Below are positions 1 through 32,000 of a stretch of 32,000 nucleotides of DNA, piece by piece (the first letter of the stretch is position 1; the number at the start of each line of letters is the position of its first letter). This stretch comes from Halorhodospira halophila SL1. Its GTDB lineage: Bacteria; Pseudomonadota; Gammaproteobacteria; Nitrococcales; Halorhodospiraceae. The notes below the pieces were generated by a model. The model was not told the origin of the DNA. It ran no database searches and saw only the letters and a program-made list of their open reading frames with translations. Where the stretch lies: positions 1,830,001-1,862,000 of the forward strand of contig NC_008789.1 in the NCBI RefSeq assembly GCF_000015585.1, given 5' to 3'. Both the position numbers and the translations under genes were made by a program.

Positions 1-833
1 TCCTTCCGGAAGTGGAAGATGCCCCAGGACAGGTAGCCGTTGTTGCCGCCCTCGACCCAGTGCTGCAGGCCCTTTTTCATGCGGGCGACGTAGTCGTCGG
101 AGACGATCCCGTCAAGCTCGTGACCGCGCCGCTCCAGCTCCTTATGAACACGGCCATAGTGGCGCGGGAGCTGCGGCGTATTGTCATCGAACTCGAGCTC
201 CGTCATGCCGTTCTTCTTGAGCTCCTCACGGTAGAAGCCCGGCGTACCCATAGTCGAGAGGTGGATGCGATCGAGGATCGGCTGGAGGACACCCTCGGGG
301 CAGTCGTCGGCCTGCATCGGGTCCGTAAAGATGAACTCACCGCCCTTCTTCAGCACGCGAGTCACCTCGCTCATCACCCGGGGCCGATCACCGCTGTGCA
401 GGAACGAGTCCTGGCACCAGACGATATCGAACGTCTCGGCGTCGAAGGGGATGTCCTCAAAGGCCCCGTCCACCACCTCGATCAGGTGATCGACGCCCTG
501 CTCCTTGTTCATCTGCCGGTCGCGCTCATTCTCGCGCTCGGAGAGATTCAGCGCGACCACGCGGCACCCGTAGGTGTGCGCCAGGTAGCGGGCCACGCCG
601 CCGTAACCGGCGCCCACGTCCAGCACGTAGCTGTCGGCGCTCAGGTTATTCAGCTTCGCGGCCATCCGCTCGACCGTCCGACGACTGGCGTCGAAGATCG
701 GCTCATCCTCGTCTTCGTAGATGCCGACGTGCAGATCCTCACCCCCCCAGATGTGGAAGTAGAAGTTGTCTGCATCGCGACTGTTGTAATACTGGCGGGC
801 CACCTCAATGGCCTCGTCATCATACTGACTCAT
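1..833 (-). CDS. sdmt: Sarcosine/dimethylglycine N-methyltransferase (SDMT); the 3' end runs off the window by about 1-2 codons
   Basis: Absent from the ORF track because no stop codon lies inside the window. My minus-strand translation from the ATG at 833 reads MSQYDDEAIEVARQYYNSRDADNFYFHIWGGEDLHVGIYEDEDEPIF...YVLDVGAGYGGVARYL (class I SAM-binding GxGxG)...GGNNGYLSWGIFHFRK. It starts 4 nt after the GSMT stop, the gene order known for the two-enzyme glycine-to-betaine pathway of extreme halophiles. Third codon positions are G/C-rich. Confidence 0.85.
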   Translation of the reverse strand, partial: MSQYDDEAIEVARQYYNSRDADNFYFHIWGGEDLHVGIYEDEDEPIFDASRRTVERMAAKLNNLSADSYVLDVGAGYGGVARYLAHTYGCRVVALNLSERENERDRQMNKEQGVDHLIEVVDGAFEDIPFDAETFDIVWCQDSFLHSGDRPRVMSEVTRVLKKGGEFIFTDPMQADDCPEGVLQPILDRIHLSTMGTPGFYREELKKNGMTELEFDDNTPQLPRHYGRVHKELERRGHELDGIVSDDYVARMKKGLQHWVEGGNNGYLSWGIFHFRK

Positions 834-837
834 CAGG

Positions 838-1644
838 TTATTCCTCCTCCCGATAGGCCTTCTCGGCGACATGGATGAAGAAGTCGGGATCGGCATCCCG
901 ATACGTCTCCTTGAAATCGCCGTAGGTCTCGATTTTCTGGAAGCCGACCTCCTGCATCAGCCGCCGCGTGTAGTCCTTTCGCAGCGGGAACATGTTCAGG
1001 TAGTAGGTCGACCCGTCGGAGAACGCGTACTTGAACCGCGCCAGCCCGTCGTCCACATGCTCGGGATAGACCGAGACGTCATCCCCGCAGTAGTAGTAGG
1101 TGTGGCTGGAGTCGTAGCCGTGATCCAGGATGCTGTCGTAGTTCCGCTGATCCAGGATCAGGACACCGTCGTGGTTGAGGGCGGAGTAGAACTCGGCGAG
1201 GGTCTTGCGGCGGTCGCACTCGTTGAACAGGTGGGTAAAGGAGTTGCCGAGGCAAATGATAGCGTCGTAGCGACCGTGAATGTCCTGATTCAGCCACCGC
1301 CAGTCGACCTGGACGGTGCGCAGGATATGGCCCCGTTTTCGACCGTTCTCGAAGGCCTTGGCCAGCATTTCCGCACTGCCGTCGGCACTGACGACCTCGA
1401 AACCGGCCTCGCGCAGGCGAACCGAGTGAAAACCCGTGCCGGTTGCGACGTCGAGCACCCGTTTGGCGCCCCGCTTCTTGAGCTCTTGGATGAAAAAATC
1501 ACCCTCGCTCTGGGCCCGGCTGTCCCAGTCGATCAGGTCGTCCCACTTGTCCACGAACCCGTCGACATACTCCTCCGTGTAGTGATCGGTATCCCGCACC
1601 TTGGTCGGGTCCGTCCCGAAGTCCTGCTCAGTCTGAACCTTCAT
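838..1644 (-). CDS. gsmt: Glycine/sarcosine N-methyltransferase (GSMT)
   Basis: 268-aa ORF with SAM-methyltransferase motif I (VLDVATGTGFHS). It resembles glycine N-methyltransferases (DKWDDLIDWDSRAQSEGDFF, ICLGNSFTHL) and has the same length class as the characterised halophile GSMT. It lies directly upstream of SDMT. Confidence 0.9.
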   Translation of the reverse strand: MKVQTEQDFGTDPTKVRDTDHYTEEYVDGFVDKWDDLIDWDSRAQSEGDFFIQELKKRGAKRVLDVATGTGFHSVRLREAGFEVVSADGSAEMLAKAFENGRKRGHILRTVQVDWRWLNQDIHGRYDAIICLGNSFTHLFNECDRRKTLAEFYSALNHDGVLILDQRNYDSILDHGYDSSHTYYYCGDDVSVYPEHVDDGLARFKYAFSDGSTYYLNMFPLRKDYTRRLMQEVGFQKIETYGDFKETYRDADPDFFIHVAEKAYREEE

Positions 1645-1991
1645 AGGTCACCTCTGTCTGGCGATGTTCCCTATCGGCGCACGCGCGCCATGGATACAGT
1701 GCCCCACTTCGGATCGGAGACTCCGCGTCACCGGGACCGCTTGGGCAGATTGCGATTGTTCGCCTCTCTACTGCTTCCGATGGTTCTTGTGCGGCATGCG
1801 CCCTCGCACCGTGCGGGGCGTGTCTCGGACAGGGGCCTAGGCCCATTTGACGATGCCGAGCCAGCCGCGGGCCGTCGAGCGACTCCGGGTCTCGGCACCT
1901 TCCTTTACATGCCTATACGACCGCGTCGGCCGTCAGCGTGGACATACTGTGCGGGAGATCGGCGGCGAATTCAAGCCCCGGCCCCACAGGG

Positions 1992-3764
1992 TCACCGGAC
2001 CGGGCGCAAGCGCCGTTCGGCCGGGGCAGGTTCCGGAAAGTACTGACGTGACGGGACACAGGCGAGCACATCAAGTTCCCGCTGGAAGGCCCATCCCTCC
2101 CCGGGATGAACGGCCTGCCAGGCATCCAAACCGCCCGCCAGAGAGTGGGTTGTCCGCCCATCCGCGGCGTATTGCCACCCTCGGACGGCCTGCGCCTCAT
2201 CGAGCTCCCTGCGCAAGTGCCAGCGATCGCGGCCGAACTCGTCCAGCGCACCGGAGAAGATCAGCGGCTCAACCTGTATCGCCGGCGCGGTGCCTCCGAA
2301 CCCCCGGATGATGAGATCCATCAGGCTGCGGTACTCACCCCCGCGGCGGCGCAGCACCAGTCGGTCGGCGGTCTGCCGGTCGATCTGCGCAATCGCCCCG
2401 AGGCCGTAGATCACCGTGTTCCGATCCAGGGGGCGAAACCCCCAGTCGCTGCGATTGATATCCGGTGGCAGCACGGTCACACCGTCACTCAACGCCTCCT
2501 TGCAGAGGCGAATGAGAATCTCCCGATGCGGACAGACGCCATCCGGCCCGCCTCCCACCCCATAACGCACACCGCCCCGAGGCGTCACCCGCCGCAGCGC
2601 CCGGTTCAGCCGCGCAGCCTGGAAAACCGCCGGGTAGCGTGCCTTGTAGTAGGCCTGACGGTAAGCCTCGGTGACCTCGACCAGCGTGGCCGCCCGATCC
2701 ACCACCTGGGCCAGGCCCTGGCGCAGGGCACGAAGCAGATAAAGCCCCCGCGCGTAGGGAAGCTGGCAACGGGCAGCGATGCGCTCGCCGAGCTGCCGGG
2801 AAAGCTCCCCCTCGTGGGCATCGCCCCCCTCCTCGCTTAGCCGTTGTGCGAGTCCGACCGCCTCGGCCAGCTCACAACCGAGCAACCGGGCCAGTGCCGC
2901 GACCACCTGCTCGCGGTAGAGCCAGATGTATCCCGTGGGGGCGAGGATGTCCTCGAGCTCGGGATGGGGCAATGGCGGACGGCTCGCGCCCGTGCGCGCC
3001 GCCCGATACCGCTCGAGCAGACCGTGCGGCGCCCCATCTCGGGCCGCCACCACGACCTGTGTCACTTCCTCGAGACTGCGCGGCGCCGCCTCCCGCATGC
3101 GCTCCTGCAACTGCGCATCCTCCAGCAGCGGGATCCCGGCGGTCTCCCCGCGGGCGATCAGGCGCAGGGTATCCGGATCATCCCACGGATAGGCCCAACG
3201 CAGGGGATCGCAGTCGCGGTTGTCGTTGAGTGCACGGGCCAGGCGGACCATCTCGCAGGTCAAGGCGAGCGTCGGGTCGCGCCCCACCACGACCTCGATC
3301 CCCTGTTCCGGCAGCGCCGCAGCGGCCGCACCCCCCTGGCGCAACGCCGAGCCCAGTTCCGCCTGCTCGGCGCGGGTGGCGACGCGCAAGTGCAGACGCC
3401 GGGCCTCCAGCTCGCGCCCGAAGCCGAGGAACGGCAACCCGTGATCGATGGGATCGATACCGTTGAGACCCAGCAGGTGCAGCAGCAGCGACCCGCTCTG
3501 CGGGCCGTACCCCGGCCCGAAGGTGACTCCACGGCCCCGCAGATCCTGCACCACCCAGGAGAGTTCCAGCAGCACCCCCGGCTCCAGACCCAGGCGTGCA
3601 AAGGCTGCCATCTCCTGCTCGACGCGCCGCTGGTAGCGCGTACGCCGCTCGCCGAGGGCCCGGCGCACGCAGCCACCATCGGCGGCATCCCAAAGCCGAT
3701 CCCAGGCGGCGCGCTCCAGCGCGCCCCCACGGAACGGAACGATGGTCGTGGCGTCGTCGTGCAT
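1992..3764 (-). CDS. DnaE (DNA polymerase III alpha)-like protein lacking the PHP, thumb and OB domains and with a substituted catalytic motif; function unknown, possibly a pseudo-enzyme
   Basis: 590-aa ORF. By eye it aligns in a single frame to E. coli DnaE motifs: [30 protein letters not shown] vs [40 protein letters not shown] vs [24 protein letters not shown] vs [23 protein letters not shown] vs [26 protein letters not shown] vs [27 protein letters not shown] vs [22 protein letters not shown] vs LIMSGAFDRLG. High GC3 is consistent with coding. Confidence 0.7.
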   Translation of the reverse strand: [590 protein letters not shown]

Positions 3765-3770
3765 GTTCTG

Positions 3771-3800
3771 ACTATAGCCGCGCCGGAGCCAGACCGTCGA
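3771..3800 (-). promoter_or_regulatory. Candidate sigma70-type promoter directly abutting the DnaE-like ATG (possible leaderless mRNA)
   Basis: Minus strand reads TCGACG (3800..3795), an 18-nt spacer, then TATAGT (3776..3771), then 6 nt (CAGAAC), then the ATG at 3764. No Shine-Dalgarno motif lies in the 47-nt gap after tadA. An AT-rich hexamer is conspicuous in this GC-rich context. Confidence 0.3.
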
Positions 3801-3811
3801 CGCGGCCGGGG

Positions 3812-4266
3812 TTAACGCCGGGCGCGAAAGAATTCACGCAGCAGCCCGGCGGCCGCCTCGCCGGAGACGCCAGCGGTCACCTCCACCCGATGGTTATGCC
3901 CGGGCAGACCGAGCAGGTCGAACTGCCCCCCACAGGCACCGGTTTTGGGATCCGCGGCGCCGTAGACCAGGCGCTCGATGCGGGCGTGGATCAATGCCCC
4001 GGCACACATGAAGCACGGCTCGAGGGTGACGTAGAGCGTTGCCCCGGGGAGGCGATACGCCCCCGCGGCCTGACCGGCCGCGCGCAGCGCGTTGATCTCG
4101 GCATGGGCGGTTGGATCGCGGCTGACGATCGGCTGGTTCCTCCCTTCGCCGAGCAGTACCCCGTCGCGGACCACCACCGCCCCCACGGGCACCTCGCCCT
4201 GGTCCGCGGCATATCGCGCCAACTCCAGCGCTCGCGCCATCCAGGCCGCATCGGCGCGCGCCCCAC

Positions 4267-4270
<4 letters not shown>
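3812..4270 (-). CDS. tadA: tRNA-specific adenosine deaminase TadA
   Basis: CDA-fold motifs are present: [11 protein letters not shown] (HAE zinc/catalytic motif) and [12 protein letters not shown] (PCxxC). The protein resembles E. coli TadA throughout. I chose the GTG at 4270, which overlaps the guaA TGA (GTGA), because it gives the same N-terminal length as E. coli TadA. The track ORF extends to 4393, inside guaA. An ATG at 4240 is an alternative start. Confidence 0.85.
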
Positions 4271-5856
<1,586 letters not shown>

Positions 5857-5875
5857 TGGCAACGGCTCCAGATGA

Positions 5876-7420
<1,545 letters not shown>

Positions 7421-7492
7421 TCAACAAACTTCCCATGGGCGATGGCGGCGTGTAGCTTGTAATCAGCCAACCGGAGCGAGCCGCCGCCGAGT

Positions 7493-8869
7493 ATGGAGCG
7501 CAGTAGAGACGATACCGCCGTCTACACCCCCTCGCAGCTCAATCAGGAGGTGCGGGGCATGCTCGAGACGGTGCTCCCGTCCGTCTGGGTTGAGGGCGAG
7601 ATCTCGAACCTCGCCCGCCCCTCGTCAGGGCACATGTATTTCACCCTCAAGGACCCCGGCGCCCAGGTCCGCTGCGCCCTGTTCCGCGGCCGGGCCTCGG
7701 CCCTGCGCCACCGCCCCGCCGACGGCGATCAGGTCCGCATCCGCGCCAAGGCCAGCCTCTACCCGGCCCGCGGCGAGTTTCAGCTCATCGTCGAACACCT
7801 GGAACCCTCCGGAGAAGGTGCCCTGCAGCGCGCCTTCGAGGCGCTCAAGCAGCGCCTGCAGGCCGAGGGCCTGTTCGATGCTGCGAGCAAGCGCCCGGTG
7901 CCGAAGATGCCCCGCCGGCTCGGGGTGATCACCTCGCCGACGGGGGCCGCTATCCGCGATGTCCTGCAGGTCTTGGAGCGGCGCTTCGCGGCGCTGCCGG
8001 TGCTGATCTACCCGGTACCGGTCCAGGGCGAAGCCGCCGCCCCGGCGATCGTCCGAGCCCTGGAACTCGCCGGGCATCGGGCCGAGGTCGACGCCTTGCT
8101 GCTCACCCGCGGTGGCGGTTCGCTGGAGGACCTCTGGCCCTTCAATGAGGAAGCGGTCGCGCGGGCCATCCGCGCCTGCCCGATCCCGGTCGTCAGCGCC
8201 GTCGGCCATGAGGTGGACCTCACCATCGCCGATCTGGCTGCGGATCTGCGGGCGCCCACGCCCTCTGCGGCGGCCGAGACCCTGTCGCCCGACGGCCAGG
8301 CCTGGCAGGAGCAGCTCGAGCGCCTCGGCCACCGCCTGGAGGTGGCCGCCGGCAGGCGCCTGGGCCGGGCGGGTGACCAGCTATCCGGCCTGCAGCGCCG
8401 GCTGGCCGCCCAGCATCCCGGGCGGCGCCTGCGTGATCGCGCACAGCGACTTGACGAGCTCGAGGGGCGCTTGCACCGGCTCGGCCACCAGGCCGTCGAA
8501 TCCCGCCGTAGACGCCTTCACACGGCCGAACAGCGCCTGCAGGTCCAAGACCCTCGCCGACGCACGACCAACGAGCGGCAGCGTGTGGCGGAGCTGGCGC
8601 AGCGCCTGCACCACACCGTCCGCGGCCGGCTGGAGACATCGCAACAACGACTGGGCAATGCCTCGCGTGCCCTGCACGCCGTGAGCCCGCTGGCCACACT
8701 GGAACGCGGCTACGCCGTGGTACAGCGGGAGGAGGACAGCGCGATCCTGCGCCGGGCCGACGCCGTCCGGGTGGGGGAGCGCATCCGTGCCCGCCTGGCC
8801 CACGGCGCGCTAGACTGTCGGGTTGAGGCACTGCGTAACGCGGAGGAATCGCTGCCCGATGCCGACTGA
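7493..8869 (+). CDS. xseA: Exodeoxyribonuclease VII large subunit
   Basis: An OB-fold N-terminus (VWVEGEISNLARPSSGHMYFTLKD) and core (RGGGSLEDLWPFNEEAVARAI, VVSAVGHEVDLTIADLAADLRAPTPSAAAE) closely parallel E. coli XseA. It is transcribed divergently from guaB. Confidence 0.93.
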   Translation: MERSRDDTAVYTPSQLNQEVRGMLETVLPSVWVEGEISNLARPSSGHMYFTLKDPGAQVRCALFRGRASALRHRPADGDQVRIRAKASLYPARGEFQLIVEHLEPSGEGALQRAFEALKQRLQAEGLFDAASKRPVPKMPRRLGVITSPTGAAIRDVLQVLERRFAALPVLIYPVPVQGEAAAPAIVRALELAGHRAEVDALLLTRGGGSLEDLWPFNEEAVARAIRACPIPVVSAVGHEVDLTIADLAADLRAPTPSAAAETLSPDGQAWQEQLERLGHRLEVAAGRRLGRAGDQLSGLQRRLAAQHPGRRLRDRAQRLDELEGRLHRLGHQAVESRRRRLHTAEQRLQVQDPRRRTTNERQRVAELAQRLHHTVRGRLETSQQRLGNASRALHAVSPLATLERGYAVVQREEDSAILRRADAVRVGERIRARLAHGALDCRVEALRNAEESLPDAD

Positions 8870-9692
8870 ACCACCGTGCTGCGCCCCCCGGAAAGCGCTC
8901 ATCGCCTTGGCCACGGCAGCCGGGCTGCTTCTCACCGATCCGCTCGACGCCGCGCCCCTGCCCGACTGGCCCGTCCCCGGCGGCGTGGCCCGGGTCGCCC
9001 TGGATACCGACAGCCGTCCGGACGAAGTGCGCTACGACGACGAACCGGTCATGGTGCGATCGACCCCGGAAGGCTGGCAGGCCCTGGTGGGGATCGACCT
9101 GGACGCCGAGCCGGGCACCCACACCCTGAAGGTCGACGGCGAGCCCCTCGCCTTTGAGGTCCAGCCCATCGACTACGAAGAACAGCACCTGACCATCGAC
9201 GACGAAGACATGGTCTCACCGCCGGAGGAGACCCTCGAGCGGATCTGGGCGGAACAGCGCGAGATCCGCGCCGCCTTCCGCAGCCGAGAGGTCGACGCGC
9301 AGCCACACCTGCGCCTGCACACCCCCGTGGCCGAGCACCGGATCTCGGCCACCTTCGGCTTGCAGCGCTTTCTCAACGGCGAACCCCGCAATCCGCACAA
9401 CGGGCTCGATATGGCCGCCCCCACCGGCACCCCCATCGAGGCGGCCGAGGCCGGCCGGGTGGTCGAGACCGGGGATTACTACTTCAACGGCAAGACTGTG
9501 TTCATCGATCACGGCGCCGGACTGGTCACCATGTACTGCCATCTGGACGAGATCGACGTCGACACCGGGCAGTGGGTGGAACGCGGAGAACCGATCGGCA
9601 CCGTCGGCGAGACCGGACGGGTCACCGGGCCTCATCTGCACCTGAGCGTTATCCTCAACGGCAACACCGTAGACCCCAACCTATTCCTCTAG
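8859..9692 (+). CDS. M23 family metallopeptidase (secreted)
   Basis: The C-terminal LytM/M23 signature is present: HNGLDMAAPTGTPI ... GRVTGPHLHLSVILNG. The N-terminus is hydrophobic (ALIALATAAGLLL). I chose the ATG at 8859, which overlaps the xseA end by 11 nt. The track ORF starts at a TTG at 8823. Confidence 0.85.
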   Translation: MPTEPPCCAPRKALIALATAAGLLLTDPLDAAPLPDWPVPGGVARVALDTDSRPDEVRYDDEPVMVRSTPEGWQALVGIDLDAEPGTHTLKVDGEPLAFEVQPIDYEEQHLTIDDEDMVSPPEETLERIWAEQREIRAAFRSREVDAQPHLRLHTPVAEHRISATFGLQRFLNGEPRNPHNGLDMAAPTGTPIEAAEAGRVVETGDYYFNGKTVFIDHGAGLVTMYCHLDEIDVDTGQWVERGEPIGTVGETGRVTGPHLHLSVILNGNTVDPNLFL

Positions 9693-9721
9693 GACAAGAC
9701 ACGACCCAGAAAGGAGGCATC

Positions 9722-10906
<1,185 letters not shown>

Positions 10907-10923
10907 GCGCTGCCCCTCATCGC

Positions 10924-10950
10924 GTAGGCAGCATGGGAGGCCCTGCCTAC
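10924..10950. other. GC hairpin between the convergent thiolase and yqjG genes (possible terminator or RNA-stabilising element)
   Basis: GTAGGCAG (10924..10931) pairs with CTGCCTAC (10943..10950). A second 7-bp stem, GCCCCCG/CGGGGGC, lies at 10964..10989. Neither has a U-tract, so they are not canonical intrinsic terminators. Confidence 0.25.
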
Positions 10951-11013
10951 CCGAGCCACGGCCGCCCCCGACGCGACCGCGCCGGGGGCCCTCTCCAGAC
11001 TCCCCCTGCCCGA

Positions 11014-11967
11014 TCACAGGGCGTCCCGACCGTGGGGTGCATCGAGATCCAACTGCGGCATCCGAGCGACCAGCCCCGCAGGGTTCAGGAAGGCGTGACT
11101 GCGGAAATAGTGGTGGCGGATATGCACGAAGTCGGTGGTCTCCCGGAAAGCCGGCATCTGGTAGAGCTCGCGCAGATACCCCATCAGGTTCGGATACTCG
11201 CGGATCTGGCGTTGCGAGCACTTGAAGTGCACGGCGTAGACGGCATCGAAGCGGATCAGCGTGGTATAGAGGCAGATATCCGCCTCGGTGAGACGATCGC
11301 CGCATAGATAGCGCTGCCCGCCCAACACCGCCTCCCAGTGATCCAGGGCGGCGTAGAGGGTATCGGCGGCCTCTTCGTACGCCTGCTGACTGCCGGCAAA
11401 ACCGCAGCGGTAGACGCCGTTGTTGATCGGCTCGTAGATCGCGTCGATGGTCGCATCCACCGCCTCGATATCATCTGCCGGGGCCAGGTCCAGGTCCGTG
11501 CCTGCCAGCGGGCTGAAATGGTGATTGAACATCCGCAGGAGGTCGCGGGACTCGTTGTTGACCAGCGTGCCCTCCCGACAGTCCCACAGGGCCGGCACGG
11601 TGACTCGACCATTGGCTCGGGGCTCGGCAGCGGTATAGATCTGGTGGAGGTAACGGGCCCCGTGGATTGGGTCACCGGTGGCACCGGGGAAGTCGTCGCT
11701 CAGTTCCCAACCGTTGTCCAGCATCAGCGGATGGACCACCGACACCGAGATCACCGGCTCCAGGCCCTTCAGCCGGCGGGCGATCAGCACCCGATGAGCC
11801 CAGGGACACGCCAGTGAGACGTAGACGTGGTAACGCCCCGCCTCAGGCGCGAAGCGCCCGCCCGGCTCGATCCAGTCCCGGAAACGACTCGTGTCACGCT
11901 GAAAGCGCCCGGCCTCATCGCGCTTGTACGACTCTTGCGTCCATTGCCCATCGACCAGCAAGCCCAT
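11014..11967 (-). CDS. yqjG: Glutathionyl-hydroquinone reductase (Xi-class GST, YqjG-like)
   Basis: MGLLVDGQWTQESY...RYHVYVSLACPWAHRVLIARRLKGLEPVISVSVVHPLMLDNGWE parallels E. coli YqjG (MGQLIDGVW...RYHLYVSLACPWAHRTLI...), including the CPWA active site. GGAGAGGG lies upstream of the ATG at 11967. The track ORF extension to 12030 runs into the upstream gene's terminator. Confidence 0.9.
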   Translation of the reverse strand: MGLLVDGQWTQESYKRDEAGRFQRDTSRFRDWIEPGGRFAPEAGRYHVYVSLACPWAHRVLIARRLKGLEPVISVSVVHPLMLDNGWELSDDFPGATGDPIHGARYLHQIYTAAEPRANGRVTVPALWDCREGTLVNNESRDLLRMFNHHFSPLAGTDLDLAPADDIEAVDATIDAIYEPINNGVYRCGFAGSQQAYEEAADTLYAALDHWEAVLGGQRYLCGDRLTEADICLYTTLIRFDAVYAVHFKCSQRQIREYPNLMGYLRELYQMPAFRETTDFVHIRHHYFRSHAFLNPAGLVARMPQLDLDAPHGRDAL

Positions 11968-12003
11968 TGCCCTCTCCCGGGCGGCCATCGCGCCGCCATG
12001 GCC

Positions 12004-12044
12004 CAAACAAAAAAGGCGGAGTGACCGCACCCGGTCACCCCGCC
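12004..12044 (-). terminator. Rho-independent terminator of the acidic-protein gene
   Basis: Minus strand reads GGCGGGGTGACC-GGGTGC-GGTCACTCCGCC followed by TTTTTTGTTTG, about 30 nt after the stop at 12073. Confidence 0.8.
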
Positions 12045-12072
12045 CGCTCCGTCCGGGGACTGAACCCCCCGG

Positions 12073-12654
12073 CTACTCCAGGCCCTCAGGGACCTGTTGC
12101 TGCATACCTTCCTGCACCCGCTGCTGGAGCGCCTCCAGTTCGGACATGAGCTCGGCCGTCTCCGGATAGTCTTCCTCCATTGCGGCCAGCAGGTCCTCTT
12201 GGAACTCGCGCATGTCGCGCTCCATGCTCTCGCGGAAGTCGTCATCGCGCATGGCTTCCTGCTGCTCCTGCTGGAGCTGCATCTGCGCCTCGTGGAACTC
12301 CTCGGCCAGCTCCTGCTGTTCCTCTTCAGAGACATCCCCGGCGTCGAAGCGCTCGTAGATCTCCTGCATGCGCGCATAGTGGCGCTCAGGGTCGTAGCCA
12401 AGATCTTCCATCTTGGCGGTAGCGCGCTCCTCCAGCCGACGCTGCTTCTCCTGCAGTTCGTCACTGGCCTCGAAGGTTTCCTGCTGGATCTGCCCCAGCT
12501 GCCTTTGCAGCTCCTGGAGCCGCTGCTGCGCCTCCATCAACTCCGCGTCCTGGGCCCCGGGGGCCTGCTGCTCGCCATCCTGAGCCAGCGAGACCTGCAG
12601 CGGGGCTGCGGCAATGAGCAGCGCGAGGAGCGCCGCCGTCGTCGTGCGAATCAT
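12073..12654 (-). CDS. Secreted acidic Gln/Glu-rich coiled-coil-like protein (paralogue 1), unknown function
   Basis: Sec signal peptide MIRTTTAALLALLIAAAPLQVSLA. The mature part is dominated by E, Q, D and M. AAGGGAG Shine-Dalgarno lies 7 nt upstream of the ATG. It is clearly paralogous to the next gene (QRLQELQRQLGQIQQ vs QRMQEIQQQLGQMQQ; MEDLGYD vs MEDMGYD; QEAMRDDDF vs QEAMQDEDF). Confidence 0.8.
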   Translation of the reverse strand: MIRTTTAALLALLIAAAPLQVSLAQDGEQQAPGAQDAELMEAQQRLQELQRQLGQIQQETFEASDELQEKQRRLEERATAKMEDLGYDPERHYARMQEIYERFDAGDVSEEEQQELAEEFHEAQMQLQQEQQEAMRDDDFRESMERDMREFQEDLLAAMEEDYPETAELMSELEALQQRVQEGMQQQVPEGLE

Positions 12655-12763
12655 TGGTGAACTCCCTTAGCTATTCCCACCACGGAAGCGGCCAGGTCGC
12701 TACCGCGCCGGCCTATGTTAGCACCCGACGCCGACGGCGCACCTCTATCCCAGGTTTTGGGGT

Positions 12764-13348
12764 TTACTGGGGCATCTCCCCCTCGGGCATCTGCTGCTGA
12801 CCGCCCATGCCCTGCTGCATCTCAGCCTGCAGTTCCTCCATCTCCTGCATCAGGTCCTCGGCCTGAGGATTCTCGTCGTACATGGTGTCGATTAGGTCCT
12901 GCTCCAGCTGCTGGCGGTCCTCCTGCCACGGCTGGACAAAGTCCTCATCCTGCATGGCCTCCTGCTGGGCCTGCTGCAGCTCCATGTGGATCTGCTGATC
13001 CTCCTGCATGCGCTGCTGGACCTCCTCCTGGGACATCTCGCCGGAGTGCATCGCCTCCATGGTCTCTTCCAGGCGCTCGATGTCCTGGCGGACATTGTCG
13101 TAGCCCATGTCTTCCATCTGGTCCAGCAGCCGGTCATCCAGCTCCTCGGCGCGCTCTTCCAGCTCCGGGTTGGACTCGAGGGTGTCCTGCTGCATCTGGC
13201 CCAGCTGCTGCTGGATCTCCTGCATGCGCTGCTGGCCCTCGGACATCTGCGGCTGCATGCCCTGTCCCTCATCGGGGGCCATCTGAGCGTAGGCACCTGA
13301 GGTGGCGAGCATCAGGACAATCGCGGAAGCGGCAGTCTTGCGGTACAT
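12764..13348 (-). CDS. Secreted acidic Gln/Glu/Met-rich protein (paralogue 2), unknown function
   Basis: I chose the ATG at 13348 (MYRKTAASAIVLMLATSGAYA signal peptide; GAGGAG Shine-Dalgarno 6 nt upstream). The track ORF begins 12 codons earlier. About 20 Met occur in roughly 170 mature residues, there is no Cys, and the C-terminus is MQQGMGGQQQMPEGEMPQ. Confidence 0.8.
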   Translation of the reverse strand: MYRKTAASAIVLMLATSGAYAQMAPDEGQGMQPQMSEGQQRMQEIQQQLGQMQQDTLESNPELEERAEELDDRLLDQMEDMGYDNVRQDIERLEETMEAMHSGEMSQEEVQQRMQEDQQIHMELQQAQQEAMQDEDFVQPWQEDRQQLEQDLIDTMYDENPQAEDLMQEMEELQAEMQQGMGGQQQMPEGEMPQ

Positions 13349-13541
13349 AAACGACTCCTCGTCAAACCAGTTCGGTGCGTTCAAACCGTCGCAACGGCCT
13401 TACCCCGGAAGACAGCGCCCAGGGGCAAATGGTTCCGGACCCCCGCGGAGCCGACCCGCCCGGATCCGCGACGAATGTGCGCAGACGTCCACCACCCGGG
13501 CATTTATCAGGAACCCTGCTTTAGCTGATCAGTTTTTCTTA

Positions 13542-13571
13542 TTGCACCCCCCGGAAGCACACCGACAAAAT
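13542..13571 (+). promoter_or_regulatory. Candidate sigma70 promoter for the Prx-Grx gene
   Basis: TTGCAC (13542..13547), an 18-nt spacer, then CAAAAT (13566..13571), inside the only AT-rich patch of the 270-bp divergent intergenic region. A GGAG Shine-Dalgarno lies 8 nt before the ATG at 13619. Confidence 0.3.
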
Positions 13572-13618
13572 GTGGATATCTTTGACTTCTTCTTATTCCA
13601 ACCCAACGGAGATAAACC

Positions 13619-14365
13619 ATGTCGCACCCGAAGGAAGGCCAACCCGTCCCACGCGTCACTTTCCGGACCCGCGTCAACGGGCAGTGGCAGGACGTCACCA
13701 CCGACGAGCTCTTCAAGGGCAAAACGGTGGTCGTGTTCGCCCTGCCGGGGGCCTTCACCCCGACCTGCTCCTCGACCCACCTGCCCCGCTACAATGAGCT
13801 GGCGCCGGTGTTCTGGGATAACGGTGTAGACGACATCGTCTGCCTGTCGGTCAACGACGCCTTCGTCATGGAGGAGTGGCGACGGGATCAGCACGCCGAG
13901 AACGTCACCTTCATCCCCGACGGCAACGGCGAGTTCACCGAGGGCATGGGCATGCTGGTGGACAAGAACGACCTGGGCTTCGGCAAGCGCTCCTGGCGCT
14001 ACGCCATGGTGGTCCGGGACGGCGTTATCGAGCAGATGTTCGTCGAGCCCGAGAAGCCCGGCGACCCCTTCGAGGTCTCCGACGCCGACACCATGCTGCG
14101 TCACATCAACCCGGAGGCCCCGCACCCGTCCTTCGTGACCCTGTTCAGCAAGCCTGGCTGCCCGCATTGCGCCCGGGCCAAGGCCCTGCTCGAGGAGCAC
14201 GGCTACGATTACGAAGAGATCTGCCTGGGCGAGGGGATCACCACCCGCTCGGTCCGGGCGGCCACCGGCTCGGGCATGGTCCCGCAGGTGCTCATCGACG
14301 GGCGCCTGGTCGGCGGTGCCGACGACCTGGAGGCGCGGCTCGGGCGCACCCGCTCGGCCGCCTGA
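13619..14365 (+). CDS. Hybrid peroxiredoxin-glutaredoxin (Prx5-type peroxidase fused to Grx)
   Basis: The N-terminal Prx5 domain carries the peroxidatic Cys motif (VVFALPGAFTPTCSSTHLP). The C-terminal glutaredoxin has the CPHC active site (VTLFSKPGCPHCARAK) and a GG motif (IDGRLVGGADDL). The architecture matches known Prx/Grx hybrids from Haemophilus and Chromatium. Confidence 0.92.
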   Translation: MSHPKEGQPVPRVTFRTRVNGQWQDVTTDELFKGKTVVVFALPGAFTPTCSSTHLPRYNELAPVFWDNGVDDIVCLSVNDAFVMEEWRRDQHAENVTFIPDGNGEFTEGMGMLVDKNDLGFGKRSWRYAMVVRDGVIEQMFVEPEKPGDPFEVSDADTMLRHINPEAPHPSFVTLFSKPGCPHCARAKALLEEHGYDYEEICLGEGITTRSVRAATGSGMVPQVLIDGRLVGGADDLEARLGRTRSAA

Positions 14366-14381
14366 CATCGACCGTTGCAGG

Positions 14382-14419
14382 AAAAAGCCCCCGGGGCGGC
14401 CAGCGCCCCGGGGGCTTTT
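14382..14419. terminator. Bidirectional rho-independent terminator between the convergent prx-grx and OMP genes
   Basis: AAAAA-GCCCCCGGGGCG (14387..14398), loop GCCAG, CGCCCCGGGGGC (14404..14415), then TTTT. This is a perfect 12-bp stem with A/T tracts on both sides. Confidence 0.85.
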
Positions 14420-14444
14420 CTATGCCGGCCTACGGCGACCGCGC

Positions 14445-15140
14445 CTAGAAGCGCAGGAAGGCCCCGGCGTACGGACCGCTGAAGTCCACATCCAGGGTCA
14501 CATCACTGAAGTCGTCCAGGTCCACCGAGAACTCCCGATAACCGATCATGGCCCCCGTGTACCAGCGCCGGTAGACCATGTGGGCGCGGAAGTCCGTGAC
14601 CGAGTGGTCACCCACCGGCAGGGTCTGCAGGGTGCCCTCGAAGCCGATCCGCGACCCCGGGATGTTGACCCCCACCCGGCCGAAGAACATCGGCCGGGTG
14701 CCGGAGAGTGAGGTGTCCGGGTCGTCAGCCGCAAGCCCCGGTGTCCGCACCTCGCCGTCGAAGTTCCGCGCAGTAAAGCCCACGTCGATCCCCACCATGG
14801 GCAGCGGGATCGGCGACCAGAAGAGCGTCAGGTCGGTGTGATCCAGGTTGACGACGGTGCTCCCGGTCCCCTCCTGCTCGAGGTTGGTCCGCTCAAGGCG
14901 GACGCTCGGGATGCCCGGCAGGATGTGATCCCACTCGAACCACAGGTTCCAGTCCCGGTCGCCGTCGAGATCAATGTCACCCCCTTCGACGTCTCTCCCG
15001 AGGATCTCACCATCCGGATCGTGGAACCAGAGGTTCGCGCCGCCGGAGATACCCAGGATCCCGCCAGTAGCCTGGGCGGTGCCGGCGCAACCCAGGGCCA
15101 GGGCTGCCACGGTCACGCCCCTCAGTACGGTTCGCCGCAT
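14445..15140 (-). CDS. Outer-membrane beta-barrel protein (small OMP, possibly TIGR04219-like)
   Basis: Signal peptide MRRTVLRGVTVAALALGCAGTAQA. The sequence shows alternating amphipathic beta-strand patterns and ends with the aromatic residue pattern ...GAFLRF, typical of the BAM recognition signal. AGGAG Shine-Dalgarno lies 7 nt upstream. Confidence 0.75.
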   Translation of the reverse strand: MRRTVLRGVTVAALALGCAGTAQATGGILGISGGANLWFHDPDGEILGRDVEGGDIDLDGDRDWNLWFEWDHILPGIPSVRLERTNLEQEGTGSTVVNLDHTDLTLFWSPIPLPMVGIDVGFTARNFDGEVRTPGLAADDPDTSLSGTRPMFFGRVGVNIPGSRIGFEGTLQTLPVGDHSVTDFRAHMVYRRWYTGAMIGYREFSVDLDDFSDVTLDVDFSGPYAGAFLRF

Positions 15141-15221
15141 GAGTCACTCCTAAACAGTCGATAGCGTCGCTCTGAGCATACCACCCTGCAAGGGCCGCCC
15201 CAATTGCCTGCGCCGCTGACC

Positions 15222-16781
15222 TCAGGCGACCGGGTCCGCCGGTGACACCTGGGGGAACTCGTTGATCACCCGCTCGGTCTCCGGATCGACCTCGTAAAGC
15301 TTGACATCGTATCCCCAGAGGTTGGCTAGATGGCGCAACACCGCCGTCGCCTGGCCCTTGTCCAGCGTGACCCCGTCCGTAACCCGGTGTTCGAGCACCA
15401 GGGTGCGATCACCGGCCAGATCCACGTCCACCACCTGGATATCCGGTTCCAGCCGGGCCACATCGTGTCGCTGCGCCAAGGAGCGCCGCACCGCCCGATA
15501 CCCGGCGTCGTCGTGGATGGCATCCACCAACAGCTCCGGGTCGTCGGCGTCGTCGTGGACCCGGAAAAGGCGGAAGTCTCGGATCACCTTGGGGCTGAGG
15601 AACTGCAGGATGAAGCTCTCGTCCCGGTACTCCTGCCACGCGTGGTGCCACACGCTCAGCCAGTCCCCGCTGCCAGCCACCTCGGGGAACCAGCGCCGAT
15701 CCTCCGCGGTCGGGTCGGTGGCCATGCGGCGTAGATCCTCGAGGATGGCGAACCCGAGGGCGTAGGGGTTGATGCCGGAGTAACGCGGATCATCGAACTC
15801 CGGCTGGAATACGACGCTGGTGTGGCTGTGCAGGAACTCCAGGAAAGCCCCGTCGGTCAGCTGCCCGTTTTCGTGCAGCCGGTTCATGATGTAGTAGTGC
15901 ACCGCCGTCGCGCAGCCTTCGTTCATCACCTTGGTCTGTTTCTGCGGATAGAAGTACTGCGCCACATTACGCACGATGCGCAGCACCTCCCGCTGCCAGT
16001 GCTCTAGGCGCGGGGCCCGCTTCTCCAAGAAGTACAGGAGGTTCTCTTCCGGCAATCCGAGCCGCTGCATCCGCATTTCCACCGGATCAGCCCCACCGGG
16101 CCTTTCTCCGTCCGGATCCGTGGGCACCGTGCGCCAGAGATCGTTGTAGGTCTGCTCTTCGTAGCGAATCCGCTCGATCTCGCGGTCGCGCTCCTCCCGC
16201 AGGCTACGCGTCTGCGGCTTGGGGTAGCGGTGCACCCCCTGGCTCATCAAAGCGTGGGCGGCGTCGAGTACCCGCTCGACCGCCTCCACCCCGTAGCGCT
16301 CTTCACACTCTGCGATGTACCCCTTGGCGAAATCCAGGTAGTCGAGGATGCCCTCAGCATCGGTCCACTCCCGGAAGAGCCGGTTGTTCTTGAAGAAGTG
16401 GTTGTGGCCGAAGGCAGCGTGGGCCACCACCAGCGTCTGCATGGTGAGCGTGTTCTCCTCCATGATGTAGGAGATACACGGCTTGGAGTTGATGACGATC
16501 TCGTAGGCGAGGCCGGTGTACCCCTTGCGGTAGAGCATCTCGTCCCGGGCGAAGTGCTTGCCGAACGACCAGTGCCGATAGAACAGCGGCATGCCCATCG
16601 AGGCGTAGGCATCGAGCATCTGCTCGGAGCTAATGACCTCGATCTGATTGGGGTAGATATCGAGTTTCAGCTCGTCCTGTGCGATCTGCTCGACGGCATC
16701 GTAGACGCGCATCACATCGCGATAGTCCCAGTCCAGACCGGTGAACAGGGGTTGCTGCTGAACCGCCGCGTTCGGTGCCAT
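15222..16781 (-). CDS. ycgB: SpoVR family protein (YcgB)
   Basis: Colinear with E. coli YcgB: YPNQIEVISSEQMLDAYAS, GLAYEIVINSKPCISYIMEENT, FYPQKQTKVMNEGCAT, FLHSHTSVVFQP, YSGINPYALGF. Confidence 0.93.
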   Translation of the reverse strand: MAPNAAVQQQPLFTGLDWDYRDVMRVYDAVEQIAQDELKLDIYPNQIEVISSEQMLDAYASMGMPLFYRHWSFGKHFARDEMLYRKGYTGLAYEIVINSKPCISYIMEENTLTMQTLVVAHAAFGHNHFFKNNRLFREWTDAEGILDYLDFAKGYIAECEERYGVEAVERVLDAAHALMSQGVHRYPKPQTRSLREERDREIERIRYEEQTYNDLWRTVPTDPDGERPGGADPVEMRMQRLGLPEENLLYFLEKRAPRLEHWQREVLRIVRNVAQYFYPQKQTKVMNEGCATAVHYYIMNRLHENGQLTDGAFLEFLHSHTSVVFQPEFDDPRYSGINPYALGFAILEDLRRMATDPTAEDRRWFPEVAGSGDWLSVWHHAWQEYRDESFILQFLSPKVIRDFRLFRVHDDADDPELLVDAIHDDAGYRAVRRSLAQRHDVARLEPDIQVVDVDLAGDRTLVLEHRVTDGVTLDKGQATAVLRHLANLWGYDVKLYEVDPETERVINEFPQVSPADPVA

Positions 16782-16821
16782 CGGGGTCCCCTCCGTCGCT
16801 CGAGGATTCAGGGCTCAGCGC

Positions 16822-18102
16822 TCAGGCCTTCAGCTCAGCCGGCGTAAAGAGATCCCGGAAGACCGGGAAGATGTCGCCACGGGTCTGTACCCGCCGCATG
16901 GCCAGGGGCGACTCCCCCCGAGCCAAGCGATCGTAGGCTCGCCACAAATCGGACGGCACGTGGAAGGCTTGCCCACCCCCCACCTCGATGTAGGCAAAGT
17001 ACTGGCACAGCGGGAGGATGCCGTCGGCCATCAACCGCGTGGTGGCCGGATTGTCCGCCGGGGTGTTGTCGCCGTCCGAGGCCTGCGCTCCGTAGATATT
17101 CCAGTCCTGGACCGGATAACGATCGTCAACGATGTCGCGCATCATCGCCAGCGCCGGGGAGACCAGCGTCCCACCGGTCTCGCGGGAGTAGAAGAAGGTG
17201 TCCTCGTCAACCTCCTGGGCGATATGGGTGTGGCGGATAAAGACGATATCCACATGCCGATAGCGGCGTTCGAGGAAGAGGTAGAGGAGCATGAAGAACC
17301 GTTTGGCCAGATCCTTCATCTCTTCAGTCATGGAGCCCGAGACGTCCATCAGGCAGAACATGACCGCCTGGGAGATCGGCTGCGGGACGTGGTCGAAGCG
17401 GTTGTAACGGATATCCACCGGATCGATGTACGGGATGGCCCGGGACCGCTCCTGCTTGTTCCGGCGTAGCTCGATGAGCTCACGCAGCCGCTCGGGCTCA
17501 GCTCCGGAACGCTCCAGGCGGTCGATCTCCTCATCCAGTGCCTGCAGGTCCTCCCCCTTCGGCCGACGCAGGGCGATGCGCCGCGACAGGGAATTGCGCA
17601 TGGTCCGCTCGACGTTGAGGTTCGAAGGGGAGCCGCTGACCGAGTACCCTGCCCGCTGCTGGGTGTACTGCTCGGTCTTCTTCACCTGGCGCTTGACCAG
17701 ATCCGGCAACTCCAGCCCCTCGAAGAAGAGATCGAGGAACTCGTCGCGACTGACGGCGAAGGTGAACTCGTCCTCCCCCTCGCCATCGGGGCTACCCTCG
17801 CGCCCCCCGCTACCCCCCTGCCCCTCGGGGCGCGAGATGGTATCGCCGACCACGTACTCCTTGTTACCAGGGACCACGTGCTCACGCACCCCGCGATCGG
17901 GCGCCTTGCGAAAGCTCGGCTCGTGGAGCCCGTCGGCGGGGATCGTGATCTGCTCCCCGCCGGCCACGTCGGTCACCTTGCGCCGGCCGGAGGCCTCGTT
18001 GACTGCATCGAGAACCTGGCGCTTGGCACGCCGGAGAAAACGCTGGCGGTTGGCCAGGCTCTTGCCCTTCGGATTGCGGCGCCGGTCGATGATATTGACC
18101 AA
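16822..18102 (-). CDS. yeaH: YeaH/YhbH family protein (DUF444, vWA-like)
   Basis: (M)[24 protein letters not shown] parallels E. coli YeaH [39 protein letters not shown] and QASDGDN are also conserved. The start codon is a TTG at 18102, with a G-run Shine-Dalgarno 7 nt upstream. Confidence 0.92.
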   Translation of the reverse strand: [426 protein letters not shown]

Positions 18103-18126
18103 GGACGCACCCCCCCTATTACCGGA

Positions 18127-20073
18127 TCAGCCGGCCTGCTTGACGCGCATGTACCACTCCACCAGACGTCGCACCTGGCGCTCGGTATACCCCCGCTCGA
18201 CCATGCGGCGGACAAACTCACTGTGCTTGCGCTCGGTCTCGGAGTCGCCCTTCGTGGTAAAGCTGATCACCGGGAGCAGATCCTCCACCTGGCTGAACAT
18301 CCGCTTCTCGATGACTTCGCGGATCTTCTCGTAGGAGGTCCAGCTGGGCATGTGACCACCCTGCTGGGCCTTAGCGCGCAGGGCGAACTTGACCACCTCG
18401 TTGCGGAAGTCCTTGGGGTTGGCGATACCCGCCGGCTTTTCGATCTTCGTCAGCTCCTGGTTCAGCGCCTGCCGGTCCATCAGCTGCCCGGTGTCGGGAT
18501 CCTTGAAGTCCTGGTCCTCGATCCACGCGTCGGCGTAGCCCACGTAGCGCTCGAAGAGGTTCTGACCGAAGTCGTCGTAGGACTCCAGGTACGCCTTCTG
18601 GATCTCGTTGCCGATGAACTCGGCGTAGCGCGGTGCCAGCTCCGCCTTGATGATCTCCAGATACTTGCGTTCGGTCTCCTCGGGAAACTGCTCGCGCTTG
18701 ATGTTCTGCTCGAGCAGATAGAGCAGGTGGACCGGATCGGCCGCCACCTCCGCGGTCTCGTAGTTGAAAGTCTGCGACAGAACCTTGAAGGCGAAGCGCG
18801 TGGAGATCCCGTCCATACCCTCGTTGACCCCGGCCTGGTCGCGGTACTCCTGCATGGACTTGGCCTTCGGGTCGGTCTCCTTCAGGCTCTCGCCGTCGTA
18901 GATGCGCATCTTGGAATAGAGGCTGGAGTTCTCATGCTCCTTGAGCCGGGTGAGCACGGAGAAACGGGCCATGATCTCCAGGGTCCAGGGTGCGCACGGG
19001 GCGTCGGCGAGCTCGCTCTCACGGATGAGCTTGTCGTAGATCTGCCGCTCCTCGCTGACGCGCAGGCAGTACGGCACCTTGATCACCGAGATGCGGTCGA
19101 GGAACGCCTCGTTATTCTTGTTGTTCCGGAAGCTCTGCCACTCCGACTCGTTCGAGTGCGCCATGACCAGCCCGTGGAACGGGATGGCACCAATGTTCTC
19201 GGAGCCGACGTAGTTGCCCTCCTGGGTGGCGGTGAGCAGAGGGTGGAGCATCTTGATCGGCGCCTTGAACATCTCGACGAACTCGAGGATGCCCTGGTTG
19301 GCGCGATTGAGCCCCCCAGAGTAGCTGTACGCGTCGGTGTCGTTCTGGCTGTAGAGCTCCAGCTTGCGGATGTCCACCTTACCGACCAGCGACGAGATGT
19401 CCTGATTGTTCTCGTCACCGGGTTCGGTCTTCGCCACGCCGATCTGCCGCAGCTTCGAGGGGTAGATCCGCACCACCCGGAAGCGGTTCAGATCACCGCC
19501 GAACTCGTCCAGTCGCTTCACCGCCCAGGGCGAGAGCAGTCCGCTCAGCTTGCGCCGCGGGATGCCGAAGCGTTCCTCCAGTTCCGGCCCATGCTGGTCC
19601 GGATCGAACAGCCCCAGCGGGCTTTCGAAGATCGGACTGACCTCCTCGCCCGCCTTGAGCACGTAGATGGGGTAGCGCTCCATCAACTGCTTGAGCCGCT
19701 CGGCCAGCGAGGACTTGCCACCCCCGACCGGCCCGAGGAGATAAAGGATCTGCTTGCGCTCCTCCAGCCCCTGGGCCGCGTAGTTGAGGAAACCGACCAG
19801 CCGCTCGATGGTTTCCTCCATGCCGTAGAAGTCCTCGAAGGCGGGGTAGATCTTCAGGGTGCGGTTGAGAAAGATGCGCCCCAGCCGCTCGTCCTTCGAG
19901 GTGTCGTAGACCTGCGGCTCACCGATTGCCGCGACCAGCCGCTCCGCCGGAGACGCGTAGGCCGTCGGGTCGTCCCGGCAGAGTTCCAGGTACTCGGCCA
20001 GGGTCAGCTGCTGCTCCTGGCGGCGTTCGTAGCTGCGGGCGTAGCGGGCAATCAGGTCTTCGGCGGTATCCAT
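18127..20073 (-). CDS. yeaG: PrkA family serine protein kinase (YeaG)
   Basis: From MDTAEDLIARYARSYE...LTLAEYLELCRDDPTAYASPAERL the protein matches the YeaG N-terminus, including the Walker A motif LLGPVGGGKSSLAERLK. The track ORF adds 25 non-conserved codons, up to 20148. Confidence 0.93.
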   Translation of the reverse strand: MDTAEDLIARYARSYERRQEQQLTLAEYLELCRDDPTAYASPAERLVAAIGEPQVYDTSKDERLGRIFLNRTLKIYPAFEDFYGMEETIERLVGFLNYAAQGLEERKQILYLLGPVGGGKSSLAERLKQLMERYPIYVLKAGEEVSPIFESPLGLFDPDQHGPELEERFGIPRRKLSGLLSPWAVKRLDEFGGDLNRFRVVRIYPSKLRQIGVAKTEPGDENNQDISSLVGKVDIRKLELYSQNDTDAYSYSGGLNRANQGILEFVEMFKAPIKMLHPLLTATQEGNYVGSENIGAIPFHGLVMAHSNESEWQSFRNNKNNEAFLDRISVIKVPYCLRVSEERQIYDKLIRESELADAPCAPWTLEIMARFSVLTRLKEHENSSLYSKMRIYDGESLKETDPKAKSMQEYRDQAGVNEGMDGISTRFAFKVLSQTFNYETAEVAADPVHLLYLLEQNIKREQFPEETERKYLEIIKAELAPRYAEFIGNEIQKAYLESYDDFGQNLFERYVGYADAWIEDQDFKDPDTGQLMDRQALNQELTKIEKPAGIANPKDFRNEVVKFALRAKAQQGGHMPSWTSYEKIREVIEKRMFSQVEDLLPVISFTTKGDSETERKHSEFVRRMVERGYTERQVRRLVEWYMRVKQAG

Positions 20074-20259
20074 ATGCAGCACCCCCCTCACGGAGTCTTG
20101 AGGTGAAGTCGCGAAAGAGCGAAGGCAGCTCCTATTGATTGGACGCAAAAATGCGCATCAATGTTCCGGAAGAAAGGCAAAGCGGGTCGCACTCCGTCGG
20201 CGGGAACGTCCGGGCGCGCGCCCGAGCGGGAGGCGGCCGGCCCCGGCCGGCGGACGGGA

Positions 20260-21231
20260 TCAGGCGAGTCCCCGCTCCGCCAGCCAGGCTTCATTGAAGA
20301 GTCTCGAGTAATAGCGGCCCCCTCCATCGCAGAGGATCGTCACCACCGTGTGCCCGGGCCCCAATTCCTCGGCGGCACGCACGGCCCCGCACACATTGAC
20401 CCCCGAAGAACTGCCCAGGAATAGCCCCTCTTCCCTCAGGAGCCGGTAGACCATCGGCACCGATTCGGCGTCCGATATGCAAAACGCGTCATCGATGTCC
20501 GTACCCTGAAGATTAGCTGTTACACGGCTGCTGCCAATCCCTTCGGTGATGGAATTGCCCGCAGTGGGCGCCGGCTCGCCATCGCGCACGAAGTTATAGA
20601 GGGCGCTGCCCGAAGGGTCGGCCAGGTAGATGCGGGTATCCGGGGAGCGCTCCTTGAGCGCCCGAGAGACCCCGGCCAGCGTGCCGCCCGTGCCGGTGGC
20701 GGCAACGAACGCGTCGACCCGACCGCCGGTCTGCGCCCAGACCTCCGGCCCAGTGGTGCGGTAGTGGCCAAGGCGGTTGGCGGTGTTATCGAACTGGTTG
20801 GCCCAGACCGCGTTGTCCATCTCCGCCGCCATGCGGCCGGCCACCTTCTGGTAGTTCCCCGGGTCGCGGTAGGGCGCGGCAGGAACCGCATGGACCTCGG
20901 CACCGAGGGTGCGGAGCAGGTCGATCTTCTCCTGGCTCTGGGTCTCCGGGATCACAATCACGCAGCGGTAGCCGCGCGCATTACAGATATGGGCCAACCC
21001 GATGCCGGTGTTGCCGGCGGTGCCCTCCACCACCGTTCCACCAGGACGCAGCTCGCCACTGCGTTCCGCGGCCTGGACGATGGCCAGCGCGGCCCGATCC
21101 TTCACAGACCCGCCGGGGTTCATGAACTCGGCCTTGCCGAGGATCTCGCAGCCGGTCTCCTCGCTCAGCCGCGGCAGGCGAATCAGCGGCGTGTTCCCGA
21201 TCGCGCCGACGAATCCATCGCAGATCGACAT
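20260..21231 (-). CDS. PLP-dependent cysteine synthase / cystathionine beta-synthase family enzyme
   Basis: IGNTPLIRL, the PLP-lysine motif [21 protein letters not shown] and GTGGTLAG are all present. I chose the ATG at 21231 (GGGAG Shine-Dalgarno 6 nt upstream). The ATG at 21255 is an alternative. Substrate specificity (CysK, CysM or CBS-like) cannot be read from the sequence by eye. Confidence 0.85.
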
Positions 21232-21379
21232 GCTCGACTCCCGCTTGCTTGACATAGCCCAATCCCCAGGGCGCGAGAAGACAGCATAGCGCGGAGTCGT
21301 CTCGGAAATCAGCGGGAGGTTGGCAAGGAAGTCTCGCGGCTAGCCCCCGGGGGGCGCATGCCCCCGGAGGCGCCTGAGC

Positions 21380-22342
21380 TTAAGGGCGTTCGCCAGGGGG
21401 AATCACCGACTCGTGATCCTCCTGGTCCTGCCCCTCCTTCTCAGGCGGCATAAGGTCCTGCTTGCTCACGCCCATGGCCAGCGAGGAGGCGCTGGCGACG
21501 AAGATCGACGAGTAGGTACCCACCAGTACGCCAACCAGCAGGGCCATGGCGAACCCGTGGATGATCTCGCCGCCGAGGAATAGCAGTGATCCGACCACCA
21601 GCAGCGTGGTCAAGGAGGTCACCAGGGTCCGGGAAAGGGTCTGGTTGATGGCCAGGTTCATGACGTACTCGGTGGTGCCCTTCCGGACCTTGAGGAAGTT
21701 CTCACGGATCCGGTCGGAAATGACAATGGTGTCGTTCAGCGAGTAGCCGATGGTCGCCAGCAACGCCGCCAGCACGGTGAGATCGAAGGTCAGCCGGGTG
21801 AGCGAGAAGAACCCGAGGATCAGCACGATATCGTGGACCAGCGCCGCCACCGCACCGAGGGCGAAGCGGTACTCGAAGCGGAAGGCCACGTAGACCAGCA
21901 CCCCGCCCAGGGCGTAGAGCAGCGCCAGCAGACCCTGTTCGGTGAGCTCGCGACCGATCTGCGGGCCGACGAACTCGACCCGCCGGAGGTCGACGCCGTC
22001 GTGGGCCTCGCGCAGCTTGGCGAGGACCTCTTCGGAGATCGCGGCCTGTTCCACGCCCTCCATGGGCGGGATACGGACCATGATCTCCCGCGGCGAGCCG
22101 AAGTGCAGGACCTGGGCGTCGGCGTAATCGGTGCCCTGCAGCGCCGCCTCGACCTCGGCGACCTCCACGGACTCCTCGTAGCCGACCTCGACCAGGGTCC
22201 CGCCGGTGAAGTCGATGCCCAGGTTGAGGCCCTGCCAGAGCAGGGAGCCGATGGAGAGCACCAGCAGCACCGCCGAGAGCCCGAAGCCGATGCGGCGCCG
22301 GCCGAGGAAGTCGATATTGGGATCGTTCTTGAAGATCTCCAT
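21380..22342 (-). CDS. secF: Protein translocase subunit SecF
   Basis: MEIFKNDPNIDFLGRRR, GIDFTGGT and the six-TM SecD/F core are present. It starts 2 nt after the secD stop. Confidence 0.95.
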   Translation of the reverse strand: MEIFKNDPNIDFLGRRRIGFGLSAVLLVLSIGSLLWQGLNLGIDFTGGTLVEVGYEESVEVAEVEAALQGTDYADAQVLHFGSPREIMVRIPPMEGVEQAAISEEVLAKLREAHDGVDLRRVEFVGPQIGRELTEQGLLALLYALGGVLVYVAFRFEYRFALGAVAALVHDIVLILGFFSLTRLTFDLTVLAALLATIGYSLNDTIVISDRIRENFLKVRKGTTEYVMNLAINQTLSRTLVTSLTTLLVVGSLLFLGGEIIHGFAMALLVGVLVGTYSSIFVASASSLAMGVSKQDLMPPEKEGQDQEDHESVIPPGERP

Positions 22343-22344
22343 GG

Positions 22345-24201
22345 CTAGATCTTGAGCTCCGAGACCTTGCGCCCGCCGTAGATCAGGTTGATCACGGCCC
22401 GCGTGCCGACAATGGCGGTGAACATCGACGTGGCCAGACCGATGGCCAGCGTCACGGCGAAGCCCTGGACCGGTCCGGTGCCAAAGAGGAACAGCACCAG
22501 GGCGGCGATCAGCGTGGTGACATTGGCGTCGGCGATGGTCGACAGCGCCTTGCCGTAGCCGGCATCGATGGCGGTCTGGATCGGCGCACCGGCCTTCAGC
22601 TCCTCGCGGATGCGCTGGAAGATGAGCACGTTGGCGTCCACCGCCATCCCCACGGTCAGCACGATCCCGGCGATGCCCGGCAGCGTCAGGGTCGCCTGCA
22701 GCATGGAGAGCACGGCGACGATGATCACCAGATTGCTGAGCAGCGCCAGGTTAGCCACCAGACCGAAGGTGCGGTAGTAGAGCGCCATGAAGGCGATCAC
22801 CAGCAGGAATCCGATCACCACCGCCATGAAGCCCCGCTCGACGTTCTCGGCACCCAGGCTCGGCCCGATGGTGCGTTCCTCGACGATGTCGATGGGCGCG
22901 GCCAGGGCACCGGCGCGCAGCAGCAGGGCCAGGTTACTGGCCTCCTGGCTGGAATCGAGCCCGGTGATGCGGAAGCGACTACCCAGCCCCTCGCGGATCC
23001 GCGCGACCGAGATGACCTCCTCAAGCTCGCGGATCACCCGCTCCGGCTCGCCGTCGACCATCTGCGTCTCGGAGATCCGCTCCTGGAAGAGCACCGCCAT
23101 ATGGTCGCCGACCCGGTCCCGGGTGGCCCGGTTCATGATGCGCCCGCCGGTTCCGGACAGTCGGATGTTCACCTCGGGCGAACCACTCTCCTGATCGAAC
23201 CCGGAGGAGGCATCGATGATGCGATCGCCGGAGAGGATGCGCTGGCGCTCGAGCGCGACATAGCCGCCATCGCGCTGAGGGAAGACCTCGGAGCCTTCCG
23301 GCGGATCGTCCGGATCGCCGGTGAAGGGGAAGTTGGCGTGATCGACAAACCGAAACTCCAGGGTCGCTGTGGCGCCGAGGATCTCCTTGGCCTGCCCGGG
23401 GTCCTGAATACCGGGCAGCTGGACCACGATGCGATCCGCGCCCTGGCGCTGAATCACCGGCTCGGCGACACCCAGCTCGTCCACGCGGTTGCGGAGCGTG
23501 GTGATGTTCTGCTGGACCGCCAGGTCCTTCATCTCCTGAAGCTCCTCCTCGTCCATGGAGGCGATCAGGGTGTAGGTGTCTTCGTCCTCTTCCTCGCTGT
23601 AGTTCAGGCCCTCGATATGCTCCTCGAGCGCCTCCAGGGCCCGCGCGCGCAGGTCCGTGTCGGCAAACGCCATGCGGATCTGCTGCTCGTCGGTCACCTC
23701 CAGCGCCGAGAAGCGAATCCGCTCCTCCCGGAACAGCGTCCGGATATCCTGCTGGTGCCCCTCCATGGTCTCGCCGACCATGGCGTCGATATCGACCTGA
23801 AGCAGGAAGTGCACGCCGCCGCGCAGATCAAGGCCGAGGAACATGGGTTCCGCCCCCATGGCGCGCAGCCACTGCGGGGTCGCCGGCACCAGCGTCATGG
23901 CCACGGAGTACTCTCGGTCGAGCTTGGCCGAGATCAGGTCCGAGGCCCGCATCTGCTCGTCGGTGGAGCCGTAGCGAAGCACCCACTGCCCCTCCAGTAC
24001 CTCGGCGGAGAGCGGCTTGTAGCCCTCTTCCTCGAGGAAGCCGAGGACGTCGGACTGGACTTCCTCGCTCGGTACCTCGTCGTCGCCGGTGGTGATCACC
24101 ACCGAGGGATCCTCACCGAAGAGGTTGGGCAGCGCGAAGAGGCCGCCGACCACCAGGACGGCGACCACCAGCAGGTATTTCCAGAGCGGATAGCGATTCA
24201 A
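22345..24201 (-). CDS. secD: Protein translocase subunit SecD
   Basis: (M)NRYPLWKYLLVVAVLVVGGLFALPNLFG matches the E. coli SecD N-terminus. There is a large periplasmic P1 domain and a C-terminal six-TM bundle. The TTG start at 24201 lies 3 nt after the yajC stop. Confidence 0.95.
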   Translation of the reverse strand: MNRYPLWKYLLVVAVLVVGGLFALPNLFGEDPSVVITTGDDEVPSEEVQSDVLGFLEEEGYKPLSAEVLEGQWVLRYGSTDEQMRASDLISAKLDREYSVAMTLVPATPQWLRAMGAEPMFLGLDLRGGVHFLLQVDIDAMVGETMEGHQQDIRTLFREERIRFSALEVTDEQQIRMAFADTDLRARALEALEEHIEGLNYSEEEDEDTYTLIASMDEEELQEMKDLAVQQNITTLRNRVDELGVAEPVIQRQGADRIVVQLPGIQDPGQAKEILGATATLEFRFVDHANFPFTGDPDDPPEGSEVFPQRDGGYVALERQRILSGDRIIDASSGFDQESGSPEVNIRLSGTGGRIMNRATRDRVGDHMAVLFQERISETQMVDGEPERVIRELEEVISVARIREGLGSRFRITGLDSSQEASNLALLLRAGALAAPIDIVEERTIGPSLGAENVERGFMAVVIGFLLVIAFMALYYRTFGLVANLALLSNLVIIVAVLSMLQATLTLPGIAGIVLTVGMAVDANVLIFQRIREELKAGAPIQTAIDAGYGKALSTIADANVTTLIAALVLFLFGTGPVQGFAVTLAIGLATSMFTAIVGTRAVINLIYGGRKVSELKI

Positions 24202-24204
24202 GAG

Positions 24205-24549
24205 CTACTTGCCCTTTTTGTCCTGTTCCTTGAGGGTGCCCTTGGGCATGACGCTGGCCACGGCGTTCTTCTGGATCTGCAGTTGCACGCCGTTGGCCAC
24301 CTCGATGGTGGCGAAGGTGTCGCCCACCTCGGTGATGCGCCCCAGGGTCCCGCCGTTGGTGACCACCTCGTCGCCCTTGGAGAGCTCCTCGACCATCTGC
24401 CGATGCTCCTTGGCCCGCTTGGTCTGGGGGCGGATCAGCAGGAAGTAGAACAGGGCGATCATGCCCACCAGCAGGATGATGCTGAACCAGACGTTGGGCT
24501 CCTCCGGCTGCTGCTGCTGAGCCTGCGCGGCGGAAATCAGAAAATCCAT
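24205..24549 (-). CDS. yajC: Preprotein translocase subunit YajC (copy 2, secD-proximal)
   Basis: MDFLISAAQAQ...FYFLLIRPQTKRAKEHRQMVEELSKGDEVVTNGGTLGRI...VMPKGTL parallels E. coli YajC (MSFFIS...FYFMILRPQQKRTKEHKKLMDSIAKGDEVLTNGGLVGRV...VLPKGTM). The ATG at 24549 has a GGAG 6 nt upstream. The track ORF starts at the GTG at 24570. Confidence 0.9.
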   Translation of the reverse strand: MDFLISAAQAQQQQPEEPNVWFSIILLVGMIALFYFLLIRPQTKRAKEHRQMVEELSKGDEVVTNGGTLGRITEVGDTFATIEVANGVQLQIQKNAVASVMPKGTLKEQDKKGK

Positions 24550-24566
24550 AACGCTCTCCATGGTGT

Positions 24567-24938
24567 TCACTCAGTGGATTCGGTCGGAGCGTGGCCCTTG
24601 CCGCCGCGGGCCTCGTCCAAGGTCCCCTTGGGCAGGACGTGGCCGATCATGTCGCGCTTGACGCTCCACTCGACGCCTTTGGCCACCTCGACGCGCACGA
24701 ACTGCTCACCCAGGCGCGTGATACGGCCCAGCTCGCCCCCGCTGGTCACGACCTCGTCGCCCTCGGCAAGACCCTCGACCATCTGCTGGTGCTGCTTCAT
24801 GCGCTGGCGCTGCGGCCGGATCAGCAGGAAGTAGAAGACCGCCACCAACAGGACGGTGAAGATCAGAAAGAACAGCATATCGCCCCCACCGCCTGCTTGC
24901 TGGGCGTGGGCGGGCGAGATGAAGAAGTCCATCAGCAT
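24567..24938 (-). CDS. yajC: Preprotein translocase subunit YajC (copy 1, tgt-proximal paralogue)
   Basis: MLMDFFISPAHAQ...FYFLLIRPQRQRMKQHQQMVEGLAEGDEVVTSGGELGRI...VLPKGTL has the same YajC architecture (single TM plus a conserved cytoplasmic domain). AAGGGGGA Shine-Dalgarno lies 8 nt upstream of the ATG at 24938. Confidence 0.88.
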   Translation of the reverse strand: MLMDFFISPAHAQQAGGGGDMLFFLIFTVLLVAVFYFLLIRPQRQRMKQHQQMVEGLAEGDEVVTSGGELGRITRLGEQFVRVEVAKGVEWSVKRDMIGHVLPKGTLDEARGGKGHAPTESTE

Positions 24939-25015
24939 GCGCGCATTCCCCCTTCAGAATCTGTCGGTTAGCGCATTGACACCGCCCTCCGGCGGCCCGG
25001 ATGCGGCGTATTATG

Positions 25016-26883
<1,868 letters not shown>

Positions 26884-26966
26884 GAAGAACTCCTCGATAC
26901 AGCTGTCTGTCTGCGTGCCGCTTGGCGCGACACACCCGTAACCAGGCACCGCTCACCCCCGAGGTA

Positions 26967-27626
26967 TCAGCCTCGCCCCTGGCGCTCCAACCAAGCCACC
27001 CGCTGCCGAAACCGCTCGCGCCACGCCGCCGCCAGCTCCGGCATCTCTGCGGCCAGCGCCATGCGCTGGCGATCCGCCCGGGGCTCGCGGTGCAGCCCCC
27101 AGAGTTCGTCGATGGTCAGGCGCTGCGGATGCACGGAGCAGCGCTCCAGCGTAGCCCCCGGCTCCACCGTACCGGGCTCGATGACCCGATAGAGCCAACC
27201 GGTGCGCCCGGTCTCGACCATCGCCCGCGCCATGCCTTCGACATCGAAACGGCGGTCCACCTTCCAGCAGGGCAGACGCGGCTGGGCCACCTCGATCAGC
27301 GCTGCCCCGAGACGAAACCGATCCCCCACCGCGACCCCGGTCTCCAGCCACCCTTCGGTGGAAAGGTTCTCGCCGAACGCCCCGGGAACGAAACGGCCCG
27401 CCGCGACCGGGAACTGGTGTGCCCACCCGGGCAGGTGCTCGGCCGGATAGTGGTTCACCGCCCGCTCGGGCCCACCGTGGACCCGCCGATCGGCGTGGTG
27501 GTCCCCGTCCAGCCCCTCTGGACCCAGCCAGCAGGGCGCCTGGACCTCCTGTTTGTAGAAGCCGGTAGGGTGGCGGTCCGGCGGGAGCTCCCCGGGGCCA
27601 CCAACCAAGATCCGCGGCGGTGTCAC
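26967..27626 (-). CDS. yiiM: MOSC domain protein (YiiM-like, with a C-terminal helical 3-alpha-type tail)
   Basis: GDHHADRRVHGGPERAVNHYP, GAFGENLSTEG, GDRFRLGAALIEVAQPRLPCWKV and TGRTGWLYRVIEPG match the MOSC beta-barrel with its conserved Cys. The GTG start at 27626 overlaps the upstream gene's TGA (GTGA). Confidence 0.85.
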   Translation of the reverse strand: MTPPRILVGGPGELPPDRHPTGFYKQEVQAPCWLGPEGLDGDHHADRRVHGGPERAVNHYPAEHLPGWAHQFPVAAGRFVPGAFGENLSTEGWLETGVAVGDRFRLGAALIEVAQPRLPCWKVDRRFDVEGMARAMVETGRTGWLYRVIEPGTVEPGATLERCSVHPQRLTIDELWGLHREPRADRQRMALAAEMPELAAAWRERFRQRVAWLERQGRG

Positions 27627-28495
27627 GATGCGCCCCCTTCGCGGTAGACCCGATCCAGGGCCACCCAGAGGGCCGCAAGGGCCAGGATATCGTCGCTGTT
27701 ATGGCGCACCACCGCCGGCAGTTGCCGGGGGTCGCCCCGCTGAAGGAAATCGAGCCAGGCCGCCGGCGCCTCGGCACCAGGCAGATCGTCGAGCCGCTCG
27801 CGCCCAAGGAGCCGTCGTTCGGCCGTGGTCAGCCGGCAGTTGGGCCAGTGCCGACGAAAGACCCGCCGTGTCGGATGGAGCAGATCGAGATGCATCCGGC
27901 CCTGCAGCCCGAGGTCGACCCCGTGGAGCCGGGCCCGGCTCTGGAGCAACGGGATGTCGAACGACTTGCCGTTGTAGGTGACAAGCCCATCCGTCCCCCC
28001 CAGCAGTTCGCTCAGTCGCTCCAGCATGGCCGGCTCGCCGCTGAAGCCGGTCAGCAGCCAGTGCCGAACTCTCAGGTCCGAGCCCGCCAGGCAACCGACC
28101 CCGAGCAGAAACACCACGGTGCCGGTCCCGCCGGCCAACCCGGTGGTCTCGGTATCCAGCCACAATGCCCGCTGGGGATCCAGCTCGGCGCCCTCGGGCA
28201 TCCCCTGCAGCGCTCCTCGCAGCGGAGCCAGGGACTGCCGGCCGTAGGCCGTATCCAGCCCCACCACACGCTCGACCTCAATGAGCCCGGGCGCCAGGAC
28301 CGAGCCACCGACCTGCTCGGCCACGGCCTGGTCGTCGGGGCGCTGACTGCGGGGCCGCCACGCCGCGCGCCGCTGGCGCGTCTCGATACGCGCCAGGCGC
28401 TCACGCACACCCGGCGTTGCCGACTCAGACACCGCAGCCACCGCCCGGCCGCCAGCCTGGGCGCGCAGCCGATCGATCCGCTTGGACAGGCTCAC
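27623..28495 (-). CDS. RNase H-fold 3'-5' exonuclease-like protein (YprB/COG3359-like)
   Basis: DEDD-type motifs are present: LWLDTETTGL (Exo I), LVTYNGKSFDIPLL (Exo II), HLDLLHPTRR and VRHNSDDILAL (Exo III-like). An arginine-rich N-terminal region of about 100 aa has no recognisable domain. The start is a GTG at 28495. Confidence 0.7.
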   Translation of the reverse strand: MSLSKRIDRLRAQAGGRAVAAVSESATPGVRERLARIETRQRRAAWRPRSQRPDDQAVAEQVGGSVLAPGLIEVERVVGLDTAYGRQSLAPLRGALQGMPEGAELDPQRALWLDTETTGLAGGTGTVVFLLGVGCLAGSDLRVRHWLLTGFSGEPAMLERLSELLGGTDGLVTYNGKSFDIPLLQSRARLHGVDLGLQGRMHLDLLHPTRRVFRRHWPNCRLTTAERRLLGRERLDDLPGAEAPAAWLDFLQRGDPRQLPAVVRHNSDDILALAALWVALDRVYREGGAS

Positions 28496-28513
28496 CGCCT
28501 CGTTGCCCTCCGT

Positions 28514-29335
28514 TCAGCGCAGCCGTTCCAGACCGCTCTCCAGCGAGGCGCTGGAAACCTGGCCGGTGTGGGAATCCACCAATTGGCCCTGCTCATCATA
28601 GAAAAAGGTGGCCGGAAGGCCGCGGGTACCGGTGGCGTCGCTCCAGCGCTGATGGGGATCCATCAGGATATTGTCCAGCGACGGCGCATGCTCCTCCAGA
28701 TACCCCTGGACCTGCCCGGCGTCCTCACCCTGGTTGACGAAGACGAACTTGACCCCGTCCTCGCGCTCCTGCGCCTGCTCGAAGACCGGCTTCTCCTGCT
28801 GGCACGCCGGACACCAGGTCGCCCACAGGTTGACCACCACCGGCTTCCCGGTCTCCTCAATCAAGGCGGGCAGATCCGTATGCTCGCCTTCGAGGGTGCT
28901 CACCGCCACGTCCGGCACGGAACGGGACTGCTGGTCGATGACCAGCAGCGGGCCCGCCGTCACCCCCCAGACGATGCCGCCGGCCACCACCGCCGTGACC
29001 AGGGCGCGGCGCTGCTGCGGCGACCGCCAGAACCGCCAGGCCAGGTAGGCCAGGCCGGCCACGACGCCGCCGACAGGGTCGAACCCGCCATCGCGGATAT
29101 CCACCACCCCCCACAGGCTTTCGAAGCTCTCCCAGTAGTGGAACACGAACAGCACCCGCGCCCCCACCAGACCCACCAGCACCAGGCTGAACAGGCTGTC
29201 ACTAACGCTCACACCGCTGCGCCGGGCAGCCAGGCCACCGGCGATCAGGGCGACCACCAGCGCCAGGATGAGCAGGATCTGGCCAATGGAGAGCACCAAA
29301 GGCCCCAAGGCGACGGTCTGATTCAAGGCACTCAT
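28514..29335 (-). CDS. Membrane-anchored TlpA/ResA-family thiol:disulfide oxidoreductase with an Lgt-N-terminal-like four-TM domain
   Basis: The C-terminal thioredoxin fold carries a WCPAC active site ([17 protein letters not shown]...[11 protein letters not shown]). The N-terminal roughly 130 aa contain four hydrophobic segments that resemble the first TMs of Lgt (see findings). The ATG at 29335 overlaps the chaC TGA (ATGA). Confidence 0.82.
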   Translation of the reverse strand: [273 protein letters not shown]

Positions 29336-29922
29336 GGGCTGACAACTCCGGTTGAACGGGGGAAGAGATCCTCCATGGCCTCCTCCAGGGCGAAAACGTG
29401 CGGGTCCTCCTCGCCCAGGGCTCGCAGCGCGCGCGCCAGCTCCAGGAGGTAGTCCCGGTTGGAGCCGCTGGGGCCGCTGCAGCTGACAATCTGCCGGGCC
29501 ATATCCGGGATCGGTGCAGGACCGAGGAACGCGGGGTTCTCCTCCGTGGCAATGTAGACCAGCCCCCGATCCTCACCGCCATCCAGAAACCGCAGCGGCG
29601 TGGTGAAACGGAGATAACCGTTCTTCTCGCGCAGATCCAGGGGTCCCAGCGCTTCAGGCCGAATCCGATAGGCCATGCCGACACAGCGCACGCTGGGATC
29701 CTCGATCAGCGTGGCCACGCGCCCCGGCGCCTGCGGCGTACCCCGGTGATCGTGGGAGCCCTGCCAGAAACGGCGCTTCCAGCCGTGAATCACCGCCGGG
29801 CGACACGCCAGATAGGGGAAATCGGCTTTGTAGATCAGGGAGCCGTAACCGAACAGCCAGAAGCTGTCCTGGCCCGGAAACGGCCGGTGCTGTCGGTTGA
29901 TCGCCGTGGTGTCCGCAACCAT
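29332..29922 (-). CDS. chaC: Glutathione-specific gamma-glutamylcyclotransferase (ChaC family)
   Basis: FWLFGYGSLIYKADF (the YGSL motif), GWKRRFWQGSHDHRGTPQAPGRVATL, REKNGY and GSNRDYL parallel E. coli ChaC. I chose the ATG at 29922. The track ORF starts at a TTG at 29964. Confidence 0.85.
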   Translation of the reverse strand: MVADTTAINRQHRPFPGQDSFWLFGYGSLIYKADFPYLACRPAVIHGWKRRFWQGSHDHRGTPQAPGRVATLIEDPSVRCVGMAYRIRPEALGPLDLREKNGYLRFTTPLRFLDGGEDRGLVYIATEENPAFLGPAPIPDMARQIVSCSGPSGSNRDYLLELARALRALGEEDPHVFALEEAMEDLFPRSTGVVSP

Positions 29923-29980
29923 GAGTCCGAGGATACCAGACCCTCCAGCCCATGCTCTCCCCAAACGGGCTGATCTAGCC

Positions 29981-31957
29981 CTAACCGCAAAGGCGCGGCG
30001 TGACCTGCGCCGCCGGCTCTGGGCGGGCGAAGTAGAACCCCTGCCCCAGCGGGCACCCCTCCCGGAGCAGGACCTCCTGCTGCTCCCGGGTCTCGATCCC
30101 TTCTGCGAGCACCGAGTACCCCAGGCTAAGGCCGAGGTCGATGATCGCCCGGTTGATCTTGATCTGGGTCTGATCCGAAGGCAGGCCCTGCACGAAGGAG
30201 CGATCGATCTTGAGCTGGTCGACGGGCAGGCCGCGCAGATAGCTCAGCGACGAGTACCCCGTGCCGAAGTCATCCAGCGCAATCTGCACTCCGCGGGCGC
30301 GCAAGGCCTCGAGCTGCGCCACCACGTGGCGATCCTGCTCCATGAGGACGCTCTCGGTGATCTCCAGGGCGAGCACCTCGGGCGGGACACCAGCCTGCGC
30401 CAGGGCGTAGTCGACATCCTGGACCAAGCCCCCGGCGATCAACTGTGGCGCAGAAACGTTCACCCCGACACGGCCGAACGCCAATCCGGCATCCCGCCAG
30501 ATCCTGGCCTGCTCACAGGCCCGTCGCAGGACCCAGCGACCCAGCTCGCCGATGAGTCCCACACGCTCGGCCACCGGAACGAACTGGGCCGGCGAGACCC
30601 AGCCCCGCTCCGGGTGCGCCCAGCGCAACAAGGCCTCCGCCCCGATCCAGCGTCCGCTGGCCAGCTCCGTCTGCAACTGGAAGTGCAGCTCCAGGGCATC
30701 CTCGTCGATCGCCTGCCGCAGCTGCGAACCCAGCTCCAGCCGTTCGCGCGCATCGGCGGTCAGTTCTTCGCTGAAGAAGCGCAGACTGACCCCCTCCTGA
30801 CGCGCCTGGTACATGGCGGTATCGGCCTGCTGCACAAGCTGTGCGGCGGATCCGGCCGGCTCGGGATAGCTGCTGACACCGACGCGCAAATGGATGCGCA
30901 CCTCATGCCCCTGGACCCGAAAGGGGGCCTCGGTTACCTCGAGGAATCGTCTTGCCACCTCTGCGGCGTCGCCGAGGCTCCGCAGGCGAGGCAGCACCAC
31001 GGCGAACTCGTCGCCGCCGAGCCGCGAAACCTGGGCCGCAGCGCTGAGTTCGGCGGGCACACGGACGTGACTCAGCCGCTGCCCCAGCTGCTTGAGCACG
31101 GCATCACCGGCTACGTGGCCGAAGCTGTCGTTGATGGTGCGGAAGTCATTCACATCGATGACCACCAGCGCCACCGGCGCCCACGGCGGCAAGGCGTCCA
31201 GCGTGCGGGCCAGGCGATCCTGGAAGAGCAGCCGGAGCGACTCGCGGTTGGTGACGTCGTGGAGGTTGATCACCCAGGCATTCAAGCCTTCCCAGTCGAT
31301 GGGCTGGGCGCCCATCTCCACGGTACGCACCCCGATGCCGGGGGCAAACAGCTCAACCTGCTGCGGTACTTCACGGGGGATGGCCTGACCGAACCAAGCA
31401 CCGACCAGCTCTTGCGGCTCCTGCCCAAGAAACGTCCCGGCCGCGGCGTTCGCATAGAGGATACGGCCGTCACCGTCAACGATGACGATCCCTTCGGCCG
31501 TCTTGGCCAGCAGCTGGTGGTACTGCCAGTCGCGCTCGCGCAGCGCTTTGCGGACCTCTTCCCGCTCGGTGACGTCTTCGAGGATGTGCAAGGAACAGGA
31601 GTAACGACCCGCCTCATCCACCACCGGATAGGCCCGCGACTGCAGAATGTCGCTGCCATCCACAATCCGATCACAGCGCGCCTGCTGCGGAACATCGCCC
31701 TCCGCGAATCCAGCGGCCTGGGCCTGCATGCTCGCCTCGCATCCGGGCAGCGGCCCCTCCCGTATCGGGAAGACCTCCCAGTAGTAGTGCCCCAGGGCTT
31801 GATTGGCCCGGCAACGGGCCCGCTCGAGGTAGGCCGTGTTGGCCCCGATGATGCGGTAATCGCGATCGTGAACGAAGGCTGCATCGGCAATCGCTTCGAT
31901 GGGGATCGGCCAGCCCTTCGCTCCCTGCTCCGCGTTATCGTGCTCCATCAGATCCAC
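29981..31957 (-). CDS. PAS-PAS-GGDEF-EAL cyclic-di-GMP signalling protein (N-terminus may lie beyond the window)
   Basis: Two PAS-like segments are followed by an intact GGDEF (SRLGGDEFAVVL) and an intact EAL domain (GAEALLRW, EITES, DDFGTGYSSLSYL, KIDRSF, EGIET). The track start at 31957 is a GTG. The reading frame stays open upstream to nt 32000, so the true start may be outside the window. An ATG at 31948 is also possible. Confidence 0.85.
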   Translation of the reverse strand: MDLMEHDNAEQGAKGWPIPIEAIADAAFVHDRDYRIIGANTAYLERARCRANQALGHYYWEVFPIREGPLPGCEASMQAQAAGFAEGDVPQQARCDRIVDGSDILQSRAYPVVDEAGRYSCSLHILEDVTEREEVRKALRERDWQYHQLLAKTAEGIVIVDGDGRILYANAAAGTFLGQEPQELVGAWFGQAIPREVPQQVELFAPGIGVRTVEMGAQPIDWEGLNAWVINLHDVTNRESLRLLFQDRLARTLDALPPWAPVALVVIDVNDFRTINDSFGHVAGDAVLKQLGQRLSHVRVPAELSAAAQVSRLGGDEFAVVLPRLRSLGDAAEVARRFLEVTEAPFRVQGHEVRIHLRVGVSSYPEPAGSAAQLVQQADTAMYQARQEGVSLRFFSEELTADARERLELGSQLRQAIDEDALELHFQLQTELASGRWIGAEALLRWAHPERGWVSPAQFVPVAERVGLIGELGRWVLRRACEQARIWRDAGLAFGRVGVNVSAPQLIAGGLVQDVDYALAQAGVPPEVLALEITESVLMEQDRHVVAQLEALRARGVQIALDDFGTGYSSLSYLRGLPVDQLKIDRSFVQGLPSDQTQIKINRAIIDLGLSLGYSVLAEGIETREQQEVLLREGCPLGQGFYFARPEPAAQVTPRLCG

Positions 31958-32000
31958 CGCTGCCTTGCCGTTGAGCGGCCCGGCGGCGCCCAGGCGCTGG

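Follow-up and report, generated by a model that had tools for sequence, protein, structure and literature searches.

A gene of Halorhodospira halophila SL1 located directly upstream of the betaine operon was found to encode a 590-residue derivative of the DNA polymerase III alpha subunit (DnaE), and it is very probable that this derivative is maintained by selection and does not polymerise. The three marks of a pseudoenzyme were observed, namely a homologous fold, the loss of the catalytic residues and purifying selection. It was proposed that the protein is a catalytically dead, domain-stripped paralogue of DnaE1, i.e., a pseudo-polymerase of the C family, which is functionally tied to the betaine operon. 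This explanation as a whole is quite possibly correct, and its one component stating that the role of the protein concerns the operon is offered tentatively. The pseudo-polymerase itself is real, and no description of it was found in the literature searched.

Gene and Domain Composition

The window, i.e., the whole stretch of DNA that was analyzed, comprised 32,000 nucleotides, and all positions given below are counted from its first letter. The open reading frame at 1992..3764 of the (-) strand was confirmed to code for 590 amino acids, and its annotation as a DnaE-derived pseudo-polymerase was based on the list of ORFs, the homology to Pfam, NCBIfam and PDB entries, an AF2 model searched with Foldseek, and the purifying selection. 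Judging from its position beside Hhal_1677 and Hhal_1678, the gene is probably Hhal_1679; the locus tags of the adjoining genes were taken from PMC7042295. A gene of a tadA-like deaminase (3812..4270, (-) strand, from gene calls) was the upstream neighbor here and in most loci of the family, the exceptions being L001, L007, L012, L014 and L015. The stop codon of tadA (3812-3814) and the ATG of the DnaE-like gene (3762-3764) were separated by exactly 47 nt, as the first-pass annotation had stated, and therefore a PHP domain cannot be encoded there. The region was also overlapped by many long spurious ORFs in other frames.

The homology to Pol III alpha, which had been proposed from an alignment by eye, was borne out by significant HMM matches in both Pfam and NCBIfam. 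The Pfam models HHH_6 (residues 428-516, E=2.6e-20) and DNA_pol3_finger (PF17657; residues 191-311, E=8e-17) were matched best, and the palm model DNA_pol3_alpha was matched by its first third only (residues 33-115, corresponding to the profile positions 12-93 of 260, E=1.9e-6). A phmmer search against PDB aligned residues 39-115 and 170-526 with residues 316-391 and 569-907 of the E. coli alpha subunit, respectively, so that the in-order alignment with DnaE covered a part of the palm, the fingers and the HhH domain only; the start of the protein was equivalent to the E. coli residue ~280-316. The scores of 129.9 bits against the DnaE1 equivalog NF004226 (cut-off 1002) and 30.6 bits against the DnaE2 model NF004225 (cut-off 939) indicated an affinity to DnaE1 rather than DnaE2, and 131.6 bits were obtained against TIGR00594 (cut-off 434). 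The AF2 model (pTM 0.78) was matched by Foldseek to Pol III alpha (E=1e-18, TMq 0.63) and to no other fold. In this predicted model, the protein was shown to keep the fold of the palm segment I, the fingers and the HHH_6 domain.

Residues 1-165 (3270..3764, (-) strand; alignment to the E. coli alpha 316-391 and AF2) form a family-specific N-terminal strand (residues 6-11) and the remnant of the palm segment I, predicted with a pLDDT of ~90; residues 61-140 were the best-conserved block of the protein (per-block conservation of 0.83-0.88). The fingers domain spans residues 166-395 (2580..3269, (-) strand; Pfam, AF2 and motif comparison) with its fold kept (pLDDT 85-96) and its dNTP and template motifs substituted. 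It is followed by a family-specific insertion of residues 396-411 (2532-2579, (-) strand) and then by an HHH_6 domain of the beta-binding type with a degenerate hairpin, which was assigned to residues 412-526 (2187..2531, (-) strand) from Pfam, the alignment with full-length DnaEs and the invariant columns. Residues 527-590 together with the stop codon (1992..2186, (-) strand; conservation, AF2 and alignment) stand where DnaE has its OB fold and tau-binding domain. This part starts with a variable low-confidence linker (pLDDT <50), continues with the peptide W.FQRELDVL(G/A)C.PS..YFP and ends with the ..RLRPVR tail; the conservation of residues 561-580 was 0.86. The pI values of the family members (5.6-9.0) were less acidic than those of GSMT (5.0) and guaA (5.3). 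A strong positive charge, considered as a sign of nucleic-acid binding, was not supported, the net charge of the protein being ~0.

Loss of Catalytic and Accessory Elements

The catalytic columns were found to contain no aspartate, as the first-pass annotation had claimed. In the DnaE-like protein, 54 residues replaced the 177 residues 392-568 of the E. coli alpha subunit, a segment that includes D401, D403, the thumb and D555. An alignment against 10 full-length DnaEs showed the corresponding gap for the thumb and the second palm segment, and the predicted loss of most of these parts was thereby confirmed. A gapless extension of the first HMMER block placed His125 (16/16 members) at D401 and Arg127 (15/16) at D403. 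The former catalytic strand was assigned to R123-L-H125-L-R127-V128 (3381..3398, (-) strand) on the basis of this extension, the per-column counts and the strand of the AF2 model; R123, L124, H125 and V128 were invariant in the family. The model showed a strand at residues 123-128 and then a helix at 131-144, and the same order of a strand and a helix follows the DxD motif in DnaE. In an alternative MAFFT alignment, the DxD strand was deleted instead. Thus, either with His and Arg or with a deletion, no carboxylate was present at DxD in either alignment. The position of D555 was occupied by V, L or I, and the KFDFLG strand was deleted.

The losses of accessory elements that the annotation had described were confirmed. 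The PHP domain was missing (no PF02811 match). The stretch [12 protein letters not shown] aligned with the E..LG.....HP motif, which in DnaE is located ahead of the OB fold, and the ORF ended 25 residues later, leaving out the OB fold and the tau-binding C-terminus. In the fingers, MLRRAMGKK of DnaE was replaced by GLAQRLSEE and YGFNKSHS by QVVDRAAT, and all four finger motifs (VFQLES, RPGP, EAD.LR.A..KK and YGFNKSHS) were substituted in every member of the family. The GS motif was altered as well. The finger arginines and lysines of DnaE contact the triphosphate. Since the catalytic aspartates, the thumb and the dNTP motifs have been lost, it was concluded that the DnaE-like protein cannot polymerise.

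The claim that the DNA-contacting elements were retained held only in part. LPPDIN, GLGA, the GPG.G..GS..LG..DP segment and the finger skeleton were indeed kept. However, an invariant Asp462 (..AxIDR, D462/R463) stood in place of the hairpin glycine, which at least 9 of 10 full-length DnaEs in the comparison share, the finger motifs were gone, and no QxxLF clamp motif was found in the corresponding region, which was variable or gapped in the family alignment with DnaEs. Therefore, DNA binding cannot be assumed. According to published work, DnaE contacts epsilon through its PHP domain, beta through the clamp motif and tau through the C-terminal domain; a role as a decoy binding the clamp, tau or epsilon was rejected, as the relevant motifs and domains were absent.

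Distribution and Selection

The DnaE-like gene was found in eight species genomes, all of them Halorhodospira or Ectothiorhodospiraceae MAGs, and the guess of Ectothiorhodospiraceae made from the letters alone was right. A profile search of 1.84 billion representatives returned three representatives of the family at 848-919 bits, with the next match at 222 bits or lower. Judging by these sequences, the family is restricted to Halorhodospira. A normal DnaE1 of the same genome (ABM62220.1, 1183 aa, triad DDD) is listed in the supplement of PMC12926913, and the presence of a full-length dnaE elsewhere in this genome is based on that entry. A search with the N-terminal 399 residues of this DnaE1 returned partial proteins only.

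Orthologues that had been looked for in relatives do exist, and the ORFs were open in all 13 that were read out, with lengths of 589-630 aa. Approximately 106 columns, including family-specific ones, were invariant across 46-100% identity. The dN/dS ratio of the gene was 0.11-0.39, well below 1, with dS near saturation. The corresponding values of the neighbors were 0.02-0.10 for GSMT, 0.04-0.17 for guaA and 0.09-0.24 for tadA, and the DnaE-like protein evolved several-fold faster than the proteins of its neighbors. The identity at synonymous sites was uniform along the gene (0.37-0.53), and therefore the constraint acts on the protein. The sequence comparisons thus showed that the gene is kept as a protein under purifying selection over its whole length. 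The flat synonymous-site identity also led us to reject the idea that the fixed synteny is due to a DNA element embedded in the 3' end of the gene.

The possibility that the ORF is a decaying fragment or a fossil pseudogene, kept open merely by the rarity of stop codons at ~70% GC, was effectively refuted: the long spurious ORFs in other frames and the fast protein evolution would fit it, but they are outweighed by the low dN/dS at near-saturated dS, the intact orthologues down to 46% identity, the invariant columns, the confident AF2 model, a promoter conserved at a fixed distance from the ATG, and the chance of ~6e-6 for a random open frame of 590 codons (our own arithmetic, at ~2% stops per codon for this GC content).

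Promoters, Betaine Operon and Leader RNA

In all 17 loci, the DnaE-like gene was located directly upstream of, and co-oriented with, GSMT-SDMT(-metK-ahcY-metF), as far as the contigs extended; metK was present beyond GSMT-SDMT in the longer loci. In the window, the first gene of this betaine/methyl-cycle operon, encoding glycine/sarcosine N-methyltransferase (GSMT), was placed at 838..1644 of the (-) strand on the basis of gene calls, Pfam, synteny, the names of homologues and PMC7042295. The upstream side of the DnaE-like gene was variable, with at least four different junctions. The first-pass annotation had missed this adjacency and the structured leader described below, which together are the strongest functional lead. 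The three to four independent rearrangements, all of them on the upstream side, have a chance probability of ~6-12% by our own estimate with loci from a single genus, and hence the gene order could have been inherited without any functional link.

A promoter-like element TCGACG, 18 nt, TATAGT was located by a consensus scan and by its sequence in front of the DnaE-like gene (3771..3800, (-) strand). Its -10 box ended 6 nt before the ATG and no Shine-Dalgarno sequence was present; the mRNA is therefore probably leaderless, as judged from the sequence. At least 7 of 13 loci, including two with a different upstream gene, shared the element. A second promoter-like element, CTTGAAT, 19 nt, CAGTAT (1944..1975, (-) strand; alignment A2 and sequence), belonged to the betaine operon and started 17 nt past the stop codon of the DnaE-like gene. 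The core positions TTGAA..AGTA were invariant in the eight loci of alignment A2, and a similar element was found upstream of GSMT in Thioalkalivibrio and Ectothiorhodospira. No intrinsic terminator was found between the DnaE-like gene and the operon.

Further, a structured RNA of ~190 nt, a candidate cis-regulatory leader, was recognized upstream of GSMT (1760..1950, (-) strand) by RNAalifold, pair counts with controls and a covariance model, which was matched at 198.9 bits. All 16 loci in which the leader was looked for contained it. Rfam gave no match at the gathering thresholds over the window and none on the leader strand at 1550-2100 with E<=10. The same operon core was present in four outgroup genera, where the DnaE-like gene was missing and neither nhmmer nor the covariance model found a homologue of the leader. 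Hence, the leader RNA, like the DnaE-like gene, was limited to the genus among the loci searched. A metagenome scan with a degenerate pattern, which was too permissive, yielded at least 120 matches; three of the 120 listed were genuine leaders (L115, L117 and L155, each in the known context), and a listing limited to these matches is uninformative on the occurrence outside the genus.

Discussion

We proposed that the pseudo-polymerase originated once in the Halorhodospira lineage and has since been maintained as a protein, presumably transcribed from its own promoter and translated from a leaderless mRNA. The Mg2+-binding acidic face would have turned into an invariant basic one (R123, H125, R127 and R131) beside the kept GPG.G..GS loop, as suggested by the gapless alignment and the predicted secondary structure. 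Such a face could hold a phosphate or another anion directly, without a metal, and for this reason the protein was proposed to be a non-enzymatic module that may bind a nucleic acid or an anionic metabolite. The most likely form of the link to the operon would be a modulation of its expression at the adjacent promoter or the structured leader; this leader shares with the gene its observed restriction to the genus. Our best guess is thus a factor with a binding or regulatory, non-catalytic role that is connected to the betaine operon.

The betaine synthesis of H. halophila is regulated by KCl in the medium, with no regulator named (PMC7042295), and the literature searches returned neither expression data nor a mention of the DnaE-like gene. 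In a more specific and rather improbable form of the proposal, the dead DnaE scaffold and the adjacent leader RNA would constitute a protein-RNA or protein-promoter regulatory pair that sets the expression of the betaine/methyl-cycle operon, with the basic former active site and the finger cleft binding the leader or an anionic metabolite. If true, this pair would be the missing regulator of the switch from KCl to the osmoprotectant glycine betaine in H. halophila, and it would be the first instance in which the fold of a replicative polymerase has been recruited for gene regulation. The DnaE-like protein had no classical DNA- or RNA-binding regulator domain, and its binding to nucleic acids is not secured because of the invariant Asp in the HhH hairpin and the net charge close to zero.

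In a different and doubtful, but still credible, explanation, a non-catalytic DnaE derivative acts in DNA metabolism unrelated to betaine, for instance by binding primer-template junctions or other DNA structures or by protecting DNA at molar salt, and the gene order is merely inherited. The sole detectable homology of the protein is to a DNA polymerase, the polymerase segments listed above as kept are among its conserved parts, its promoter is separate from that of the operon, and the synteny statistics are weak, as every locus came from one genus. However, with the thumb, the hairpin glycine, the OB fold and the clamp and finger motifs lost, most features for contacting DNA or the replisome are gone; moreover, no DNA repair or replication gene was a conserved neighbor, and the gene has stayed with the betaine operon across the varied upstream contexts.

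This strict adjacency would also suit a subunit that senses a ligand or serves as a scaffold and acts on GSMT, SDMT, MetK, AhcY and MetF rather than on nucleic acids, for example by holding an anionic metabolite, or one that bears a phosphate, on the converted face of the former active site. The replacement of the metal-binding aspartates by the four invariant basic residues beside a glycine-rich loop is consistent with such a role, and so is the disordered tail with its highly conserved short peptide, which is typical of a protein-interaction motif. Nevertheless, this explanation was considered unlikely, since a promoter of its own places the gene outside the operon, Pfam and NCBIfam gave no match to a ligand-binding family, and patterns of residues are its sole basis.

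It was considered very improbable that the protein is still an enzyme, i.e., a polymerase or nucleotidyl-transferase using other carboxylates, or that it belongs to a mobile element, a phage or a defence module. E118, E133, E136 and D104 were invariant near the old active site, and PHROG and BFVD returned matches to phage DnaE proteins. However, no acidic residue was found on the catalytic strands, and the altered GS motif and the loss of the finger arginines and lysines also oppose an enzymatic function. The phage matches were ordinary full DnaE proteins with 13-20% identity, no closer than cellular DnaE; PADLOC gave no match, the window contained no tRNA, none of the genes called in the 10 kb to each side coded for an integrase, and the chromosomal context was stable. 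A defence or phage origin was accordingly rejected.

Returning to the proposed pseudo-polymerase tied to the betaine operon, its closest relative is DnaE1 (Pol III alpha; 2HNH, 2HPI and 5FKV), to which it is homologous in sequence and in predicted fold, with the same order of palm I, fingers and HHH_6. It differs from DnaE1 in having half the length, in lacking the PHP domain, the thumb, the palm segment II, the OB fold and the tau-binding domain, in the change of D401/D403 to His/Arg with the deletion of the D555 strand, in the loss of the finger motifs, the hairpin glycine and QxxLF, and in its score far below the equivalog cut-off.

In the Y family, paralogues that no longer catalyse polymerisation (ImuB) are known and have proved important, and the X family also includes members with a degenerate polymerase site. 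No example of a dead paralogue in the C family was found in the literature searched. ImuB, like the DnaE-like protein, is a polymerase paralogue without catalytic residues that is kept by selection and thought to be a non-catalytic binding or scaffold protein. It retains a clamp-binding motif and is encoded beside imuA and dnaE2 in a DNA-damage cassette, whereas the DnaE-like protein is of the C family, has no clamp motif and has a metabolic operon as its conserved neighbor. No imuA, imuB, dnaE2, Y-family or RecA-like gene was found within 10 kb on either side, which upheld the view of the first-pass annotation that the gene is not a part of a DnaE2 mutasome.

Two systematic surveys of bacterial C-family polymerases (one of them PMC3919608) removed truncated or active-site-less sequences ahead of their analyses, and therefore such proteins fell into a blind spot. 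DnaE2 (ImuC) and DnaE3 are accessory C-family paralogues, and in some of their naturally truncated variants the OB fold or the CTD is missing (Timinskas et al. 2014, PMC3919608). The DnaE-like protein resembles these truncated variants in its family and in the missing OB fold and C-terminal domain; unlike it, they still have the PHP domain and the thumb, and their polymerase active site is intact. Apart from its low DnaE2 score, it also differs from DnaE2 in the absence of the C-terminal SRDF[H/R] motif, its tail being ..RLRPVR. No Halorhodospira entry was found in the accessible part of the Timinskas 2014 supplement. Non-canonical prokaryotic PolX proteins, which have lost the polymerase activity and have been retained (PMC9226535), are likewise bacterial polymerase homologues with a degenerate polymerase site; their function is an active PHP exonuclease, whereas the DnaE-like protein has no catalytic domain at all.

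The family shows which part of Pol III alpha can stand alone, namely palm I, the fingers and the HHH_6 domain, and how an acidic metal site may be converted to a basic face. An old polymerase scaffold has seemingly been re-used for a non-polymerase job, and the operon to which it is linked is central to osmoadaptation in a genus that ranks among the most halophilic bacteria. The leader RNA, which lies outside the Rfam families, is by itself a testable candidate for a riboswitch or leader. In at least one source, UniRef, the protein is labelled as 'DNA-directed DNA polymerase', a name that is almost certainly wrong.

Homology and predicted fold of the DnaE-like protein

It was concluded that the product of the DnaE-like gene, a real ORF of 590 aa at 1992..3764 on the minus strand, is very probably a selected, non-polymerising derivative of DnaE1, that is, a C-family pseudo-polymerase. 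The homology to Pol III alpha proposed in the first-pass annotation was borne out by Pfam, where HHH_6 (residues 428-516, E=2.6e-20), DNA_pol3_finger (residues 191-311, E=8.4e-17) and the DNA_pol3_alpha palm model (residues 33-115, E=1.9e-6) were all matched, the last over its positions 12-93 of 260 only. The NCBIfam DnaE1 equivalog, whose cut-off is 1002 bits, gave a score of 129.9 bits and the DnaE2 model 30.6 bits, therefore the protein was considered DnaE1-like by origin and far from being a family member. By PDB sequence comparison, residues 39-115 corresponded to E. coli alpha 316-391 and residues 170-526 to 569-907.

The AlphaFold2 model built with the family alignment reached a pLDDT of 77.8 and a pTM of 0.78; residues 20-390 were mostly at pLDDT 85-96 and the final 60 residues were predicted to be disordered. 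The only PDB structures matched by Foldseek were those of Pol III alpha and PolC (best E=1e-18, TMq 0.63), and the only BFVD matches were phage DnaE polymerases. The protein was very poor in lysine (0.3% K vs 12.9% R). It is named 'hypothetical protein' or 'helix-hairpin-helix domain-containing protein' at NCBI and 'DNA-directed DNA polymerase' in UniRef, the latter being an over-annotation since the active site is missing.

Lost and retained polymerase elements

In the DnaE-like protein, 54 residues (116-169) occupied the place of 177 in E. coli alpha (392-568), a stretch containing the DxD motif, the thumb and the D555 strand. A gapless extension of the first alignment block placed His125 at catalytic D401 (16/16 family members) and Arg127 at D403 (15/16), with R123, L124, V128 and R131 likewise invariant. 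The AlphaFold2 secondary structure consisted of a strand (123-128) followed by a helix (131-144), and in DnaE a strand and then a helix follow the DxD motif. MAFFT instead favoured a deletion of the DxD strand. The substituted catalytic motif proposed earlier was upheld in that no carboxylate occupied the DxD positions in either alignment. The position facing D555 was V, L or I, and the adjoining Glu157 was Tyr in four members.

More losses emerged from an alignment with ten full-length DnaEs. All four finger motifs (VFQLES, RPGP, EAD.LR.A..KK and YGFNKSHS) were substituted, and the QxxLF clamp-binding motif had no counterpart. The motifs GPG.G..GS..LG..DP, PHP.L..L..T...EQ, Y.QA..K..YP, EPLI..GA.D and E..LG were kept. 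The retention of DNA-contacting elements, also claimed in the first-pass annotation, held in part: LPPDIN and GLGA were present, but the HhH hairpin glycine, present in 9 or more of the 10 DnaEs aligned, was replaced by Asp; this residue and the Arg after it were both invariant (AxIDR). In sum, the skeleton was kept and the working parts of the polymerase were lost. DnaE contacts epsilon through its PHP domain, beta through the clamp motif and tau through its C-terminal domain; these elements are likewise gone.

Gene neighbourhood and regulatory elements

In all 17 loci, a spacer of 330-430 nt came after the DnaE-like gene and then, where the contig reached, GSMT and SDMT in the same orientation; metK, ahcY and metF came next in the longer loci. 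The upstream side was variable. Most loci carried guaB-guaA-tadA, an additional ORF separated tadA from the DnaE-like gene in L011 and lay upstream in L012, H. abdelmalekii had lipA-YkuD and two small divergent ORFs, and L007 and L015 had a divergent ABC transporter. The chance that three to four rearrangements would all fall on the upstream side was estimated by us at ~6-12%. Thus, the synteny is suggestive of a functional link with the betaine operon, not conclusive.

The same operon core, with GSMT of 77-81% identity, was found in Aquisalimonas, Arhodomonas, Thioalkalivibrio nitratireducens and Ectothiorhodospira shaposhnikovii, where it was preceded by a 570-660-nt spacer and a divergent neighbour. 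The DnaE-like gene was absent upstream of the operon in these four outgroup genera, hence Halorhodospira added it at the operon head and has kept it since. The outgroup spacers were unusually long and may contain leaders of their own. The extended cluster was described by Imhoff as unique to Halorhodospira within Gammaproteobacteria (PMC7824335). As GSMT-SDMT-metK-ahcY also formed one cluster in the non-phototrophic halophiles Aquisalimonas (L157) and Arhodomonas (L158), this claim is limited to the phototrophs surveyed, metF apart. The GC content was 61-62% in the GSMT/SDMT region (window 1-2000) and 69-71% in the DnaE-like gene (2001-4000), so the betaine genes are compositionally distinct from the gene preceding them; a supplementary table lists 68% for the genome (PMC12926913).

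The 47-nt gap noted previously between the tadA stop codon (3812-3814) and the ATG of the DnaE-like gene was reproduced. It contained a promoter-like element, TCGACG-18 nt-TATAGT (3771-3800, minus strand), whose -10 box ended 6 nt upstream of the ATG, and no Shine-Dalgarno sequence. The element was kept in at least 7 of 13 loci, two of them with a different upstream gene, and several of the remaining loci had a TAnnnT box at an equal distance from the ATG. Such an arrangement suggests a promoter independent of tadA and an mRNA that would be leaderless or nearly so.

A second promoter-like element, CTTGAAT-19 nt-CAGTAT (1944-1975, minus strand), preceded the betaine operon 17 nt past the DnaE-like stop; its core positions were invariant in 8/8 loci of alignment A2. 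The pattern CTTGAAAT, 18-19 nt, (A/G)GTA(T/A) was common to Halorhodospira, T. nitratireducens and E. shaposhnikovii (outgroup loci L159 and L160, each at ~4630-4665). The sigma-32 -35 consensus is CTTGAAA, which the -35 part matched; the -10 part was unlike the sigma-32 consensus.

A structured leader RNA of ~190 nt was predicted upstream of GSMT (1760-1950, minus strand; also in L001, L004-L017, L115, L117 and L155). It was conserved even where the DnaE-like proteins shared only 46-50% identity, and was predicted to fold into a multi-stem structure. Among 13 sequences, 96.3% of cells were paired, and 17 of 44 pairs showed compensatory changes (6.5 +/- 1.8 in shuffles, 0/500 reaching 17; slid controls at most 5). 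Rfam gave no match. The covariance model scored 146-199 bits in the Halorhodospira loci searched; the four outgroup spacers gave no hit, and no further copy was detected in the window. With the alignment A4 sequences added, the leader was documented in 16/17 loci. The leader and the DnaE-like gene, which adjoin each other, were thus each found in Halorhodospira only. We proposed that the leader may be a new cis-regulatory RNA or riboswitch acting on the betaine/methyl-cycle operon.

Possible function

In DnaE, the glycine-rich loop lies beside the triphosphate in ternary-complex structures. This loop was kept, and it adjoins what would be an acidic metal-binding strand turned into an invariant basic one (R123, H125 and R127, plus R131). 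Strand and loop together would suit direct, metal-free binding of phosphate or another anion, which might belong to a nucleic-acid backbone or be a metabolite. The tail, predicted to be disordered, carries a short, strongly conserved peptide and resembles a protein-interaction motif.

Because the gene is fixed in position before the promoter and leader of the betaine/methyl-cycle operon, our best guess, a tentative one, is that its product serves this operon in a regulatory or accessory way. Betaine output of H. halophila responds to medium KCl, with no regulator named (PMC7042295). The main rival, a DNA-related role unconnected with betaine, is about as likely. A metabolite sensor or enzyme scaffold seems improbable. 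Both a residual enzyme, given catalytic positions without carboxylate, and a mobile-element part were essentially excluded.

Distribution, paralogy and selection

The homology search returned 16 clusters (554-630 aa, 46-100% identity), the next-best hits being ordinary DnaEs at 24-29%. When 1.84 billion cluster representatives were searched with a profile, three belonged to the family (848-919 bits) and all others scored at most 222 bits. Among GTDB species genomes the family occurred in eight species, namely H. neutriphila, H. abdelmalekii and Halorhodospira or Ectothiorhodospiraceae MAGs. Its distribution is narrow.

The full-length dnaE expected elsewhere in the genome is listed in the supplement of a 2026 survey as the canonical DnaE1 ABM62220.1 (1183 aa, triad 'DDD'; PMC12926913), so the DnaE-like protein is an extra paralogue. 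In that survey, sequences that had diverged strongly or were truncated were dropped ahead of phylogenetic analysis, and the part of its table covered has one entry for H. halophila SL1, DnaE1 (PMC12926913). Fragments in which the active site was incomplete were likewise set aside by Timinskas et al. (PMC3919608). Nothing was found in the literature under the locus tag or on dead C-family paralogues, and the gene goes unmentioned in the Halorhodospira betaine-cluster papers (PMC7042295, PMC7824335). In kind, the DnaE-like protein comes closest to ImuB, a dead polymerase of the Y family; the two differ in polymerase family and gene context. The DnaE-like pseudo-polymerase offers a clear-cut and testable case.

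Retention as a protein, earlier argued from the unbroken frame, was confirmed: all 13 orthologue ORFs read out were intact, and the closest pair had a Nei-Gojobori dN/dS of 0.11, the remaining pairs one of 0.15-0.39, with dS near saturation. These values leave a fossil pseudogene with practically no probability. The neighbours gave 0.02-0.10 (GSMT), 0.04-0.17 (guaA) and 0.09-0.24 (tadA). About 106 alignment columns were invariant, and the most conserved blocks were the palm remnant (residues 61-140) and the C-terminal peptide W.FQRELDVL(G/A)C.PS..YFP. Third-position identity at conserved four-fold codons was flat over the gene (0.37-0.53), therefore the constraint acts on the protein, the 3' end included.

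Follow-up and report, generated by a model that had tools for sequence, protein, structure and literature searches.

Two adjacent minus-strand genes of Halorhodospira halophila SL1, referred to here as P2 and P1, encode proteins that, judging from sequence comparisons, belong to a widespread family of secreted proteins without annotation in current databases. Because a sigma-E-like promoter is conserved in front of the pair, an envelope-stress-induced role appears the most likely one, and we tentatively propose that P1 and P2 may be ECF-controlled periplasmic envelope-stress proteins, analogous but not homologous to Spy and CpxP. Both genes lie within the window analysed here, a stretch of 32,000 nucleotides (NC_008789.1, positions 1,830,001 to 1,862,000), with the following features:

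12764 to 13348, minus strand: P2 gene, first of the pair, coding for the Met/Gln-rich paralogue of 194 aa (ORF and translation; orthologues in 8 loci; AlphaFold2 [AF2] model)
13355 to 13360, minus strand: Shine-Dalgarno sequence of P2, GAGGAG, from the sequence
13286 to 13348, minus strand: putative signal peptide of P2, aa 1 to 21, MYRKTAASAIVLMLATSGAYA, followed by Q (read from the sequence; AF2 pLDDT about 50)
12073 to 12654, minus strand: P1 gene, 193 aa, second paralogue of the pair (ORF; 39% identity to P2; orthologues; AF2 model)
12662 to 12667, minus strand: Shine-Dalgarno sequence of P1, AGGGAG, from the sequence
12583 to 12654, minus strand: putative signal peptide of P1, aa 1 to 24, MIRTTTAALLALLIAAAPLQVSLA, followed by Q (read from the sequence)

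Both are real genes under purifying selection, with dN/dS values against orthologues of 0.05 to 0.47 for P2 and 0.08 to 0.29 for P1 and a GC3 of 0.84 to 0.89. An initial sequence-only reading had described them, at exactly these coordinates, as paralogous genes for proteins of extreme composition, an observation that we could confirm. The two proteins aligned with 39% identity across 178 aa (E = 4e-23); in mature form, they have net charges of -34 and -40 and a pI of 4.1, contain 18 to 23% Gln and two His each, lack Cys altogether, and have a Met content of 6% (P1) or 11.6% (P2). This composition is extreme also relative to the genome background; the genes flanking the pair, for comparison, encode 11 to 17% D+E, 1 to 7% Q, and 1 to 3% M.

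P1 and P2 are probably exported by Sec into the periplasm, as their N termini suggest: on both paralogues, in line with the secretion signal claimed previously, a basic n-region and a hydrophobic h-region precede an AxA-type site (VSLA and AYA, each followed by Q). Signal peptides were called by a simple rule-based check rather than by SignalP, and by the same check an SP-like N terminus was present in 162 of 171 family members, with a lipobox-like string in three. No lipobox was found in P1 or P2, so that each combines a putative cleavable signal peptide with the lack of a lipobox or membrane anchor, as would a Sec-exported periplasmic protein. In the AF2 model of P1, pLDDT was below 50 at residues 1 to 25.

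Transcription of the pair would be framed by two elements:

13411 to 13436, minus strand: candidate ECF/sigma-E-type promoter, GGAACC-N17-GTC, with its start 88 nt before the ATG of P2
12014 to 12045, minus strand: intrinsic terminator after P1, a 14-bp stem with 10 G-C pairs, then TTTTTTGTTTG

The motif GGAAC-N17/18-GTC occupied a conserved position in all 11 Ectothiorhodospiraceae-type loci, with a freely diverging spacer sequence, against a background expectation of 0.0125 per 200-nt upstream region. With GGAAC as the -35 element and GTC as the -10 element, suitably spaced and conserved in orthologous loci, the site has the sequence features of a sigma-E/ECF promoter, and it agrees with the E. 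coli sigma-E consensus elements, GGAACTT and GTC (PMC6648896). No promoter-like or terminator-like site was found in the 109-nt spacer between P2 and P1 (12655 to 12763), nor any upstream of P1, and the terminator stands between the pair and the downstream GST gene. We infer a two-gene unit, in which the ECF-type promoter would be followed by P2, P1, and the terminator and whose expression would be ECF dependent. Since a sigma-70-like promoter was found instead at the family gene outside the Ectothiorhodospiraceae, control by stress may not extend to the whole family.

Once exported, P1 and P2 are each predicted to fold into a compact all-alpha domain that joins two homologous three-helix modules; the short ends of the proteins, rich in Gln, Gly, Met, and Pro, are predicted to be disordered. 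AF2 produced confident six-helix models for both proteins (pLDDT 87.9 and pTM 0.75 for P1; pLDDT 87.3 for P2), bearing out the suggestion of helical bundles, and together with HHalign placed the modules as follows:

13040 to 13252, minus strand: P2 N-terminal three-helix module, aa 33 to 103 (helices 33-59, 61-80, 86-102)
12803 to 13039, minus strand: P2 C-terminal three-helix module, aa 104 to 182 (helices 107-131, 135-159, 162-182)
12337 to 12555, minus strand: P1 N-terminal three-helix module, aa 34 to 106 (helices 34-63, 65-84, 89-105)
12094 to 12336, minus strand: P1 C-terminal three-helix module, aa 107 to 187 (helices 110-134, 138-162, 166-187)

After the C-terminal module of P2, pLDDT drops to about 72, and the Q/G/M/P tail is predicted to be disordered. 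The internal repeat went undetected in BLASTP self-comparisons of P1 and P2, and its single-sequence signal in Smith-Waterman alignments was marginal versus composition-matched shuffles (z of 1.3 for P1 and 2.6 for P2). When the family profiles of the two halves were aligned with HHalign, a probability of 96.6% was obtained (E = 6e-10, 66 columns, score 47.9), with control scores of at most 16.2 in 60 column-shuffled profiles and of 14.2 for a reversed profile; profile-profile comparison was the sole method to reveal the repeat clearly. The internal duplication proposed from the sequence was hereby upheld, although the duplicated module comprises about 70 aa and three helices rather than 65 aa. 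Conserved residues in P1 are L53, I56, Q57, L67, M82, and G86 in the N-terminal module and Q131, A134, D137, A158, M159, P164, and L169 in the C-terminal module. M82 (kept in 139 of 171 sequences) and M159 (168 of 171) occupy equivalent positions of the two modules, as do the likewise conserved Q57 and Q131. Foldseek, which is weak on all-helical folds, returned no match at E ≤ 1e-3 (TM below 0.35) for either model against the PDB or for the P1 model against BFVD.

The family to which P1 and P2 belong comprises at least 273 clusters (E ≤ 1e-3), mostly from metagenomes, with full-length matches of about 190 to 210 aa, and is present in the Ectothiorhodospiraceae and in PVC/Kiritimatiellae MAGs. 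About 25 positions and the fold are kept across the family, with L-G/x-x-I-Q-Q and L-Q-Q-A-Q-x-x-A-M-Q-D as conserved motifs and no conserved Cys in any part of it. Pfam and NCBIfam searches with P1, P2, and 65 members yielded nothing beyond noise of the coiled-coil type (Com_YlbF, FUT8_N_cat, SMC, and ApoLp-III), no match below an E value of 0.03 came out of PDB sequence searches with profiles of 65 and 136 sequences, and a literature search found no description of the family; Rfam contained no RNA family matching within the window. The tandem pair goes back, on sequence grounds, to the duplication of a single-copy gene within the Halorhodospira clade, since relatives carry a single copy (L006, L007, L008, and L010) and since a 4-aa insertion, found in 14 of 171 sequences, occurs in both window paralogues and is absent from the single-copy outgroups L008 and L010.

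Because pI ranges from 4.1 to 11.8 across the family, the extreme acidity of P1 and P2 is a trait of their lineage and not of the family, of which 65 of 169 members are basic; many members are both basic and Lys-rich and presumably stem from nonhalophiles. A halophile-typical depletion of Lys on a highly charged, Gln-rich surface would produce such acidity. Met-richness, too, is lineage specific rather than a family trait, being confined to the P2 lineage (5 to 11%) in a family with a median of 4.5% Met. The sequence-only reading had named a lack of Met conservation among orthologues beforehand as speaking against it, and only 4 of the 20 Met positions of mature P2 were invariant among eight orthologues. 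At the other positions, which are hydrophobic sites across the family, Met alternates with Leu/Ile, and the extra Met of P2 would thus mostly take the place of Leu/Ile at hydrophobic positions. The MxxM/MxxxM-like spacing ascribed to P2 turned out to be at chance level (five pairs versus 4.3 expected; P = 0.44).

Like Spy, CpxP, and ZraP, P1 and P2 are small, Cys-free, all-alpha, Gln-rich proteins with disordered ends, internally repeated helical motifs, Sec export (here predicted), and expression tied to an envelope-stress regulator (here by the predicted promoter). ZraP carries a Gly/Met-rich C-terminal tail. However, the six helices predicted for P1 and P2, arranged in two three-helix modules, differ from the four-helix bent-hairpin "cradle" of Spy and CpxP, and the promoter at P2 is of the ECF type, whereas Spy, CpxP, and ZraP are under Cpx/Bae/Zra two-component control. 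Neither P1 nor P2 matched LTXXQ (PF07813) at E ≤ 10, this family was also not one of the 25 with the most matches across the 65 members (E ≤ 1), and the L-T-x-x-Q motif, found twice per protomer in Spy/CpxP, was absent from the conserved motifs. Metal_resist (PF13801) did not match P1 or P2 and gave sub-threshold matches for 4 of the 65 members (E ≤ 1; best 1.2e-3). HHalign of the family profile gave probabilities below 1% with reconstructed Spy and CpxP sequences and of 0.8% with a reconstructed ZraP sequence; the PDB profile searches turned up no ZraP, Spy, or CpxP chain by name, and none of the three was named among the best 50 Foldseek PDB matches of the two models. With sequence, profile, and fold tests all negative, homology to Spy/CpxP/ZraP was not supported; the earlier idea of a Spy/CpxP-like chaperone survives as an analogy, and as such it is the sole one of the original suggestions that fits the conserved ECF-type promoter.

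A distant resemblance to DUF4168 (PF13767), also raised initially, was not supported: P1 and P2 had no match at E ≤ 10, and DUF4168 did not rank among the 25 families with the most matches across the 65 members (E ≤ 1). Its members share with P1 and P2 that they are secreted, helical, Gln/Glu-rich repeat proteins of undescribed function, with what we take to be a loosely similar "IQQE ... M...G.s.e.y" pattern. The sulfur globule protein SgpD of purple sulfur bacteria resembles P1 and P2 in being repetitive, partly helical, and exported by Sec (in P1 and P2 by prediction) and in having a stand-alone gene that is flanked by a promoter and a terminator of its own (PMC10386293). SgpD is restricted to the Chromatiaceae and combines a central region of periodic Pro with no more than two confident helices (PMC10386293), whereas the P1/P2 family contains little Pro, is predicted to have six helices, and extends over the Ectothiorhodospiraceae and PVC/Kiritimatiellae MAGs; compared by description, a sulfur globule protein identity was dismissed on taxonomic distribution and architecture. 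The Ectothiorhodospiraceae form extracellular sulfur.

The gene neighborhoods, which vary over at least 15 contexts, contained no conserved partner gene and offered little information; a functional link to the neighboring YqjG-type GST gene (window, L008, L010, and L016) was rejected, as conserved synteny of the chromosome (xseA, M23 peptidase, and GST) explains the adjacency. A further proposal is that P1 and P2 buffer Cu(I)/Ag(I), or cations in general, in the periplasm, holding metal on Met thioethers and/or carboxylates in the manner of SilE/PcoE. No cop/cus/sil/pco or other metal-resistance gene was found within the window or at the related loci. P1 and P2 do resemble SilE/PcoE in being small, acidic, Met containing, and predicted to be periplasmic, and the high Met content of P2, Met-containing disordered ends such as MPEGEMPQ, the strongly negative charge of both proteins, and the near-invariance of M82 and M159 throughout the family would all suit a buffer. 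Yet there are no His/Met motif pairs, with only the two His and no Cys per protein, most P2 Met positions are unconserved and their MxxM spacing is at chance level, and the models are well folded, whereas SilE and PcoE are disordered when metal free. SilE/PcoE membership was rejected on these grounds, buffering by carboxylates sits poorly with a family that is in large part basic and modest in Met, and we consider metal buffering improbable. Disfavored as well, and very improbable in our view, is a sacrificial methionine antioxidant sink operating alongside a periplasmic Msr and the Prx-Grx hybrid peroxidase encoded divergently from P2 (13619 to 14365). Although P2 is Met-rich and the peroxidase gene adjacent, the enzyme is without a signal peptide and hence cytoplasmic, its gene is absent beside the family gene in three loci (L003, L006, and L007), Met enrichment is limited to one lineage and mostly to hydrophobic positions, and no OxyR-type control was recognizable at the ECF-type promoter of P2.

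The near-invariant M82 and M159, with one residue in each module, might constitute a ligand site rather than contribute to core packing. Binding of a ligand or cofactor by this pseudosymmetric pair, such as a bis-Met haem as in bacterioferritin or an interface Cu(I) site, would fit their equivalence and that of Q57/Q131, and on two unrelated-looking contigs (L017 and L021) the family gene has multihaem cytochrome genes as neighbors. Such neighbors, however, were seen in no more than 2 of about 15 distinct contexts, the proteins lack any haem or metal motif, and a simple up-down bundle would put the two Met residues at opposite ends, making this role quite improbable. More remote still is a halophile-specific hydration or osmotic "filler" of the periplasm, with composition rather than fold as its function; this would match the extreme composition and an extremely halophilic host clade known for its acidic proteome (PMC7042295, PMC3817357), but the fold and some 25 positions persist in basic, Lys-rich relatives, and dN/dS values of 0.05 to 0.3 indicate that the sequence, and not composition alone, is constrained. 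A structural or regulatory periplasmic protein that is not a chaperone, and that would partner an anti-sigma factor or sensor kinase (the inhibitory role of CpxP) or serve as an envelope scaffold, is unlikely but deserves more weight. ECF regulons often contain their own modulators, the gene stands alone and its promoter is strongly conserved in each lineage, and a FecR-type anti-sigma gene adjoins it in L017; against this, the varied contexts offer no constant partner, and the window holds no sigma or anti-sigma gene.

As for an ECF-controlled envelope-stress protein, the sigma-E regulon is reportedly enriched for periplasmic folding factors; ECF regulons also include functions unrelated to folding. 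P1 and P2 would act without ATP or cofactors, through binding other proteins, possibly as a holdase-type chaperone or a stress-pathway modulator resembling Spy/CpxP/ZraP yet unrelated to them, and it is in this sense that we infer a chaperone-like activity. Doubtful, in its full form, is the further idea that P1 and P2 are founders of an undescribed, widespread class of ECF/sigma-E-controlled, ATP-independent envelope-stress chaperones or modulators with a new, internally duplicated six-helix fold; the Halorhodospira lineage would have duplicated the gene and specialized one of the copies through a Met-rich, malleable hydrophobic surface.

At present, the result is a well-defined "hypothetical protein" family plus a regulatory clue, with the mechanism as a proposal. 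The family is found mainly in uncultured bacteria and extreme halophiles, and little is understood of how proteins fold in a periplasm of near-saturated salt; the Lys-rich and acidic versions of one fold within the family form a natural series on the halophilic adaptation of a secreted protein. If our inference is true, at least 273 clusters that are now without a Pfam/NCBIfam match or informative name would gain a function, and the family would be a structurally new addition to the ATP-independent periplasmic stress proteins (Spy, CpxP, ZraP, and Skp).

P1 and P2 are adjacent minus-strand genes, located exactly where the sequence-only reading had placed them:

12764-13348, minus strand: P2, open reading frame of 194 aa counted from the ATG, with Shine-Dalgarno sequence GAGGAG
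12073-12654, minus strand: P1, open reading frame of 193 aa, with Shine-Dalgarno sequence AGGGAG

They are paralogues, as had been proposed (39% identity across 178 residues; E 4e-23), and, with dN/dS values of 0.05 to 0.47 versus orthologues and a GC3 of 0.84 to 0.89, both are real genes under purifying selection; the plus-strand mirror ORFs are therefore artefacts of GC-rich, repetitive coding sequence. Both N-termini read as the anticipated signal peptide: a basic n-region leads into a hydrophobic core, and an AxA-type site for cleavage lies between VSLA and QD in P1 and between AYA and QM in P2. These residues are unstructured in the AlphaFold2 models and, by a rule-based check, 162 of the 171 family members begin in a similar way. 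We infer Sec export and, since cysteine is absent from both proteins, neither is a lipoprotein. Composition was as unusual as described: the mature proteins have net charges of -34 (P1) and -40 (P2), a pI of 4.1 (4.5 to 10.2 for neighbouring genes), 18 to 23% Gln (neighbours, 1 to 7%) and 6% (P1) or 11.6% (P2) Met (neighbours, 1 to 3%), while D+E makes up 24 to 25% of the whole proteins (neighbours, 11 to 17%).

On the basis of sequence comparison, P1 and P2 belong to a large, unannotated family of predicted secreted proteins. Whereas a word-indexed search with P2 returned only four relatives, every one of the Halorhodospira type, comparing P1 exhaustively by phmmer with a set of 1.84 billion cluster representatives yielded 273 clusters at E ≤ 1e-3 (77 at E ≤ 1e-10), the best 150 of which were nearly all of about 175 to 255 aa and matched across almost their full length. 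Most members are metagenomic singletons without informative names; the genome matches were to Halorhodospira species, to soda-lake sediment MAGs of the Ectothiorhodospiraceae and, more remotely, to PVC-group and Kiritimatiellae MAGs, with an Ectothiorhodospiraceae MAG (92 to 95% amino-acid identity) as the nearest relative of the window. The family is undescribed among current annotation resources and its predicted fold is unmatched: no member scanned had a convincing match in Pfam (the suggested resemblance to DUF4168 included) or NCBIfam, family profiles of 65 or 136 sequences matched no PDB sequence, and Foldseek returned nothing at E ≤ 1e-3 for either model against the PDB or for the P1 model against BFVD.

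Column conservation across 171 sequences (P1 numbering) was distributed over both modules as follows:

N-module: L53, I56, Q57, N64-P65 (helix break), L67, M82, G86, P89
C-module: L127, A130, Q131, A134, D137, A158, M159 (168 of 171), P164, L169

In the module alignment, M82 pairs with M159 and I56-Q57 with A130-Q131. Richness in Gln (median, 15%) and absence of Cys are family traits. Net charge is variable (pI 4.1 to 11.8, with 65 of 169 members basic and Lys-rich), so that Lys depletion on a highly charged surface is the best explanation of why P1 and P2 are so acidic, in keeping with published descriptions of an acidic Halorhodospira proteome (PMC7042295, PMC3817357).

The internal duplication escaped BLASTP self-comparison, and Smith-Waterman scores between the two halves barely exceeded those of composition-matched shuffles (z of 1.3 for P1 and 2.6 for P2). 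At the family level, it is clear from the profiles: HHalign aligned N-half and C-half profiles, derived from a 65-sequence alignment, over 66 columns with a probability of 96.6% (E 6e-10; score 47.9, against a maximum of 16.2 in 60 column-shuffled controls and 14.2 for a reversed profile). A helical architecture had been foreseen, and AlphaFold2 confidently predicts six helices, grouped three and three, for both P1 (pLDDT 87.9; pTM 0.75) and P2 (pLDDT 87.3; pTM 0.73). In P1 these are:

Residues 34-63, 65-84 and 89-105: first set of predicted helices
Residues 110-134, 138-162 and 166-187: second set of predicted helices

The pair thus does hold four module copies within about 1.3 kb, each module being a three-helix unit of some 70 aa rather than the 65 aa first estimated.

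ECF-like promoter and terminator motifs, recognized by sequence, are conserved, and the following were found around the pair:

13411-13436, minus strand: candidate ECF/sigma-E-type promoter GGAACC-N17-GTC, beginning 88 nt before the ATG of P2
13386-13397, minus strand: short hairpin CCGT-TGCG-ACGG where the P2 transcript is predicted to begin
12014-12045: strong intrinsic terminator after P1 (14-bp stem followed by a T-run)

The candidate's spacing corresponds to 16 nt if the -35 element is counted as 7 nt, and falls within the sigma-E range reportedly described by Rhodius et al. in 2006. Its elements match those of E. coli sigma-E, which recognises GGAACTT and GTC (PMC6648896). All 11 Ectothiorhodospiraceae-type loci examined have GGAAC-N17/18-GTC on the same strand, at most 200 nt upstream of the family gene or, where there is more than one, of the first (chance expectation, 0.0125 per upstream region), with spacer and flanks freely diverged. 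The 109-nt P2-P1 spacer contains no ECF-type motif, sigma-70-like promoter or terminator, and a terminator comes after P1; the simplest reading is that P2 and P1 would form one ECF-driven bicistronic unit. The 5' hairpin, which may be an mRNA-stabilising stem-loop, recurs with a different stem in two related loci, L005 (AACCGT/ACGGTT) and L007 (AACCG/CGGTT); RNAalifold gave a weak result (6 pairs, one compensatory). A GGAAC-N18-GTC match overlapping the annotated prkA start (20142-20167, minus strand) may be due to chance.

Outside the Halorhodospira clade, family genes with enough upstream DNA carry exactly one TTGACA-N16-TGnTAnnnT (loci L008, L010, L013 to L021 and L023; exceptions, L011, L012, L022 and L024), a sigma-70-like -35 plus extended -10 with a fixed, unusually long 19-nt spacer of nonconserved sequence, 61 to 124 nt upstream of the start codon. 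It had no other occurrence in the 462 kb searched and is not present in window positions 13349-13618. At L008, L010 and L016, it stands in tandem with the ECF-type promoter, the only one of the two that Halorhodospira-type loci retain. The long spacer recalls MerR-type control, but neither a dyad nor a gene for such a regulator turned up.

The gene order, conserved among Halorhodospira-type loci, runs PrkA, YeaH, SpoVR, a 231-aa outer-membrane-like protein, a divergent Prx-Grx, P2, P1 and a YqjG-type GST, followed by a thiolase on the opposite strand. In the window, the neighbours are:

11014-12030, minus strand: YqjG/Xi-class GST (GST_N_2 and GST_C_2), flanking the pair, without signal peptide
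13619-14365, plus strand: peroxiredoxin-glutaredoxin hybrid (Redoxin and Glutaredoxin domains), flanking the pair, without signal peptide
14445-15140, minus strand: 231-aa ORF with signal peptide, ending in ...AFLRF as outer-membrane beta-barrels typically do
15222-20148, minus strand: stress/starvation cluster PrkA (AAA_PrkA and PrkA), YeaH (DUF444) and SpoVR, two genes beyond P2

Single-copy relatives (P1-like in L006, P2-like in L007, outgroups in L008 and L010), together with a four-residue insertion (MERD in P1, WQED in P2) found in only 14 of 171 sequences, shared by both window paralogues and missing from those outgroups, place the P2/P1 duplication within the Halorhodospira clade. The adjacency of Prx-Grx and GST is synteny that is not kept family-wide. 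Prx-Grx is missing in L003, L006 and L007; the GST recurs in L008, L010 and L016, where xseA and an M23 peptidase accompany it, and so reflects inherited synteny, not a functional link. The 231-aa ORF (no Pfam match at 1e-5) is kept between SpoVR and the pair in all related loci, at 47 to 86% identity, and looks like another unannotated envelope protein. Elsewhere, the family gene stands alone in unrelated contexts, and no partner gene was found across the loci examined. MtrC/MtrF-like multihaem cytochrome genes adjoin it on two metagenomic contigs (L017, 5319-7406; L021, 3423-5315), where the family protein shares only about 35% identity with P1; a FecR-type anti-sigma gene lies upstream in L017.

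Two further loci in the window stood out:

1992-3764, minus strand: 590-aa ORF, partial DNA polymerase III alpha subunit (weak match to part of DNA_pol3_alpha, plus finger and HHH_6)
3812-4393, minus strand: tadA-like deaminase, adjoining the 590-aa ORF
28514-29335, minus strand: 273-aa ORF, an unusual fusion of a partial LGT-like membrane region (aa 15-126) and a Redoxin/thioredoxin-like region (aa 139-261)
29332-29964: ChaC-like gene, following the 273-aa ORF

Being too short for a full DnaE, the 590-aa ORF may represent a DnaE-like gene that is truncated or unusual.

As to function, the sequence-only reading had offered a Cu(I)/Ag(I) or cation buffer, a methionine antioxidant sink and a Spy/CpxP-like chaperone. 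P2 is extreme in Met (family median, 4.5%), but of the 20 Met positions in its mature form just 4 are invariant among eight orthologues, the others alternating with Leu or Ile, and most of these alternating positions are hydrophobic family-wide. The sequence-only reading had itself named non-conservation of Met among orthologues as a ground for refutation, and this result counts accordingly against metal binding. The claimed MxxM/MxxxM spacing was at chance level (5 pairs versus 4.3 expected; P = 0.44). With neither Met positions nor charge conserved, a metal or cation buffer, which also lacks a metal context, is improbable, and a Met sink, for which the oxidative-stress context is missing, very improbable. 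The pseudo-symmetric M82/M159 pair might form a ligand or haem site, which would suit the multihaem cytochrome neighbours in L017 and L021, yet we consider such a site decidedly improbable. An osmotic filler defined by composition only conflicts with the position-specific conservation and is hardly credible. A sulfur-globule protein was rejected by comparison with published SgpD features.

No Cys, His or charge is conserved, no partner gene accompanies the family, the Gln/Gly/Met ends are disordered and control would be of the ECF type; together these points lead us to propose that P1 and P2 would be cofactor-free periplasmic proteins made on extracytoplasmic stress. In function they would come closest to Spy, CpxP and ZraP, which are holdase/modulator proteins; since all homology tests against these failed, the likeness is one of analogy, not membership, and only to that extent does the chaperone idea stand. 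Taken together, this stress-induced, Spy/CpxP/ZraP-analogous reading is tentative, falling somewhat short of an even chance, and a serious alternative, though an unlikely one, is that the proteins serve in regulation or as a scaffold within that stress framework. Our confidence is much higher for the descriptive part alone (genes, duplication, family, predicted fold and motifs). Most plausibly, the family belongs among the small periplasmic stress proteins, a known class; it is well defined, and its ECF-type promoter provides a useful regulatory clue.
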